A stretch of 64,000 nucleotides of DNA, from IMG/VR virus record IMGVR_UViG_3300011772_000022, positions 16,259-80,258 of that record. One strand, written 5' to 3'. The stretch comes from a virus (taxonomy: Duplodnaviria > Heunggongvirae > Uroviricota > Caudoviricetes). The notes beneath the pieces were generated by a model, which was not told where the DNA came from, searched no databases, and saw nothing but the letters and a program-made list of their open reading frames with translations. Of the stretch, positions 1 to 64,000 are shown one piece after another; position 1 is the first letter of the stretch, and each line of letters begins with the position of its first letter. The translations under genes were made by a program, and so were the position numbers.

Positions 1-229
1 ACGCCAGATAAGATTTACCACTCGACCTTGGACCTGCAATTAGTGTGATACGTCCTTCAGGATAACCTCCGCCCATCTCACAATCCAAAGAAAGTGAACC
101 AGAAGGAATTCGTTTAAGGTTCATCGCTACGGCTTTACTCGCCACTGTCATAGTACCTTTACCGAATTTCTTGTTAATCGCCTTGATTTGTGCTGCTAAG
201 GTTAATTTTGCATCTTTTTTCTCTGCCAT
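1..229 (-). CDS. RecA/UvsX-like recombinase, N-terminal fragment (gene continues past the left edge)
   Basis: Reverse translation from the ATG at 227-229 gives MAEKKDAKLTLAAQIKAINKKFGKGTMTVASKAVAMNLKRIPSGSLSLDCEMGGGYPEGRITLIAGPRSSGKSYLA. This matches the RecA N-terminus (KQFGKG...IPTGSLSLD...G.P.GRI.EI.GPESSGKTT) through the Walker A motif. Confidence 0.7.
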   Translation of the reverse strand, partial: MAEKKDAKLTLAAQIKAINKKFGKGTMTVASKAVAMNLKRIPSGSLSLDCEMGGGYPEGRITLIAGPRSSGKSYLA

Positions 230-231
230 GT

Positions 232-447
232 TTACCAGTCCTTTCGAGCATGTAAGCTCATCATCATAAATTTTTTGCCTCGTACATGAGAAAATGTTAC
301 TTCATCTACATCATCAAGTGCAGAAGGTGGTACCTGAACCTGTGTGAGTGGTCCTCCCGGTACCTCTTGCGAATATCCTACGCAAGTATCTCCTCGCAAG
401 AATCGAGCAAAGTCATGTTGTTGTAAATAAACAGTGATAGTTGGCAT
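232..447 (-). CDS. hypothetical protein (71 aa)
   Basis: ORF with strong RBS AAGGAGGAACAAGAT before the ATG; its stop abuts the recA-like start. Confidence 0.5.
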   Translation of the reverse strand: MPTITVYLQQHDFARFLRGDTCVGYSQEVPGGPLTQVQVPPSALDDVDEVTFSHVRGKKFMMMSLHARKDW

Positions 448-531
448 ATCTTGTTCCTCCTTGTATGTGTTATATGTGTTATAACCTCTACCTTTATTAT
501 ACCCATCTCGGGGAAGATTGCAACCCCTTTT

Positions 532-777
532 TCAATATTCGTATAAACTATCTAAATAACGGTCGTATGTGCGGTATTCAAGTAGTGATTGGTCAGTACG
601 TAAAGCCACCACTGTCCGCCGTTTCAGATTTATGCAAGTCCCTCCGCTACCACACATATGACAAAAGTTACTATCTACTTCAGCGATAGCCCCGACGAAT
701 CTACAACGAAAACAAAATGGTAATAATTCATCTGGGTCAAATTCAGGTTCCTTTTTAGCAAACAATTTCTTTAACAT
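532..777 (-). CDS. hypothetical Cys-rich protein (start re-assigned to MLKKLF)
   Basis: RBS GGAGATACCGAT before the ATG at 775-777. CxxC...CxxC pattern (FCFRCRF...CHMCGSGG). The longer track start at 840 would run into the conserved repeat element. Confidence 0.45.
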   Translation of the reverse strand: MLKKLFAKKEPEFDPDELLPFCFRCRFVGAIAEVDSNFCHMCGSGGTCINLKRRTVVALRTDQSLLEYRTYDRYLDSLYEY

Positions 778-788
778 ATCGGTATCTC

Positions 789-866
789 CAATCTTTAGTT
801 TATTTCTCTTTCTTTTGTTAGTTAAGAATCTTAACCTCATACTGGTAAAGATTCTTTACCTGATAA
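789..866. repeat. conserved ~78-bp intergenic element, copy A (tandem 15-bp palindromes GTTAAGAATCTTAAC / GTAAAGATTCTTTAC)
   Basis: About 85-90% identical to 30485-30563 and 43289-43370, in the same orientation; lies between two minus-strand genes. Confidence 0.8.
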
Positions 867-945
867 CCTAATTATTGTAAGAAAGTAACTTGTGTTCCTC
901 TCTTATAAAATAGAGGCTATACCTTTACGGTTAGCCTCCTTTGTG

Positions 946-1697
946 TTACTTACAAGACCCATATTTCCATCCTAGTTCGAAATCTGAGATGATTGGGCAA
1001 GATAATTTCACTACGTTATCCATAATGTCTTTCGTTATTTCCATCATCGCAGGACCATTTTCAGGTGTAGATACGGCTAACACCTCATCGTGTACCTGTG
1101 CGATTTGACCTTGCTGATATTCTTCACCCGGCGTATTGATGCGATATTGCTCTCGCTCCATCTTAATCATTGCCATTTTGATGTAATCAGCAGACGACCC
1201 CTGTACCTCGGCATTGAAGGATTGTCGTTTTGCTCTGTTCTTTGTACCGTTATCAATACTAAAAATCTCAGTGATTCGGCGGCGACGTCCCGTAATCGTC
1301 TTCACATAACCATACTTAGAAAGGAATTTATGCGTTTGAGCGATTCGTTTTTCAATACCCGGGAAACCATTGAAGAAGTTATCGATGATTTTCTGAGTCT
1401 TAGTCATGTACGTCTTATTGATTTTACCGAATGGGTCCCTCTGTGTAGGACGTGCAAGCCAGAAATCAGGCTCCTTACCAAACCAATCGACCGCAAAGCC
1501 TCGTGTCGTCTTTCCATAGACAAGACCGAATGATACTGCTTTAGCATCTCGACGTTCTGCCTTCGTAATGTCCTTGATTTCCTTACCTGTTACGATGGAA
1601 GCATTATAGTAATGGATATCGTGACCCGCCACGAAACCTGCAATCATTGTTTCTTCTTGTGCTAAGTGAGCCGTCATACGTAATTCCATTTGACCTA
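946..1697 (-). CDS. DNA polymerase I family (family A), exon 2 (motif A tail ELRMTAHL, motif B RRDAKAVSFGLVYG, motif C QVHDEVL)
   Basis: Aligns with E. coli Pol I from IELRIMAHLS through RRSAKAINFGLIYG to QVHDELVFE. The exon start is inferred, not the ORF-track M. Confidence 0.8.
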
Positions 1698-1950
1698 CAG
1701 TTGTGTTACGGATATACCGTTTCCGTATACCCTCTTATAGTTTCCTATAAGCTCAGACTATATCTTCAGGTTTTACCTGCTCCCCGTTTCGAGTTCACTT
1801 GAACCCTACGTCTCTCGACTAGTCGTTGAACCTTCGTGTATAGGTGTCTCTCGACGACTATAGTTGCTTGGCTGCTGATTACCCTCGACTTTACGTTAGG
1901 GCTTCCCAGACAATTAGAGGAGTTTATAAAGGAGACCTAGTTGTTGGTTA
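1698..1950 (-). other. putative self-splicing group I intron interrupting polymerase motif A (boundaries approximate)
   Basis: The upstream ORF ends ..NWWMTVGDLTNN* (T7-like WVQAGID with the catalytic Asp). The downstream ORF resumes ..GQMELRMTAHL after a ~250-nt gap. Joining after the U of GAT-T and before TA-GGT (following an intron-terminal G) gives WWMTVGD-LGQ-MELR, matching DYSQIELR. ACTGTAGG is present at both junctions. Confidence 0.5.
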
Positions 1951-3481
1951 AATCTCCTACAGTCATCCACCAGTTACGCTGAAGCTCTTGGAATGCATCA
2001 CGAATCTTCCATTGGATTTCATAACCAGTATGTTCCGGAGTACCTTCGTCACATGGTTCGAACTCTTTATCTTTCTCATTGTATCTAACAGGAACAACCG
2101 TAAACATAAACGCTTTCTGGATTGCCACCTCTAAAGCATTCGGGTCATCCTTATGTTCCTCACGTAATGGGTCAACCACCTTGTCATATTCTTCAATTGT
2201 AATGAAGTCCTTGAAGATGGCGCCACTCGGTAGATTCTGAAGGTTCGGTCCAGATGACGATAGACGACCTGTAACCGTACCTGTTTGATGGAAGGAGCCA
2301 TGTACCCGACCATCAATATCGATTGCCTTGATGATTCCTTTTACGTAAGTAGATTCAGTCTTTTTCAGTTTACGATATTTCAAGATTAATTCGATAAGTT
2401 CTAAGCCTTCCATTGTCAGGTCAGCCAGTGTTCGTTCTTCCGCAGCTTCTCGACCCATTTTCAATAACTCTTTTAGTGTAGCAGCATCAACCTTAACTGC
2501 CCCCTTGTCCGTCTTCGCAATGATAGGAAGTTTCTTCTCGGCATGTAGTACCTCTGCTAATTGTGGTCCACTTCCAATAGAGAATTCGTGTCCGGCTAAA
2601 GCGAAGATTTGTTTCTCAAGGATATCCATTTCTTTTAAGCAGCGGGCACCGATTGCTTCCAGTACCTCTTGGTTAACAGGCATACCACGTCGTTCTATCC
2701 CTTGAAGTACCCCAACGAACGGCATCTCCACTCCGAATAGAACATCAATAAGTTTCTGCTTTTGTAACAACGGATAGTATTTGATGAACAGTTTAGCAGT
2801 CGCCACAATATCCATCAGTGCGTACGGTAAGGTTAATGTAGCTGAAGCCTCATGGAACCGAAGTTTCTTCCCGAGAATCTTATCGAGCTTATTCATATCC
2901 ATCCCAAGGTCTTCTTTCGCCACGTACTTCAAACCGAAACGTTGACGTTCTTCTTTTACGAGCCATGCCATTACCTGTGTATCAGCACAGGATGCTCTTT
3001 TTGGTAGCTCTTCAATATGTTTCGCCATTGCTTCTTTCGTTTCCGGAGCCACCCATTTCGGTACACATAATTTCGGTCGTAAATCAATACCAACATTCAA
3101 GAAGATATCAGCATCATATTTCAGGTTGTGGGCAATTATCATCTTGTCGAAGTCCAAGAAGAATTCCTTCAGTGCCTCTACAACCATTTTGCGATTTAAG
3201 TATCCAGTCGTTCCCACAACCTTCTCTTGGTCAAGGTGGTACATCGTTGGAATGTACGCCGCATATTCTAGTTTCGTAATGTCATCGTCGATAATACCAA
3301 TACCGATACCACAAATTTCTGCTTTTAAGAATGATAGGTCAGTAGTCTCTAAATCGTACACAATATATTTTGCTTTCTTCAGCCGTGCTAATAACCTTTC
3401 TAATTGCATATGATACACAAGGATATTCTCAGCGTAATCAGGTAATTCTCTTACAGGTCTCTCCAATACTGGTGCTCCCAT
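1951..3481 (-). CDS. DNA polymerase I family, exon 1 (3'-5' exonuclease motifs YDLETTDL, HNLKYD, YALMD; thumb/fingers ..TGRLSSSGPNLQNLP)
   Basis: Conserved Exo I-III and polymerase motifs. Start set to MGAPVLE (ATG 3479-3481) behind RBS AAGAGGAGGAAACGGAA. Confidence 0.8.
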
Positions 3482-3575
3482 TTCCGTTTCCTCCTCTTTA
3501 AGTGAAAAGAAAGTACGTTCAGGTGTTGCGACCATGACGTACTTTCTTATAAGTGTTAAGTTTTAGTGTGCTAGA

Positions 3576-4511
3576 TTACATGAAACGGATTGGTGTTTCT
3601 CCACCAGTATCAGCAGGGTGTCCATCAAAAGGATTTTGTTGTTGCCCACCTTGTTGACCTTGGTTTGGATTGTAACCTTGGTTCGGATTATAATATGGTT
3701 CACCTTGGTTTTGACCGTAGCCTTGACCTTGTGGATTCCCATAACCCTGCCCCTGAGGTTGACCTTGCGGTTGTCCATAACCTTGCGGTTGGTAACCCTG
3801 TGGCTGATATCCTTGTTGACCATATCCTTGCGGTTGACCACCATAACCTTGTGGTTGACCGTATCCTTGTTGGTAACCACCTTGTTGCTGCTGATTTTGT
3901 TGATTAGGGTTTCGACCTGCTAAAATGTCAGCTAAGTAGCCCGGCTCTTTCGGAGCAATTTGCTTAAACATTTGTTGACGAATCGTTTCAAGCTCTTCAA
4001 CCGTAGGAAGTTTAAGAGTTGCAGTTACGTCCTCTAATGGGACAGGAATGAATGACCATTGAGTCTGTGAGTCACGACCTGTCTTTGTTACTTCCCATGC
4101 ATGATTCAATAAACCACGTTTGCTTTGTTGTGCTTGTAGCGCTTTCAGTGCCTTGATACCAAGTTTCACAATCTTCACCGCATTTTGGCGAGTATGTTTT
4201 TGGTTATCACGTCTAGAAACCCACTCTTCATAACGAGTGTCGATTGCTAAGTAAGCACCTGAAAATGATGGTTTATTACCAGTCGCACATAATGGGCAAT
4301 CCGGTTGTTGTGAGCATGTAAAGTAACGTTTCTGTGGTTTCAGGTAATGTTGGTAGTAGTTAACAGGTTTATCAGTTAAGAATACCAACGTTGCTTCCTC
4401 GTTTTCACCTAAAATGAAATCCGGGATGTAATTACCATTTTGCTCATCTAACTCCTTAGAGCGTTTTTCCACCGCATCGTAACCTTCAGACATCCATGAT
4501 AAATTTGACAT
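3576..4511 (-). CDS. putative ssDNA-binding/DNA-binding protein with Zn-finger ([10 protein letters not shown]) and Q/G/Y-rich disordered C-terminal tail
   Basis: Start MSNLSW behind RBS AAGAGGAGGAAATTTATT. The C-terminal ~90 aa are [14 protein letters not shown]-type repeats, reminiscent of the flexible tails of bacterial SSBs. The SSB assignment is tentative. Confidence 0.4.
3600..3840. repeat. degenerate tandem nucleotide repeats (ccttg(c)ggttg / ccataacc units) encoding the Q/G/Y-rich tail
   Basis: Visible periodicity in the DNA. It generates spurious ORFs on all other frames (3563..3880, 3590..3907, 3618..3923). Confidence 0.6.
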
Positions 4512-4617
4512 AATAAATTTCCTCCTCTTAGTTCGCTCTGTACTCGACAGGCTTTTCCCTTTTAGTTTTCTAAGTATCTCTCTAGTTGTACGCTCTGCCA
4601 TCGGCAGGCAATTTTCG

Positions 4618-4866
4618 TTATTCTGCGTTTACTACCGACAGAATCTTACCGTCTCGACCGTTTTTCACGTTAGACAGTTTCTTCAGTGAAACCATTTGCT
4701 CTCCTACTTCAGCATCGATAATTTTTCGTGCTTGTTGAAGTGCCTCTGCTACATCTTCACCTTCTTGTAACTCTAATTCTACTTCTGCTTCGATTTTCGC
4801 TGATTCATAGTTCCCCATGTTAACAGTGAATCCGCCTCGAAGTGATACTGATTTGACTTTTGCCAT
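4618..4866 (-). CDS. hypothetical protein (82 aa)
   Basis: RBS GTAGGAGGAAATGAC before the ATG; acidic coiled-coil-like. Confidence 0.5.
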
Positions 4867-5078
4867 GTCATTTCCTCCTACATCATCTTAGTTTCCTACG
4901 GGTGTTTGCTTCACCCTCAGAGGTACGGAATTTGAATCACACGTTCTATATCATCACACAATCACACATTTGGAGGTTCCGTACCCCTGAGCAGGAAGCA
5001 AAATGCTTTCCTACCCATCACACAACTTTTGGAGTTATTGAGTTTTATCATGGTAGAAAGAGAATGGCTAGTTCCCTT

Positions 5079-5168
5079 CCTCTCAGAACACCGAGGTTAT
5101 CAAAGGGGGTTATAACGAAAGGAATCAGTTGGTAAACGTTTCGTTATCCTCGATGTTCTGAGAGGAAG
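5079..5168. other. long imperfect inverted repeat (21-bp outer stem, 9-bp inner stem) in a 365-bp non-coding gap
   Basis: cttcctctcagaacaccgagg ... cctcgatgttctgagaggaag enclosing ataacgaaa ... tttcgttat. A second 16-bp pairing joins 4914-4930 to 4978-4994. Confidence 0.5.
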
Positions 5169-5232
5169 AGGGGAATTATTTCGTTCCCGTTCTTTCCCTT
5201 GCCTTTATATTACCTTACCGTAAGCAACTACC

Positions 5233-5457
5233 CTAATTGCTTTTTAAAACCTTTTCTCTTACATATTCGTTCTCAATCATTCGCTTTAATCTAAAAACGT
5301 CGATGATTACGATAATTCCGAAGGTACAGATACAAAGTAACCAGTACCAGAATAAGTAGTGAACCTTTTCTGTAATGTAAATCCTGTGTGCTCCTAATCC
5401 CCCGAGAAAGAGCCATAGTACAAATGCCATCCCAAACGACTTCTGCTCCGTTTTCAT
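5233..5457 (-). CDS. TM2-domain small membrane protein
   Basis: LFLGGLGAHRIY motif between two hydrophobic helices; RBS GGGAGAGGAACAAA. Confidence 0.5.
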   Translation of the reverse strand: MKTEQKSFGMAFVLWLFLGGLGAHRIYITEKVHYLFWYWLLCICTFGIIVIIDVFRLKRMIENEYVREKVLKSN

Positions 5458-5478
5458 TTTGTTCCTCTCCCTATAAGT

Positions 5479-5694
5479 TTATTCCGGGTTTCGAGCAATT
5501 GCGGCGTTTGCCCACATCATTGCTTCCTCAAGTTTCGTTTTAGCAAGTGATAACTCTCTTGAGGGTGGACATAGTGAATCTAGTGTCTGTGCTAAGAATT
5601 GGCATTTATTTCTTACCAATTCATGTGATTGTGCCTTATTTCCAGTTGGTGCATGATAAGCGAAGTTATTTTCATTTGACCCGATTGCCGCCAT
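5479..5694 (-). CDS. hypothetical protein (71 aa)
   Basis: RBS AAAGGGAGAGAAGCAAA before the ATG. Confidence 0.45.
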   Translation of the reverse strand: MAAIGSNENNFAYHAPTGNKAQSHELVRNKCQFLAQTLDSLCPPSRELSLAKTKLEEAMMWANAAIARNPE

Positions 5695-5748
5695 TTTGCT
5701 TCTCTCCCTTTGTTCTTATTTATAGTATATCCGGTGTGTACTAACTAG

Positions 5749-6060
5749 TTAACCGTTATTTTCAGCTTCTTCAAATTTTTCTGTTGCCTCTTCAAAAGCC
5801 TTGAACACCGCTTCTTTAAAACCATCAGGAATTGGTAACCCTTGTTTTAAATCGTAAGCATCCACTGTTCGTTTAATGGCTTTGATTTGGTCAGTTGAGT
5901 ATAATCGTCTTCCAGATTGCGCTCGATATGTTGCAGCAGGGATGATTCCGAGTCTTTCCCATTTGCGAATCGTTTGCCCTTGACGTTCTAGCTTATTAGC
6001 CAGTTCTCCGATAGTATGCAATTCGATGTCTTTACCACCTATAGTGTAGATTTTGCCCAT
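5749..6060 (-). CDS. MerR-family helix-turn-helix DNA-binding protein (start re-assigned to MGKIYTIG)
   Basis: YTIGELANKLERQGQTIRKWERLGIIP is a MerR-type HTH; RBS AAAGGAGGAAAGAAC before ATG 6058-6060. Confidence 0.55.
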   Translation of the reverse strand: MGKIYTIGGKDIELHTIGELANKLERQGQTIRKWERLGIIPAATYRAQSGRRLYSTDQIKAIKRTVDAYDLKQGLPIPDGFKEAVFKAFEEATEKFEEAENNG

Positions 6061-6098
6061 GTTCTTTCCTCCTTTCATGCCCTGCCCGAACGACATCA

Positions 6099-6623
6099 TT
6101 ACTTCTTCTTAGCTACTTTGAAGGCATACGTTACTTCACTTCTTGTAACGTTCTTTAACTCTTCCTCAGAAATTCTCTCTCCAAGGTATGCCTGCTCAAG
6201 TGCCTGTGGTGACACTTCAAATTCTACATCATCAACCAGTTTAGAATTGTAAAGCAGTAGCTCATCTAAAATGGCTTTCGGTTCGATGTTATTGAATTTC
6301 GGTGTCAACAACTTATGAAGTTGACGTTTCTGGAATAACTTAACGCTTTCCTCTTGATTTATTTTGACAGAAGTTCGAGCTTCTTTTTTGATTGATGACC
6401 CATCCTCTAGTTTAATCATGTAAGAACCTTTGTCATCTTGTTTTCCTTCAGCCTCAGCTAAGTCAAATGCACGTAGACGTATGTGTTTTTCGTAGGCTTT
6501 CAATACCTCCGCCAGAGATTTTACTCGCAGAGCATTACGTGAAACCTCCGCTGCTGATAATTCTGTGATGTTCGTATCTAGACCCAATACCTCTAACATT
6601 GCTTTTTCATTTGTTTCAAACAT
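6099..6623 (-). CDS. hypothetical protein (174 aa)
   Basis: RBS TAGGAGGAGACAAATT before the ATG. Confidence 0.5.
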   Translation of the reverse strand: MFETNEKAMLEVLGLDTNITELSAAEVSRNALRVKSLAEVLKAYEKHIRLRAFDLAEAEGKQDDKGSYMIKLEDGSSIKKEARTSVKINQEESVKLFQKRQLHKLLTPKFNNIEPKAILDELLLYNSKLVDDVEFEVSPQALEQAYLGERISEEELKNVTRSEVTYAFKVAKKK

Positions 6624-6728
6624 AATTTGTCTCCTCCTATATTATAAGTATATCTGCAACATCTATTACTTATACATATTATAACAGATGTTTCTCGAAC
6701 TATACAACGTTTTCTTTTTCCATTGCTG

Positions 6729-6998
6729 CTACTTTTCGGATGTCATTTTTTCGTATGTTTCAACCACATCAGTTACATCCATCCATCGGATAGCACAATG
6801 TAATAACTCTTCTGGCATTTTTTCTACCTTGAATACTGCTACATCGATATGAGGTTCTCCTTCTAGGCTTAAAAATGTGATACGTTTTTTGTCTGTTAAT
6901 CCGGCTTCATCTAGAAGTTTTTCTACTGTTCCTGCTCCAACGTTAGCCGCCTTAGCCATGTTATCGATGAAGTATCTTGTATTAATCGTTACGTACAT
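6729..6998 (-). CDS. hypothetical protein (89 aa)
   Basis: RBS AGGAGGGACAGGAA before the ATG. Confidence 0.5.
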   Translation of the reverse strand: MYVTINTRYFIDNMAKAANVGAGTVEKLLDEAGLTDKKRITFLSLEGEPHIDVAVFKVEKMPEELLHCAIRWMDVTDVVETYEKMTSEK

Positions 6999-7016
6999 TT
7001 CCTGTCCCTCCTATTC

Positions 7017-7193
7017 TTAATCGAGATTGTCTTCCACCATGTCTTCTAGCTCCTGTCGTTTTTCATCATCCGTCATTGTATTGACCGGACGACAATCACC
7101 ATAGTAGCTCGTATCTTCTTCGCTGCATGAGTCTGTATCGGAACATCCGACCAGACCGCCAAGTAATAACAGTGATAGTAATATTTTCTTCAT
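7017..7193 (-). CDS. small lipoprotein (start re-assigned to MKKILLSLLLLGGLVGC)
   Basis: Signal peptide plus lipobox LVGC; RBS GGGGGTGTAACA before ATG 7191-7193. Confidence 0.5.
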   Translation of the reverse strand: MKKILLSLLLLGGLVGCSDTDSCSEEDTSYYGDCRPVNTMTDDEKRQELEDMVEDNLD

Positions 7194-7195
7194 TG

Positions 7196-7321
7196 TTACA
7201 CCCCCAGTACCATGAAAGTCCACATTACGAAAGTGGCTCCATATTCTACAACCTTTAACCCGATGAATGGGGAGGCTGCAAGAAGTGCAATCCCCAGACA
7301 CCATTTACCTAATTTATTCAT
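7196..7321 (-). CDS. possible 41-aa hydrophobic peptide (below the ORF-track size cutoff)
   Basis: AGGAGGAAGCGATT RBS, then MNKLGKWCLGIALLAASPFIGLKVVEYGATFVMWTFMVLGV; the stop is adjacent to the lipoprotein start. Confidence 0.3.
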   Translation of the reverse strand: MNKLGKWCLGIALLAASPFIGLKVVEYGATFVMWTFMVLGV

Positions 7322-7333
7322 AATCGCTTCCTC

Positions 7334-7510
7334 CTAGAACGGTAGTACAGTAACAGAGAAGTGGAGCATCAAATCATTTTCTACCTTACAATCAAAGCAG
7401 TTTGCTTTCATGTTCAATATCCCCTCTTTAATTACGTACCCTTCAGGTAGGCGGCTTATATTTCTTGTTTTACATTCCTCACAATGCCACTCAAGGGTAA
7501 TTCGATTCAA
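7334..7510 (-). CDS. possible small Zn-ribbon ORF (TTG start; alternative ATG at 7411)
   Basis: GGGAGGG RBS 7 nt before the TTG; encodes ..EWHCEECKTR..NMKANCFDCKVEND... Confidence 0.2.
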   Translation of the reverse strand: MNRITLEWHCEECKTRNISRLPEGYVIKEGILNMKANCFDCKVENDLMLHFSVTVLPF

Positions 7511-7525
7511 CCTTCTTCCCTCCCA

Positions 7526-8884
7526 CTAATTAGTATGAACAGGATAACCAAGGTCGCCATAGATTCTACATCGTTTGAAGAATTGATTCATGCAAATCTC
7601 TACGCCTGTATCTACAATATCCAGTACCAGTGGTTCACGTTTGGTTGCGTGTAACCTTGTGATTCTGCCCACTCCTTGTTGTATGGTTATTGCATTTGAT
7701 ACAGGTGAAGCAAAGATTGCCGTATCTAATTCCGGGATATCTAAAGCCTCTTTAGCTATATGGTAAGTTGCGAAGAGCACGTTACATTCTTCAGCAACCT
7801 TATCCCTGTCTTCTTGATTCATCTTACCAACATATAGTCCACTAGTGAAGTCGGTATTTTTGGCAAGTTCATTGAATTCCTTGTTCAATAACTCTAGGTG
7901 AGCAACCCGTTCGGAGAATACAATTATCTTCCGACCTGCCTTCACCGCCTGAGCCGTTAAGTTTAATATCAATTGGTTCCGGCGTGGTAATTTACCAAGA
8001 CCTGTGACCAGTTTTGATATGTGGACGTCACCATTGTATTGCTTAAATTCATCAAGATTCATCTGTTCGTAATAATCAACTCGAACAATATTCGGCTTCA
8101 ATTCATCCGCTTTTAGTCGATGGATAACAGGACCGATATGTGAAAGGAATACTTCTTGTAATCCATCACTTCTATCGACCGTTGCCGTTAATCCCCAACG
8201 TCGTCGAGCCGGGAACATTGTTACTACATACGACCATGTATCAGCTGCAACCCTATGAACCTCATCCGATATAACCAGACCGAAGTATTCTAGGAATCCA
8301 TCAGGAATAGAATCCCTACGAGAATATAAGGTTTGTAGCATACCAACCACAATCTTCTTACCTTCCCATTCCCATTTGTCTCCTCGAACTATACCTGCAT
8401 CGTACCCAAGATGTTCCTTGATACGTTCCACCCATTGGTTCTGTAAAAATTCCTTATGTACAAGTATGAGTGTTGTTCGTCCTACGTTTGCGATTGAGGC
8501 TAAAGACATTACTGTTTTCCCTGTACCACATCCGGCTTGCAATATTCCACCAGTGCTCTTCGTTAAATCTTCTACGGCAGGCAATTGGTATTCTCGTAAA
8601 GATGATTGAAATTCAATATCTACTTTATGTCCATCCACCATTTTGTCAGTACAATAGGGTAATAGTTGCATTAATTCATTGTCTAAGTTTCTTGGAACAT
8701 ATACCAATCCATCTTTTTCGTGCCACATGTTAAGATGAGTTGGAATGCCTCTGGTTGAGGCACCCCGCTTCATTGCACTTATGAAGTCTGGATTCGGTAA
8801 GGTCAGAGCATCATACACCTGAGCCGGAATATCTTCTTCCTTATATACTCGGTGTGTTCGCACCAATCCTGTCATAATAACCAT
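7526..8884 (-). CDS. superfamily-2 DNA helicase (DEAH/UvsW/RAD25-like)
   Basis: Walker A AGCGTGKT, DEAH box VISDEVHR, and a helicase C-terminal domain. Confidence 0.8.
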   Translation of the reverse strand: MVIMTGLVRTHRVYKEEDIPAQVYDALTLPNPDFISAMKRGASTRGIPTHLNMWHEKDGLVYVPRNLDNELMQLLPYCTDKMVDGHKVDIEFQSSLREYQLPAVEDLTKSTGGILQAGCGTGKTVMSLASIANVGRTTLILVHKEFLQNQWVERIKEHLGYDAGIVRGDKWEWEGKKIVVGMLQTLYSRRDSIPDGFLEYFGLVISDEVHRVAADTWSYVVTMFPARRRWGLTATVDRSDGLQEVFLSHIGPVIHRLKADELKPNIVRVDYYEQMNLDEFKQYNGDVHISKLVTGLGKLPRRNQLILNLTAQAVKAGRKIIVFSERVAHLELLNKEFNELAKNTDFTSGLYVGKMNQEDRDKVAEECNVLFATYHIAKEALDIPELDTAIFASPVSNAITIQQGVGRITRLHATKREPLVLDIVDTGVEICMNQFFKRCRIYGDLGYPVHTN

Positions 8885-9410
8885 CCTCCTTCAAAATCCC
8901 CTGTAAAATCTGGTATACCTTAATCAGTTTATCTTTCTCGTTTACTTCCTTCACGGTATTTAGTTTGAATACTTCACCCTCCACCGTGTCTTGCTCGTAA
9001 TACATAATTCGGTCATTGTACTCCGTCAGGTATCCAATGATGTATGTCTTGCCATTTAAGTTGAATTTCGTGAACAATCGTAATTTCGTTCGCTGCTCCT
9101 CATCACCGATGATAACAATTTCGTTACCTTTGTGAGTCGGTGGGTAGATGATAACATCCTTTATGAACCCGTTAATCGTCATGGAGTTATCATCATTCTG
9201 TACAATTGAAAGTTGCGGATTATTCGCATGGTCATAAACCATCTTCAGTACGGTTTGTGTTTCTTCCGTATTTAATAATTCGCCTTCGGGAAGTTCTAAG
9301 ATTCTATCCACTATATGAAGAATCGTCGGTGGCTCAGTATGATTCAACCACAAGGCATTATCTTTTAGAAAGGTCTTCACTTGTTGTGATGCTTCGATGC
9401 GGTTCGTCAT
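8841..9410 (-). CDS. hypothetical protein (189 aa)
   Basis: ORF in the operon context. Confidence 0.45.
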   Translation of the reverse strand: MTNRIEASQQVKTFLKDNALWLNHTEPPTILHIVDRILELPEGELLNTEETQTVLKMVYDHANNPQLSIVQNDDNSMTINGFIKDVIIYPPTHKGNEIVIIGDEEQRTKLRLFTKFNLNGKTYIIGYLTEYNDRIMYYEQDTVEGEVFKLNTVKEVNEKDKLIKVYQILQGILKEDGYYDRIGANTPSI

Positions 9411-9628
9411 TCCTGCTCCTCCCTCAATGCTGCTCCTTTTTCATACCATTCTTTCACCATCGGATTCCTTTTGAAGATGTTTTCAAATGGCTCCCCTCGT
9501 AAATCCTTTTCACCACGTCGTCCGTATTCCATTAAGATGTTCTGTGCCGACGGAATGTTTGCTGAATCTAACGCATGTCGATATCGAATAAATAATTCGT
9601 CCGGCGTTAATTTCGTTAAGTCTTCCAC
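9407..9628 (-). CDS. hypothetical protein (73 aa)
   Basis: ORF; overlaps its neighbours by 4 nt. Confidence 0.45.
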   Translation of the reverse strand: MEDLTKLTPDELFIRYRHALDSANIPSAQNILMEYGRRGEKDLRGEPFENIFKRNPMVKEWYEKGAALREEQE

Positions 9629-9999
9629 TATGCTTCCTCCTTTGGTAAGTGTCCTTGAATAAATTGGTTTACTTCTTCTCTTACTTCTTCTTGGTCTTTC
9701 TCTAACTTTCTATCTTTAAGATTCTTCTCACGTATCAGCCTACGTTTTTTCAATGTTTTTTCGAATTCTTCTGCATTTTTCTTGATGCGTTCTTCATTTT
9801 GTTCTTCTTGTCTTGCTATACGTTCATCCATTTCTTCTAGACAGAAATCGCAGTAATAAGGTTCATCATGAGCGTATACTTCTGTGTGTACATGGATGTT
9901 TTGCATCGCTTGATGAACCGCATGTCTGAAACAGAGACCGTCATGTTCATTCGTAAAGTATCTTACTTTGGCTTCGATTCTCATTTCACAATCACCCAA
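9628..9999 (-). CDS. hypothetical Cys/His-containing protein with Lys/Glu-rich tail
   Basis: ORF; CFRH...YYCDFC motif. Confidence 0.45.
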   Translation of the reverse strand: MGDCEMRIEAKVRYFTNEHDGLCFRHAVHQAMQNIHVHTEVYAHDEPYYCDFCLEEMDERIARQEEQNEERIKKNAEEFEKTLKKRRLIREKNLKDRKLEKDQEEVREEVNQFIQGHLPKEEA

Positions 10000-10232
10000 C
10001 CAGTGTCAAGGTTAATTAGTACCAATCGACCGTCCTTAAATTCCACCTTCAGTTCTCGGGAAATTCCATCGTAACCAGTCCCAATGATTTTCTGAACCTT
10101 TAGAGGTCCTTTCGGAATATCCTTGGCGATGTATGCTAAGGCATCATTTGGGTCTGTGAAATTCTTGAAGAAATATCTATCCTCTCCTAATTTTGCATCC
10201 TCGCTTCTATCGATAATAATTGTGATTTGCAT
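9981..10232 (-). CDS. hypothetical protein (83 aa)
   Basis: ORF. Confidence 0.45.
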   Translation of the reverse strand: MQITIIIDRSEDAKLGEDRYFFKNFTDPNDALAYIAKDIPKGPLKVQKIIGTGYDGISRELKVEFKDGRLVLINLDTGWVIVK

Positions 10233-10286
10233 GTGTATCTCCTCCTGTATCTTTATTGTATCTTCATTGTATGTTATCCTTCGAAA

Positions 10287-10682
10287 CTATTGTAATGTAA
10301 TTTCGATTCCCGGTTTTAATCGGTCCACATAGATGTCACCCTCAGGATATCCAGTGTTTGCAGCAATCTGTTTTATCTCATATAGAAATGGGTCATTCGA
10401 GAATACTATTCTCATACCCGGTTTTAATTTCATAATCTGATTCCAAGCCAATACCTTCTTACCCAGTTCCTCATGTCCAACATATGTTTTAAACGTAAGC
10501 TCAACCGTCTCCATAGACATATCTTTTGTCCCCCATTTACATTCGAAGTCAGCAAAGATTTCATTACACTTTGGGCATCTAAAGACGTCGCCGAATTCCA
10601 AGGTTTCCTCATAAGCAATAGAAGGAGTGGTCCAACGCATACAATGAATACATTGAATCGTTGATACCCTCATCTCACACAC
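10287..10682 (-). CDS. hypothetical Zn-finger protein
   Basis: CIHCMRW...CPKCNE motifs. Confidence 0.45.
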   Translation of the reverse strand: MCEMRVSTIQCIHCMRWTTPSIAYEETLEFGDVFRCPKCNEIFADFECKWGTKDMSMETVELTFKTYVGHEELGKKVLAWNQIMKLKPGMRIVFSNDPFLYEIKQIAANTGYPEGDIYVDRLKPGIEITLQ

Positions 10683-10905
10683 CTCTTATCGGAGGTCGTT
10701 TGTCTTTCTGCTTCTTGCCTTTGTAATCGTTATGTCTACCGTGGCGCAAATCCTCTAAACACTCATTGTGATAGAATTGTCCTTGGTATTTTACAACCGC
10801 CCGCTGCCCGAATTTCTTCATACAAATCGTGCAACGAACAGTTGTAACGTTTACTCCGGCGGTTAACTTTCTTCGTTGTTGGTGCTCTCTTCCCGCCATT
10901 GACAT
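10675..10905 (-). CDS. hypothetical Zn-ribbon protein
   Basis: CTICMKK...HNECLEDLRHGRH. Confidence 0.45.
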   Translation of the reverse strand: MSMAGREHQQRRKLTAGVNVTTVRCTICMKKFGQRAVVKYQGQFYHNECLEDLRHGRHNDYKGKKQKDKRPPIRGV

Positions 10906-10918
10906 ATCGCATCACCTC

Positions 10919-11161
10919 TTATAGGTAGTAAGTTTCATCGACTGTATCATCGACAATCTGTTTTAGAATAACCAGTATTGTGTGGTCACTCTTATGAATA
11001 TGAGAAGCCGTATATTCTACTGCTTCATCTCGTACCCGGAATACCTGAGCAGCATCCAGAGCCTCAACCTGCTTTGCCGTCTTCTTGTCACGCTTTAAAA
11101 TACGACCACTCTCCGTAATAAATACAACATCTAATTCTACGATTTCATCAAACCATCCCAT
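10919..11161 (-). CDS. hypothetical protein (start re-assigned to MGWFDEI; TAATG overlap with the primase stop)
   Basis: The start codon overlaps the upstream stop by 1 nt. Confidence 0.4.
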   Translation of the reverse strand: MGWFDEIVELDVVFITESGRILKRDKKTAKQVEALDAAQVFRVRDEAVEYTASHIHKSDHTILVILKQIVDDTVDETYYL

Positions 11162-12231
11162 TATAAAATCCCATCCTTTCGTACTCTTTGTAATAAATGT
11201 GCTACCTGTTCTGGTGTGCATCCACCTAAGTCCTTATTACCATATGAATCAAATGTCCATATCTTGTTCTTTCTTCGTTGTAATTCTTCTCGTAAGAATT
11301 CTGTTCCTGTTGCTCCCGCCTCATCATTGTCGAGACCGAGTATTACATTTTCATACTGAGCAATCTTATCGACGTGCTCCCGAGAAGGTTTAGCTCCCAT
11401 AATAGCTCCAATGTCTATCTTGTCTTGAATGTTATGCATGTAAGCATATGGTACATCCATTGGTGATTCAATTACTAAAATGGTGTCCTTATTGTAAGGG
11501 TCCCATTTGTCTTCGTTGAATACGACATCACCTTTTGGGAAGTCGAGCATCATCTTCCATCCCGGATTCGGGAACATTTCGTCCGGAACACCTACACCAT
11601 ATCGGATAAAGTCATCATCTCGTGTTGCTCTTGAGATAACACCCATTAATCCTTTCTTACCATTGAACACTGGGATTACCGTTCGTTGTGACCGTTCGCA
11701 GTATCCAATTTGGAATACGTCCCGAACCATCTCGACCGATAATACCATTTGCCCATCTCTTCGAAGTGCCTGCGGGTGTAACGCTTTTAAATATTCATCC
11801 AGTACCGCCATGTCATACGTATTGGAATCAGAAATCTCACCCATTAATACCTTCAAGTCGATGGATAGTGCATCTAAGTGGCTCTCTGATTCATCCTCAG
11901 GAAGTAGGTCATGTTCTTCTAACCAAGCATACGCTTCTATGTCATTGACCATTCGACCTGTATTCCGAGATAAGAATTTCGCCGTCAGTTGTTCGAGTGT
12001 AAACCCGCCACATACATAACAGTTGGATGTTCCTGCCGGAGTCCATTGTGACTTTCTTCTTTCCCATATTGCCTTTTCTAAAATCCCGAAGGAACGTTTA
12101 CGGTCACCATTGCCATGTTTACCTTCAAAGTCCGGGCAATGCGCCATTACGTTATCATTTCTTGCTTGTTTGATTCCCTCTACACCGAAGTAGGAAAGAA
12201 ATTTCCATGCATCGAATGCCATTATAATCAC
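11161..12231 (-). CDS. DNA primase (DnaG-like: zinc-binding plus TOPRIM domains)
   Basis: HCPDFEGKHG...CYVCGG zinc finger; TOPRIM ESPMD ... LGLDNDEAG. Confidence 0.8.
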   Translation of the reverse strand: MIIMAFDAWKFLSYFGVEGIKQARNDNVMAHCPDFEGKHGNGDRKRSFGILEKAIWERRKSQWTPAGTSNCYVCGGFTLEQLTAKFLSRNTGRMVNDIEAYAWLEEHDLLPEDESESHLDALSIDLKVLMGEISDSNTYDMAVLDEYLKALHPQALRRDGQMVLSVEMVRDVFQIGYCERSQRTVIPVFNGKKGLMGVISRATRDDDFIRYGVGVPDEMFPNPGWKMMLDFPKGDVVFNEDKWDPYNKDTILVIESPMDVPYAYMHNIQDKIDIGAIMGAKPSREHVDKIAQYENVILGLDNDEAGATGTEFLREELQRRKNKIWTFDSYGNKDLGGCTPEQVAHLLQRVRKDGIL

Positions 12232-12239
12232 CTACATTT

Positions 12240-12635
12240 CTATGTCCATAACTCATGATAACATTCTTCAGACCAGTTACACGCCTCATTTAGTTCGTAT
12301 AAAAATTGATACAGTTTAATATCTTCTGGTAATCCTGATAAGGCATACTTTACATCATCATGCATAAAGCCCATCTTATCGTAGGCTACCATCGGATGAA
12401 GGTCTTTATATGGTTCGCCGTATTCCATGCCGAGTTTACATATTGTACGCAAGTCAGATAAGTTTCCTTCTTCATCCCCAAGGTTTCTTCCGTCTGCTTG
12501 AGATGTTGCTAAAATGTCTACGCCAAGACCAAGGAAGTTATCATGATATGAAGCGTTGAAAACACCCCATCTATTTAATTTGTCATATGCCTTTTTGTTC
12601 TTGATTGGTACGGCACGGAATCCGCCATCAGCCAT
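12240..12635 (-). CDS. hypothetical protein (131 aa)
   Basis: RBS AAGGAGGGATAAAA before the ATG. Confidence 0.5.
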   Translation of the reverse strand: MADGGFRAVPIKNKKAYDKLNRWGVFNASYHDNFLGLGVDILATSQADGRNLGDEEGNLSDLRTICKLGMEYGEPYKDLHPMVAYDKMGFMHDDVKYALSGLPEDIKLYQFLYELNEACNWSEECYHELWT

Positions 12636-12637
12636 TT

Positions 12638-12769
12638 TTATCCCTCCTTATTTTCTTTCGATTCATAACATTTCTTATTGAAACATTTAATACATCTCTC
12701 GTGATATACGTGCCATATGCTGCCGCTTAGTGGCGTACCACAATCGCTGCAATGATATTCTTTTGTCAT
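12638..12769 (-). CDS. small Zn-ribbon protein (43 aa; below the track cutoff)
   Basis: MTKEYHCSDCGTPLSGSIWHVYHERCIKCFNKKCYESKENKEG; ATGA overlap with the upstream gene. Confidence 0.35.
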   Translation of the reverse strand: MTKEYHCSDCGTPLSGSIWHVYHERCIKCFNKKCYESKENKEG

Positions 12770-12996
12770 TGTTCTTCTACCTCTCTGTAAATTAAGATTA
12801 GTTTTGTTTCAAATTCAATTTCATTTCCGTTCCCGAATTGCCCCCAACCGATGTTACTTACCAAAAGATTAACGTATTCAATTCCGGGTTGCTGCAAGAA
12901 GTCTGTTACCTGCTGAGATGTAGTAATTCTTGTTCGACTTTTATCTTCATTGACAATAAGGTTATCTGTAAATTCTTTTACAAGTGGATTACTCAT
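12766..12996 (-). CDS. hypothetical protein (76 aa)
   Basis: ORF. Confidence 0.45.
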   Translation of the reverse strand: MSNPLVKEFTDNLIVNEDKSRTRITTSQQVTDFLQQPGIEYVNLLVSNIGWGQFGNGNEIEFETKLILIYREVEEQ

Positions 12997-13343
12997 TTCT
13001 TTCTCCTTTTCTTCTTGTCGTTTTCTTCAAGAACCTTATCAAGTAAGTCCGATAAGATTTCATCTAGTTGTCGTTGTGTTTCTTGTTTAACAGTTGTTAT
13101 CTTTCCGTTATACCCCTTCATGAAAGAGTACGTCTGTTCATTGAAGAAGATTACAATTGCATAAGTTTCTCCACCAACCGTTATTGTATGTGTTACTTGC
13201 ACCCTGCCTCTGGATGGATTAAATTGATTTGATAAGTCATTAACGTTTTCTACTCTTATTACTTCTACCGGACCTTGTGCTGAGTCTGCGGTGATTTCTT
13301 TAAGTGTCAAAAGTACGTTTACTTTCATGTGATTTTCCTCCAT
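12993..13343 (-). CDS. hypothetical protein (116 aa)
   Basis: RBS ATGGAGGAAAATCAC before the ATG. Confidence 0.5.
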   Translation of the reverse strand: MEENHMKVNVLLTLKEITADSAQGPVEVIRVENVNDLSNQFNPSRGRVQVTHTITVGGETYAIVIFFNEQTYSFMKGYNGKITTVKQETQRQLDEILSDLLDKVLEENDKKKRRKK

Positions 13344-13345
13344 TT

Positions 13346-13364
13346 GTACCTGTTATAATAGGTC
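13346..13364. promoter_or_regulatory. palindromic motif GTACCTGTTATAATAGGTC containing an extended -10 (TGTTATAAT)
   Basis: Intergenic; the same motif recurs at 14283-14303 and 26831-26853. Confidence 0.4.
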
Positions 13365-13418
13365 TTTGTTCGACCATTTTTAGTATACCCCATTTTGAGG
13401 AACTAGTGAAGAAGAGGA

Positions 13419-14165
13419 TTAATACTCTTCTTCACAATCGTCATAATATTTATCAACTTCTTTTGGGTCTAAAATAATCGTCGCTCCTGAGATGTACAGT
13501 TGTAACATGAAGTCATCGAACCCATGTAACCCTGCCATGATTGTTTCGTTCGTAATTTCCTTACCACGAATTGTTAGATTGTTAATTGTACCTGATTTGT
13601 TAACGGATAATCGGTAGCGGCAAGCATAGTTTGATTCATCCTCATTACCGTCAAAGTCAATGAATGCAAGGTTTGAATACTTCTTATAGTAGAAGGCACA
13701 GTCCATACCATCCAGACTCTCCCCATCGTCATCGTGAACTTTTTTCATATATGCTTCTTTCATTTTGTTAATGATTTCGGATAGTTTCCATTCTTTCTTC
13801 TCTACACTCAACATATCTTCCACGGAACTTTTCAACTTATCGATACCATTCAGTTTGATTACTTCGTCAAATTTTTCTTTCAGCATATTCATAACAAGCG
13901 TATTGTATGCACCAAGACCTAGTTCTTCTAAGTTCACATTCAAGTGATTCTTCAGCTCTTCCTTAACCGCCTTACTGAATGTACTGTAAGAACCGAATAC
14001 GTCATCAATAACACTCGCAAGACCTTTCTTCATATGCTTTTCCATCTCTTCTTTAATGAATCCACTTTGTACTAAATCGCTCACCGTTTCCTGCGAAATC
14101 TTTAGTAAGTCCACCGTTCCTTTTACTTCCTCAACCACTGTTACTTCGTCAACCTTCTTTGTCAT
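13419..14165 (-). CDS. hypothetical protein (248 aa)
   Basis: ORF. Confidence 0.5.
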   Translation of the reverse strand: MTKKVDEVTVVEEVKGTVDLLKISQETVSDLVQSGFIKEEMEKHMKKGLASVIDDVFGSYSTFSKAVKEELKNHLNVNLEELGLGAYNTLVMNMLKEKFDEVIKLNGIDKLKSSVEDMLSVEKKEWKLSEIINKMKEAYMKKVHDDDGESLDGMDCAFYYKKYSNLAFIDFDGNEDESNYACRYRLSVNKSGTINNLTIRGKEITNETIMAGLHGFDDFMLQLYISGATIILDPKEVDKYYDDCEEEY

Positions 14166-14282
14166 TGTTATTTCCTCCTTGTGTGTTTGTTTTCCTTATA
14201 AATTAAGTTTATCTCAGTCTGGCAAACTAGTGTACCAGTATTTTACATTTTGTTTTTGTCATGATGTCCTTCACAAATAAAA

Positions 14283-14303
14283 GTGTACCTGTAATAGGTA
14301 CAC
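14283..14303. promoter_or_regulatory. palindromic motif GTGTACCTGTAATAGGTACAC (variant of the 13346/26831 motif)
   Basis: 8-bp perfect arms GTGTACCT/AGGTACAC in an intergenic gap. Confidence 0.35.
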
Positions 14304-14310
14304 TAGTGAA

Positions 14311-14538
14311 TCAGAGTTTTTTAAGTAGTCTATGCAAACGGACATGTGCATCATTTATGTGCCTATAAATATCACGAAAAGATTCACCCTCAGCCGTAGC
14401 AGATACATAGTTAGGATGGTCACTCATTAAGTCTTTTACTTCTTTTAAGTCCTCTTCTACCCGGTTAATCTCAGTAGCAACCTCTACCGCCCCTTGTGCT
14501 AATTGACTAATTTGTATACGTAGTTTGTCATCTCTCAT
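14311..14538 (-). CDS. hypothetical protein (75 aa)
   Basis: RBS TTAGGAGGAGAAAATA before the ATG. Confidence 0.45.
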   Translation of the reverse strand: MRDDKLRIQISQLAQGAVEVATEINRVEEDLKEVKDLMSDHPNYVSATAEGESFRDIYRHINDAHVRLHRLLKKL

Positions 14539-14664
14539 TATTTTCTCCTCCTAAAAAGTCGTGGTAAATGATGTGTAAAGAAGTCTCCTATAATCATAGG
14601 TAGGAAGAGGAGAAATAAGAATACTTTCTCCTTCCAATTATACGGTCCGCCGCCCCACATAAAA

Positions 14665-14892
14665 TCACCTCTTGAATGGTATATAGTGAATCCCTTTCAT
14701 AATAGCAATCTGTCGGCTCAGTTCCGAGATAGCTCCCTCACAACTAACCTTGTTCAATTTATATACTTCAGCCCGGTCGTCACCTTCAGCCCGAGCTAGT
14801 TCTTCCCTGTTTTCCCACATCTCAGCATGACACGTTAGTTCCTCAATTTCTGCTTCGAAGTGTCTGATTAGTTTACGTTTTCTAATGAACAT
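14665..14892 (-). CDS. hypothetical protein (start re-assigned to MFIRKRKL; the track start is a TTG inside the helicase gene)
   Basis: RBS TTAGGAGGATAGAAAGC before ATG 14890-14892. Confidence 0.4.
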   Translation of the reverse strand: MFIRKRKLIRHFEAEIEELTCHAEMWENREELARAEGDDRAEVYKLNKVSCEGAISELSRQIAIMKGIHYIPFKR

Positions 14893-14905
14893 GCTTTCTA
14901 TCCTC

Positions 14906-16249
14906 CTAAGAAAAGATGATTGACCCACTGTCATCGTCCTCCGGCTCATCCATAATAATGTCCTCTGCCAGTCGTCCGAAGTTTTTCGTATTTTCAAAGT
15001 CCCAATGAATAACAACGTTCGGCGTATTACCGTCACGAACAAGCATCAGGTTAATTCCCATTAAGTTCATCGCTCTCATCTCTTCATCACGGAATGGCTC
15101 AATAACCACATCCGAATCCTGTGCAAATGATTGTGCGAATGAGATTGTCGATTGGTCATTCGCTTTACCAACCTTACCAGTCTTCGCCGATAGCTGAGAA
15201 GATTGAATGATTGGTTTACCAGTCTTACGAGCAACACGTTTTAGTTTACGAGTAATGTTTGTAATCTTCTCCCACATTGCCGTTCCACCTTCTTCATCAT
15301 CTAAAAGGTAAGAACCGTCCACGATAACAAGGTCTGGATTGTATTCCTCAATCTTCGCCTGTACCGCTGATACACCATATCCATGTGAATCATCACCAGA
15401 GATAATGAAGTCACCAATGTCTTCATCTTTTAATGCATCCAGTCCGGCAAAGTATTCTTCCTTGTGTGTATCAGAAAGCATACCTTCCTTGTAATGCGTT
15501 GCATTCATCATGAAGTACAGAACATCGGCACGGGTTGCGATTTCATTGTTACCCATCTCTCGGGTAATGAATAAGACACGGAACCCTTGCTTGATTGCAT
15601 AGTTCGAAATTAGTACCTCAAGATACGTTTTACCTGTTTTCGGCATGGCAACAATGGAAATTAATTGCCCATCTTGAATTCCGCCCGTTGCTTTATCGAT
15701 TGGCTCAATACCTGCATAAGAGATACCAATAAGACCAAGACCATCTGCACGTTTGTTATATGCTTCTTTACGCTCTTCAACCTCCGTATTCCAGTGAAGG
15801 TCTTTTGCCACGTTTACTTCAGTTTGGATTTGTGACATCATACGAGTCAGAAGTTTTTCAGTTCCTTCCTCATCTTCCTTCTTCAGCAGCTCAACCGCCT
15901 GCATAATACCATCCGTCAGTTTCTCACGTTTACGTTTACGACGAACCTCTTTCATCCAATACGAAAGTGGCTCCACCGTGTCCGTTAATTTGAATCCCGG
16001 GAAGTATTGGTTAATGATTTCTAAAGATGCCGTCTTCTTATGTTCGTCATAATGTTCGAACAGGAAATGTGCCATCTGCTCTGCCACGGAACCGTCCTTG
16101 AAGAATACGTATCGGTATCCTCCCTCTTGTCGCTTCTCACGTTTTAGAATCTTGTTCTTCGTAAGCTCTCCTATTGCATTACCTCGGATTGCCTCCTTCA
16201 GGAGTTCCATCTCTTCACTCAGCCGTCTTTCTTCCATCATCTTGCTCAC
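14906..16249 (-). CDS. replicative DNA helicase (DnaB family)
   Basis: RecA-like core with Walker A AMPKTGKT, the FITREM motif, and an N-terminal DnaB-like domain. Confidence 0.8.
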   Translation of the reverse strand: MSKMMEERRLSEEMELLKEAIRGNAIGELTKNKILKREKRQEGGYRYVFFKDGSVAEQMAHFLFEHYDEHKKTASLEIINQYFPGFKLTDTVEPLSYWMKEVRRKRKREKLTDGIMQAVELLKKEDEEGTEKLLTRMMSQIQTEVNVAKDLHWNTEVEERKEAYNKRADGLGLIGISYAGIEPIDKATGGIQDGQLISIVAMPKTGKTYLEVLISNYAIKQGFRVLFITREMGNNEIATRADVLYFMMNATHYKEGMLSDTHKEEYFAGLDALKDEDIGDFIISGDDSHGYGVSAVQAKIEEYNPDLVIVDGSYLLDDEEGGTAMWEKITNITRKLKRVARKTGKPIIQSSQLSAKTGKVGKANDQSTISFAQSFAQDSDVVIEPFRDEEMRAMNLMGINLMLVRDGNTPNVVIHWDFENTKNFGRLAEDIIMDEPEDDDSGSIIFS

Positions 16250-16656
16250 TCTCCATAATGATAAATTTCACCTACATGCTGCACCCATTTCTCTTTACGT
16301 TTGTTTTCTACGGAAGCATGTAATGGATTATTATAAAAGTAAAAATGTATATGTCGTCGAGAAAGTAACATTTCTTTCTCCTTATTATCCTTCATAAAGG
16401 ACAACTTGGTATACGGAAAATCAACGTCGTCAAGTTTACCTTGTATGACCGCCTGTTCCTTTTCATCGTAACCGTGCCCGACCAAGTAAACACCAATACC
16501 ACGGTACATGATTGTATCCAACACCGGGACTGACTTCTTGTTCACTCGCAAAGATTTAGCGAACCCAAATAGTTTGGATTCGCTAAGGATGACGAGATTG
16601 TCAAGGTCAATCACAATGGTTGGTGCAAGCTCATTGCTTATGTCACCACCTAGCAT
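16246..16656 (-). CDS. hypothetical protein (136 aa)
   Basis: ORF coupled to its neighbours. Confidence 0.5.
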   Translation of the reverse strand: MLGGDISNELAPTIVIDLDNLVILSESKLFGFAKSLRVNKKSVPVLDTIMYRGIGVYLVGHGYDEKEQAVIQGKLDDVDFPYTKLSFMKDNKEKEMLLSRRHIHFYFYNNPLHASVENKRKEKWVQHVGEIYHYGE

Positions 16657-17358
16657 TTAAACCCCTCCATATTGTTCTCGTATTCTTCTTGCTTCCTGTA
16701 TTTTACGCCAATCCGGAAATGAGGATTGGTCCTCAAAATATAGTTTAATCGTGTTGCCTTCAATTAAAGATGCAACGGATACACCATACGTTTGTGATAA
16801 CATCGTAAGGGAAGCATTTGTCGTAAAGATTGTGGGTAGTAATCGATTGGTACGGTAGCGAATCAGTTCATCAAATACAGATGGAGCTAGTTCGCTGCGC
16901 TCTGATTGGAACCCTTTACCTACATCATCGACAACTAAAAAATCGCTATTCTTCACTCGTTTATCGTACAGGTCTGCTTTGCCGGAATCATACCATGCTC
17001 CTGCATAGAGATTAATGATTCCTGCAAGGTTTGCGAATTGCGTTCGGAATCCCTGCCTGATAGCAGCCTTTTGGACCGATACGGCAAGGTGGGTTTTGCC
17101 CACCCCGTTCATACCGTATAAAAATATTCCAGTACCTTCTTTACGATGGGTACGGATTCTAGCCGCATAATCGACCAGAGTTTGTGCCGTTTCAAAACGT
17201 TTGGGAATGATTACTCCACTATTATCTCGTATAGGGAAAGTTCGAAAATCGGCGGGATAGTATTTTTCTAATATGCCATGTCTTCTTTGTGTTTTAGGTT
17301 CCAAAGGACCGAAGACGTCACTCCCAATTAAAGTTTCCAGTTCCGTCATTGCCATCAT
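16657..17358 (-). CDS. helicase loader, DnaC/IstB-like AAA+ ATPase
   Basis: GMNGVGKTHLAVSV Walker A; FLVVDDVG Walker B. Confidence 0.7.
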   Translation of the reverse strand: MMAMTELETLIGSDVFGPLEPKTQRRHGILEKYYPADFRTFPIRDNSGVIIPKRFETAQTLVDYAARIRTHRKEGTGIFLYGMNGVGKTHLAVSVQKAAIRQGFRTQFANLAGIINLYAGAWYDSGKADLYDKRVKNSDFLVVDDVGKGFQSERSELAPSVFDELIRYRTNRLLPTIFTTNASLTMLSQTYGVSVASLIEGNTIKLYFEDQSSFPDWRKIQEARRIREQYGGV

Positions 17359-18364
17359 TCTTTTTCACCTCTGGTTTGTACTCTCTCGCACTCGATTTCT
17401 TTTGTTTTGCCGCTGAAGGATTCAGCATTTGAGGGATTATCGTGTTTCTATAAGCAAAGAAAACACCGAAGTTAGGGTAACCCTCTGGCAAATACGTGAG
17501 TTGTTTGTAGTTTTGTAGATAGAAGTCAATCGCATCAGCAACCTGTTCTGGCTCATATGCCGTCAGCAAGTTCTTGCATTGTCCTCTGTCCTTGTTCGTT
17601 GAAGCCGGAGATGTAATCCCCAGTTCCAATTTATACATATGTCGGAAGTAGGCAACTAGATGATTCGCATTCCATTTGCTCCGTGGGAGGTCTTGGAATC
17701 CTTTACCTCGTTTGTCCTTCTTCGTCGGTTTTTCTTCTGGTGCATATAGTTCATCTAAAACGTTCGGGATATCTTCTTCCGCTACCTCGTTTGGTTTGTC
17801 GGAAGGCATAACCACTTTAATGTTCTTTAGTCGTTCTGTGTCATCGGTAAAACTCATATCAGGTTCCGCCTCTGTCTTTTTTTCCTGTGGCGGTTCAGGT
17901 ATAGGTTCTTGATTCGGCTTTTGCTTCGGCTCCGGAGGTGGCGGTGGTGTCATACCTTCCTGTGCGACCATGTAAACAGAGGTGTGATTCTCTCTGGTGT
18001 AACCACCAAATGAACCCTTCTTGGTACAGACCACATAACCATCATCCATTGCTCGTTTGACCCCATCACTACATGCAGGTCTTGATAAACCAGTTAGCTT
18101 TTCAAATTGCGACAGGGACACCGCATCTTCTTCCTTGTAGACGGGCGCCCCTGTATCTTGGTCAATATGGCTTACCCACCCGTAAGTTTTACGGAACAAT
18201 GCCAACAAGACCTTTAATTCAGATAAACTTTTAATGTTGGGTAATGCTTCATCGAAAAACTCGTTGGGTATTGAAGTAAACCCTTTCATGTCCAACCGTG
18301 GTTTAAATCCGTTAAATTTGTTTCCCTCTTCCATACGTTTCATCCCCCATGAATATAATGTCAT
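17318..18364 (-). CDS. putative replisome organizer / replication initiation protein (N-terminal DnaD-like HTH, Pro-rich linker)
   Basis: The N-terminus resembles the phage replisome-organizer domain; PPPPPEPK linker. Sits directly upstream of the DnaC/DnaB pair. Confidence 0.45.
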   Translation of the reverse strand: MTLYSWGMKRMEEGNKFNGFKPRLDMKGFTSIPNEFFDEALPNIKSLSELKVLLALFRKTYGWVSHIDQDTGAPVYKEEDAVSLSQFEKLTGLSRPACSDGVKRAMDDGYVVCTKKGSFGGYTRENHTSVYMVAQEGMTPPPPPEPKQKPNQEPIPEPPQEKKTEAEPDMSFTDDTERLKNIKVVMPSDKPNEVAEEDIPNVLDELYAPEEKPTKKDKRGKGFQDLPRSKWNANHLVAYFRHMYKLELGITSPASTNKDRGQCKNLLTAYEPEQVADAIDFYLQNYKQLTYLPEGYPNFGVFFAYRNTIIPQMLNPSAAKQKKSSAREYKPEVKKNDGNDGTGNFNWE

Positions 18365-18413
18365 GGTCTAGTGTATCATAATAATTTGTCCTTGGGACAG
18401 TCCTATTATGAGA

Positions 18414-18821
18414 TTACTGGTAAGAATATTCATACCATTTCGCAAGCATTAAGTCTTTCGAGAAGTTTTGACCAGTTAATGTCCAATTCTGTTTGATTTC
18501 ATCAAATGATTGAAGGTCACCAATCGTTCCCGGAGCCTTACGGTATTGCGTTAAAATCTTTACTCCACCTTCCATGCGTTCAGCAACAAAGACAACATTT
18601 TCTTCAGTAGATAATCGAGTTAACACTTCAGAAACAGGTACATACAATGGGTCCAGAGTCCACGTTTTTTGAATGTACTCTTCCATTAATGGTAGCACGT
18701 TACCCGTACTAGTAAACACCACACCTACTTTATCACGTTTGATGTTCACACCATCGTTTGATGTTGCACCTTGACCTGCCTTCATTTTTACCAAGATTTC
18801 TAATAAATTCATTATTAACAC
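18414..18821 (-). CDS. hypothetical protein (135 aa)
   Basis: ORF. Confidence 0.5.
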   Translation of the reverse strand: MLIMNLLEILVKMKAGQGATSNDGVNIKRDKVGVVFTSTGNVLPLMEEYIQKTWTLDPLYVPVSEVLTRLSTEENVVFVAERMEGGVKILTQYRKAPGTIGDLQSFDEIKQNWTLTGQNFSKDLMLAKWYEYSYQ

Positions 18822-18890
18822 CTCCTTATCCTATTATATCAAATTACTAATGGGAAGTGGTACTAATTGCGACAAAATCTGTCAGAATTG

Positions 18891-19277
18891 TTACTTCTTT
18901 TTCTCTTCCTCTTTCTGAATAAGTTCAAGTACCTTATCGGCATATGGTTCATCTTTGTTTACTACATAATAAGATGGTTCCGGGTCTCGACCACCGAATT
19001 TTCGCAGTTCCATTACACGGCGAATGATTTCTTCTAGTTGGTCAAATTCATCAGAGCCTTCTAAAACACGATTGATTTCATCCCATTTTAGTACAAGGAA
19101 TTTGTTGTACATCTCATGTGGATAATCTTTGAAGTCACCAATATCCATTTCCGTGTCCTTGTAACTCTCTCGTGTTACATCCCAACAATCTTTACACATG
19201 CTCGCTGCACCGTCCGCCATAAATGGAGATGGTCTTACTTCTGGTCTTAATTCATCACAATAGTTACATAGTTTCAT
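18891..19277 (-). CDS. hypothetical protein (128 aa)
   Basis: RBS TTAGGAGGGTATAAT before the ATG. Confidence 0.5.
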   Translation of the reverse strand: MKLCNYCDELRPEVRPSPFMADGAASMCKDCWDVTRESYKDTEMDIGDFKDYPHEMYNKFLVLKWDEINRVLEGSDEFDQLEEIIRRVMELRKFGGRDPEPSYYVVNKDEPYADKVLELIQKEEEKKK

Positions 19278-19278
19278 A

Positions 19279-19551
19279 TTATACCCTCCTAATGTATCCT
19301 TGGCATATTAATGTATTAAACATTGAGGCTAGTGTGTATTTAATCTCTGCCTTCACATGAGGCATCATCGGTTGGAATAAAAACTCATTTTCCAATAGTG
19401 TTTTTACATCGAACAAAATCATTTCCTTCGTAGTGCTGATATCGATTACCTCTACGTTGTTATTCAGTATCGAGGCAACGTTTACTGACACGTCTCCACG
19501 TAATCCGTCTGTTAGTATAATAAAATCCGATTCATCAAATAGTTCTCTCAT
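19279..19551 (-). CDS. hypothetical protein (90 aa)
   Basis: ORF. Confidence 0.45.
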   Translation of the reverse strand: MRELFDESDFIILTDGLRGDVSVNVASILNNNVEVIDISTTKEMILFDVKTLLENEFLFQPMMPHVKAEIKYTLASMFNTLICQGYIRRV

Positions 19552-19554
19552 GAT

Positions 19555-19869
19555 TTACCACCCTCTTACAATATCGACGACCATGAACCCTAGTTTCACT
19601 TTTGATTGTCCTCGACCTTGATTCTTTACTGAAAGGTCATACAATGGAAGAGCATAGTCATCGTCAGGGGTAGCATATAATATCCACTTACCATCCTGCA
19701 ACCCAATGTATCCATTCTTTCGGGCATCACCATAGATTCTTGTGCGCTGCCTATAAGTTGTATCATCCCCTTTCCTCATGATGAGTGTTACCTTTTCCCC
19801 ATAACTGAAAGATTTAATCTTATCTAAAAGATTCCTGATTACATCTAGCGCCTCTTCCTTTGTTCTCAT
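19555..19869 (-). CDS. hypothetical protein (104 aa)
   Basis: ORF. Confidence 0.45.
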   Translation of the reverse strand: MRTKEEALDVIRNLLDKIKSFSYGEKVTLIMRKGDDTTYRQRTRIYGDARKNGYIGLQDGKWILYATPDDDYALPLYDLSVKNQGRGQSKVKLGFMVVDIVRGW

Positions 19870-20417
19870 GCTTGCATCTCCTTTAATTGAGTGGTTAATG
19901 TTTTAGCTAGTTCTAAGTTGTTTTCATCTAGTGCCATATCAATAGCCGCTTTAACATTGGAACGTTCCATATGACGAAGGAATCGATTCAGTTGCTTATG
20001 GTCGATGTCCAATAGTTCCGTGCGGAGCATTGATTCTGTGTCTGGTAGTTCTTCGATGAGTGCAAGGTTTGGGTCTCTCCCCATATCTTCATATACAATC
20101 GAGATAGATAAGTCCTTATATTCCTGTCCTTTGCTACGTAATGTTTGAAAAATTATTTCTGCATTGTTACTCTGTACTTTCCCATTTTGATACCAAGCAA
20201 CAGGACCCGGGTATTTATTCCTTTCCGAAGAAGATAAGCCACGAGAAATTATCTGGATGCATACGCCTTGTTGTGGAATATTTCTCACGACTTTTACTCT
20301 TTTAAGTAATGTTTCAGAACCTAAGAAGTATCGAATCACATCGCCACCTGTTTGTAATGCAGGCGGATATTTCTTTAATACATCCGTTAAAAATTTCTTT
20401 TTCTCAGTGTTTCCCAT
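19866..20417 (-). CDS. hypothetical protein (183 aa)
   Basis: RBS GGGGAGGAGAGGCTATC before the ATG. Confidence 0.5.
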   Translation of the reverse strand: MGNTEKKKFLTDVLKKYPPALQTGGDVIRYFLGSETLLKRVKVVRNIPQQGVCIQIISRGLSSSERNKYPGPVAWYQNGKVQSNNAEIIFQTLRSKGQEYKDLSISIVYEDMGRDPNLALIEELPDTESMLRTELLDIDHKQLNRFLRHMERSNVKAAIDMALDENNLELAKTLTTQLKEMQA

Positions 20418-20518
20418 GATAGCCTCTCCTCCCCTTCTCGGTATATGTTTATATTATTCTATCCTTGGAAACTGGTAAATTAGTATTTAATTCTCCAAGA
20501 ATACCCAAAGTCCTTTTA

Positions 20519-20917
20519 TTATACAAGTCTTCCTGCATACCAGAATTCAGCTAACGAGAAACATCCAACATAGCGGTCACATTTCTTATTTACAAATAAG
20601 TCGAACACTCTTCGCTTAGAGCACACGTTATAGGCGTAGCCAATCATGTCACCATTAGTCACCAGTTGCCCATCCCTTGGGTCGGTACTTAATCTGAAGT
20701 TATCAATGGCAATAGCAGTAAGCACGTTATCCCTAGTAGGTCCATATTTGTTGTAGATTTCTCTAGCATTCAGATAATCTTCATCCTTCTTAAAATGTTT
20801 ATCTGGTTTGTCAGCCAATAACAAACCTAGTATACGGGATGTAGGATAGTTCTTTTCTTTCATCTGTTTCGCCCATTCAATGACAGGCATATGTTCAGGT
20901 AGTAATGTAGGATACAT
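20519..20917 (-). CDS. hypothetical protein (start re-assigned to MYPTLLPEH)
   Basis: RBS AATAGGAGGAAATCAA before ATG 20915-20917. Confidence 0.45.
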   Translation of the reverse strand: MYPTLLPEHMPVIEWAKQMKEKNYPTSRILGLLLADKPDKHFKKDEDYLNAREIYNKYGPTRDNVLTAIAIDNFRLSTDPRDGQLVTNGDMIGYAYNVCSKRRVFDLFVNKKCDRYVGCFSLAEFWYAGRLV

Positions 20918-20928
20918 TTGATTTCCTC

Positions 20929-21309
20929 CTATTGAATCCAGTACCAGTTTGGATTCGTTAATATTGTTAGTGCCTGCATCAGGCGGTCCGTGTAGAAGTG
21001 TCCGAAATGACATTCCGATTGAGGTATCTGCATTATCCATGCCAACCTCCTATAGGCTTCACTTCGACTTAACTGGTTACTCTTCCACACGTCGTCGAAT
21101 AATTCATGACACGCTTTCTTTAGTACCCGCATTTCTCTTGTAGCTAAAACGCCAAGAGGGTTCTTTGTTCCATTATGCACACCAACACTCGCCATGCAGT
21201 TCCGACAAAGGTAACACTTCCCATTCCCGTATTCTTTTCCGTATATTTCTTTGTTTGATGTAAATACAACTTCGTGCCCACAAAACGTACATATTGTTGG
21301 CGGCTGCAT
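20929..21309 (-). CDS. hypothetical Zn-finger protein (CTFCGH...CYLCRNC)
   Basis: RBS AGGAGGGATATT before the ATG. Confidence 0.5.
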   Translation of the reverse strand: MQPPTICTFCGHEVVFTSNKEIYGKEYGNGKCYLCRNCMASVGVHNGTKNPLGVLATREMRVLKKACHELFDDVWKSNQLSRSEAYRRLAWIMQIPQSECHFGHFYTDRLMQALTILTNPNWYWIQ

Positions 21310-21320
21310 AATATCCCTCC

Positions 21321-21497
21321 TTATTCGTCCCAGTCGCTCATAATTTGTTCGATACCATCGTCAATCTTTTCTACTATCTCGTAAGCTCTAGAATTTACAT
21401 CCAAGTTACCTCTTCCATGAAGAAGACCATTACGTAAAGCCTCTGCTTCTTCATAGGTTAATTCCAGTATCACTTTTCGCACTGTTTTTACGTCCAT
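21321..21497 (-). CDS. small hypothetical protein (58 aa; below the track cutoff)
   Basis: ATGA overlap with the upstream gene; MDVKTVRKVILELTYEEAEALRNG... Confidence 0.3.
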   Translation of the reverse strand: MDVKTVRKVILELTYEEAEALRNGLLHGRGNLDVNSRAYEIVEKIDDGIEQIMSDWDE

Positions 21498-21733
21498 CAA
21501 TATTCCTCCTCTTTAAGTGCCATTCCCTCTGGTCTCTTCATGATGTGGGCGTAATGACCGTCATTGAAATAGAAGTATTCATAACCAAATCCATTACGAT
21601 GCAAGATATCAATTGCCGTCTGTTTCGTCTTCGCCAAAATGTCAGCGTGACCTTGTGTTAGTAATTGTACTTCCATCTCTTCTTCTGTTTCTTGTATGAA
21701 TACAATATCGCCGCAGTAACCAATTGTTTTCAT
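21497..21733 (-). CDS. hypothetical protein (78 aa)
   Basis: ORF. Confidence 0.45.
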   Translation of the reverse strand: MKTIGYCGDIVFIQETEEEMEVQLLTQGHADILAKTKQTAIDILHRNGFGYEYFYFNDGHYAHIMKRPEGMALKEEEY

Positions 21734-21862
21734 CTTAATACCCCCTCTGATTTTCTTTTTCTAATAGTTCCATACACCGTGAATAAACTTCCCACGTAAT
21801 TTCACCTTTCTCGTACTGCTCCTTGAATCTCCTTTTCATGAATTCATATTTTTCGCCATTCA

Positions 21863-22063
21863 TCAGGATTCCCCCAATCGTTGCACCCAGTAATTAACCG
21901 TTACATCATTTAGTGAAACACTGAATGATTTACCTGTAATAACGTAAGTGTTTCCTTTGATATCAATACGGCTTTGCTTCTCCATATCCGGGAAAGGATA
22001 TTTATTCACCAATGACATAATCTCACCTACATGATTATCATGAAAAACAACGAAGTATTTCAT
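21863..22063 (-). CDS. hypothetical protein (start re-assigned to MKYFVVF; the track start overlaps the upstream gene)
   Basis: The start overlaps the stop of 22063..22293 by 1 nt. Confidence 0.35.
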   Translation of the reverse strand: MKYFVVFHDNHVGEIMSLVNKYPFPDMEKQSRIDIKGNTYVITGKSFSVSLNDVTVNYWVQRLGES

Positions 22064-22293
22064 TACCACCACATCCACCCTCTTTTCTCGAAGTCTTCCC
22101 ATTCTTCTCTCAGGATTGTCATTCGTCTCTCTTGCTCCTGTCCGTAACATTCTAAAAGGACCACTACTCTCACACGCTCTTTTTCAATCAGGTTCTCCTC
22201 TTTCCACGGTAGACCTTGGGGGAGAAGTTTTATAGAATCCATCGGCAGTACACTGATAACCTTTTTAATGTGCGCTCTTACTTCTAAGCCCAT
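22063..22293 (-). CDS. hypothetical protein (76 aa)
   Basis: ORF. Confidence 0.4.
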   Translation of the reverse strand: MGLEVRAHIKKVISVLPMDSIKLLPQGLPWKEENLIEKERVRVVVLLECYGQEQERRMTILREEWEDFEKRGWMWW

Positions 22294-22305
22294 GATTGTT
22301 TCCTC

Positions 22306-22503
22306 CTATGCCATAAAGTATCCTTGCTTCTTGATTTGCTCCCATTGCGCTTTATCCCAAACATTCGTGTATTCTTGAATACCGCCATAACAATTTGCGA
22401 GTACCTTTACCTCAACAAATTCTTTATCCCATTTCTTTGTCCAATCCTCCGTATAAGGCTCCACGGAAATTACTTCTTTAATGTAGTGTTCTAAAATGTT
22501 CAT
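22306..22503 (-). CDS. hypothetical protein (65 aa)
   Basis: ORF. Confidence 0.4.
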   Translation of the reverse strand: MNILEHYIKEVISVEPYTEDWTKKWDKEFVEVKVLANCYGGIQEYTNVWDKAQWEQIKKQGYFMA

Positions 22504-22628
22504 TCTTCTTCCTCCTCAATAGGTTCTTCTGTCATATCCTTCTCACAGTTTACGCAATAGTAGTAAACTATACCATCTGTACCTCCTATCGGAGCAATGT
22601 CTGTATGTTTGCAGTTATTCATCGCCAT
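22500..22628 (-). CDS. small Zn-ribbon protein (42 aa; below the track cutoff)
   Basis: MAMNNCKHTDIAPIGGTDGIVYYYCVNCEKDMTEEPIEEEEE; ATGA coupling at both ends. Confidence 0.3.
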   Translation of the reverse strand: MAMNNCKHTDIAPIGGTDGIVYYYCVNCEKDMTEEPIEEEEE

Positions 22629-22857
22629 CTAACTCCTCTATTTCATCTGCTACTTCACATCTTCCCTCTTGGTAAACCCAACATTGAGGACCACAACCAC
22701 CCCATATTCCAACTTTATGACAGTCAGATGTTGATAAGGACCCGAATAGCCCTTCTTCAATTCTTACACTAATTTCGAAATCCCTATCCATAGTCATCCT
22801 CCTAGTATGGTGTATATACTTTCTTCCCTTGTTTGAAATCTTCATGCGCCAAAACAA
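22615..22857 (-). CDS. hypothetical Cys-rich protein (80 aa)
   Basis: ORF. Confidence 0.4.
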   Translation of the reverse strand: MFWRMKISNKGRKYIHHTRRMTMDRDFEISVRIEEGLFGSLSTSDCHKVGIWGGCGPQCWVYQEGRCEVADEIEELDGDE

Positions 22858-23044
22858 CCTTTAGAAATTTCCTACATTCGTCATTAATATCCCGTAAGTT
22901 ACCACCTACTAAGTCTCGATGACATCTTACAATTGTATGATTAATTTTCTTGTTCTCTTCAATTGATTCTTTGAGGTGCCAAGGGAGGTCAATCTCCCTC
23001 TTCACCACATCAAAGTCTAAGTCTGTTGCTTCTCTATAAAACAT
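22802..23044 (-). CDS. hypothetical protein (start re-assigned to MFYREATD)
   Basis: RBS TATAGGAGGGGTTCAG before ATG 23042-23044. Confidence 0.45.
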   Translation of the reverse strand: MFYREATDLDFDVVKREIDLPWHLKESIEENKKINHTIVRCHRDLVGGNLRDINDECRKFLKVVLAHEDFKQGKKVYTPY

Positions 23045-23055
23045 CTGAACCCCTC

Positions 23056-23379
23056 CTATAAATCTAATAATCGGATAACGTCTTCGCTCGTATGTCCGTC
23101 CCAAGCAGGTGCAGTAGGTAATTCATCTACCTCGAATTTCTCCCAGTCGTCCTTGTGATAATGGTAAGTAAATTGACCCTCTGGTGTTTCAATCCCAACA
23201 ATGAAGTAATCGTCAAACATTGTGCCGTCGTCATGGAGCCATGATTTCCATGCATGTTCTTTATGTGCCTTACATACGACTGCAAATAATATCAGACGTT
23301 GATAATATAGTTCATCAAATGTGTGGTACCCATCACTGATTAAACCTTTTCTTTATACATCAAATTCAAATTTTGGCAT
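23056..23379 (-). pseudogene. possible degraded gene: strong RBS plus ATG, an in-frame TAA after 8 codons, then ~75 open codons and an apparent frame change
   Basis: AGGAGGAAGAATAAG ATG CCA AAA TTT GAA TTT GAT GTA TAA, then an open frame. No ATG/GTG/TTG-initiated ORF of 60 aa or more covers this 330-bp gap in an otherwise gap-free region. Read by hand and may contain errors. Confidence 0.25.
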
Positions 23380-23380
23380 C

Positions 23381-23611
23381 TTATTCTTCCTCCTCAGTTA
23401 TGAATATAGGAAGCTCTGTATCGATATGTACAGGTTTCCCTCCGATTACATTAATACCTAAATCCTTCTCGCCTTTTTCATTCAGTTTCATAGAGAATAT
23501 TACTGCTGCATTGTTACATGTATATATGAAGTCATCTCCCACTTCCATCTGCCTACCATTCAATTCCTTCTTCAGCGCCTCGAAAAATAAACTTAAATCA
23601 AGTCCCTTCAT
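23381..23611 (-). CDS. hypothetical protein (76 aa)
   Basis: ORF. Confidence 0.45.
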   Translation of the reverse strand: MKGLDLSLFFEALKKELNGRQMEVGDDFIYTCNNAAVIFSMKLNEKGEKDLGINVIGGKPVHIDTELPIFITEEEE

Positions 23612-23787
23612 TTCGCATCCTCCTTTACTAATTCATGTTCCATTAACCAAGTTTCCGGTTTTTCTACAATGTTATACTGATATCCGAATGGCGGACAATT
23701 CAATGCATACCACCAAGAGTCAATCGTAACAATCTCACCCGTCGCTTTAATGCGAACTGTTTCTCCGTCTTCAAATAAGTTTTTCAT
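23608..23787 (-). CDS. small hypothetical protein (59 aa; below the track cutoff)
   Basis: MKNLFEDGETVRIKATGEIVTIDSWWYALNCPPFGYQYNIVEKPETWLMEHELVKEDAK; ATGA/TAATG overlaps on both sides. Confidence 0.4.
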   Translation of the reverse strand: MKNLFEDGETVRIKATGEIVTIDSWWYALNCPPFGYQYNIVEKPETWLMEHELVKEDAK

Positions 23788-24047
23788 TATTCCTCATCCT
23801 CCTCGTGGTAACTATCCCATTCTTTTACACGACCTCTTGTGTGTTCCCAAATCCCATTTTTCTCTAATCGTAGTAACGTAATTTCTACTGGAACATAATT
23901 AACGGATAATTCATTTTCAATAACCTGTTCCGCCAGTTCCTTTGTTGGTAGGAAACATGTTTCAGTTATCGACATTGTATCTTCACCTGCTGCAACATCA
24001 TAGAATGCATCTTCTTCATACTTATAAGCAATCGCCCAAAATTTCAC
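23787..24047 (-). CDS. hypothetical protein (86 aa; GTG start)
   Basis: RBS AGGAGGAAGAAGA before the GTG. Confidence 0.45.
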   Translation of the reverse strand: MKFWAIAYKYEEDAFYDVAAGEDTMSITETCFLPTKELAEQVIENELSVNYVPVEITLLRLEKNGIWEHTRGRVKEWDSYHEEDEE

Positions 24048-24208
24048 TCTTCTTCCTCCTTATTAAACCCACGTTTCTTTAGTTCTACGCCCATAAAATC
24101 CACCCCATCAGTAATCCTAGTAGGAATATTGGAATTCCTACCGGAAGTAACGCTTTTAGCATCTCCCATTTGTAGTACCAGATAAATTCCATCATATCTT
24201 TGAAGCTC

Positions 24209-24445
24209 TTAGGACCCCACATCTTCTGTGCTCCCTTCTACAATCCATCCGTTTCGCAGTGCATATTTATACTTTCTTGAGTATCGGTATTTCCATTCAT
24301 CCCACTCTTTTCGATGACCCGTTACTGCATGGGGGTTACCTTCTCTTTTCTTTACTAAAATGTCCGCAACCCATTGAGGGATTACAGGTTTATATAATGG
24401 TTCCATGTTCAGTCCTCCTTTATTACTGTTGCACCCTTGAGCCAC
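24209..24445 (-). CDS. hypothetical protein (78 aa)
   Basis: ORF. Confidence 0.45.
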   Translation of the reverse strand: MAQGCNSNKGGLNMEPLYKPVIPQWVADILVKKREGNPHAVTGHRKEWDEWKYRYSRKYKYALRNGWIVEGSTEDVGS

Positions 24446-24918
24446 TTTAGGAAGATAGGTGTACTCTCACCTACAACATCCTTAGAAGAAGGCTTTCTAT
24501 AATAAACAAACATCGCATCAATACCAAGGAATGTCCGTTTTCGTTTTCCCTTTTGTAGTACCGTTCCTGTTTTCATACCGTCCAAGTCTCTTAATGTTAG
24601 TTCGTTCTCGTCTTTCTGTTTTTCTAATGCCGCACACATTACTTTGTAACGAGTTCTCCCTTCTCTTTTTACTTTCTTTGTACCTTGGTAATGCTCACAA
24701 GTTGGAATCATATGCACCCCACCATGATAACCGCTACGATAAATACATTGGCACTCATGCAGTACAGGATTTTCTCTACCTTCTGGAACGGATAGATATT
24801 TATTACGTGTACGTTGTGTATCTTTTCGTTTAATCGGGCAATCCTCTACTAACACATGTACATCTTCTGTGCCATCTGTCCCAAATGCACAACAACTCGA
24901 TATTATTTCTTTTTTCAT
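24409..24918 (-). CDS. hypothetical Cys/His-rich protein (169 aa)
   Basis: RBS TAGGAGGAAGAGGGAA before the ATG; several CxxC/H motifs. Confidence 0.5.
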   Translation of the reverse strand: MKKEIISSCCAFGTDGTEDVHVLVEDCPIKRKDTQRTRNKYLSVPEGRENPVLHECQCIYRSGYHGGVHMIPTCEHYQGTKKVKREGRTRYKVMCAALEKQKDENELTLRDLDGMKTGTVLQKGKRKRTFLGIDAMFVYYRKPSSKDVVGESTPIFLKWLKGATVIKED

Positions 24919-24942
24919 TTCCCTCTTCCTCCTAGTAAGGTA

Positions 24943-24958
24943 AGGGGCTTTCGCCCCT
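24943..24958 (-). other. GC-rich hairpin with a GNRA tetraloop (AGGGGC-GAAA-GCCCCT on the mRNA) directly upstream of the RBS of 24409..24918
   Basis: Perfect 6-bp GC stem, GAAA loop, not followed by a T-run. Possibly an RNA stability or processing element. Confidence 0.35.
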
Positions 24959-24959
24959 C

Positions 24960-25364
24960 CTATATAAAGTCACTCTGTCTCATACCATTCATAACATCCT
25001 TTGCATCCGCTTCCTGTTCACGGCGAAGGTCTATGATGTCATGTACAATACTTCGCATTTCTTTCCATTTGTTAATGTACATATAATCGTGAATCCATTC
25101 GTACATTCCTGTCGGTAAGTTCTTCAGGTGGATGTCGTCTTCTGATTGATACATATTATCTAAAATGTCATCAAGCATCTTCACCCAGTCTTGGTCATCG
25201 AATTCCCCCGGAGCAAATCGTTGAGGGTCCTCCAAACCTTTTCTTCTCATTTCTTCTAAGATGTTACTGATAATCCCGTCTGACTTTAGTTGTTTGAAAT
25301 GCGCCTTCAATATCATCTTGTTCATGTGTGATTCCTCCTTATGTTTACAGTATAGGCAATGCAC
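24960..25364 (-). CDS. hypothetical protein (134 aa)
   Basis: ORF. Confidence 0.5.
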   Translation of the reverse strand: MHCLYCKHKEESHMNKMILKAHFKQLKSDGIISNILEEMRRKGLEDPQRFAPGEFDDQDWVKMLDDILDNMYQSEDDIHLKNLPTGMYEWIHDYMYINKWKEMRSIVHDIIDLRREQEADAKDVMNGMRQSDFI

Positions 25365-25377
25365 CGAAACGAGGGTA

Positions 25378-26796
25378 TTAACGTTTTTTGATGTCTAATA
25401 AATTCATAATCATATCAGAGTAGCCCGTGATAAGTTTCTGTGGCTCCCCGTTCTCCTTTGTTTTCCAACGTAGTCCTTCATGGATTAATACCTTTGTCAT
25501 TTCATATAGGTCTTCACTTAAAGTCTCATCAATATAGATAACATCATCCCCAAAGTGATATAGACCTTTTACGGCGATACCATTGCTTTCTAATTCTGAA
25601 GCGAATCTAACAGGGGGTAAATCATCTTTTCGTTCCAAGCCTAATACCTTTGCTGCTTTTTCTTCTGCTACCTCTAAGTCTAGGACAGGAGCAGACGTTG
25701 CAGCAGTTGTAGATTGTTTAACTTTAGACGTGTTCTTAATCACATCATCTACTTTCGGGAATCCAATGCTACCTAAGAAGTATCTCCATGCAGTAGGAAG
25801 TTCGATTAAGTGGTAACCCATATTTTCAGCTTCCTTATTCTTATCATTGTTTTCCAGAGAGGAAAGCATTAGCTTCTCTACGTCTACTGAATGACATTCT
25901 GCTACCGCCTGCTTCCATAGAGAGCGCATTGTATCCAAGTCTGTATCGCAATCATAGGCAACCATTGGTCCTTCACGAAGGTCAGCATATTTAGAAGCCT
26001 TCTCTTTATCCATCGCACCGTAAATGAAGTTCTCGATAAATTGCGTATCATATTCCATTTCTTTAAATACAACTCTTCCGATTTTCATTAATGCATCTGA
26101 GATGTTTACTTTCGTTCTATCTCGGTTCATCAGAGAGCGGTCTGTCAGATTGTATGCATATTTAATTTCCAGTGGGCTTTCGAAGCCAAAGAATTCTTCC
26201 TTCTTGATTTCTCCAATAAGAACCCCACGAATCCATAACTCATGATAGCGACCCGGTAGTACGGAATTACGAACCACATCATCTTGGTCAATATCTTCAA
26301 ATGGAGCAAACCCTTTAACGGCATGTAAGAATTCTTCTTCAGATACCTTCGCTTCAACCAGTGTTCCAACCCCTCGGTCATTCGGTTCGACTTCAATAGT
26401 CAAGACGTTTGTGTTGTGCTCTGTTTGCACCATTACGCCTTTGAATGTGTAGCCTACCGTTTCGACTTTGTGTTCGATATTATTTCTCGCCATTGCTAAA
26501 AGAAATAATTTCCACCCTTCACCGAAGTTACCTAATCCGTCTTCGTCATCTCGTTGTTCAGATTCTCCAATGTATAGATATCGTTTATCGAATCCTGTGT
26601 GTTGGTCTTTCAGTACGCCTACGCCTCTTTCATTGTCATAGAACAGTGTAGCCTTCTTACCAGATTTAACAGTTCCATATGCGATGTTTTGTGCTGCTTC
26701 TCGAAGTCCTTCCATTGCGCCCCAGTAGCTCACATAGTTTTCTGTTAGTCCCGTTGGAATAATTTCGTTACAAATCTCTAATTTATCAGTTGTCAT
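25378..26796 (-). CDS. hypothetical 472-aa protein with a weak GHKL-ATPase-like N-terminal signature
   Basis: EGLREAAQNIAYG / YDNERGVGV / DGLGNFGEGWK loosely resemble the N, G1 and G2 boxes of the Bergerat fold. Tentative. Confidence 0.5.
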   Translation of the reverse strand: MTTDKLEICNEIIPTGLTENYVSYWGAMEGLREAAQNIAYGTVKSGKKATLFYDNERGVGVLKDQHTGFDKRYLYIGESEQRDDEDGLGNFGEGWKLFLLAMARNNIEHKVETVGYTFKGVMVQTEHNTNVLTIEVEPNDRGVGTLVEAKVSEEEFLHAVKGFAPFEDIDQDDVVRNSVLPGRYHELWIRGVLIGEIKKEEFFGFESPLEIKYAYNLTDRSLMNRDRTKVNISDALMKIGRVVFKEMEYDTQFIENFIYGAMDKEKASKYADLREGPMVAYDCDTDLDTMRSLWKQAVAECHSVDVEKLMLSSLENNDKNKEAENMGYHLIELPTAWRYFLGSIGFPKVDDVIKNTSKVKQSTTAATSAPVLDLEVAEEKAAKVLGLERKDDLPPVRFASELESNGIAVKGLYHFGDDVIYIDETLSEDLYEMTKVLIHEGLRWKTKENGEPQKLITGYSDMIMNLLDIKKR

Positions 26797-26837
26797 TTTA
26801 AGCCCTCCAATAGTTTTATATGTGTGAAGTAATACCT

Positions 26838-26845
26838 GTTATAAT
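26838..26845 (+). promoter_or_regulatory. extended -10 promoter element TGTTATAAT (plus strand) inside the palindromic motif AATACCTGTTATAATAGGTATGT
   Basis: TGn plus TATAAT consensus; third copy of the 13346 motif. Confidence 0.35.
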
Positions 26846-26851
26846 AGGTAT

Positions 26852-27090
26852 GTCGTTCGATGTACCCTTATGTTAACCCATATTGGGGAAGATGTAAAGA
26901 GGTTTACCGAAACTATTGGTTTGCTTTTTGTTTACCAAAAATCAACAGTGACAAAAGCAAAAAATATATGGTAAGTTTGTATCATATTATGTGTCGAGTC
27001 GCATAATATAGATTAAGGATTGAATCTCTGGTTCGTCGTTAAGACCCATATCTTATAAAGTCTACCCTCGGTTGGGGTAGACCTTTTTCT
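26852..27090 (+). ncRNA. candidate plus-strand non-coding RNA (~240 nt) between the extended -10 promoter and the intrinsic terminator
   Basis: No RBS-preceded ORF. Bounded by the TGTTATAAT promoter (26838-26845) and the hairpin GTCTACCC-TCGGTT-GGGTAGAC plus T5 (27059-27090). It is the only long non-coding stretch in the replication region. Confidence 0.3.
27059..27090. terminator. bidirectional rho-independent terminator (8-bp stem; T-run on plus, TTTATAA on minus)
   Basis: aaagtctaccctcggttggggtagacctttttctt. Confidence 0.5.
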
Positions 27091-27155
27091 TGGTTTGATG
27101 TATACTAGGCAGGCGAGTAAATCACGCTAACCTTTTTCCTTTTTATCAACACGGT

Positions 27156-27191
27156 AAAGACCACCCCTATTCGGAGTGGTCTTCTTTTTCG
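27156..27191. terminator. hairpin AGACCAC..GTGGTCT plus TCTTTTTC overlapping the stop of the FtsK-like gene
   Basis: aaagaccacccctattcggagtggtcttctttttcg. Confidence 0.4.
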
Positions 27192-28639
27192 TTCAAGTCT
27201 TCAGCTCTGAGAATGTGAAAGGTTGAGTCGCCCAAGTCTTCTGGAAATTCAATCGGAGGTGTGTCGATTGGAGGAAGAGAAGATTCGAACACCTCTCTGT
27301 CATATTGTACCCGCATTTCCTCCATATATTCATGTGCCTTCTTCGTAGATAAAAATGGTACCTGAACCTCCGTTGTTAGATGACCAGATTGCAGGATAGC
27401 CCGCCCGGGAATATTCGGATTCAATTTAGCAGCTCCATCCTCTTGTTCACCTAGTAAGATTCGAGAGTTCAATTCATTCCGTACCCTGAATGCAACCGTT
27501 ATCGGGATATTGGCTTTACTATCACCCGGAAGTACCTTTGCATCCGGACGTTGAGTTGCCACGAATAAATGTATCCCTAATGCTCTTGCTAATCGTAGCA
27601 GCCTGTTAATCATGGAATGGGTGTATTCTAAAAGGTCTTTGGCTTTCATCATTCCCTTAGGTGGAGCCGAATTACCTTTAGTAGGTACAATGTTCAATCC
27701 ATAGATATAATCCTGCAAGTGTTCCGGGATGTTCCATAGCTCACTCTTCCCTACGCTTTCTGGTGAGAGTTCCGCCAGTTCATCGATAACCAACAAAATG
27801 TATGGTAGGTGCCCGACTGCTTCACGATACTCTCGAATGTTTGTGACCCCTGCATTGTAGAAGTCAGCCTGACGTTTATCCATTTCGGCTTCCACCGTTC
27901 GTAGCACTTCAAATGCTGAGAAGGCTTCCTTTGAGATTTCCCTGACATGTGGAGCATTTTTAAATAATTGAAATTCAAGACCTCCCTTTAAATCAATCAT
28001 ATAAATTTCTAAGTCGGTCGGTGTCTTCAGTGACATGAGTGATGTAAGAGCCTGCCGTACGAATACGGATTTACCTCCACCAGTTTCCCCACCGACCAAG
28101 ATGTGTGGACGTTTACCTAAGTCAACAATCTGTAAACCTTTCTTGCTCTCTCCTATAATGATAGGAAGTTCCATTCCTTCGGCTCCATCAAATCGTCTCG
28201 TGCTGAAAGTTTCTTGATGTTTTAAATGACCAGTTGAAATTTCCATTACGCAATACTCATCCTCCTGATACGTTCCAATCTCGGCATTGAGGTTTAGTTC
28301 AATAGCCGGAAGTTTACGGTTAATATCATCGATAGACATACCTGCGGGAAGTTTAAAATAGGCTTTGTATAAATAGTCCTCCTTTCTCTCCTCTTTTATA
28401 TAAGAAGGCGTGTATCTTTTGGTCTCACCTAAAAGCGGTTTGTGTTCCTTGTATAATCCGAATGACTCCCAGTTGTTAGCCAAGCGATAAGTTAACGGTG
28501 ATTTGAAGCGGTGGGTCTGATAAATTTTAAACCCCGCATAAGATGTTAAAGCAATGCCACCAACCTTAAATACATTTGCACCAACAATTTTCATAGCGGT
28601 TCCCAATACCGCCGGAGTAAGAATACTCATCAGTCCCAC
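27167..28639 (-). CDS. FtsK/SpoIIIE-family DNA-translocase-like ATPase with an N-terminal membrane anchor
   Basis: N-terminal hydrophobic segment; Walker A VGGETGGGKS; Walker B LLVIDE; the conserved ATQRP motif of the FtsK family. Confidence 0.75.
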   Translation of the reverse strand: MGLMSILTPAVLGTAMKIVGANVFKVGGIALTSYAGFKIYQTHRFKSPLTYRLANNWESFGLYKEHKPLLGETKRYTPSYIKEERKEDYLYKAYFKLPAGMSIDDINRKLPAIELNLNAEIGTYQEDEYCVMEISTGHLKHQETFSTRRFDGAEGMELPIIIGESKKGLQIVDLGKRPHILVGGETGGGKSVFVRQALTSLMSLKTPTDLEIYMIDLKGGLEFQLFKNAPHVREISKEAFSAFEVLRTVEAEMDKRQADFYNAGVTNIREYREAVGHLPYILLVIDELAELSPESVGKSELWNIPEHLQDYIYGLNIVPTKGNSAPPKGMMKAKDLLEYTHSMINRLLRLARALGIHLFVATQRPDAKVLPGDSKANIPITVAFRVRNELNSRILLGEQEDGAAKLNPNIPGRAILQSGHLTTEVQVPFLSTKKAHEYMEEMRVQYDREVFESSLPPIDTPPIEFPEDLGDSTFHILRAEDLNEKEDHSE

Positions 28640-28640
28640 C

Positions 28641-28838
28641 TCACAAGAATAAGTTTAATACAGGTAACATGAAGGCAACCTCTTTGGCTAGAATGTACCA
28701 AAGAATCGTAATGGTACCAACCCGAATCCATTTGACAAGTTTAGTCTTATTCTGGGTGATAGCAAATTTCTCACCAAGCCATCCTCCGAATATTGCCCCA
28801 GAACCTTTTGCTACGATAATCGATATTGTCTCAACCAT
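28641..28838 (-). CDS. small membrane protein (65 aa, 2 TM helices)
   Basis: Hydrophobic; immediately upstream of and coupled to the FtsK-like gene. Confidence 0.45.
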   Translation of the reverse strand: MVETISIIVAKGSGAIFGGWLGEKFAITQNKTKLVKWIRVGTITILWYILAKEVAFMLPVLNLFL

Positions 28839-28936
28839 GTCTATCCTCTCCTTATGGACAAGTTTGTTATACCCATATACTCTAGGTAGCCTCCGGCGAT
28901 TTTTCGTTAGGAAAAATCCGTTACCTAGAGTATATG

Positions 28937-29236
28937 CTATGAGGTTGCCTGTGTTACGTAAGGGACAGGTTCCTCATCAGAATGGGCTTCACCTTGAAAG
29001 TGCCCCTCCATTTCCATGTACATTTCTTGCAGCTCAACTGCTTCATTAATTAACAGGCTTACATATAATCGGTATTTATCGGAAGTTGTTGGCATGAGTT
29101 CTGGTTTTGTTGCTAAATCCTCCTTCAATTTCTTGATTGTCTTCAGTGCCGTATCGATGTTCTTATCGTACGCTTGAAACCATTTTAAATCTTTATCAGT
29201 ATATGAAGTATGCATTCTAAAATCTCCGCCTTTCAT
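28937..29236 (-). CDS. hypothetical protein (99 aa)
   Basis: ORF. Confidence 0.45.
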   Translation of the reverse strand: MKGGDFRMHTSYTDKDLKWFQAYDKNIDTALKTIKKLKEDLATKPELMPTTSDKYRLYVSLLINEAVELQEMYMEMEGHFQGEAHSDEEPVPYVTQATS

Positions 29237-29241
29237 CCTAG

Positions 29242-29382
29242 TTATTTATTAGTCTTTTTAACGGTAGCAATTGCTCTCCGATTGACCCATACCTGCGTTA
29301 CCTTTCCTGCTTCGAACATGACCCTGAATTCCGCCACCTTCATTAGGTCATCAAGGATTGTAATTTTCGTTGGTTTATTCAT
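29242..29382 (-). CDS. small hypothetical protein (46 aa; below the track cutoff)
   Basis: RBS ATAGGGGAGATTGACG before the ATG; MNKPTKITILDDLMKVAEFRVMFEAGKVTQVWVNRRAIATVKKTNK. Confidence 0.3.
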   Translation of the reverse strand: MNKPTKITILDDLMKVAEFRVMFEAGKVTQVWVNRRAIATVKKTNK

Positions 29383-29496
29383 CGTCAATCTCCCCTATCA
29401 TTCTGGTGTGTTTTGTTTCTTAGTCTAATATATGTTATATGTGTTATTTAATGTCTGTCCGGACCTGAACTATTTAATTTTCTGCACAACGAAAAA

Positions 29497-29523
29497 AGAC
29501 ACCCTATCGCAAAGTGTCTTTTT
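29497..29523. terminator. bidirectional rho-independent terminator (AGACAC..GTGTCT flanked by an A-run and a T-run)
   Basis: gaaaaaagacaccctatcgcaaagtgtctttttaag. Confidence 0.55.
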
Positions 29524-29958
29524 AAGATGAACTTATTTAGAAAGAGGACGACTTATGAAACGGAATCCATAAGCAGTCAGATATACAAGTGGTGAGTAGG
29601 CACCTGTATGTCATGATTCAAGTTTAGGATGAAGCTGCATTATACCCCATTGGAAGAAATCCCATAGAAAAGAGTTACCCTTAGGAATATTATACTATGA
29701 ATTCGTTTTATTGCCAACATTTTCTTGTATGAGCCTTACGAATTTTCGCTCCTCTTCCTTTACCTGTTCAATCATTCTTTGAAAATACTTATCTGGCAAT
29801 TCGTATTCCCCCTCAGTGTTTTGTTTTACAGTATATGAGTTAGTAGACAAGTTTATTCATCCTTTCGTTTTGTAATGGATGGACAACCTTCTTGTACCAT
29901 ACATTCCGCCGAGTCTCGCCCCAAGGCGAAGGGAGCGGAATGTATGCTTTCTATATAC

Positions 29959-30435
29959 CTATGACGTGACTAGTAAGTAGGTGAATACGACTCCTGTAAG
30001 GACAAAGATGACAGCCTCAGATATTTTCCCTGTTCTATATGTGATAGGTGCTTTGTATTTCTTTTTACTAAATGGTGCAAGTAAGGGTACCCCTGATTTG
30101 GAGAAGTAATCCCCTAGTATATGAGAGGCGTATCCGAATATTAATCCCGCCGAAAAGGATAATGGTAATACAATTGCGGGGATTAATGCTAATGCTCCTA
30201 CGATTAATGTACACGGAATGGAATGAGTGAATCCTCGATGACCACATAATTTATTAACCAATTTGGATATCGGTTTTAATCTTCTTCCTATATAAGAATT
30301 AGGATGGTCAATGTCAGGTAATGTTGAACCTAAAATCACTCCGCCGTAAAACCCAATCGAGAATGGGGCATTTGCTACTCTCATTACTCCTTGCGCCAAG
30401 GTAACCGATGTAAGCATATGAGTTTGATACAACAT
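29959..30435 (-). CDS. YdjM/DUF457-family membrane-bound metal-dependent hydrolase
   Basis: Multi-TM with HRGFTHS and HILGD motifs; RBS AAAGGTGGGATTTTT before the ATG. Confidence 0.6.
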   Translation of the reverse strand: MLYQTHMLTSVTLAQGVMRVANAPFSIGFYGGVILGSTLPDIDHPNSYIGRRLKPISKLVNKLCGHRGFTHSIPCTLIVGALALIPAIVLPLSFSAGLIFGYASHILGDYFSKSGVPLLAPFSKKKYKAPITYRTGKISEAVIFVLTGVVFTYLLVTS

Positions 30436-30484
30436 AAAAATCCCACCTTTCTACAGTATAGTCAGAAGGGTAGGATTTAACACC

Positions 30485-30563
30485 GCAATCTTTAGTTTAT
30501 TTATAGCTTTATATTGTTAGTTAAAATTCTTAACCTCATGTGGTAAAGAATCTTTACCTCATT
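30485..30563. repeat. conserved ~78-bp intergenic element, copy B
   Basis: gcaatctttagtttatttatagctttatattgttagttaaaattcttaacctcatgtggtaaagaatctttacctcat; same orientation as copies A and C. Confidence 0.8.
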
Positions 30564-30843
30564 CACTCTTTTTGTGTATCTCACCTGTCATCGTTATTTC
30601 CCAGATAGTCGGTTGAATCAAGAAATAATATTCAGGTGTCGCAAGCGGATTCGGTATGCATTTAGTACGCAGAGTCCATTTGATTGAATAGTTATCAAGA
30701 GGGACACCTTTATCTTCGAAGTATCCCGTAATGGCATGTTGCATCCGATTTGTTTCTAGATGTATCTGGTCATCCGTCGGTGCCTCAGTGCATCCCCATC
30801 TGGTCGATAACATTGCGCTGCTACCTATGAATTCATCTCTCAA
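30559..30843 (-). CDS. hypothetical protein (94 aa); its 3' end overlaps repeat copy B
   Basis: ATGA coupling with the upstream gene supports it, but the C-terminus runs into the repeat. Confidence 0.35.
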   Translation of the reverse strand: MRDEFIGSSAMLSTRWGCTEAPTDDQIHLETNRMQHAITGYFEDKGVPLDNYSIKWTLRTKCIPNPLATPEYYFLIQPTIWEITMTGEIHKKSE

Positions 30844-31199
30844 AAGTCATCTTCCTTTCGTGGTTCATTATCTGTATACACCGTAGCGCATAACATAAAG
30901 CGAATAGGGAGTAGTGATTCGTAGCGTAGTTCGCTTGAAACGAATTCCGGTACATCATCTTCAGGGGCATGTTTCTTATACATGAAATCACCAAGGAATA
31001 AGTTAAGGTGGGTACGTCTCCTGCCATCCGTTCTAAAATCCGTGAATGCTATCATAAGTTCATGCTTCAATGCGTGTTTTATACTATCTATGAATCGTGG
31101 GTCGTCTCCATGTAATGCTAATGCTTCTCGGCTTACATCTCTATACGCCGTTAGGGTCTCAATTTTCTCAACTGCTTTCAGGTCATCTCGTCTTTTCAT
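30840..31199 (-). CDS. hypothetical protein (start re-assigned to MKRRDDL)
   Basis: RBS TAGGAGGAGAAAGAGG before ATG 31197-31199. Confidence 0.45.
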   Translation of the reverse strand: MKRRDDLKAVEKIETLTAYRDVSREALALHGDDPRFIDSIKHALKHELMIAFTDFRTDGRRRTHLNLFLGDFMYKKHAPEDDVPEFVSSELRYESLLPIRFMLCATVYTDNEPRKEDDF

Positions 31200-31220
31200 C
31201 CTCTTTCTCCTCCTATAGAA

Positions 31221-31245
31221 AAAGCAGACAATTAAGTCTGCTTTA
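31221..31245 (-). terminator. rho-independent terminator (AAAGCAGAC..GTCTGCTTT plus TTTCTATAGG on the minus strand)
   Basis: aaagcagacaattaagtctgcttt overlapping the stop of 31243..31539. Confidence 0.45.
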
Positions 31246-31539
31246 CTTTTGTAGTTTGGTAATCTCTCTTGTATCATGACGTAAGCTCAAGTTCGGTTCC
31301 TTCGCAATCGGAATATTATACTTCGCACGAATCTCATTCCACCATGCTTCATCCTCTTTCATAAGTTCAGCACGTTGGTCTTCAATCTGCTTCAGCATAT
31401 CGTTGTTCGCTTTACGTCTGTAATTAATAGCGATAATTTCCTTTAGTTCACCCTTACTAATAACCGCAAGAGTTTCTACAGAAGTGTCAGGACCGTTACC
31501 TAAATCCATGCCGATAATTTCTTTTTTCTCTTCAGCCAT
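31243..31539 (-). CDS. hypothetical protein (98 aa)
   Basis: ATGA-coupled to the SPFH gene. Confidence 0.45.
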   Translation of the reverse strand: MAEEKKEIIGMDLGNGPDTSVETLAVISKGELKEIIAINYRRKANNDMLKQIEDQRAELMKEDEAWWNEIRAKYNIPIAKEPNLSLRHDTREITKLQK

Positions 31540-32420
31540 TACTTCTTCACCTCACCTTTCAATAATTCGCTTGGCATGTTAATGATTGAGCTTCCACCAC
31601 TTACAAGCGGTTGCTTACCATCCCATTTCTTAGCGATTTCATAGTTGATGATGTCAGGAGATAATGATTGTTGTAACTCTTTATTGGCTTTCGCTTCACC
31701 TTGAGCAGCGATAACCTTTTTATCTGCCTCACCTTGAGCCTCTGCACGTTTCTTATCGGCTTCAACCTTAGCAGTTTCTAATGCTACCTTCATAGTTTCT
31801 TGTGCCTGTTGAGCATCTACTTTCGTATTGATTGCTTTCATAGCACCTTCGTCAGGTCGGATTTCACCAAGTGTAAATTTCTCAAGGTTGATACCATCTA
31901 CCTTTAATCGTTTTGCTAGGTTGTCCTGTACCTGTGTTTGAATCTCACCACGTTTTTCACCATATACTTCTAAAATGCCATATTTAGACGTTACTAATTG
32001 TATTGCATCCTGAAGTTGAGATTTGATATATGTTGCTTCAATCTGTTCTGAGGTTTGACGTTTGAACTTCGTGAAGATGTGTGGCAGCTTTGAAGCCTCC
32101 ATATTGTACGAATACATCACATCCAAGTTCACTGGCTTACCTTCAGAAGTGGATACGTTTAATGAATGGTCTTCATCTTTCGTCTTCTTTAGGTATACAG
32201 TTTCAGTCGATACCGGATAAGCCGTTACTGACTTCCACGGTAGAACAGGTTTCAAACCTTGTCCGAGTGTTTCTTCTTCGAGTCCACCCATCTTATTGTA
32301 TACAACACCTGCATACCCCGGGGTAATTTGTACTGAGCAAGCAGCGAATCCTCCGACCGCCAATGCAATTGTGCCACCGATTACGGCAGCGCCTCTTTTC
32401 CAAGTTTTAAATGGATTCAT
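31539..32420 (-). CDS. SPFH/band-7 (stomatin/prohibitin/HflKC-like) membrane protein
   Basis: N-terminal TM helix, SPFH domain, and a long Ala/Gln/Glu/Lys-rich coiled-coil (KVDAQQAQETMKVALETAKVEADKKRAEAQGEADKK). Confidence 0.75.
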   Translation of the reverse strand: MNPFKTWKRGAAVIGGTIALAVGGFAACSVQITPGYAGVVYNKMGGLEEETLGQGLKPVLPWKSVTAYPVSTETVYLKKTKDEDHSLNVSTSEGKPVNLDVMYSYNMEASKLPHIFTKFKRQTSEQIEATYIKSQLQDAIQLVTSKYGILEVYGEKRGEIQTQVQDNLAKRLKVDGINLEKFTLGEIRPDEGAMKAINTKVDAQQAQETMKVALETAKVEADKKRAEAQGEADKKVIAAQGEAKANKELQQSLSPDIINYEIAKKWDGKQPLVSGGSSIINMPSELLKGEVKK

Positions 32421-32562
32421 CCTTCTTTTCCTCCTCGTCCTCTTTTGAGATTCGAGGGGTTAGAAGATTCTTAGTCTTTTCTCCTACAACCTCGCCGAAA
32501 AATTTGGATAATACCCACCACAAACAAATCGCAGAAATGATTATAAATAGAATCCAAGCCAT
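32407..32562 (-). CDS. small membrane peptide (start re-assigned to MAWILFIII), coupled upstream partner of the SPFH gene
   Basis: RBS GAGAGGTGGTGAGAAGAAA before the ATG; one TM helix plus an acidic tail; overlaps the SPFH start. Confidence 0.4.
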   Translation of the reverse strand: MAWILFIIISAICLWWVLSKFFGEVVGEKTKNLLTPRISKEDEEEKKDESI

Positions 32563-32969
32563 TTTCTTCTCACCACCTCTCGTCCTAATACCTATTATAA
32601 GATGTATTAGCAAATATTACAAGACATAAAAAAGAAACCTACCACATATAATGATAGATTCCTCTTTTAACTTAATTGTGTATCGCCTTTAGGCTTTTGA
32701 TTTTTTGGTTTTTTGGGTGTAACACATCGACGTGCGACGAAGGATAAAGGTCTATGCTAATCTATAAACCAAAGATGCGGTACGGTTCTTAGCTCCACCG
32801 TGGAGAAATACGTTATCCTGCGTATCCAAACCTCCTAGTTGCGTTAAGAGGTTTCATAGAGATGAGTAAAGAGGGTTCAGTACCCTCTAACTCATGCAAT
32901 TATCGCCGCATGGGGTCGTTGTAATTACAAACTAATTGTACCACATATTTCCTGCCTGTACAATCCCTA

Positions 32970-32998
32970 TAGACAACGGTTCTTCCAACCGCTATAAT
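32970..32998 (+). promoter_or_regulatory. sigma-A-type promoter for the HNH gene: -35 TAGACA, 17-bp spacer, -10 TATAAT
   Basis: tAGACAacggttcttccaaccgcTATAATga, about 20 nt upstream of the HNH ATG. Confidence 0.5.
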
Positions 32999-33015
32999 GA
33001 AATAAAATATGTAGG

Positions 33016-33543
33016 ATGGAGGAACACAAGTTGGCTTCATGGAATATTGGTGACCAAGTATTTTATTTTACTATCTTAGAAAAAACAAATGAAAAGAAAA
33101 GAGGGTATTATCTTTTTAGAGCAAGATGTGTATGTGGAAAAGAAGAGTTAATTCACAAAGGACAGATATTCCCAGACAGAAAAACATCATGTGGTTGTAT
33201 TCGACATAACAAATTAGTGGCAAGAAATAAGTCACATGGTCTTTCTAAACATCCGTTATACGCTCGATGGAAGCAAATTCGTAATCGATGTCACAATCCT
33301 AATTCAGATAAGTACATATTCTATGGAGCAAGAGGTATCGAGATGTGTGAAGAATGGAGGTCGAACCCACAAGCGTTCTTTGATTGGTATTTGAGTAAAA
33401 CAGATGACCTTTCATTAACCGTAGACCGTAAAGATAATAATGGTAATTATGAACCTGATAATTGTCGTCTCATTACCATACAGGAACAACAAAGAAATAG
33501 GAGACCTCGTTCCTGTTATAGAAGAGAAAAGGATGCTCAGTGA
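33016..33543 (+). CDS. free-standing HNH homing-endonuclease-like protein (only plus-strand gene in the window)
   Basis: SKHPLYARWKQIRNRCHNPNSDKYIFYGARGIEMCEEWRSNPQAFFDWY is the phage HNH_3/AP2-type endonuclease signature; it has its own promoter and terminator. Confidence 0.75.
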   Translation: MEEHKLASWNIGDQVFYFTILEKTNEKKRGYYLFRARCVCGKEELIHKGQIFPDRKTSCGCIRHNKLVARNKSHGLSKHPLYARWKQIRNRCHNPNSDKYIFYGARGIEMCEEWRSNPQAFFDWYLSKTDDLSLTVDRKDNNGNYEPDNCRLITIQEQQRNRRPRSCYRREKDAQ

Positions 33544-33558
33544 GCATCCTCTTTTTAT
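33531..33558. terminator. bidirectional rho-independent terminator shared by the HNH gene (plus) and the holin gene (minus)
   Basis: aaaaggatgctcagtgagcatcctctttttat; T-runs on both strands. Confidence 0.55.
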
Positions 33559-33776
33559 AGCAAGTTGTTATCTTTTAATACTTCTTTTTGAGCAATGCCC
33601 TTCGAAGTTAGGTACGTATTCTTCCACCCACAATAAAGGATGTACACACCAGATACAACCGCAACAATATTGTTCGCTAAACCTTCGTCGATAGTTTGAT
33701 AACCTACTAAGTTAAGAACGGAGTTAATTACTGCAATAACTAAAAGGATGTAGCGTGAGATTGAAGCCTTGTCCAT
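33555..33776 (-). CDS. holin (start re-assigned to MDKASISRY; the track M is a GTG)
   Basis: RBS GGAGGTGGGAATT before the ATG; ~73 aa, one or two TM helices, charged C-terminus; immediately upstream of the endolysin. Confidence 0.6.
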   Translation of the reverse strand: MDKASISRYILLVIAVINSVLNLVGYQTIDEGLANNIVAVVSGVYILYCGWKNTYLTSKGIAQKEVLKDNNLL

Positions 33777-33797
33777 AATTCCCACCTCCTTTCAATA

Positions 33798-34604
33798 TTA
33801 CTCTTTGATTTGGCAGTACCAACCGTTGTCATCCATGAATTTCTTGAATTCAGAAATTGCAGGTTCAGACAGTCCGCCAGTAACGAAGAACATGTCTCCA
33901 CGACCAGTGAATTCAGCTCGTGCCCACCATTTACGGTCAAGCATGTATTTAGAAACCTTAGCAATCGCTTCAGCATCATTGAATCCACCTGTTTCGAAAT
34001 ACTTAGGCTTTGCATCCTGACCAAGGAACCAAGCAAGGTCTTTGTCACCTACTAATTTATTACGGTCCACTTTGCCGATACCATCCATCCAACCGCCTGT
34101 TTCGCCATCAGCACATTGCCAGATGTCACAAGGGTAGGCAGGTTTTGGTCCGCCGTAACGTGGAATCCATAAGAAGTCAGCCTTCAAGTTATTCAAACCA
34201 TACTTCGGATACATATGGTGAGAAATGTACACGCCGACTTTCCAACCTTTAGATTTACAACGGTCAATGAATGCCTGAGATGCAGCAGCTAGATTAGTAG
34301 CTCCACAAGATGCTAATGTGTCATCCTCAACATCTAACACTAAGAACTTAGCATGAGGATTCGTTCTAGCCATGAAATCATCTGCTTCAATGATTGCATC
34401 TTTAACAGATACATAACATCCGTAAGCGTAAGCAGCATGAGGTACATTACGAGCTTCTAAAGCTGCAACGTATTCTTTGTACTTCTCGTCGATTTTGTTA
34501 GAGCCATATTGCACACGACAAATTACAAGACCGACCTGAGGAGCGACCTTATCCCAGTTTGGATTACCATTCCATTTGGAAACATCAATAATTTCGTCAC
34601 CCAT
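33798..34604 (-). CDS. endolysin, glycoside hydrolase family 25 muramidase with a C-terminal cell-wall-binding region
   Basis: IIDVSKWNGNPNWDKVAPQVGLVICRVQYG and the acidic catalytic residues of GH25; start MGDEIIDV behind RBS GAGAGGTGGAATTTAAA. Confidence 0.75.
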   Translation of the reverse strand: MGDEIIDVSKWNGNPNWDKVAPQVGLVICRVQYGSNKIDEKYKEYVAALEARNVPHAAYAYGCYVSVKDAIIEADDFMARTNPHAKFLVLDVEDDTLASCGATNLAAASQAFIDRCKSKGWKVGVYISHHMYPKYGLNNLKADFLWIPRYGGPKPAYPCDIWQCADGETGGWMDGIGKVDRNKLVGDKDLAWFLGQDAKPKYFETGGFNDAEAIAKVSKYMLDRKWWARAEFTGRGDMFFVTGGLSEPAISEFKKFMDDNGWYCQIKE

Positions 34605-34627
34605 TTTAAATTCCACCTCTCAAAATA

Positions 34628-34987
34628 TTATTGGAAAAACGGTACGATTTTCGTGATACCGAAAGCAGCGAGTACAATTGTTCCGAGGATTGTAACGGAG
34701 CCAATGATGAGTTTACGATAGAAGATTTTTTCTGCATTCCCATCTTCAGTAGACTTGTCCAATGCAGTCATGACTAATTTCATCATTTCATTACGAATCT
34801 CCTTCGTGTCCGATTGCACTAGTAATATTGTACTCTGTACAGTCTCCATCATCTTCTCCATTTTGGCATCCTGAACAGACTTTTCTTTCAGTTCCACTCG
34901 AATCTCTTCTACGGACCCCTCAACTTTGTTCAATCGTTCAACAACGTTTTCAAAATCCCTATCTGTAAATACATGCGGTTCCTGCAT
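34628..34987 (-). CDS. XhlA-like lysis-associated membrane protein (haemolysin XhlA family)
   Basis: N-terminal coiled-coil, single C-terminal TM helix (IIGSVTILGTIVLAAFGI); sits next to the holin/endolysin pair as in Bacillus PBSX-like lysis cassettes. Confidence 0.5.
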   Translation of the reverse strand: MQEPHVFTDRDFENVVERLNKVEGSVEEIRVELKEKSVQDAKMEKMMETVQSTILLVQSDTKEIRNEMMKLVMTALDKSTEDGNAEKIFYRKLIIGSVTILGTIVLAAFGITKIVPFFQ

Positions 34988-35174
34988 GTTAATACCCCCT
35001 TATAATCACCTCCTGAATTCTATCCCGTATGTTTCTCTCGTTGGTTGTACGTTAAGACCGCTTTCAATCGGTTGTCTATTTGTATGAGAACCCCTTCCTG
35101 AAACGAAAGGGGTTACACTCTAATGATACTTTAAAATAGGTAAATTTTCTATAACTTAGCAAAGTTTACCCTAC

Positions 35175-36233
35175 TTATTTTAGCTCTAGTATTCTATAAC
35201 CAGATTTAGCTGCAACGAATACTTCATTACCATTCCATGAATAAGCAGATACATTATCTAAAATGGCTGATTCCATTCGTGTCACGGAGAAATGGTTCCC
35301 GTCTTTAAATTTTCTCATGTCATTAAAGATGAGTGAATACCCTTGATAATCTAAGCAATGGTATAATGCACCCGGTTGAATAACACTTTCATAGGCATAC
35401 TTTACAACACGGTCACGATACAATTTTACTTCACTTGTTGGTGGTACGGTTATTTGGTCTAGTTTAAGTAGTGTGTTAGTTGTGATATCTACGATTTGAA
35501 CCCCTAATTCCCAACTATTCTGGCTATTAAATTCAGTTTTTTCTCGGGTTATAATAAGATACTTATTTCTATAGAGTCTCCTATCTGTACCACCTAGTTG
35601 AGAACCACCTGTTAGAACGCTTGTACCTGTATTCAAATCATACGTCTTCAGTCCATATAAGAATCCGTTATAAATAGGGAAATTATTACTTGTATGAGAA
35701 TTAGATTCTAATGGATAATCCTGTATAGTGGTTTCTAGAAATTTATAAGAAGTAACATTAAAGTTACTATCTAATTTCGCTATTCCATTTTTCAAAACCA
35801 CATATAATGTATCCGTTGCTGCATCTAAAGAGAACGCATAGACATAAGTGAAACTCGGGTGTGATGAAGCGTTAAGTGTCTTAAATAAAGATAAGTCAGA
35901 CTCATTATATACATAACAATCGATTTCATCTTTAACCGTTACAAGTACCTTATCTTTATATACTGAGAGGCAACGTCCTGCATAACGAGGTACCTTAACT
36001 CTCTTTATCTCTGTTAGGGTCGTCCGATGCAGCTTAACAAGGTAGGATTCCATATTACCTGACGAACCTTGCTGATTCCATAACATATAAATGGCATCAG
36101 ATGTCATACATACTTCTCTTACCCCCGAGCTAGTTCCTGCTAGTATCCCTCGTTCTACTTTCTTTACAAGTGTCCCTTGTGTAATACCCAATCTTGAATT
36201 TCCACCTAATCCATGTATCGGTAAGTTTGGCAT
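35175..36233 (-). CDS. paralog 1 of a tandem 3-gene family (352 aa; N-terminal MPNLPIHGLGG), putative tail/receptor-binding protein
   Basis: Shares the N-terminal motif MP.L..HGIG and RBS context with 36247..37359 and 37551..38654; Ser/Thr/Asn/Tyr-rich beta-type composition. Confidence 0.5.
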   Translation of the reverse strand: MPNLPIHGLGGNSRLGITQGTLVKKVERGILAGTSSGVREVCMTSDAIYMLWNQQGSSGNMESYLVKLHRTTLTEIKRVKVPRYAGRCLSVYKDKVLVTVKDEIDCYVYNESDLSLFKTLNASSHPSFTYVYAFSLDAATDTLYVVLKNGIAKLDSNFNVTSYKFLETTIQDYPLESNSHTSNNFPIYNGFLYGLKTYDLNTGTSVLTGGSQLGGTDRRLYRNKYLIITREKTEFNSQNSWELGVQIVDITTNTLLKLDQITVPPTSEVKLYRDRVVKYAYESVIQPGALYHCLDYQGYSLIFNDMRKFKDGNHFSVTRMESAILDNVSAYSWNGNEVFVAAKSGYRILELK

Positions 36234-36246
36234 TTCATTTCACCTC

Positions 36247-37359
36247 TTAGTTTATTTTGTATAATCTCAGACTTGCTTCACCACCAAAGTAAGCAGGTCG
36301 TGGGGTATACAGGAGAAAGTATTTGTCATCCATCATATACCGATTGTCTGTGAAATCATAAAGTTTAGGTGAAACAATCTCATTAAATGTCATTACCTTA
36401 CCCGGTTGGAATCCTGACATGTCTTTATAAAGGAAGGTATAATAGTTATACGGGAATACAGTTAGGACATTTGTTGGTGTAAGCGTATTTTGAAGTACCG
36501 CAGTCTTAACTCCACCTTCTAATTGTTTATCTCTTAAATAACCATCAGTATAATATGGGTCGAGGTTAACTCGACTGCCAGTTGTTAAATCATAACATCC
36601 TAGACGTAAAGTACGTAATCCCTCGTTTTCACCATCATTCCTCTCAGTGTATGCAAAGAGATATCTATCCTGAATTAATGACACACTAATAACTCTCGCT
36701 AACTGTTCCGCTGCGTAAACAAACCCTCTAGTTTTAGTTCCAGTGGCTAAATCGTATTCATTAACCACGTCGGAGTACGAAGGGACGTATATCTTATTAT
36801 TGTGTATCACATAATTTTGTCTATCTCTACCGCACCGATAACTGTAATTGGTAGGGAAATCAGTAACTGTCATATTAATTTCTCGTACAATATCAAAGGA
36901 GGAATTCAACTCTTTAATATGACTATAATAAATAAGATAATACTTATCTGTAACTTTATCGTAACTATACGTGTAGCAGTATGATGTAGTATTCGGTGGG
37001 AGTGTATGTTTTTTAATAACCGATAGATTAGAAGTATCAAAGATGTACCCAACGTCATACGTAAACGTAAGGAACAGTTTACCTTTTTTATATTGCATCG
37101 AGGTTGCGCCATTTGCATTCGTATACTTTTCTACGAACGTATAGGATGCTACCTCTGTATAGGAAGGCAAAGTGAATTTCTTTAAAACAAATGGTTTGTC
37201 TTGGTCACTGAATAAGATATATAAGTGACCGTCACCAACACAAGCAAAGTCTATCGCAGGAGACATTGTGTAGGTCTTCTCGAAAACAAACTCAAATGAT
37301 ATATTCTCCATTGCCTTTTTATTGCTCATTCCAATTCCATGTTCTTCTAATGATGGCAT
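36247..37359 (-). CDS. paralog 2 of the tandem family (start re-assigned to MPSLEEHGIG)
   Basis: RBS GCGAGGTGCCTCAATA before ATG 37357-37359, matching the RBS of the other paralogs. Confidence 0.5.
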   Translation of the reverse strand: MPSLEEHGIGMSNKKAMENISFEFVFEKTYTMSPAIDFACVGDGHLYILFSDQDKPFVLKKFTLPSYTEVASYTFVEKYTNANGATSMQYKKGKLFLTFTYDVGYIFDTSNLSVIKKHTLPPNTTSYCYTYSYDKVTDKYYLIYYSHIKELNSSFDIVREINMTVTDFPTNYSYRCGRDRQNYVIHNNKIYVPSYSDVVNEYDLATGTKTRGFVYAAEQLARVISVSLIQDRYLFAYTERNDGENEGLRTLRLGCYDLTTGSRVNLDPYYTDGYLRDKQLEGGVKTAVLQNTLTPTNVLTVFPYNYYTFLYKDMSGFQPGKVMTFNEIVSPKLYDFTDNRYMMDDKYFLLYTPRPAYFGGEASLRLYKIN

Positions 37360-37550
37360 TATTGAGGCACCTCGCTTCCAAGATGCCCCGCAATTGTTGT
37401 TCTGTTTTCTTCGTGATTTAGCATCGTTCCCATCCCCTTTAGTAATAATTTTACTAATTGGAAACGAGTAATCGTTCATAGTTGTGTTTCCTAGTTGTCT
37501 GTTACTCTGTTTCTGTTGTCTGTAATATTATACCATCTTTCTTACACATC

Positions 37551-38654
37551 TTACCAGTATCTTCCGTAGCTTTCATACGGTCCCTTCCACTTTCTAAAAG
37601 TTCCACGATGCCCACGGTCGAGACCTGATATCATTCCCGTTGTAGGTGGATATACAAGTACAGGGAAGTTAACATCTGACTTACTATATTTCATAAGTCT
37701 AACCGCCTCTGTATCTACGGCTTCAAGTGCATAGAAGAATGAGTCGTCTACGTCCACAAGACTGACCGATGTATCCCATACTTCCTTTGAGTCCGTCTGT
37801 TGTAGGTTTGCATTTACTTTCACCAGTGTTTTTTGCGTACCACTCGAAGGGAATAAAACATAATAAATTTCATCTCGATAGTGTCCTACGTATCGGCGCC
37901 AAACGTTGCTTGCTACCTCAGGAGAAGATTTCGTTCCAGTAACCGTTCTTGTTGCATAATTGATTTGAAGGCTCTTTAAGAATGGTGTTGCGATTCTTAT
38001 ATCCCCAATGTATACAAGTAAGTCACCATTAGGTAAGAAGTCGGCGAATTGACCATCACTCCCAAGGGTATAAGTTGATTTGAGCACCAGTTGTCGGTCA
38101 TAAAGTTGAATGACTCCTTCTTTACGTTCAAACACCGCAATTGTATTTCGCTTACTACTAACAATGACGTCCCCTGAACCACCATTAGGAGTCTGGCGTA
38201 TATTTGTTGTATTTGATTTCTTCAGGACACCGTTTTTATCGAACAGTTCTAAAGAAGGTGCGGCTTGGTTCAAGACAACAAAATCTCCATTCGTGAACGT
38301 ATCAACATGAAGGTCATTGTAATCAACCTGATATGATTTCTCCCAGAAGGTGTTCTTCATTACATCATGTTTCATAACAATCTGTCGTGAAGTTGTTTCT
38401 CTTGTAACGGTTAACATATACCCTTGAGTCGGGCATGTTGTTGAACGTATTCTGTCTCGGTGAATCTGATAAGAGTCCTGACGAAACAATTTCAGTAATG
38501 GGTCAAGGAAGTAAATGTTACTGTTAAAGTTGCTATAGAAATCTAGCTTATCTTTATTCTTAATCTTGTATAAATTATCAAGAGACCCTATCCCGTGAGA
38601 GATAGGGTTTGTACCATCGCTGATAATTCCTAGATGTTTTTCTATGAATGGCAT
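37551..38654 (-). CDS. paralog 3 of the tandem family (367 aa; MPFIEKHLGI...HGIG)
   Basis: RBS ACGAGGTGCTTTCATA before the ATG; ATGA coupling with the upstream tail-fibre gene. Confidence 0.5.
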   Translation of the reverse strand: MPFIEKHLGIISDGTNPISHGIGSLDNLYKIKNKDKLDFYSNFNSNIYFLDPLLKLFRQDSYQIHRDRIRSTTCPTQGYMLTVTRETTSRQIVMKHDVMKNTFWEKSYQVDYNDLHVDTFTNGDFVVLNQAAPSLELFDKNGVLKKSNTTNIRQTPNGGSGDVIVSSKRNTIAVFERKEGVIQLYDRQLVLKSTYTLGSDGQFADFLPNGDLLVYIGDIRIATPFLKSLQINYATRTVTGTKSSPEVASNVWRRYVGHYRDEIYYVLFPSSGTQKTLVKVNANLQQTDSKEVWDTSVSLVDVDDSFFYALEAVDTEAVRLMKYSKSDVNFPVLVYPPTTGMISGLDRGHRGTFRKWKGPYESYGRYW

Positions 38655-40756
38655 TATGAAAGCACCTCGTTTACTAAGGCTCCGTCCGCATCGTACGAAA
38701 GCGTATAATTTTCTGTTTTTGATAGTGCACCCGCAATAGTGTAAATCTGGATTGTCTGTTTTGTATAGTTACCATTTGCATCAGGTACAGAAAGTGTAGA
38801 ACGTTTACGAATTGTTCCACTCTTCTCTTTCCACTCAACTACTGTGAAGATACCATTCGCATCTTTGTTTGCACGGTATACGTTGTACGTACCTGAAAGG
38901 TTGTCCTCCGTATCAGTCAGTTTGCGCCATTGGTTCCAACCTGCATTCTGATTGTAACCACCTCGAACGTATACATCACCTTTGCTATGTGTTGTATAAC
39001 GTTGGAATACACCTGTACCCGGAGTGTTTACTGTTTCGAGTACGCCGAATGCGTAAGCGTGAGGTGTTGGACCATTTGCACCTTTTACCCCATCGTTAAC
39101 TTGATAGAATCCAGTCGTTAGTAACGTATTCCAATCAGTTGTTGCCGTAACCATCGTTGTTTGACGATTAAAGATGTCAGCAAGATGTGTAGCATTTAGA
39201 ACATCATTTCCATTATGCTTCAATCCAGATGTAGTAAAGTTGACCTCATTTGCATCTCGTGAATATGCCCAGATTTGTCTACTTTTCTCCCAGTCATATG
39301 CCCCTAAGAAATCTTTTTTGAAGTAGAAGCCTGAGTGGTTGACCGTCGAACGTCCTTTAATCTGGTATTCTGTTTGTCCTGCTATATCTAAGTCTACGGC
39401 TCCATTAATGAATTTTGTAACTCCTGTCATCTCAATTCCATTCGAGAAGTCTTTAGTGAAGTTAAGTACAAGTTTATCTCCATCCGCAGTTGCGTAACCA
39501 ACCATAGCTCGTTTGTTGTGTACTAAAAAGTCACGAGTACCAAATCCCCATTGCCCGAAATCGGATAGGAGTGCATGACGTTCCCAAGGAGTCCATACCG
39601 CCCCGGCTCTTTTACGAGTATACATATGCGGAGTTAATGCCGTATTTAAACAGTAAGCGATTTGCATACAAGCAAAAGCATTATCATCGTGAGCATTCAC
39701 AATCACATAGAACCATGAATCATTCGTAGGTCCGTTTACTGGATTATTCACTCGGTAGAAACCTGTTAAGATAACGTCATTTAGGTTCGTACCCGGAGTT
39801 AACAAGTTACTTCGTCCATTATCATCCGTTACTTTGTGCTTCTGTTTGAAAGGAACATTACTTCCAGTTTCATAGAAACTACCTGCTACAAGAGAACCAT
39901 CGTCCTTGAATCGAACCATTTTTGTCCAGTCCCACGTTGTCCCATCAATAGCAGTTGAAGGAGCAATAACGAAGTCTGCATCCGTAGTTGTATTTGCAAG
40001 TACCCACGATTTCTTACCTGCCAATTTACTAATAAGTGGTTGTGTGTTCGTGCTAGTAAGTGGACCAGTCATTGTATCCCCAGAATTCTTCACATACGTA
40101 TTATCATGGTTATGGTCAGAACGGGCTACTGTTGTTGCGGAACCTGTACCTAAAAAGTTCACGGTTAACGTTCTATCCGCCGTTAAGTCTCCACCGCCTG
40201 TAAGACCTGCCCCCGGATTTACTTTACGAGCAGTATCCGCTTTTGTAGATGGATTGAAGTTACCTGAATGATAAACAGTCCATCCTCTGTAAGTAAACGT
40301 TGTAGCATTTACGAGTAGTGTTGCTCCGGCATTACCGATATGGAAATCACCATCTGTTCTCACAAGGGAATTCCCAAAGTAAACACCAGAAGAGTGAGTT
40401 GGTGTTGTACCTGCACCATTAATACGTAGCCATGCATCATTTGTATTAATGACACTCCCTTTCGTACCCTTCATTTCTAGAACATTGTCGATTACGTTAC
40501 CTGATAAGTCTAGTGCCGCCGTTATTGTTATTTTTGATGATGTAAATTTAGCAACGACTTTATTATTTGCCAGTACATCAAATTCACCATCTTTAATCCA
40601 GTTGAAACCAGTATCAGAATCTCCGATACCTACTGTGATGGTTGAAGCATTGAATCCGGAACCCGCCGTTGTAAATAAGACGGGTCCAGTGAATGGATTT
40701 GAACCATCGGTAAAAGCTATGTCAGAGGCACGATAAATGTCGCCACGTTTTGGCAT
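38654..40756 (-). CDS. tail fibre protein (700 aa) with an NHD motif
   Basis: ARSDHNHDNTYVKNSGDTMTGPLT is shared with the fibre at 44607..46553; Gly/Thr/Asn-rich beta-rich composition. Confidence 0.6.
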   Translation of the reverse strand: MPKRGDIYRASDIAFTDGSNPFTGPVLFTTAGSGFNASTITVGIGDSDTGFNWIKDGEFDVLANNKVVAKFTSSKITITAALDLSGNVIDNVLEMKGTKGSVINTNDAWLRINGAGTTPTHSSGVYFGNSLVRTDGDFHIGNAGATLLVNATTFTYRGWTVYHSGNFNPSTKADTARKVNPGAGLTGGGDLTADRTLTVNFLGTGSATTVARSDHNHDNTYVKNSGDTMTGPLTSTNTQPLISKLAGKKSWVLANTTTDADFVIAPSTAIDGTTWDWTKMVRFKDDGSLVAGSFYETGSNVPFKQKHKVTDDNGRSNLLTPGTNLNDVILTGFYRVNNPVNGPTNDSWFYVIVNAHDDNAFACMQIAYCLNTALTPHMYTRKRAGAVWTPWERHALLSDFGQWGFGTRDFLVHNKRAMVGYATADGDKLVLNFTKDFSNGIEMTGVTKFINGAVDLDIAGQTEYQIKGRSTVNHSGFYFKKDFLGAYDWEKSRQIWAYSRDANEVNFTTSGLKHNGNDVLNATHLADIFNRQTTMVTATTDWNTLLTTGFYQVNDGVKGANGPTPHAYAFGVLETVNTPGTGVFQRYTTHSKGDVYVRGGYNQNAGWNQWRKLTDTEDNLSGTYNVYRANKDANGIFTVVEWKEKSGTIRKRSTLSVPDANGNYTKQTIQIYTIAGALSKTENYTLSYDADGALVNEVLS

Positions 40757-40795
40757 ATGAATAACCTCCCTTTGTTTCCTTAATTATACTATATT

Positions 40796-41989
40796 TTACG
40801 AGTATACCCTATGGATTCCTCGTGGATAAAACGGTGATTGTGAGCCGTACCAAGCGATAAGCTCTTCATCTGTTCGAGCCACTTTATCAATACGAAGTTC
40901 ATCGTAAATCATATTAGTGAATGGTGATAAGAAGAAGCTCGTTATCGCTCCAAGGTAATTATCATTCGTATTAGATATATCGTATTTACGACCTTCATGG
41001 AAGATAGTAACAGTCATCTTATTACCTTGTCTTCGTAAAGCAAGAGCGTATTCACTATAGGCTTCTGACGGAGTTGGAACACCTCCATAAGAGTATTGAA
41101 TGGTGCTATCCAACATAAATCCCCAGTCATCTGTCCAACCATTAAATACACTAAGGTTCGGTTTTCCCGGTCTCTTGAATGTTAGGAATCTACGGATTGT
41201 ATTCGTTACTTTATACCCTTTAATGTATAAAAATGCAGTAAAATCTCCCTCGATAAGGAGTGGATATTCTACGTTTGCAATACCTCTTATTCCTTGGGTA
41301 AAGGACGTAGGGTATGTTTTTTCCTCTACCTGTGGCATCGCTGCATGGATAGTAGCCGCCGCAGGGAGATTTCGAATCGCTACACCAAAACCACCTGTAC
41401 CGGATATTGTCTCTTTAGATGGATTTACTGACTCGAAACGTTTCCAATCTGTTGAAATACCTTGTGTAGTCACACCCGTTTGGTCTGTTACTTGGTGTTG
41501 ACCTCCGGCATTCGAGTTCAAATATAATTCAACCCGTACATCATCTAGAGGAATATCTGATTTTAAATAGATAGACCGAGCGTAAGAAGAGTCCTTCGTA
41601 AATGATAATGGGTAATACAAAAAGAGAAAAGCCGTTGCCAAGTCTGTTGCGTTCTGCCCACGAAACACCTTGCCCATAATAGGGTCATCGTACTGTGTTC
41701 GGGTTGCTTGCTTCCAATAAGTTGCATTATTGTAATGAGACCATTTCGACCAATCTTGTGATACGTTATTACCCTGAGTATCTAAAAGGTTTTCGGTTCC
41801 TGCTTCGACCGCAAGACCTCCTCCGAACTTCCCTTCAAAGCGACGTAGCGTTGAGACGCCCGAGATTGGCGTTATACCGCTTAGAGACTCGTCCTGAGTC
41901 ACATCGTAGTGAGCAAGGAATATCGTCTTGTCATCAGCCGGAAAACACGTTTTAATGGGTAGTATCATTCCTGAGTGTGCAATTCCCAT
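40796..41989 (-). CDS. LamG/concanavalin-like tail protein, paralog 1 (397 aa)
   Basis: Jelly-roll-like region; C-terminal motif EELIAWYGSQSPFYP shared with 42001.. and 43376... Confidence 0.5.
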   Translation of the reverse strand: MGIAHSGMILPIKTCFPADDKTIFLAHYDVTQDESLSGITPISGVSTLRRFEGKFGGGLAVEAGTENLLDTQGNNVSQDWSKWSHYNNATYWKQATRTQYDDPIMGKVFRGQNATDLATAFLFLYYPLSFTKDSSYARSIYLKSDIPLDDVRVELYLNSNAGGQHQVTDQTGVTTQGISTDWKRFESVNPSKETISGTGGFGVAIRNLPAAATIHAAMPQVEEKTYPTSFTQGIRGIANVEYPLLIEGDFTAFLYIKGYKVTNTIRRFLTFKRPGKPNLSVFNGWTDDWGFMLDSTIQYSYGGVPTPSEAYSEYALALRRQGNKMTVTIFHEGRKYDISNTNDNYLGAITSFFLSPFTNMIYDELRIDKVARTDEELIAWYGSQSPFYPRGIHRVYS

Positions 41990-42000
41990 GATTCCACCTC

Positions 42001-43248
42001 CTAGTAATAGTTAAATTGGTCTCGACCGTCAAAGAATGGAGCGTTTGATTCGTACCATAATTGAATCTCTTCCGCCGAGAATGTTTTAGATGGATGTATC
42101 GCCAAGTGTTCAAATAATGTATTTGGAGTTAACCCGGTATCGTCCCATCCAATTCGCATATACTTCATTGTGTAGTCAGAAAGGATATCTGTTTTGGCAG
42201 CTGCAATTAGCGTTCCATTGAAATAGACCTCTTTGTTATTTCCATTCGCCATCCCTTGTTTATCCCACTGAATAACAACGTGACACCAGTTACCAACATT
42301 TGCGTAAGTGCTGATAATCTGAGGGAATTGTAAGTCATGATTTGTAAATGTTTTATCAGCATTTGTCTTTCGTGTCCAGAAGTTAAGTCGCCTAGCACCA
42401 TTCATCATGAAGTTGATTGTATCTCCATAAATTGCTCCACTATTATCAGGTCTGTTTGTCCCGAATTTTACGGTGTACACATTGTTACCTGATTTTGCAT
42501 TGAAGAACGAATCAGTCAGATACATCCAGAATGATGCACAACCTCTGTCTTTCATGTTTAATTGGGAAACATCCCAAGTCGCACTAAGAGTCGGTCGATT
42601 ATCTTTTACGTAAGACGTACTAAATTTCAGCTCTTCTAACTGTGGGTGCCATACATAACAAGGTGTAGTAGTCCCTGCGAAACCACCTGCCCACATAATA
42701 GCCCGTACCGCCGTCCGAGTATTTGTAGCAGTGAAGATACACGTTACATCATAACGTTTCCACTCTACTGACACATCGAAGGTTGTCGAGGTTGCTTCTA
42801 CGTTATTGGTATCTTGAACCTTAACAGTCACCTTAGAGGGTACATCCGAACGTAACCATACAGATAGTGTAAAAGGTCGATTCGCTATAGCAGTTGTTGC
42901 ATAGTCCGTATATAAATCCTGACTAATAGCGGTTGGACTAATCTTAAAAGCGGTTTGCCCACCTTCAGGGTCTAGATGACCTTTTGTTACTGTCGATACC
43001 GCCATACCTGTCCATTTCGTTAAGTCCTCAGGAAAGGGAATTAGGTTTACGGTACTTCTATCGATTGCTAGAGATTCACGGAATTTCTTTTCATCCTTTC
43101 GATATACCTCAGGTCCCGTCGAAAGAATAGGAATTGTATCTGTCGTATCTCGCAATGTTCCTGCTAATGGAAATAAGAACATTCCAGTTGGTAGATTTGG
43201 AGCATGTTTTTGCAGTTGCAAAAATGAACCATCATGAGCCATTACCAT
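42001..43248 (-). CDS. LamG/concanavalin-like tail protein, paralog 2 (start re-assigned to MVMAHDG)
   Basis: RBS AAGGTAGGTGATTTTAGT before the ATG; C-terminal EEIQLWYESNAPFFDG. Confidence 0.5.
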   Translation of the reverse strand: MVMAHDGSFLQLQKHAPNLPTGMFLFPLAGTLRDTTDTIPILSTGPEVYRKDEKKFRESLAIDRSTVNLIPFPEDLTKWTGMAVSTVTKGHLDPEGGQTAFKISPTAISQDLYTDYATTAIANRPFTLSVWLRSDVPSKVTVKVQDTNNVEATSTTFDVSVEWKRYDVTCIFTATNTRTAVRAIMWAGGFAGTTTPCYVWHPQLEELKFSTSYVKDNRPTLSATWDVSQLNMKDRGCASFWMYLTDSFFNAKSGNNVYTVKFGTNRPDNSGAIYGDTINFMMNGARRLNFWTRKTNADKTFTNHDLQFPQIISTYANVGNWCHVVIQWDKQGMANGNNKEVYFNGTLIAAAKTDILSDYTMKYMRIGWDDTGLTPNTLFEHLAIHPSKTFSAEEIQLWYESNAPFFDGRDQFNYY

Positions 43249-43288
43249 ACTAAAATCACCTACCTTAAAAGTTACTAAAAAGTGCATT

Positions 43289-43370
43289 GCAATCTTTAGT
43301 TTATTTCTCTTTATATTGTTAGTTAAGATTCTTTACCTCATAGAAGTAAAGAATCTTTACCTGATATAAC
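43289..43370. repeat. conserved ~78-bp intergenic element, copy C (tandem palindromes GTTAAGATTCTTTAC / GTAAAGAATCTTTAC)
   Basis: gcaatctttagtttatttctctttatattgttagttaagattctttacctcatagaagtaaagaatctttacctgat. Confidence 0.8.
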
Positions 43371-43375
43371 CAGAA

Positions 43376-44590
43376 TTATCCATATATGATGGAATAATCG
43401 TATGGGTCATACATGCGTTTTCCATAGGCAAACCACGTTGAAATCTCGTAATCTGGTACAACTCTCGGACAAATTAATAGGTCGGCATATTTCGCCCTAC
43501 TATCTTTTAGCTCAACGAACTCTACTATTCCAAGTTTCGTGATAATGTTACCTGTCCAGAAGACACCATTTCGATAGAATCGGAAAGCATTCTCCGCAGC
43601 TGAGAACGTAATCGTTAACATTTCCCACTCGCCCGGAACAAATTTCTTTGTCGAAATCAAGTCCGTATATTGGCGGGAGCCAGAAGCATTACTCCCAAAG
43701 TCAGCAATTAATCTTCTGTTCGATACGTCATCAGTTGTTGGATTGTATCTCCATAACTTCAACATCGCCGTACCTGTATCTTCCCCGAAGCTAATGATTC
43801 GAGAGTAAGAATTCTGTCCAAGTACATTCTCATTAAAGGAAATCCAAAAGTTAATCGTGAAATCTTTCGGGGGAAGTAGCTCTTTCGGATACTTAACATG
43901 CCCTGTTTTTTGAGTAGTTTCTGTGAATTCCGTTAATGTACCTTCTTCAAGTTTTGCTTTACGTAAGTACATGTAAGACACATTCTTCAGCTTTAACGAC
44001 TCATCACCCGGAATCATTAGGTCTAACGCACGTACCGTCGTAACACCTTCAGGCATGGTGAATGTTGCTGATGCTCGATACCATCCGTCCTGTAAAGGAA
44101 CAACCTTTGCATCAAGAATGTTATGCCCAATGTTTGTTAGGAAGAAAGAAATATTCATCTTTCCGGGTTGGTCACCATCAGTACGAAATTCGACACTCTC
44201 TGTATACGTTTTTCCTGCAACAACTGGAAATGCTTTAGCAACTGTATACTCAGTTCGAACCGTTCCATCAGCAGTTATCATTGGGATACGAACCGTTCTA
44301 AAACCGTCCACCATTCCAAGGTCCTCAGCATTAGATTGGTCTTTATTTGGGTAGTACCCATAAACAGAAAGTAGATGATTTTCAGGGAGCATGTTTGTTG
44401 TTTGCTCCTCGATTGCTACGACCTTTCCGAATCTTGGGTCCGGAACCATTAGTGCCGTATTCACATCTGGATGGATTCCTCTTGCCGAAGAAGTGTGCCA
44501 ATAAAACGGGAATAAAACGTCTTCGGAATTGACAGGGAGAATAATATCTCCCGCCATTCCTAAGGGTGAACCATAATGTGATTTATTCAT
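43376..44590 (-). CDS. LamG/concanavalin-like tail protein, paralog 3 (404 aa)
   Basis: FTINFWISFNENVLGQNSYSRIISFGED... jelly-roll; C-terminal ISTWFAYGKRMYDPYDY. Confidence 0.5.
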   Translation of the reverse strand: MNKSHYGSPLGMAGDIILPVNSEDVLFPFYWHTSSARGIHPDVNTALMVPDPRFGKVVAIEEQTTNMLPENHLLSVYGYYPNKDQSNAEDLGMVDGFRTVRIPMITADGTVRTEYTVAKAFPVVAGKTYTESVEFRTDGDQPGKMNISFFLTNIGHNILDAKVVPLQDGWYRASATFTMPEGVTTVRALDLMIPGDESLKLKNVSYMYLRKAKLEEGTLTEFTETTQKTGHVKYPKELLPPKDFTINFWISFNENVLGQNSYSRIISFGEDTGTAMLKLWRYNPTTDDVSNRRLIADFGSNASGSRQYTDLISTKKFVPGEWEMLTITFSAAENAFRFYRNGVFWTGNIITKLGIVEFVELKDSRAKYADLLICPRVVPDYEISTWFAYGKRMYDPYDYSIIYG

Positions 44591-44606
44591 TTTTTATGCA
44601 CTCCTT

Positions 44607-46553
44607 TTAGTACGTCCAAGAGCCAACCATCAAGACATCGACAAGGATTGTTCCACCCATATACGGAGAATCAAGTACGATATCAAGTGTATTGTTCGTC
44701 TTATTCTCCCATGCCACATGTCGAGCAACTGAGTTTGCACCAAGAGCTGCCTGATATTGAACGCTACCGATATTATGAGTAATCGTTTTTCTAGTCTCTC
44801 CCGGAGCAAATGACACTTGAGCCGTAGATTTATTTGAGTGTAAATATCCTTTTGTGCGAATGTTACCACCAACGTCGAGGTTACCTGAGGTAGATGCGTT
44901 AGAATCTCCTACCTTTAAGTAACGTTGGTCACTCAATGTTTTCGTATAATAATCAGTGTCATGATTGTGCACCGAGGGTGCGAATGTAGTTGGTTTGTTT
45001 GCTACGTTTGCCCATGTAATCTCATCTAAAAAGGCAATCTTTCGAGCCGCCGCCCAAGTATCAGAATTGTGTGCTCCTTGTCGTAGGTAAAGTCGTTCTT
45101 CTGTCTTTGCCGCTAAGATAGCATTAATTTTACCACCACCGCTATCTGAATACGTACTAAGCATTAAACCGTCTGCGTAATCATTTCCTGTACTTACATT
45201 CGCTATCGTAGTAAACATAAATTGCACTTCACGAGTAGTAGTAGACAGTTCTTTCGGTGTTACAGTTCTTTTATCTGCTGCGGCTACACTATAATTCTGT
45301 GTTCCTCGGTATGCGTAAGCAGAATCATGGTTATGGACGAATGCTGCCACTTTCGTAAAGTCTACACTTAACGTTCTATCTGCGCCAAGAGTCCCTCCAC
45401 CAGTTAAACCGTTACCCGCATTAATGTTTACTGCCTTACTAGCGTACTTGTTCGCAAGTGTTGTACCACCTTCGGAGAGTTCTCCCTGAACATTTACCTT
45501 TGTTGCATATAAATCCAAGTTAGCAAGTAACACTCCGTTGTAACCACTAAGCACTAAATCTCTCGTCTTATCGTCAGAAGTTCCACTTTGAATGTAGTTC
45601 TTATCATTTGTGAATGGGAGGAATCTAATTTTACCGTTACCATTCTCAGCGATAAGTGGTGGTTCTGTCGTAGACGATAACTTGATGCTTAGTGGACCTG
45701 TCATCGTGTCTCCGAGTTTTTTCACATAGGAACTGTCATGGTTGTGGGTATCGAAAGAATTCTTGAATGTAGAAATCTTTACGCCATCCACGTTACCCGT
45801 AACTGAGATGTCACCTGTTACCGATGCCCCATTCTTCAATGTAGTTGCACCTGTAACTTCTAAGCCCGCTTTAGCCCGGAAGATAATAAGTGAATTAATT
45901 TCCGAGAATTTTGCTTCGAAAGTATCTTTTGTTGTACTAGAATAAGTAGCACGGATAACAAAGTAATCAGGGTCTCCATCATCAGCCGTGTGAATAACAA
46001 GACGTGTACTATTCGCTGCATATTGCTCAGAATAGATTTTGTGGTTGTCTGTTACACCAGTAAAAACAATACCATTACCTGCTGCGCCGACTGTACCCGG
46101 AATTCCGAATGTTAAATCAGATGTTGCCGTACGTCTCATAAATACTGATTCTTGGAAACCATCTAGTAAATCAGCATCAAGACCTGAGCCAACACCATCG
46201 TTACCAGATGTCCAGACCTTATCGCCATTCCATGTCACATCCCCTGTTTTCGGAATAATGAAGTTACCTCCACCATCAATCCATAAACGAATTGAGTCTT
46301 GGTATCTATCAAGATGCCCCTTATTTGCTGCGAAAGCTCCTGCACCTTCAAGAACGACTTCTCCACCTTCGTTGGTCGCATCTTGAGGTTTCATTGTTAG
46401 GTTTGCTAATGTTGATAATCCATCAACGGTAAGTGTCCCATTTACCTTAGCAGTTCCAAGGGCTTCAAAGGCTCCTGAAATCTTGGCTCCACTTAATGCT
46501 TCTAAAAGCCCGCCAATTTGGGCTATCGTATCAATTTGAAACTTTTTAGCCAT
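44607..46553 (-). CDS. tail fibre protein (648 aa) with three NHD repeats
   Basis: FDTHNHDSSYVKKLGDTMTGPL, VHNHDSAYAYRG, VHNHDTDYYTKT. Confidence 0.6.
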   Translation of the reverse strand: MAKKFQIDTIAQIGGLLEALSGAKISGAFEALGTAKVNGTLTVDGLSTLANLTMKPQDATNEGGEVVLEGAGAFAANKGHLDRYQDSIRLWIDGGGNFIIPKTGDVTWNGDKVWTSGNDGVGSGLDADLLDGFQESVFMRRTATSDLTFGIPGTVGAAGNGIVFTGVTDNHKIYSEQYAANSTRLVIHTADDGDPDYFVIRATYSSTTKDTFEAKFSEINSLIIFRAKAGLEVTGATTLKNGASVTGDISVTGNVDGVKISTFKNSFDTHNHDSSYVKKLGDTMTGPLSIKLSSTTEPPLIAENGNGKIRFLPFTNDKNYIQSGTSDDKTRDLVLSGYNGVLLANLDLYATKVNVQGELSEGGTTLANKYASKAVNINAGNGLTGGGTLGADRTLSVDFTKVAAFVHNHDSAYAYRGTQNYSVAAADKRTVTPKELSTTTREVQFMFTTIANVSTGNDYADGLMLSTYSDSGGGKINAILAAKTEERLYLRQGAHNSDTWAAARKIAFLDEITWANVANKPTTFAPSVHNHDTDYYTKTLSDQRYLKVGDSNASTSGNLDVGGNIRTKGYLHSNKSTAQVSFAPGETRKTITHNIGSVQYQAALGANSVARHVAWENKTNNTLDIVLDSPYMGGTILVDVLMVGSWTY

Positions 46554-46567
46554 TGACCCTCACCTCC

Positions 46568-47764
46568 TTAATAAACGTCGTAAGCGATTAGTTCCACATA
46601 CATAATTGTTATTTCCCCCGCACCTGCGTAGTTGCCTGCTGCATTCTGAATTTGCGCTTGTAAGACATAATGGTCTAAGTTGTCCGCAGCAGTAAATTCA
46701 GGAGACACTGCGAAACGTCTGCTACTATCATTTGCTCCTTGAACGTATCCTAGAGAGAACTTTGTAAGCTCTGACGATTTCGTTTTATTATACAGACGGA
46801 CATATCCATTGGCACCTGCTGCAACACCTGAATCACTGAATGCAATCTGCAATTTATATTTACGAGTTGCACCAGATGGAACAGACGGCAATGCGTAAGT
46901 TGTTGAAAATAGACTGTATAAATTTGCAGTTACATCTTCCCAAGCCTTAGCATCCGATTGGTATTGTAAGTCTCCTGCAATACCGAAGATTGGCATTCTC
47001 CCAACCTCCATCAATTTACCCTTCTGAGTAAGACCACCAGTTAGATAAAGACCACCTGTAATTTCCACATCATCATCTAAGTAGATACGACCACCGAAAG
47101 TAGTTCCGGGATTCTTCACTCGACCACGAACCGCAATAATATCTGATTCGTCATCCCCAAGTGTTACAGAACCTTTTACATCGAATCCATCACCTTCGAA
47201 GGTCGCCTTTACAGAACGTTTGTCTACAATGTTTGCATTTGTAATCGCATTGTTGTTTGCCGTACGATTAACCTCAGCAATCTTGTAGTACGTTGCAGTT
47301 GCCGTATCTAAAGGGACAGTTGCTCCTACTTTCACGGCACTAGATATTTGTATACGACGAGTCGGTTCCAATGTCAGACGTGGATGTTTAATCTCTGGGT
47401 CTTTTACACTGTCAATCTCTTGCTCTGTTACCTCGATGTATACCATATCAACACGAGTCCCGCTTGTTGGAGCCGCAGGTAATGTAACAGTTACATCCTG
47501 CCCAACGTATACACGATAACCAGAAATATATAGGGCACCTTTAGAAACCAAGATTGTATTATTCGGAGTAGCAGCCTGTGTACAACGGAATGCATCTCCA
47601 ATCGCACCATCACCCATAAGCTCCTTAATAATACGTCGTAACTTTAATCGTTGAATGTCCTGCATCTCATTGAAGTCGTAATCCGTAACTGGCACACCTT
47701 GCTGCAAGATAACCTTGTCATATTGTTTTGATTCGTTAAAACTATTTCGTGAAATATTCGCCAC
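46568..47764 (-). CDS. tail fibre/baseplate-distal structural protein (398 aa; at the gpH position of a P2-like order)
   Basis: Sits between the gpI-like gene and the fibre gene; beta-rich composition. Confidence 0.45.
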   Translation of the reverse strand: MANISRNSFNESKQYDKVILQQGVPVTDYDFNEMQDIQRLKLRRIIKELMGDGAIGDAFRCTQAATPNNTILVSKGALYISGYRVYVGQDVTVTLPAAPTSGTRVDMVYIEVTEQEIDSVKDPEIKHPRLTLEPTRRIQISSAVKVGATVPLDTATATYYKIAEVNRTANNNAITNANIVDKRSVKATFEGDGFDVKGSVTLGDDESDIIAVRGRVKNPGTTFGGRIYLDDDVEITGGLYLTGGLTQKGKLMEVGRMPIFGIAGDLQYQSDAKAWEDVTANLYSLFSTTYALPSVPSGATRKYKLQIAFSDSGVAAGANGYVRLYNKTKSSELTKFSLGYVQGANDSSRRFAVSPEFTAADNLDHYVLQAQIQNAAGNYAGAGEITIMYVELIAYDVY

Positions 47765-47778
47765 GGTAAAACCTCCTC

Positions 47779-48879
47779 TTAGTAAACATCAATATCGAAT
47801 TTCGACCCTGCCGGAGAGAATCGCTTCAATAGTTTTGTTAATCGGTATTTCATTTGTTCTTCCTCTTCTTCGGTAATCGGATGAGTTTTTCGAACGTATG
47901 CTACAAATCGCTCCTCACTCTGACGTGAATCAGCAGCAAAGTCGAATGTGTATTTCAATGGGTCTCCTGCTTGACCTATTAATGACAAGTCATCTCCACC
48001 TTGGTTTACAGGTCTAAAATCAGGCGTTCCTGTCTCATGGTCCCTCAGTAATTCAAAGTCATAATAACCGAAGTATGTGGAGTTCAATACAAGACCACGA
48101 CTCTCTGTTACCCCTGAACTATTCGGGAATCCTGAGTTCGTCTTAACCAGAATATCTAACCCAATCTTCGTACCCGCCATACGGTAAACGTTGATGGCAT
48201 TTTTAAGTGCCTGTCGCTGAGACGAGATTGGTAATGTACTATCCAGTTCCCAGTCCAATTCTTTAGCGATGTAAGGTAGATACTCAGGAGGACATTTATC
48301 GATGTCCATTAGTAGAGACATATTCTGCGCCTTCGTCATGAGGTAGTCTAGAGAATGCCCAATGACCTGTATATAACGCTTTAATTCATAGCTCTGTTTT
48401 GTATCTTCTCGACGATATACGTCCGGGAAATATTGTTGGTACAGGACATCACCTAATCCATGATTACGAGACGGCATCCCAGAAATTCGTGTTGCATTAG
48501 AGAAGTGATGTTTCCCATCTTTATCTACAGAGAATATAGTATAGTAATATAATGTCTCTGCATCCAATGGGTCCGGTATCTTACCTACGAATCTACTTTC
48601 GTATTGCACCCAGTCACCAATGATTGCTTGTCGTACAACCTTATAATCTTCAGTAGCAGGTTTCGATAATGAGTAATCATATATTTGTTCTGCCGTTCCT
48701 GAGTAGACCAATTGGGAGTACGAATCTAAAGGATTTGTACAGAAGTCATTTATCTTTCTGTATACCGCCACATGGTCAAAGGTTTTCTCACTTGAATTCC
48801 GCCAGTTCAGGCGGATGACTCCCGGAAGTAAATCCATATGTGACTCTACCGAGGTAGCGAACAAACGGCTTGTCTCCAT
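47779..48879 (-). CDS. baseplate protein, P2 gpI-like
   Basis: QRQALKNAINVYRMAGTKIGL matches the gpI signature (..AL..A...HR.KGT); lies next to the gpJ-like gene. Confidence 0.55.
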   Translation of the reverse strand: METSRLFATSVESHMDLLPGVIRLNWRNSSEKTFDHVAVYRKINDFCTNPLDSYSQLVYSGTAEQIYDYSLSKPATEDYKVVRQAIIGDWVQYESRFVGKIPDPLDAETLYYYTIFSVDKDGKHHFSNATRISGMPSRNHGLGDVLYQQYFPDVYRREDTKQSYELKRYIQVIGHSLDYLMTKAQNMSLLMDIDKCPPEYLPYIAKELDWELDSTLPISSQRQALKNAINVYRMAGTKIGLDILVKTNSGFPNSSGVTESRGLVLNSTYFGYYDFELLRDHETGTPDFRPVNQGGDDLSLIGQAGDPLKYTFDFAADSRQSEERFVAYVRKTHPITEEEEEQMKYRLTKLLKRFSPAGSKFDIDVY

Positions 48880-50636
48880 TAGCCACGACCTCCTGTAACA
48901 GTAATCTGTAAGTCATCCTCCGCCAGAACCAGTAATTCATGAGGCTCAATTGCAATGTTCGATAGATATGGGAACGTTTTGAATTTCCAGTTGTCTCCCG
49001 GAGCACATGGTACAGTACCCGCAGTAATTGTAAAGGAAATCATATTGCCTGTATCCGTAAACTTAGTCCCCATTGTTCCAGTACCTTTTGGCACCAATAC
49101 CTCTTTACCAGACGAATCGTATGACAATTGGTTAACCGTAAAAGCAGTTGGAGATGTCATTACAACTTTCCATTTTCCTTCATACGTAGCAGTTGTTTTA
49201 ATTTCAACCGGACCGAATGTTGGATTACCACTAACAATCGTACCCTCTACTAATGGTACAGTAGTTAATCTCCGAACATTAACAGAATAAACGGAGTCAA
49301 TGTTCATTAATTCACGGTAGATACGAGAAATTGGAACCCCTTCACCAAAGCTGATTGTGTCAAAGTCGAACAAATCTCGAAGCGCCTGTGTAACAAACGT
49401 TTTAGTCTCCATGTTATTTGCAGACTCATACGCTTCAACCTCTAGGGTCATTAAAGCACCGATATATTTTGGAGCCTCTAAAATAACCTTCGTCGTTAAT
49501 ACTTTCACGGCATCTATCGTTTGGAACACTAAGTTGATAAGAGCGGGTGAGGGTTGTCCACCACCGATAGGAGCGACCGTCAATTTAACGGCATTCGTTT
49601 GCTTTTCGTCAGCAACCGCTCTCGCCTTAGCTACCCCGATAACAGAACGGGAAATGTTTTCATAATCCTCCATTGTTACGGCACGGTTTTGTGTTTTGAA
49701 TAGCTTCGGAGCATTTACCTTAGCCTGCTCAATTGTTTCCATGTCTGTACCATCGATTGAAGGAGTCGGGTTATTTACTTCTACGATTCCTGCCTTTGCA
49801 TCTAGAAGGGTATTAATCGTATTCGCACCAACGTTTTTGTCTCGACCACCACCTACACGATATGATGCAGCAATATTACTGAAACCTACAGTAGGAATTT
49901 TACCTCGAAGACCATCCCCGAAAACAATCCATGTGAAACCATTTTCATCTAATTCACGCTGATAGAATTTACCGTCAAGAGTTGTACCAATTGGGTCATC
50001 TGTCATGTCAGCCCACAATTCATCTCCTGTACCTTCGTTGACATAAACACGAACACTGTCCGTAAGAACATCAGCATATTTTAGAGCAAAGCGCATATTC
50101 GGTTGAGCAGAAGAAGCACCGATAATGTCACGAGGAATTGTGATACCTTGGATGACATCAACCAAGTATAGATAATTCCCTTGTGCATCTTTCTCATTAC
50201 CCTTGGCTCCTTGTGGGATGAACAAATCTTGTACCGTTTCAAACTGAATGCTAGGTTCATAGTCAGTTGGTTTTGTCCCGATAGCGAATCCCTTAGGTAC
50301 AACAAAACCTCCGGCAGGGGCAGGAGTTGCTAGTGTGAAGTACACCTTTGTACGGGATGCGGTAGCAGTCTTCAACTGGTAACCTAGCATCTTACTAATA
50401 TCTAATACTGATTTAAGTTGTGTGGCAGTTGGTAAGTATACTTCATTTGCTCGTCTGTCTTGGTAGTAAGATAGAATGTCCCCCATGTATGCGAACGCTT
50501 CAATCATCATAATACCTGCATCTGATTCTGAGTAATCTGTGTATGTAGGCAGGATTTGAGGTATCAAGTTAATCATGTCATTTCTAAAGCCCTCATAGTC
50601 TTTAGATGTGTAATCAATCTGTGGTTTTTTCATCAT
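48879..50636 (-). CDS. baseplate protein J-like (gp6/gpJ family)
   Basis: Size (585 aa) and position between the gp25-like and gpI-like genes; ATGA-coupled. Confidence 0.6.
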   Translation of the reverse strand: MMKKPQIDYTSKDYEGFRNDMINLIPQILPTYTDYSESDAGIMMIEAFAYMGDILSYYQDRRANEVYLPTATQLKSVLDISKMLGYQLKTATASRTKVYFTLATPAPAGGFVVPKGFAIGTKPTDYEPSIQFETVQDLFIPQGAKGNEKDAQGNYLYLVDVIQGITIPRDIIGASSAQPNMRFALKYADVLTDSVRVYVNEGTGDELWADMTDDPIGTTLDGKFYQRELDENGFTWIVFGDGLRGKIPTVGFSNIAASYRVGGGRDKNVGANTINTLLDAKAGIVEVNNPTPSIDGTDMETIEQAKVNAPKLFKTQNRAVTMEDYENISRSVIGVAKARAVADEKQTNAVKLTVAPIGGGQPSPALINLVFQTIDAVKVLTTKVILEAPKYIGALMTLEVEAYESANNMETKTFVTQALRDLFDFDTISFGEGVPISRIYRELMNIDSVYSVNVRRLTTVPLVEGTIVSGNPTFGPVEIKTTATYEGKWKVVMTSPTAFTVNQLSYDSSGKEVLVPKGTGTMGTKFTDTGNMISFTITAGTVPCAPGDNWKFKTFPYLSNIAIEPHELLVLAEDDLQITVTGGRG

Positions 50637-50637
50637 T

Positions 50638-51021
50638 TTATGAACCTCCTACTCTTACAGTGGCGCTTGATTCCACTTTCGTACTAATTACCGTGTAATC
50701 CACGGTCACATACGCCGTACTTTCATCTGTAACAACCCTTACATCATCAACCTTGATTCTAGGCTCATATATTTTCAGGGCTTCAGTAATTGTATACTTA
50801 ATCATATTTGCAATTCCCGGGTCCAAGTTCTCGAAGAGAGCATCTTGTAAGTTGCACCCGAAGTTTACAAGGTTTACCCGTTCACCTTTTCGGGTGAGGA
50901 TAATTTGTCGAATTGATTCATTAATGTGGGAATAGTCAGTATCAGAAGTTGTAGACATTACAACACCGCCTTTTGACCCAATCCGAAATGGGAAAGAGAC
51001 CCCAGTGAATCCTTGTGTCAT
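50638..51021 (-). CDS. gp25/GPW-family baseplate wedge protein (start re-assigned to MTQGFTG)
   Basis: INESIRQIILTRKGERVNLVNFGCNL..ALFENLD matches the GPW_gp25 signature; RBS AAGGGGGATTAGAGCG before the ATG. Confidence 0.65.
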   Translation of the reverse strand: MTQGFTGVSFPFRIGSKGGVVMSTTSDTDYSHINESIRQIILTRKGERVNLVNFGCNLQDALFENLDPGIANMIKYTITEALKIYEPRIKVDDVRVVTDESTAYVTVDYTVISTKVESSATVRVGGS

Positions 51022-51096
51022 CGCTCTAATCCCCCTTGTCAAGACTATTTTCTAAAGATTTTAACTATACTTATTATACTATGAAAAATATAGTAA

Positions 51097-51122
51097 AGGA
51101 AGGCATTTATGGAAGCCTTCCT
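51097..51122 (-). terminator. rho-independent terminator (AGGAAGGC..GCCTTCCT plus T-rich on the minus strand) downstream of the gpV-like gene
   Basis: aggaaggcatttatggaagccttcct, then TTACTATATTTTTCAT on the minus strand. Confidence 0.4.
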
Positions 51123-51408
51123 ACTTCACAACCCCGCACCAGATAGGCTTTGTTGGGTCTCCTTGTTGGAATTCAATCCAGACCATTGTACCCACCGGAG
51201 GTACCTTAATAAATTGTTCATGCTGCTCGATGTAAGGCACACATGCTTCACACCACGGGCTATCATATTCTCCATAGATTTCTTTACACGTTACTTGAAC
51301 CTGCATACCTTGTGTTTTCACGACAGACCCTTTGTACTTGCCGAAGTATTGTTTGGAATGAATATTCGGCTTGGCTTGCATCATGAAAGTCCCTCTCATC
51401 GTCCTCAC
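51121..51408 (-). CDS. small baseplate spike/plug protein, gpV/gp5 N-terminal OB-fold-like (95 aa)
   Basis: VKTQGMQVQVTCKE...PPVGTMVWIEFQQGDPTKPIWCG matches the Phage_base_V pattern P.VG..V.V.F..GD...P...G. Confidence 0.45.
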   Translation of the reverse strand: MRTMRGTFMMQAKPNIHSKQYFGKYKGSVVKTQGMQVQVTCKEIYGEYDSPWCEACVPYIEQHEQFIKVPPVGTMVWIEFQQGDPTKPIWCGVVK

Positions 51409-51411
51409 TCC

Positions 51412-52032
51412 TTACGGTATTATTATCTTAGTGCCTCCGTGTATCCAGTGTCCTTCATCCCCACTATTTCGTTTATCACGATTCATCAGAATGTCCCTAT
51501 TCGCATCCCAGATTCTCCGCCATTTAGAACCTGCTCCATAATATGCACGGGAAATATCCCAGAGCGTATCACCTTGCTTAATGACATATTCTTTTCCTGT
51601 ATTAGGTGTTTCAACAGGCATCTTCCCATTCCCTGAAGCAGGTGAAGGTTGGTACGTTTGCAACCCAAACTTATCTGTTTTCACTTCGATTTGCAATGTG
51701 TACCCACTCGATTTACTCCATGTGTGTGTAACCTTTTCCATATAATACATAGTCGATAATTGAGCGCCTAACCCATAGATACCAACCATCTTATTAGCTC
51801 GCAGAATTGGAGAGCCAATCACATCTATTGTACCTTCAAGCATGAATTCCTCTTCAATCTTCTTTACCTCACTACTTCTATTAACAGAAGCAAATTGACC
51901 TGCTTCAGCAACGGCAGGTAATCTCTCTTCCAATTCTGCTAAAGCACGACGACTTCCTGACCCTTTAGCAGGAGATTCATAGTGGACAATTTCATTACCT
52001 CGGGCATCATATTGTTTATAGGCTCCACTCAT
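51412..52032 (-). CDS. LysM-domain tail/baseplate protein (206 aa)
   Basis: C-terminal YVIKQGDTLWDISRAYYGAGSKWRRIWDAN is a LysM domain. Confidence 0.55.
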   Translation of the reverse strand: MSGAYKQYDARGNEIVHYESPAKGSGSRRALAELEERLPAVAEAGQFASVNRSSEVKKIEEEFMLEGTIDVIGSPILRANKMVGIYGLGAQLSTMYYMEKVTHTWSKSSGYTLQIEVKTDKFGLQTYQPSPASGNGKMPVETPNTGKEYVIKQGDTLWDISRAYYGAGSKWRRIWDANRDILMNRDKRNSGDEGHWIHGGTKIIIP

Positions 52033-52047
52033 GGTAATCCCTCCTAC

Positions 52048-52827
52048 CTACTTTTTACTCTTTGCTTTCTCTTCTTTTTTCGCTGCTTTTTCGGCTTCTT
52101 TTTCTTCCTCATTTTCCCAAGGTGCCTTTACTTTTTCTTTCACAACCACACGGATATCAGCACTCAAGATATCGAATCCGTAGATAGGTTGTACAGGGTT
52201 ACGACCTCGGTAAACGTAGTTCACATAAGGTAACGTTTCATATGCACGTTCAATAAACCAGAGCATGTCATGAGATACAGAGATAAGGAAGTTGATGTCT
52301 TCCGCAAGTTGCTGAATGAATTGCATATCTGTTTGTTCAGATTGAGTGATGTCTTCCTCAACCTTACCTGACCATTCCGTCCATTGCCCTTTGTATACCA
52401 TCCCGTATTCCTGACAAATTTTCTTTACAATATCAAAGCGACTCATATTCTTCCAGTTACGAGTTATTTTTTCTCGGTTAAAAATCTGTGAGTAGTCGAG
52501 AATGTTCAGAACAAGTTGTGGTGTACCATCATCAGGGAATTGATAGTCTACCGTGGATATAAAACCACGCATCTTTTCTTCACTCCAACCATAGTAACCA
52601 CCTACCAATTTGAAAGGAGCATTCTGAACAAATAATTTATTATCCACCAGTTTTCGTAATGGGTCGTTGATTGTAACGGTACAGATTCGAGCGCCTGAAG
52701 CAACATCCTCGAATCGTACCTCTTCAATTAAATCATGCATCCAACCCGGTAGCTCTTTGTTACCAATCGTGATTCTGAAGTAAGGCATTTGGTGCCACGG
52801 ATTATCATTAAAACGCATTTGTTCCAC
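52048..52827 (-). CDS. baseplate/tail assembly protein (259 aa; gpD-like position), Lys/Glu-rich C-terminus
   Basis: Context within the baseplate operon. Confidence 0.4.
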   Translation of the reverse strand: MEQMRFNDNPWHQMPYFRITIGNKELPGWMHDLIEEVRFEDVASGARICTVTINDPLRKLVDNKLFVQNAPFKLVGGYYGWSEEKMRGFISTVDYQFPDDGTPQLVLNILDYSQIFNREKITRNWKNMSRFDIVKKICQEYGMVYKGQWTEWSGKVEEDITQSEQTDMQFIQQLAEDINFLISVSHDMLWFIERAYETLPYVNYVYRGRNPVQPIYGFDILSADIRVVVKEKVKAPWENEEEKEAEKAAKKEEKAKSKK

Positions 52828-53131
52828 CCCGCATTGATTTAGGTATTGACGTCGGAATTGCTAAAACGTCGCCTATCTTTATGTCAAGAGAAGAAAGGTA
52901 TCTAGGGTTCGCATCCATAATAACCCACCACAATTGTTCGTCCCCATAGTATCGTGCAGCTAAGATATCGATTCGGTCTCCTAGCTTCCATTGGTGGGAA
53001 ATACCACGGTCGTCTTTCTCTACTTCCAAGTCACGACGAGGGATGGTATTAATACCAATCTCCCCGCCCTTTACTTCTTGGAAGTGCTTATACATTCTGA
53101 TAACCTCATATCTTGAGCCTACATATATCAT
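52808..53131 (-). CDS. LysM-like tail protein (gpX-like, 107 aa)
   Basis: KLGDRIDILAARYYGDEQLWWVIMDANP is a LysM-type motif. Confidence 0.45.
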   Translation of the reverse strand: MIYVGSRYEVIRMYKHFQEVKGGEIGINTIPRRDLEVEKDDRGISHQWKLGDRIDILAARYYGDEQLWWVIMDANPRYLSSLDIKIGDVLAIPTSIPKSMRGGTNAF

Positions 53132-53141
53132 ATAGCACCTC

Positions 53142-53591
53142 CTACTGAATTTTCATTAGTTCTACATCTACCGTAGCCTGAATTGCCTTTAAATCTCGGT
53201 CGAACATTGTACGATTTACTGTCATCGTTTTTAATACACATCTCTCCATGTATGGTCCAAAGCAGAACAGTAATGGAGGTGGTGGTGAATAAAGATAATC
53301 CTGATTACCTGAACCCGGAAGGAAACTCTTTAGAAATTCAATTGATTTCTCAACGTCCTGTTTCCCGGGTGACCTACCATTTATAAATAAAGTGAAGGAA
53401 ATAGGAGAGGAATTCCCCCCAACGTATGAGAACGTTGGGTAGGACATTCCGGGAGATTGTATTTCCTTAAACTCTACTGAAAAGGTTTCTGAGAATTCTT
53501 CGGGGTTATATTCGAATGCCATTCGACGTAGGACGTTTCCTGCTTCGGCAATATAACCCTTTTGAAGTTTCCCTGTTAAATTGTACTGCAT
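53142..53591 (-). CDS. tail protein (149 aa; gpU-like position downstream of the tape measure)
   Basis: Context. Confidence 0.4.
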   Translation of the reverse strand: MQYNLTGKLQKGYIAEAGNVLRRMAFEYNPEEFSETFSVEFKEIQSPGMSYPTFSYVGGNSSPISFTLFINGRSPGKQDVEKSIEFLKSFLPGSGNQDYLYSPPPPLLFCFGPYMERCVLKTMTVNRTMFDRDLKAIQATVDVELMKIQ

Positions 53592-53604
53592 CGTCTATAC
53601 CCCC

Positions 53605-56600
53605 TTAGTTACCTTGACGGTTTCCGTAGTTACGGATATTCTCAATTTCCATCATCTTCTTGAACTTCTCGAACAATTGTCTTGCTCCCTTATCTGTCTC
53701 AGCAGGGTCAGATAGGTTGTCTACGTGGATTTGAACCGCTCCTTGAGCAAATGTAATAGTCGTTGCTCCTCCGCCTTGTCCAGAGCCTTGTGGAGCTTCT
53801 GATACAGGTGTCGGAACAGGCATTGGGATTGCAACCTTTCTAGGAGAACTAGACCCCGCACTTAAAGCTGATTCGACAGAAGAGTCTCCTTCACTCATAC
53901 GTTTCTTCATAGCCGTAATAAAGTTGTCAGAGGAACCCATAATGCTTCGAGCAAATTGTGCCTCACTCTTAGTAAGAACCATTTCACCACCATGAAGACG
54001 AGCAACATAATCGTCCTTTGGAACTTTATAAAGACCAGTACGGTGACCCATAAGACCACCAATGAAATCTCCTGCTGCTCCGATGCCATCACCTACAGTT
54101 TTAACAACCTTAGTAACCGTTTGTACGATTGGGTTGTTCATAACGTAAGATTTAGCATCGTCCCAAGCCGATTTAATAGGAGCGAATAGGTCAGCTAAAT
54201 ACGCCTGAGCATCGGATACCATGCTATTGAACGCATCTACCGCCCATTGTTTCGTATTTTCCCAAGCCTCTTGAGCCTTTTGAACAATCCAGTCCCAGAT
54301 TGCCTGTAATAATTCTTGACCGCTAGTTACCATATAGTTCCATGCATCTGTTGCCATTGTTTTAGCAGTTTCCCACACCCAAGGTAATGCAGTACCAGTA
54401 ATCCAGTTCCACAAGTTACCTAAGAGAGTCATACCGTCAGTACAAATCCAATTCCATGCATCTGCCGCAAGTGTCTTCGCAGTTTCCCAAACCCAAGGCA
54501 TTGCCGTTCCTGTAATCCAATTCCATAAGTTTCCTAGAATTGTCATACCATCCGTGCAAATCCAGTTCCAAGCATTTGAAGCTGCCGTTTTCACCCATTC
54601 CCAAGCAGCCGCAGCCCATATAGGAAGGTTGTTCCAGAATTGACCTAACAGTGCAACACCGTCAGTACAAATCCAGTTCCACGCCGCCGAAGCTACGCTT
54701 TTTACCCATTCCCAAGCCTGACCTGCCCAGATAGGAAGGTTGTTCCAGAATTGTCCTAGTAATGCGACACCCTCTGTGGAAATCCAAGTCCAAGCATTTG
54801 AAGCAGTAGTTTTAATCCACTCCCAAGCGGTAGCCGCTCCTGCTTTAATAGAATCCCAGTTTGAGAATATCATGCTGATTGCATCCCAAGCTAAGAGCGC
54901 CCAACCTACGATAGGGATTGCTCTCATTAGACCTTTACCTACTAAGGAAAGACCCATCATAAGACCTTTACCTAACATACCTCCGGCTTTCGGTCCTAAC
55001 AGTGCGAATCCTTTTAGTAAGCTACCACCTACTTTACCTCCGGCTCCAAACATCTTACCTACACCAGAGAACATCTTACTTACAATTCCGCCACCTGCTC
55101 TCGCCGTAGTTGCGCCACCTCTAGATGCTGCACGAGTTAATCCTGCCGCTGCTCCGCCTGCTCTTACTGCACCACCCGCACCTGCACGAGTTGCCGCTCC
55201 TGCACCACCACGAACTGCTCCACCTGCTGCAACCCTAGTTCCTGCACGAGCCGCTTCTTGACGTTGGAATGAGCTAAAAGGCATCATCATTGATGTATTA
55301 CCTGCAACCCCCATACGTTGTGAACGGTTTTTAGAACCAACCACTGCTGCTTTAATACTTCTAGCCCAGTGACCTTTACGTTGACGGGAATCCGTGTAGT
55401 TCATTCCTGCATCGACGAAGTTTCTAGCATTCATGTAACGTCTACGTTGAGCCATCGTTTGCCTAGCCCCACGAGTTGCGTTACCGATACGACCCGGAAT
55501 ACCCATGATAGAAGCACCGAATCCTTTCACCTTGTTCCATGCATTAGAAGGACCACTACGTACAGAAGGAGGAATACTTCTTGTAACTGCTTGTCGAGCG
55601 CCACCCATTTTCTCACGCATCGTACGAATTGGAGAGAATAAGAAGTCACGTAAGCCACCAGTGTATCGATTCTGTCCTCGGACTCGACCGTTCGCATCTG
55701 ATAATGTGTTATGTCCACGTCTTGTACGGATACGGTTTTGCATGTTTCCATTTCGAGTAATTTGACGGTCAGGTAGATATTGGTCACCTCTCCATAAACG
55801 CTGCATGAAACCTTTGAAACCTTGGTTACGAACACGTCTAGATGATTCACCATTTCTACCTTGTCTTGCTAACGTCCCGCCTTGTCCGTAAACAATACGG
55901 CGGTTACCATTCTCATCTCGTTCAACACGAGTATTTAATCGAGTATGGAGACCTTCGTTTCTACGACGTCTTGCTCTATCATTAACATCCATCGCACGGT
56001 TATAACCACCCGCAGCACGTCTTCTATCAGCCTCAGGAACAAGTAATCTAGCAGCACCTCGACCAGTAGCTCTAGCACCACGACCGACCATGCCCATCAT
56101 TCCACCTTGACGGTAGCTATCTCGCATTCCTCGACCCATCTTACCTACGCCGCCCATTAATTTACCCATTAACTTCAATGGAGCAAGAGCAGTACGAATT
56201 GCTTTTGACCATAGGAAGATTGCGCCTCGAATTGCAAGAGCAAGACCTAATGCAACACCGAGATTTTGACCCATCGCTTTGAATCCTGTTGCGTTGTCGT
56301 CAATGCCATCGAAGAACCCAAGAGCTTTAGATAATTCTAAAAGTTTTTCTTTCACCCAACCTAGTATTTCTACCAGAGGAGAAACAAAGACTTTCAGCAT
56401 CTCGAATCCATCTTTCAGACCACCAATGAAGCCATCCCAGAACTGCTTAACGTTTTCAATAGCGTGTACAATGCTGATAAACGATTGGTCTACACCAACC
56501 ATTTGCATTTGTTGCATATTGACAACGTTCTTATTGTCGCCCTTGTCTGTACTATAGTAATCTTTTAAAGATTTCTTCAAGATTTGTGCTTTAACAATCG

Positions 56601-58422
56601 CATTAGACAGTTTACCTTCAATGCCGCCTAACGCATCATTCTGACGGAACTGCTCCTTGAATAAGAAGTCGTTGTTACCTAATAAGCCCATCGTCTTCTT
56701 CGCACGTTTCATTCCTCGGTCTACTTCATTAACCCAACCTGTTACCGCCGTTTTCATTCCTAAGAAGTCATGAGTCCAAGCGATATAAGCAAAGCCAGAT
56801 AAAGCAGATAACCAAAGCAATTTCTTACCCATCATTAATAATGGACCCATTGTTTGGCTTCGGAAGATTTGACCCATTGTACTGAATCCTCGTCCGGCGA
56901 CCTCCGCACTGTTACCTAATGCACCGAGCGTTACCGCAGCAGAAGCAATAGAACCGTACATCGACATTAATGCCCCTACGAAGATAAGAATTCCACCGAC
57001 AACCATTGTTAATGCCCCGGCTACAAGACCAGTCATTGCAACGAATTTCGTCAATTGTGGATGTTGTTGTGCAAATTTACCGATAGCTGCAAGACCATCA
57101 GCCACACCTTTTAGAACCTTATTAACCGGACCTAAAACGGATAGACCCATGATAGTCATTAAGGTTTCCTTCGCACCTTCGAGAATTTTCTGCGTACCGT
57201 AAGTGGTATTCATCATCTCTTCCATGTACTTATCGGAATACCCTTTTGAGCCTTTACCTAATTGGTCACGGAGGTTGAATGGGTCAATGCCTGATTCCTT
57301 GTACTTATCCATCATCTGAATAACAGGTAAACCTTCTACCCCGAATAAGTCAATCAGTTTTTCCTCACGAGCCTTCGTGTTACCCCATAGTTCTTTCGAC
57401 TTTGTATTGATTTTGTCGAATACCTTTAAGATGTCATCTTCTTTCTCAAGGTCGATACCCAAAGCAGCCCATAATCCTCCACGCTTAGATTCTGGTGAAG
57501 ACCCCATCGCCTGTAACATACCACGAGACATAGAGTTCATCATCATACCTGAAGCACGAGGTTGGAATTGCGTTGACATCATACCCATTAAAGTTAAGAA
57601 TGAATCTTCCCCTGTTTCCGAACGTCTTAATCCCATGTTGTCATATGCAGCACGAGTAGACTGGAAAGCACGGTTAATTCCATCGATATCAGTTGTGAAT
57701 AAATCGGCAGTTTTTGCTACTTTATCCAGTGCGGTTTTAGCGTAATCTACGTCTTTACCAGTTGTCTTCAAGTAACCGTTCAAGAATTTAACCGATTCCG
57801 CTTCGTCCATTTTTCCGCCAGATAAGAATGCCATCTCTGTAACAGGTTTTAACATTTTCATGGCTTTATTGTAGTCGTAACCTGCACGTTGGATTTCTAC
57901 CAGACCTTCAGCAACCTTTTGGTTTGTAGTAGGCATCGCCATACCGAGTTCTTGGACCTGACGAGTCGCTTCTGCTAATTGCGAATTATCTAATTGTCCT
58001 AAAAACTTAACCTCTTTCATCGTTTTCTCAAATTTTGATGCCATAGAAATCGCTTCAGTAAAAAAGCCCGTAATTGCACGACCCGCATTCATGAAGCCAA
58101 CCCCAGTCATGGAGGTAGCTACCCCTGCCATGACGACAGAGTTGAGTTCGTTCTGCAAATTACGGACTTGATATTGGAACCTCTGCATGTTACCACGCAT
58201 CTGCTCCATATTTTGATTGACACGACCAGTTGTGTTTGAAAGTATGTTATTAAAACGATTGAAAGGGGCGGCAAGAGCTGAATCCCAGTTACGGGGTACC
58301 TCTTGTGCGAATCTTCGGGAATCTTGAATTAGGCGCATTTGCTGCTGCCCTAATTGTTGAAACCCACGAACCGCATCTCCTACATCTGCATAAACGTGAA
58401 TACCATTGTTTATCAGGTTCAT
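53605..58422 (-). CDS. tail tape measure protein (1605 aa)
   Basis: Position after the chaperone pair. N-terminal coiled-coil, central hydrophobic segments, five tandem ~41-aa repeats (WEWVKTAASNAWNWICTDG..LLGQFWNNLPIWA; DNA 54255-54870) and an Arg/Gly-rich low-complexity segment (DNA 55032-56082). Confidence 0.8.
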   Translation of the reverse strand: MNLINNGIHVYADVGDAVRGFQQLGQQQMRLIQDSRRFAQEVPRNWDSALAAPFNRFNNILSNTTGRVNQNMEQMRGNMQRFQYQVRNLQNELNSVVMAGVATSMTGVGFMNAGRAITGFFTEAISMASKFEKTMKEVKFLGQLDNSQLAEATRQVQELGMAMPTTNQKVAEGLVEIQRAGYDYNKAMKMLKPVTEMAFLSGGKMDEAESVKFLNGYLKTTGKDVDYAKTALDKVAKTADLFTTDIDGINRAFQSTRAAYDNMGLRRSETGEDSFLTLMGMMSTQFQPRASGMMMNSMSRGMLQAMGSSPESKRGGLWAALGIDLEKEDDILKVFDKINTKSKELWGNTKAREEKLIDLFGVEGLPVIQMMDKYKESGIDPFNLRDQLGKGSKGYSDKYMEEMMNTTYGTQKILEGAKETLMTIMGLSVLGPVNKVLKGVADGLAAIGKFAQQHPQLTKFVAMTGLVAGALTMVVGGILIFVGALMSMYGSIASAAVTLGALGNSAEVAGRGFSTMGQIFRSQTMGPLLMMGKKLLWLSALSGFAYIAWTHDFLGMKTAVTGWVNEVDRGMKRAKKTMGLLGNNDFLFKEQFRQNDALGGIEGKLSNAIVKAQILKKSLKDYYSTDKGDNKNVVNMQQMQMVGVDQSFISIVHAIENVKQFWDGFIGGLKDGFEMLKVFVSPLVEILGWVKEKLLELSKALGFFDGIDDNATGFKAMGQNLGVALGLALAIRGAIFLWSKAIRTALAPLKLMGKLMGGVGKMGRGMRDSYRQGGMMGMVGRGARATGRGAARLLVPEADRRRAAGGYNRAMDVNDRARRRRNEGLHTRLNTRVERDENGNRRIVYGQGGTLARQGRNGESSRRVRNQGFKGFMQRLWRGDQYLPDRQITRNGNMQNRIRTRRGHNTLSDANGRVRGQNRYTGGLRDFLFSPIRTMREKMGGARQAVTRSIPPSVRSGPSNAWNKVKGFGASIMGIPGRIGNATRGARQTMAQRRRYMNARNFVDAGMNYTDSRQRKGHWARSIKAAVVGSKNRSQRMGVAGNTSMMMPFSSFQRQEAARAGTRVAAGGAVRGGAGAATRAGAGGAVRAGGAAAGLTRAASRGGATTARAGGGIVSKMFSGVGKMFGAGGKVGGSLLKGFALLGPKAGGMLGKGLMMGLSLVGKGLMRAIPIVGWALLAWDAISMIFSNWDSIKAGAATAWEWIKTTASNAWTWISTEGVALLGQFWNNLPIWAGQAWEWVKSVASAAWNWICTDGVALLGQFWNNLPIWAAAAWEWVKTAASNAWNWICTDGMTILGNLWNWITGTAMPWVWETAKTLAADAWNWICTDGMTLLGNLWNWITGTALPWVWETAKTMATDAWNYMVTSGQELLQAIWDWIVQKAQEAWENTKQWAVDAFNSMVSDAQAYLADLFAPIKSAWDDAKSYVMNNPIVQTVTKVVKTVGDGIGAAGDFIGGLMGHRTGLYKVPKDDYVARLHGGEMVLTKSEAQFARSIMGSSDNFITAMKKRMSEGDSSVESALSAGSSSPRKVAIPMPVPTPVSEAPQGSGQGGGATTITFAQGAVQIHVDNLSDPAETDKGARQLFEKFKKMMEIENIRNYGNRQGN

Positions 58423-58428
58423 AGGAAT

Positions 58429-58605
58429 CTACACCTCTTTCGCATTATTCTCCATTTGTACATGTTCAATTATAAATTCAACCCATCGTTTTCGCTCTCG
58501 TGGCGGTAAATTTAGTAACGTATTTCTATCCCAATGGTAGTAATACGCTATAAGATGCATTTCATGGAACGGGTCTGTGGTTAGAAACCTGAACATATCT
58601 GCCAT
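58429..58605 (-). CDS. tail assembly chaperone, -1 frameshift extension ORF (gpT/E'-analog)
   Basis: Open in the -1 frame for 14 codons upstream of its ATG, overlapping the last 7 codons of 58626..59402. The slippery heptamer A_AAT_TTT lies at the very end of the upstream ORF. Confidence 0.45.
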   Translation of the reverse strand: MADMFRFLTTDPFHEMHLIAYYYHWDRNTLLNLPPRERKRWVEFIIEHVQMENNAKEV

Positions 58606-58625
58606 GAAATACTCACTTATAGTGC

Positions 58626-59402
58626 TTATAGAAAATTTACTGGGTTAACACCAACATCGAACGTAGCACCGCAAGATGGGCAATCGATTTCGATTTTAAA
58701 GTTAGGACCAAAGTGGCTCTCACCGATTAAGACAACCAGTTTCTCACGGTCAGCAACACTCATGTCTTTGAACGTTTTAGCAGATAACTTCACTGTACCC
58801 AAGTCTTTTACACAACGAGTAATTAATGAAGTATTTGCTTGACCCATGTTCTTACGAGCAATTGAGTCTAAAAGTTCTTGGTCTTCACCAGTTGGTAATC
58901 GTAATGTACCGTGTTTAATAAGGTTACCCTCTTTGTCACGTACACCACGTTTCAGTTCGAATGGAATGTTATGAGGACTCACATCTAGTTCGTCAATCTC
59001 AAGTTCGTCCCACTCTAGGATGTGCTTACCTTTTTGCTTGCACTCTGGGTTTTGGCATTGGAACGGTAATTCCACATCGCCGCCGTAAGTTAATTTACGA
59101 ATTTCCATTAACAGTAAATCACGGTCACCTAAGTATAAGCTCTTAACGACTTTTTCCCATTGAGCAGGTTTCATGTCCTTGCTCGTATATGGACCAATTT
59201 TCGTTACACAACCTACTAATAATGAAGTTACAAGGCGACCAATGTTCGAGCGGTTTTCAGTTTTCTGAACCATCTCTTCGTCTACCCCTAACATCTCACG
59301 AATGACTGCATCCGTATGTGTTACACCTGCTTCGTCAGTATATCCCGCTAATAGAGTTACCTCTTGTGTTTCAAAAATTTGCTCTTCGTTTGCTTTTGCC
59401 AT
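58626..59402 (-). CDS. tail assembly chaperone (gpG/E-analog, 258 aa) with CxxC...CPSCG zinc ribbon
   Basis: Position between the tail tube and tape-measure genes. Confidence 0.5.
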   Translation of the reverse strand: MAKANEEQIFETQEVTLLAGYTDEAGVTHTDAVIREMLGVDEEMVQKTENRSNIGRLVTSLLVGCVTKIGPYTSKDMKPAQWEKVVKSLYLGDRDLLLMEIRKLTYGGDVELPFQCQNPECKQKGKHILEWDELEIDELDVSPHNIPFELKRGVRDKEGNLIKHGTLRLPTGEDQELLDSIARKNMGQANTSLITRCVKDLGTVKLSAKTFKDMSVADREKLVVLIGESHFGPNFKIEIDCPSCGATFDVGVNPVNFL

Positions 59403-59467
59403 TTCTGTTTCCTCCTCAAATCTATTTTTTCTGCTCTATATTCGTCCTCCACCGATTGAAAAAGATT

Positions 59468-59492
59468 GGGAGAGAGCTGCCTTCCCTCTCCC
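59468..59492 (-). terminator. rho-independent terminator (GGGAGAG..CTCTCCC plus AATCTTTTTC on the minus strand) between the tail tube and chaperone genes
   Basis: gggagagagctgccttccctctccc; T-run on the minus-strand transcript. Confidence 0.5.
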
Positions 59493-59499
59493 AGTCCCA

Positions 59500-59925
59500 T
59501 TAAGCTAACTCTTCGAATTGAATCTCTACAGACTCAACCGCTACGTCAGAAGAAGATGCGTCTAATTCTGGCGCTGCCACTTTAGATGCCCATGCTTCGA
59601 ACAGTGTCCAAGTACGCATGTCACGACCTAAATGGTCTTGCTCCGTAATTGTAATTGTCTTACGGAAGTTTTCTTGAGTTAACACTTGTTTGAACCATGT
59701 GAACAAGTGCTTGTCTTTGAATGAACCACGTTCAAGAGTTACTGTACCAGTCTTCTCTTGACCCGGGATTTTACGCATACGGTTATATCCGCCTTCACGG
59801 TATTCCGTAACCTCGATTTCAGATTCAAGACCAGAAGCCTTTTGGAATCCGATACCAGTGATTCCTTCAATCGAAATCTTAAATCGGTATTGTTGAGTTG
59901 GGTCTTCAGCAAGTGTACGTCCCAT
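59500..59925 (-). CDS. tail tube protein (contractile tail, gp19/FII-like)
   Basis: YRFKISIEGITGIGFQKASGLESEIEVTEYREGG...KIPGQEKTGTVTLERG is the classic tail-tube signature. Confidence 0.8.
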   Translation of the reverse strand: MGRTLAEDPTQQYRFKISIEGITGIGFQKASGLESEIEVTEYREGGYNRMRKIPGQEKTGTVTLERGSFKDKHLFTWFKQVLTQENFRKTITITEQDHLGRDMRTWTLFEAWASKVAAPELDASSSDVAVESVEIQFEELA

Positions 59926-59971
59926 AATTAGTAGCCTCCTTTATAGTTAAGCCGGAAGTAACCCCGAAGGA

Positions 59972-61420
59972 TTACTTACCTGCGCTTTTTTGAGATAATT
60001 CGATAACAACGAATTCACCCGGACGGTTGATTGCTACACCAACCTGAGCTTTTACGAATCCTGCATCGATTGAATCTGGTGTGTTTAACTCAGCATCACA
60101 TTTTACGAAGAATGCATCCTCAACTTTATCGCCTTGGAACATACCTTTCGAAAATTCGTTTCGTAGGAAACCGCCAAGTGAAGCAGTTAAACGACCCCAT
60201 AAATCTTTGTTGTTTGGCTCAAATACTGCCCAACGTGTACCTTCTTGCATTGAAGAAGCAAGGTATAATAATGAACGCTTAACGTTCAGATATTTTGTGT
60301 TAGGGTTTGGAGAAATCGTACGAGCGCCCCACATTACTAATCCTGCACCAGAAATTAAACGGATAACGTTGATTCCTTTAGGATTTAGTAAGTCTTGGTC
60401 GTTGTCCTCGATTTTCACCTTAACATCTAAAGCACCTTTGATTCCTGCTTCAATTCCCGCAGGAGCTTTGTGTACTCCACGAGTACCATCGATACGAGCA
60501 ATCAATCCTGCATAGTGACCACAAGCAGGTAACCAACGAGATTTATCACGAGAGCGTGATAATGGGTCAGATACCTTAATCCAAGGGAAGCACATTGCAG
60601 TATTTTCAGAACCGTATTTCTCACGTTCAGTAAGAATTGATTCTTTCGTAGCATCCGCAGGTCCCTCTAAGATGAATGTTGCACGACGTTTTTCCGCATA
60701 AGCGTAAGCCGCCTTGTTAACTGCATCAGATTGAGATTCTGGGATAGCCAGTAAGTTAAAGCTCGTACCATCTAATTTTGCTAGAGCAGCAATTAATTCA
60801 GTATCAGATGCACCAGAGATTCCATCAGAACCGCCCGCAAGAGCAATTTCTTTGTCCTCATCCGTTGGGTCGATAGCAGGAGATGGAACCACTACTTTAA
60901 CCTCTACGAATTTGCTTGCACCGTTTACTACGTACTCGATGAAAGTATCTTTAGAAGCATCAAGTGATACGTCATAAGATTCTACGACTTTACCTTTATA
61001 TGACACTGTGAAGATAGCAGGTTTTGAAGCATCAGTTTTCAGTTTAACTTTTACGTCGTTACCGAATGACCCTGCTTCAACCGCAGTAACAGTGATGATT
61101 GCATCAACACCAGTTTTCTTGTACGTATAAGTAGCAGCTTTCATGTCTTTACCTGCACGTACGATTTTTGCCTTAGTTCCGCCGTTTTGGAAGAATCCAT
61201 ATACTGCGTAAGCTAAGTTAGCATTTGGAACGAACGCTGAGTCCAAACCATATGCACAACGGTCAACGAATTCTGTCCAAGAAGTAATTGACATTGCTTC
61301 CTGTGAACCACGTTTTAAGTAACCGATAAATGCAGCTTCAGATGTACCTACACCTTCGATTGGCGCTGCACCGTTATTAGTTTCTAATACGGTAACGCCG
61401 GGATGTAAAATTTCAGCCAT
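59972..61420 (-). CDS. tail sheath protein
   Basis: N-terminal MAEILHPGVTVLETNNGAAPIEGVGTSEAAFIGY matches the sheath N-terminus (PGV..E.....P...V.TS.A.FIG); 482 aa; directly upstream of the tube gene. Confidence 0.8.
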   Translation of the reverse strand: MAEILHPGVTVLETNNGAAPIEGVGTSEAAFIGYLKRGSQEAMSITSWTEFVDRCAYGLDSAFVPNANLAYAVYGFFQNGGTKAKIVRAGKDMKAATYTYKKTGVDAIITVTAVEAGSFGNDVKVKLKTDASKPAIFTVSYKGKVVESYDVSLDASKDTFIEYVVNGASKFVEVKVVVPSPAIDPTDEDKEIALAGGSDGISGASDTELIAALAKLDGTSFNLLAIPESQSDAVNKAAYAYAEKRRATFILEGPADATKESILTEREKYGSENTAMCFPWIKVSDPLSRSRDKSRWLPACGHYAGLIARIDGTRGVHKAPAGIEAGIKGALDVKVKIEDNDQDLLNPKGINVIRLISGAGLVMWGARTISPNPNTKYLNVKRSLLYLASSMQEGTRWAVFEPNNKDLWGRLTASLGGFLRNEFSKGMFQGDKVEDAFFVKCDAELNTPDSIDAGFVKAQVGVAINRPGEFVVIELSQKSAGK

Positions 61421-61432
61421 CAGTAATCCCTC

Positions 61433-61714
61433 CTATTTTTGTTCTTTCGAACCACGTTTTCTTTTCGGTTGTTCCACTACCTCTTCTACAACAACAGGTT
61501 CAGGTTGGAAAACCTCAGCTGCCATCGTTTCTACAGGTTGTGGGCTATAGCTTATGATTATCAGATGTTCATTTCTTGCGAAACTCTCATCGTCAATCGC
61601 TCCTATAGGTAGGTGTTTTACCTCTCTTGGTTCAAAGCGATATGATTCGCCTTGGAGAGTAACCTGAGTCTGATAGAAGAGGGTATTAAATACCTCGACC
61701 GTTCTCTCAGCCAC
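61433..61714 (-). CDS. hypothetical structural protein (93 aa)
   Basis: ORF upstream of the sheath gene. Confidence 0.45.
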   Translation of the reverse strand: MAERTVEVFNTLFYQTQVTLQGESYRFEPREVKHLPIGAIDDESFARNEHLIIISYSPQPVETMAAEVFQPEPVVVEEVVEQPKRKRGSKEQK

Positions 61715-62330
61715 GTTGATTCCCCCTATCCTGTTTATCTTTTATATCTGCATCGATAGCCACTTCTTTAACACGTTTGTAACGTTGAATAGAAGCAGTA
61801 TCTAGTCGAGCATTCACACAGTAGCGGAAGATTCGTCTAAAGAAGCGTTGGTCAGAGTATTTCGACCCTGTATCCCATAACTTCGTATCACCATTCTTGA
61901 AGTGTTTTAGTTCGACGAATGCTCCATAATCTTCTCCGTTGGAATCAGCTACAATCAATGTCCCGAAAGCCGGGATTAATGCTTGCAGTTGGTGAGTCAT
62001 CGTAATGATGTCTTCCTGCCAATCGGACCAGATATCAATTTGGTAATAGACCTTATACGGCATAGCAGGTTTCTTTAACTCTGCATCACCTTGTAAATCC
62101 CCAATATCGATGGTGTAATCAGATTCAAGACGTCCTTTATCAGGTAGTAGGTCGTATTGAAACAGTGATACCATCGATTGACCTGCCATGTCTGGCATCC
62201 CTTCCCCTTCAGGTAGATGGAATGTGACAGGACAAGGTATCTTTTCGCCTTTATCGTTCTTGACGAAGATTTTGCCTGTTAACAGGGTCATTAGAGCTTC
62301 GTCCAGTTGGTCAATAAAAACAGAAGACAT
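61707..62330 (-). CDS. hypothetical tail/neck protein (207 aa)
   Basis: ORF in the structural operon. Confidence 0.45.
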   Translation of the reverse strand: MSSVFIDQLDEALMTLLTGKIFVKNDKGEKIPCPVTFHLPEGEGMPDMAGQSMVSLFQYDLLPDKGRLESDYTIDIGDLQGDAELKKPAMPYKVYYQIDIWSDWQEDIITMTHQLQALIPAFGTLIVADSNGEDYGAFVELKHFKNGDTKLWDTGSKYSDQRFFRRIFRYCVNARLDTASIQRYKRVKEVAIDADIKDKQDRGNQRG

Positions 62331-62334
62331 GTTA

Positions 62335-62832
62335 TCACCCTCTCAATACGCCTTTACCGATAGAATTTAGAATCTTGTTAATCTGAGGGCTTACCCTCTC
62401 GAATGCCGGAGAAATCAATGGTCTAGCTGAGTCTAGCTTGTCTACTAATTGGGATATACTGTACCCCGAGTAGTGACTGCCATTGCTAAATCCTGCCCAA
62501 GCACGGAAACGTAAATTACCATCTTGAGTGATTTCAGTCGTTAGATGTCCTAGTAAATCACCTTTATAGATATAAGGAGAGTTCGGGCTACCACCAAGCA
62601 TAGCCTTCTTCTTTTTATACCAAAGTGTATCTAGGTTCCATAGCCCCATACCATCGCCTGCAATGAAGTTTTCAATGCTTTCTTGGTACAGGATTGCAGC
62701 ATCTAACGTTGCTTCTTTCGCCTCATTGGATAATTGCTCACCCGCAACCTGAAAGGTATGGCGATTGTTGTACAAAGACCCAGAATACTTTACGCTACTT
62801 GCCACGGTTCTGAGACCTCCTTTGACACCCAA
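62335..62832 (-). CDS. hypothetical tail/neck protein (165 aa)
   Basis: ORF. Confidence 0.45.
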   Translation of the reverse strand: MGVKGGLRTVASSVKYSGSLYNNRHTFQVAGEQLSNEAKEATLDAAILYQESIENFIAGDGMGLWNLDTLWYKKKKAMLGGSPNSPYIYKGDLLGHLTTEITQDGNLRFRAWAGFSNGSHYSGYSISQLVDKLDSARPLISPAFERVSPQINKILNSIGKGVLRG

Positions 62833-63196
62833 CCCTCACTAATAGTGGGTCGCCGCCAACGATTCCCTTCTGTTGAAGAGAAGTGATGAAATAACGAAAG
62901 TCCTTAATGTCTATTGCATCATCGACATTGAGTTCGATACCCGCTTTCATCGCTACGTGCAGCGGAACTTTCACGACGATATCAACATTCTCTTTGTCGA
63001 ATCCGTATTCCTCTAGCTCCTCCGCTGAAGGGTCATATTTGACGAAAGCCGTAATCGGAATCGGGTCATACTCTTTCACCTTGCTCTCACCGTATCGGTT
63101 TTTCTCGGACGGTTTATACTTTTGGTATATAACCGGGCTACCAACACGTTCTAGCACTCTATCGATTGACCCTTGATAATAAGTGCGATTCAACAT
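62795..63196 (-). CDS. hypothetical head-tail connector-region protein (133 aa)
   Basis: ORF. Confidence 0.45.
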   Translation of the reverse strand: MLNRTYYQGSIDRVLERVGSPVIYQKYKPSEKNRYGESKVKEYDPIPITAFVKYDPSAEELEEYGFDKENVDIVVKVPLHVAMKAGIELNVDDAIDIKDFRYFITSLQQKGIVGGDPLLVRVGCQRRSQNRGK

Positions 63197-63648
63197 TAGT
63201 AAGCACTCCCATCAGGTTTCGGGACCATGCGGTTGTCTGAGACACGCCACCTTGATGCATCCGAAACAGTAATAGTGTCTACTTTTGCTGCAAGCTCCTC
63301 ATCAAGTGATTTCTCTAAAGCCGTTGCCAGTTTTAGATAGTTAGAGGCAGTATGTTGTTGGTGAACCTCCAAGTCTCCCTCAATACGGAAGCGGTGGAAT
63401 CGAGCATGTTTTCCTGCTAAGTTATAATAGCCGTTCTTCTGAGCGACCTTTAATACTAACGGGATATACTCACGAGGCAGTTTTTCAATCGGTACTTCTC
63501 CATATGGATACCCCACTTCTGATAGCGCATCGACAATTAAATCTTGCAGCTCTTCATCGGTAGGTGGAAACACTTCATCGTCTACTCTAGCTTTCAGTCT
63601 ATTGACCAAGAATTCGAGTGTTATAGGTTGAAGGTCCATCAGGCTCAC
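63196..63648 (-). CDS. hypothetical head-tail connector-region protein (150 aa)
   Basis: ORF; ATGA coupling. Confidence 0.45.
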   Translation of the reverse strand: MSLMDLQPITLEFLVNRLKARVDDEVFPPTDEELQDLIVDALSEVGYPYGEVPIEKLPREYIPLVLKVAQKNGYYNLAGKHARFHRFRIEGDLEVHQQHTASNYLKLATALEKSLDEELAAKVDTITVSDASRWRVSDNRMVPKPDGSAY

Positions 63649-63652
63649 CGCC

Positions 63653-63868
63653 TTAAATGTAAATTGCTTTCGCTTCTAAAAGAACACGTTTCGCATCTTG
63701 TGATACTTCCGTCTCTTTACCTGCAACGAAATCATACCAGTCAGCACCGATTTTACGTTTACCTGTAAATTTCGGAGTAACCTTCGTTAATTTATCCTGT
63801 ACGACTACAGGTGCTTTCTCCCTCTTAGGAGTAGCTTCTTTTACTTCCTCATTCCCTTTTGTCGCCAT
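63653..63868 (-). CDS. hypothetical protein (71 aa), Lys-rich
   Basis: ORF. Confidence 0.45.
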   Translation of the reverse strand: MATKGNEEVKEATPKREKAPVVVQDKLTKVTPKFTGKRKIGADWYDFVAGKETEVSQDAKRVLLEAKAIYI

Positions 63869-64000
63869 ACGTAACTCATCTCCTCTGAGCTTCTTAATTG
63901 TTCAGGAGTCGGTTTGTTAGGATTGTAGTTATCCCACACTCCCGGTTGCGCCTTAACCTCAACGGAAACGGCTTTTTCAGCTTTCTCTCCATCTTTGTCA
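63841..64000 (-). CDS. C-terminal fragment of a gene continuing past the right edge
   Basis: Open minus-strand frame ..DKDGEKAEKAVSVEVKAQPGVWDNYNPNKPTPEQLRSSEEMSYVWRQKGMRK* ending at the TAA at 63841-63843. Confidence 0.3.
   Translation of the reverse strand, partial: DKDGEKAEKAVSVEVKAQPGVWDNYNPNKPTPEQLRSSEEMSYVWRQKGMRK

Follow-up and report, generated by a model that had tools for sequence, protein, structure and literature searches.

The 64,000-nucleotide stretch of DNA analysed here (the window; its phage is called W) carries a repeated intergenic module of 76 bases that consists of two tandem palindromes and an A-rich tract reaching the ribosome-binding site of the next gene. We propose, with a probability of about 0.45, that this element is a clade-specific, multi-copy composite cassette in which a hairpin/operator is joined to a factor-dependent promoter/leader, and that it would serve as a portable gene-start module.

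Three copies are present in the window, all on the minus strand and at the three sites listed in the first-pass annotation, with their extents now refined. Copy A (789-865) lies 5' of a Cys-rich ORF of 81 amino acids (532-777) and has its palindromes, P1 and P2, at 845-859 and 821-835. Copy B (30486-30564) lies 5' of the YdjM-like gene (29959-30435), overlaps the TGA stop codon of the gene at 30559-30843, and has P1 at 30543-30557 and P2 at 30520-30534. Copy C (43290-43366) lies between two distantly related LamG-type tail-fibre genes and starts 9 nt past the stop codon of the gene at 43376-44590. Its P1 (43346-43360, GTAAAGATTCTTTAC) is the upstream palindrome on the gene strand, its P2 (43322-43336, GTAAAGAATCTTAAC) is rigidly followed by TAACAATATAAAG, and its A-rich block (43290-43321, TAACAATATAAAGAGAAATAAACTAAAGATTG), which is predicted to be unstructured, is a candidate promoter or 5' leader. 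Pairwise identity among the three copies is 84-89% over 76-77 nt and the two palindromes of A, B and C are spaced 24, 23 and 24 bp from centre to centre, in agreement with the identity of about 85-90% and the spacing of about 24 bp first reported. A ribosome-binding site 20-50 nt away had been described for every copy; this is correct for copy B (gap of about 40 nt) and copy C (about 30 nt) but not for copy A, whose 3' G is already the first base of the GGAG SD sequence (786-789, minus strand). The 17-mer AAATAAACTAAAGATTG is unchanged across the three copies. With up to two mismatches allowed, the palindrome pattern GTWAAGAWTCTTWAC occurs exactly six times in the 64 kb, two per copy; in shuffled sequence 0.93 matches are expected and 0 of 100 shuffles attained six. 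The Logan (public de Bruijn) assembly of the same phage breaks within copy A, as expected for a true repeat. The count of three stands for the window, but the family is larger: the major capsid gene is followed by a fourth copy, D (L003 9600-9683), some 190-270 nt beyond the end of the window, and the close relative M (MTEU01003794.1), which is 78-90% identical to W, has five. All W and M copies are on the gene strand.

In all, 18 elements were compared for their anatomy. A 20-nt unit, ATSAGG and then the 15-nt palindrome GTWAAGAWTCTTWAC, is present twice per element; the palindromes are of 13-15 bp and their core, AAGAWTCTT, is strictly conserved with the central base free. P1 and P2 repeat each other both directly and in inverted form, with a spacer of 8-10 nt (22 and 32 nt in two relatives), and their centres are 23-25 bp apart in 16 of the 18 elements and 37 and 47 bp apart in the remaining two, from relatives in which the hairpin potential is still kept. 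P2 is followed by the fixed AACAAWAKAAAG, a variable linker and then TAAATAAACTAAAGATTG, which often touches GGAGG. All 18 elements have AACAA at one and the same distance from the P2 centre; ATTG is 35-41 nt from P2, and 46 nt in L041. In 8 of about 14 contexts ATTG adjoins GGAGG or a similar SD sequence (GGAG(G) in copies A and D of W, copies A' and E of M, L040, L049, L088 and L142), and in copies B and C, L021 and L042 a gap of 25-55 nt lies between them. The start-adjacent motif is AAACTAAAGATTG(GAGG). Overall, the element starts 0-25 nt past stop codons and ends at or near an SD sequence.

The element is under purifying selection. In the W and M orthologs 295 of 305 element positions are identical (96.7%) versus 2129 of 2416 (88%) in the homologous flanks (Fisher p = 5e-7), copy C is 100% identical to its M ortholog with flanks at 83-85%, and the 35-nt A-rich block is kept as sequence, beyond mere composition. 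The earlier description of the element as strand-oriented, intergenic and tied to gene starts is supported. The core AAGAWTCTT is constant, whereas the flanks are specific to a lineage and common to the copies of one genome (W and M have AGG...ACC, the L040 group CTAC...GG), which argues for a co-evolving trans factor or for gene conversion. A sequence-specific trans-acting factor behind the element is implied by this pattern.

The position of the element is conserved as well. In L021, L032-L035, L040-L042, L044 and L049 the capsid gene has a homologous element behind it, and L088, with 70% MCP identity, has the orthologous copy 5' of its YdjM-like gene, directly behind a canonical terminator; second copies are found in L137 (a 105-kb contig) and L142 (a 37-kb contig). 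L043, L045-L048, L060 and BCD7 have no such element. Orthologous positions, among them the post-capsid and pre-YdjM ones, are retained among relatives with 70-95% capsid identity. A megablast search of 50,697 GenBank phages gave no close DNA relative, and a distant blastn search with the element gave chance matches alone. The nearest cultured phage is BCD7 (36-45% protein identity), and it has a plain terminator after its capsid gene; in more distant relatives, too, the post-capsid hairpin is a plain terminator, which suggests that a hairpin role at this position is ancestral. That the element is a host chromosomal repeat was rejected, as none of 185,579 bacterial species genomes has the strict pattern. 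The relaxed pattern is found in bacterial genomes mainly as Bacteroidales operator-like pairs that are unrelated to this phage. A literature search on the palindrome sequence gave no relevant paper.

P1 and P2 are predicted to pair into a hairpin of 17-19 bp (-13 to -25 kcal/mol, z down to -5) that lies 5' of the A-rich block in every copy. For copy C the predicted stem has about 18 bp and a single internal mismatch (-20.7 kcal/mol, z = -4.4); the stems in W and M have 0-2 mismatches, and the stem in L033 is 23 bp long, its self-complementary spacer adding 8 bp. In L034, P1 is within an 18-bp stem. Complementarity around P1 extends up to 11 bp, beyond the palindrome, and the P1 helix is 83% paired over 11 pairs, with two-sided changes in 6. 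Flank/spacer complementarity covaries (TTC/GAG, CT/AG, TGG/CCG and the 8-bp extension in L033). Where pairing departs from Watson-Crick, the sense strand mostly has G.U (roughly 10 versus 3). The first-pass annotation had proposed an operator for a dimeric protein, and the conserved core and the tandem layout agree with this. However, a pure dsDNA operator leaves the 11-bp pairing at P1, the L033 extension and the 37- and 47-bp spacings unexplained, and these features point to hairpin formation also being selected, besides the DNA palindromes. Since each arm is itself a palindrome, pair counts cannot separate two small local hairpins (74% paired) from the long P1:P2 hairpin (72%). A sense/antisense folding asymmetry was seen in the bare hairpin and was gone or inconsistent with the flanks included, and covariation between the central bases of P1 and P2, at first 4/4 copies and later 6/8 independent copies, is not significant. 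Rfam has no match for the element, the sole gathering-level match in the window being a group I intron, and an E-value search of 43200-43450 gave sub-threshold miRNA/snoRNA chance matches alone.

That the element is not a simple terminator, as had been suggested, is upheld: its hairpin is A/U-rich and followed by UAACAAUAUAAAG, with no U-tract, and the terminator scan was silent on it. Terminator activity of the hairpin is doubtful for want of this tract. Intrinsic terminators in the window look different, such as the canonical one at 33527-33553 and the one at 903-939 (minus strand; GAGGCTA...TAGCCTC and then TATTTTAT), which closes the DNA polymerase gene and precedes copy A by about 40 nt. 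Canonical terminators lie upstream of the element in copy A of W, L088 and L049, where the element is nearly the sole sequence before the SD, and the downstream genes would therefore need a restart of transcription. A sigma-A consensus scan of the gene strand (>=9/12) gave no match in any copy. The best candidate, TTAACT-N16-19-TAAACT, matches at 8/12 positions, has variable spacing and is unconserved in relatives. By contrast, the ordinary promoters of the phage are near-consensus, for example TTGCAA-16-TATAAT just past the Cys-rich ORF (496-523, minus strand) and those at 29717-29689, 32622-32594 and 12248-12221. A position-conserved -10 hexamer was also considered and rejected: candidates at +16 to +34 from the P2 centre are present in most elements but are unconvincing in such AT-rich sequence, and they are missing in copy D of W, L040 and L042. 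The element is unneeded as a promoter in L137, where an extended -10 sigma-A promoter separates it from the gene. A scan of approximately 60 window proteins gave neither a sigma factor nor an RNA polymerase or an activator. A single classical HTH regulator was detected in the window, a MerR-type protein of 116 amino acids (5749-6099, minus strand; PF13411, E = 2.3e-6), and as the palindrome binder it is only a candidate.

Homology between W and M stops exactly at the upstream edge of the element at two of the four orthologous sites, A and B, and not at C and D. The break at 873, by copy A, is an insertion, M having an extra small gene upstream, and the break at 30565, by copy B, is a replacement; at both sites the element remains with the downstream gene. 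Other W/M breakpoints are away from any element. The idea of a recombination hotspot is thus supported with respect to mosaic breakpoints at the upstream edge, but the exchange of a 12.7-kb block bracketed by copies B and C that was proposed with it is not, because this block is syntenic in M, small local changes aside. It had also been considered that the element could be the end of longer duplicated genes; this does not hold, and the view that the flanking LamG genes were recently duplicated along with the element was rejected, for these genes are just 22% identical (E = 0.057).

In the cassette that we propose, each palindrome could take a dimer as dsDNA, or both could fold together into the 17-19-bp hairpin. 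The palindromes would be the recognition site of a phage-encoded sequence-specific factor, and the hairpin form may also be a barrier or a 3' end for upstream transcripts. The A-rich block would then be a weak factor-dependent promoter together with an unstructured 5' leader, through which the downstream gene is expressed afresh; a start near ATTG would put P2 at about -36 to -41 and P1 at about -60 to -65. Since about 76 nt of near-identical sequence are dispersed through the genome, the scattered copies may double as homology patches for gene insertion or replacement. Against this reading, the element has no convincing sigma-A promoter and breakpoints fall at it in only two of the four orthologous sites. 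In addition, transcripts that began inside copies A and D would have their SD right at the 5' terminus. A bolder version, which we consider speculative and rather unlikely, is a phage-wide regulon under a phage factor that reads AAGAWTCTT, where the element would be a new factor-dependent promoter class or a bistable hairpin switch of Firmicute-type myoviruses (one long stem versus two short ones) and also a recombination substrate that shuffles accessory genes. If this is the case, then the regulon would coordinate the post-capsid gene, the tail fibre, the YdjM-like hydrolase, the zinc-ribbon protein and the packaging-region gene.

The element could act through RNA only, with no promoter, the P1:P2 hairpin being a processing or stability site in long polycistronic mRNAs. 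Either the host RNase III or a nuclease of the phage would cleave it, or it would stop 3'-exonucleases; the purine-rich unstructured block would give the next gene its new 5' leader and enhance its translation. The span from the stop codon (0-25 nt) to the SD, the stable sense-strand hairpin, the covarying complementarity with its G.U excess and the plain terminator hairpins after the capsid genes of BCD7 and other distant relatives all agree with this, as does the narrow specificity of B. subtilis RNase III, which has known SP82 phage targets (PMC4838370, PMC1935012). We nevertheless think it unlikely, because several copies lie behind strong canonical terminators where little RNA is expected, the palindromic halves and retained imperfect palindromes such as TCTAAAG are unexplained, a stem of just 17-19 bp, with a mismatch or two, is short for RNase III, the element has no Rfam match, conservation extends to the very sequence of the 35-nt downstream block, and whole-element folds have no consistent sense/antisense asymmetry. 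A dimeric repressor encoded by the phage could instead occupy both palindromes and block or time read-through into the downstream gene, with neither a promoter nor an RNA role, much like the tandem operators of the classic kind or the stoperators of L5-type mycobacteriophages. Such a pure DNA operator fits the strict core with its free central base, the 23-25-bp spacing of centres in 16 of 18 elements, the fixed orientation and intergenic placement, the presence of a MerR-type HTH gene, and the occurrence of identical tandem palindromes elsewhere in evident DNA-level contexts (initiator-gene iterons and sites upstream of MacB/FtsX). It is improbable, since it accounts neither for the 35-nt A-rich block, which is equally conserved, and its SD coupling, nor for why lineages with 37- and 47-bp spacing keep the hairpin potential; moreover, P1 complementarity to 11 bp exceeds a typical dimer footprint, and the phage looks lytic, with no integrase/repressor module in the window.

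A role in replication is far less probable. Here the palindromes would be iteron-like sites for the O-like initiator (17318-18364) with the A-rich block as the unwinding region, and the copies would be several origins, comparable to oriL and oriR of SPP1, or titration sites. The same palindrome is indeed found in arrays of 2-5 copies followed by AT-rich DNA in the lambda-O-like initiator genes of Bacteroidota phages, and the window has no iteron array in its own initiator gene or replication module. However, no homolog of the DNA-binding domain of those initiators (HTH_36 profile) was found in the approximately 94 kb of this phage examined or in M sequence. The Bacteroidota phages have hosts of a different phylum and their close relative FCV-1 uses different iterons, so that the identity of the palindrome is probably coincidental; on these grounds homology to the Bacteroidota origin iterons was rejected. 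A fixed post-capsid, pre-SD position in gene orientation is also unexpected for origins, and each site has just two repeats, fewer than three iterons, and is 12-46 kb from the initiator gene. It is least probable of all that the element is a selfish or neutral repeat of the REP/BIME or MITE type that spread without function for the phage. Multi-copy extragenic palindromes past stop codons and at mosaic junctions are what such a repeat would give, but orthologous positions are kept at 70-95% capsid identity, the element is more conserved than the neighbouring coding sequence, it has a single orientation throughout and is SD-coupled, the aligned flanks have neither terminal inverted repeats nor target duplications, and this form is absent from the 185,579 bacterial species genomes.

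To our knowledge, repeated intergenic control cassettes are documented in few phage groups, namely, as the T4-like PeSLs, the mycobacteriophage SAS/ESAS and the stoperators, and they are among the few handles on transcription and gene exchange in large unannotated phage genomes. The element extends this idea to an uncultured clade of BCD7-related myoviruses of roughly 90-108 kb. It offers a conserved 76-nt target for a regulator search and marks junctions of accessory-gene swaps (at two of four W/M sites). If the proposed activity is true, transcription units and module boundaries would become predictable in the metagenomic phage genomes of this clade, and the element could supply a compact phage-specific expression part.

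Among known systems, the lambda-O-type iterons and the Bacteroidales tandem operators have the identical 15-bp palindrome GTAAAGAWTCTTTAC, a tandem period of 22-25 bp and an AT-rich neighbour. In Bacteroidota phages such palindrome pairs lie within replication-initiator genes, and in Bacteroidales they lie in the promoter regions of ABC-transporter genes; protein binding would be the natural reading of a layout that recurs in this manner. Unlike the element, those sites occur as 2-5 copies within initiator genes or 100-130 nt upstream of MacB/FtsX ABC-permease genes, belong to a different phylum and have no A-rich/SD-coupled block. The RNase III sites of T7 (R0.3-R18.5) and SP82, as cited in PMC4838370 and PMC1935012, are, like the predicted hairpins of the element, similar repeated intergenic hairpins between a stop codon and the next SD, in co-directional polycistronic units of early and late regions. 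Compared with these sites, the element has shorter stems (17-19 bp) and a long conserved single-stranded block, and some of its copies are behind terminators.

The ESAS/SAS of Cluster K mycobacteriophages (Pope et al. 2011, PMC3203893; PMC12699233) consist of imperfect inverted repeats with a short spacer and a conserved start-adjacent motif that includes the RBS. Like the element, they are present in many copies in one orientation, are kept by a gene family across genomes and have a consensus that varies by sublineage (PMC3203893). Their function is still unproven (PMC3203893; PMC12699233). The sequences are unrelated: the 13-bp SAS consensus GGGATAGGAGCCC is not matched by AAACTAAAGATTG(GAGG), and the ESAS half-sites are of 17 bp and not individually palindromic. 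SAS are present in about 10-19 copies, mostly outside structural genes, in phages of Actinobacteria hosts. The likeness in inverted repeats, orientation and gene-linked position therefore amounts to a design analogy, not homology.

The T4-type PeSL/PmSL (Arbiol et al. 2010, PMC2839356; Comeau et al. 2014, PMC4122927) consist of a stem-loop followed by a promoter and SD/ATG and mark indel junctions in comparisons of close phage pairs. Their promoters are of the near-consensus sigma-70 or the MotA-box type, unlike the 8/12 sigma-A match of the element, which falls short of a sigma-70 promoter; PeSL stem-loops are experimentally effective terminators, whereas the predicted one of the element has no U-tract. 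Demonstrated promoter and terminator activity and the formation of mini-circles are further marks of a PeSL. The stem-loop of the element is also distinct in being made of two tandem 15-bp palindromes with a strictly conserved core. Rather than in hyperplastic clusters, the element is present in about five copies per 108 kb, several of them orthologous in core structural regions, and its lineage is BCD7-like with Firmicute-type signals and unrelated to the T4 type. The overall design is nevertheless alike. Both are composites of about 70-80 nt repeated in a large myovirus genome, in which a lineage-specific stem-loop (for the element, by prediction) is located just upstream of an AT-rich candidate promoter region and an SD with a downstream start codon is at the 3' end. 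Both are also found at insertions, deletions and replacements between close phages, the element having at least 4-5 copies per genome and junctions at copies A and B.

The ~76-nt repeat that the first-pass annotation described at three intergenic sites was confirmed. Copies A (789-865), B (30486-30564) and C (43290-43366) show 84-89% identity across an alignment of 76-77 nt, and all three read on the minus strand, as do almost all of the window's genes. The palindrome pattern GTWAAGAWTCTTWAC has exactly six matches in the 64 kb, two in each copy, against 0.93 expected from shuffles, and six matches were reached in 0 of 100 shuffles. The gene-strand consensus is ATSAGG-GTWAAGAWTCTTTAC-(8-9 nt ending ATGAG)-GTWAAGAWTCTTAAC, continuing as TAACAAWAKAAAG-(2-4 nt)-AAATAAACTAAAGATTG, the 17-mer AAATAAACTAAAGATTG being unchanged across the three copies. 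With a profile of these copies a fourth, D, was located ~200 nt beyond the window end (L003 9600-9683), in the gap that separates the major capsid gene from the gene after it. Metagenomes scanned with the pattern yielded five copies in M (MTEU01003794.1, 107,890 bp), a close relative that is 78-90% identical to W, the phage carrying the window; copy numbers for both phages are minima, that for W having been obtained without ~23 kb of genome and that for M from a minor part of its sequence. A, B, C and D each have an ortholog in M; the remaining M copy, E, is followed by a 199-aa gene in a region outside the W sequence examined. In the DNA around E (L027 76-2382), the 199-aa product matches a PHROG annotated as queuine tRNA-ribosyltransferase, a hint that this phage group may modify its DNA with 7-deazaguanines, and a 302-aa ORF (76-984) lies upstream of E. 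Exact protein matches locate the window in Logan assembly SRR1749594, where two contigs, 622 (86.5 kb) and 2365 (20 kb), both terminate within copy A, as expected of a repeat that breaks the de Bruijn graph.

W is a contractile-tailed virus with a genome of at least 106 kb, and among cultured phages Bacillus phage BCD7 is closest to it (protein identity 36% for the sheath and 45% for the capsid). A Firmicute-type host is suggested by its strong GGAGG ribosome-binding sites, near-consensus TTGACA/TATAAT promoters, canonical terminators, SPP1-type holin and GH25 lysin. Several other features were observed. A group I intron (Rfam RF00028, 80.7 bits; 1734-1991, minus strand), between ORFs 1937-3535 and 946-1689, divides a family-A DNA polymerase gene into an exonuclease/N-terminal exon and a C-terminal exon, and M has ~456 nt extra at this site, possibly a homing endonuclease gene. 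A 71-aa protein (5479-5694, minus strand) matches the Acb2/Tad1 hairpin domain (PF24729, E = 1.8e-22) and probably counters CBASS or Thoeris defence as a cyclic-nucleotide sponge. The early/accessory region has two unusual genes of the host-takeover type, for a 490-aa FtsK/SpoIIIE-like ATPase (27167-28639) and a 293-aa SPFH/Band-7 protein (31539-32420), both on the minus strand. The sole clear plus-strand gene (33016-33543, within 32964-33577) encodes a 175-aa product with no family match and comes with a TAGACA-17-TATAAT promoter of its own and, at 33527-33553, a bidirectional terminator; since this 613-bp unit is wholly missing from M, it looks like a moron-type insertion. A possible packaging site or genome terminus lies about 9 kb past the window end, immediately before the large terminase gene: a non-coding stretch of 500 nt (L003 800-1310) in which a perfect AT palindrome of 39 nt precedes C-rich (CACACCCCGAC) and G-rich (GGCAGG/AGGAGG, AGAGGCAGTGAGT) repeats.

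The element is more conserved than its surroundings. W and M are identical at 295 of 305 element positions, as against 2129 of 2416 (88%) in the homologous, mostly coding flanks (Fisher p = 5e-7), and the rare changes fall at the palindrome central base, the first spacer bases and the linker before AAATAAAC. Orthologous W and M copies group with each other and therefore the element family is older than the W/M split. Among relatives' contigs collected through capsid-protein homologs, a homologous post-capsid element is present at ~64-78% capsid identity (L021/L039, L032, L033, L034, L035/L042, L040, L041, L044 and L049); these share the core TAAAGAATCTTTA twice, (T)AACAAAAGAAAG at constant spacing from the second core, a block resembling TAAATAAAACTAAANATTG and then an SD. 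In L088 the YdjM-like gene has an orthologous copy in front of it, like copy B in W, and second copies occur in a 105-kb and a 37-kb contig (L137, L142). BCD7 and more distant relatives have only a plain intrinsic terminator at the post-capsid site. Copies in the same genome have a constant core and lineage-specific flanks, AGG...ACC in W and M and CTAC...GG in the L040 group.

The element begins 0-25 nt past the upstream stop codon or directly behind a canonical terminator, as at copy A (terminator at 903-939), L088 (GACACCC...GGGTGTC then a U-tract) and L049, and an SD adjoins its 3' end in about 8 of 14 contexts. The upstream edges of copies A and B are exact breaks in W/M homology, with an extra small gene in M at A and a replaced upstream gene at B, and at both the element stays with the downstream gene. 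The exchangeable 12.7-kb block proposed between B and C did not hold up, the interval being otherwise syntenic, and neither did the possibility that the element is the shared end of longer duplicated genes, for it does not lie within recently duplicated genes. The genes flanking copy C (42001-43248 and 43376-44590, minus strand) both carry LamG/concanavalin-like domains and match the same tail-protein PHROG but are only 22% identical to each other; they are adjacent, anciently diverged paralogs and candidate receptor-binding proteins.

An intrinsic terminator, already thought unlikely in the first-pass annotation, is ruled out because the element has no U-tract and the terminator scan did not report it. 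An ordinary sigma-A promoter is also rejected, the best match being 8/12 at 16-19 nt spacing as against the near-consensus promoters of W. No Rfam family matched, and a host chromosomal repeat was ruled out.

The most probable explanation, to which we give a probability of about 45%, is that the element is a composite gene-start cassette which would restart expression of the downstream gene. At some copies nothing but the element separates a strong terminator from an SD, which argues for restart; the absence of a good sigma-A promoter and the concerted variation within genomes argue that restart would require a phage-specific factor. No protein of this kind was identified, and the only candidate is a MerR-type HTH protein (5749-6099). 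Pointing to a hairpin, complementarity around P1, the first palindrome, reaches up to 11 bp with two-sided changes at six pairs (shuffle-based covariation statistics are inflated because the sequences are related); the spacer ends are complementary (TTC/GAG, CT/AG, TGG/CCG), most departures from Watson-Crick pairing are G.U pairs in the sense strand, and two odd-spacing relatives retain pairing, L033 (37 bp) through an 8-bp spacer extension that brings the stem to 23 bp and L034 (47 bp) with P1 within an 18-bp stem. Two small hairpins (74% paired) and one long hairpin (72%) are not distinguished by pair counts because each arm is itself palindromic, and the folding strand asymmetry is lost once flanks are included. 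DNA-level recognition is favored by the strictly conserved core with a free central base, the 23-25 bp spacing of palindrome centers in 16 of 18 elements, imperfect palindromes kept as sequence, and identical tandem pairs elsewhere in clearly DNA-level contexts. A role solely as RNA, in processing or stability, is possible but less probable than the cassette, and a pure roadblock operator is unlikely.

The contexts with identical pairs are in Bacteroidota. In IMG/VR loci L004-L024, from Bacteroidota phages, GTAAAGAWTCTTTAC arrays consist of 2-5 exact palindromes repeated every 22-24 bp, with AT-rich DNA after them, as at L014 7083-7166 within a wHTH (HTH_36/DnaD_N-like) replication-initiator gene that adjoins DnaC-like and DnaB genes, where the repeat encodes GSKESLLG peptides; these arrays are a lambda-O-style origin inside the initiator gene. 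A GTAAAGAWTCTTTAC pair with a 7-9-nt spacer recurs in many rumen/gut Bacteroidales genomes (GTDB loci L145-L176, among them L166 4873-4905 and L165 5148-5181). Of 8 loci examined, at least 5 have it ~100-130 nt ahead of a gene for an ABC transporter or another product (MacB/FtsX family Pfam-confirmed for two). The pair is apparently an operator motif, and searching full texts for its sequence returned no paper on it. Because no relative of the initiators' DNA-binding domain was found in the part of W that was covered and FCV-1, related to the iteron-bearing phages, has different iterons, we treat these pairs as analogues and not homologues of the element. That its copies are origin-like sites is very improbable, and a selfish repeat is slightly more so. 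A mobile repeat was rejected, no TIRs or TSDs being present.

The gene-start cassette has counterparts in other phages. ESAS/SAS of Cluster K mycobacteriophages, whose function is still unproven (PMC3203893, PMC12699233), likewise have inverted repeats, a start-adjacent motif, one orientation and gene-family-linked positions. The PeSL cassettes described in T4-type phages (PMC2839356, PMC4122927) share its design: like them, the element runs from a stem-loop or operator through an A-rich block to an SD, its copies are scattered, its repeat variant differs per lineage, and it is linked to indels and replacements between close relatives, here W and M.
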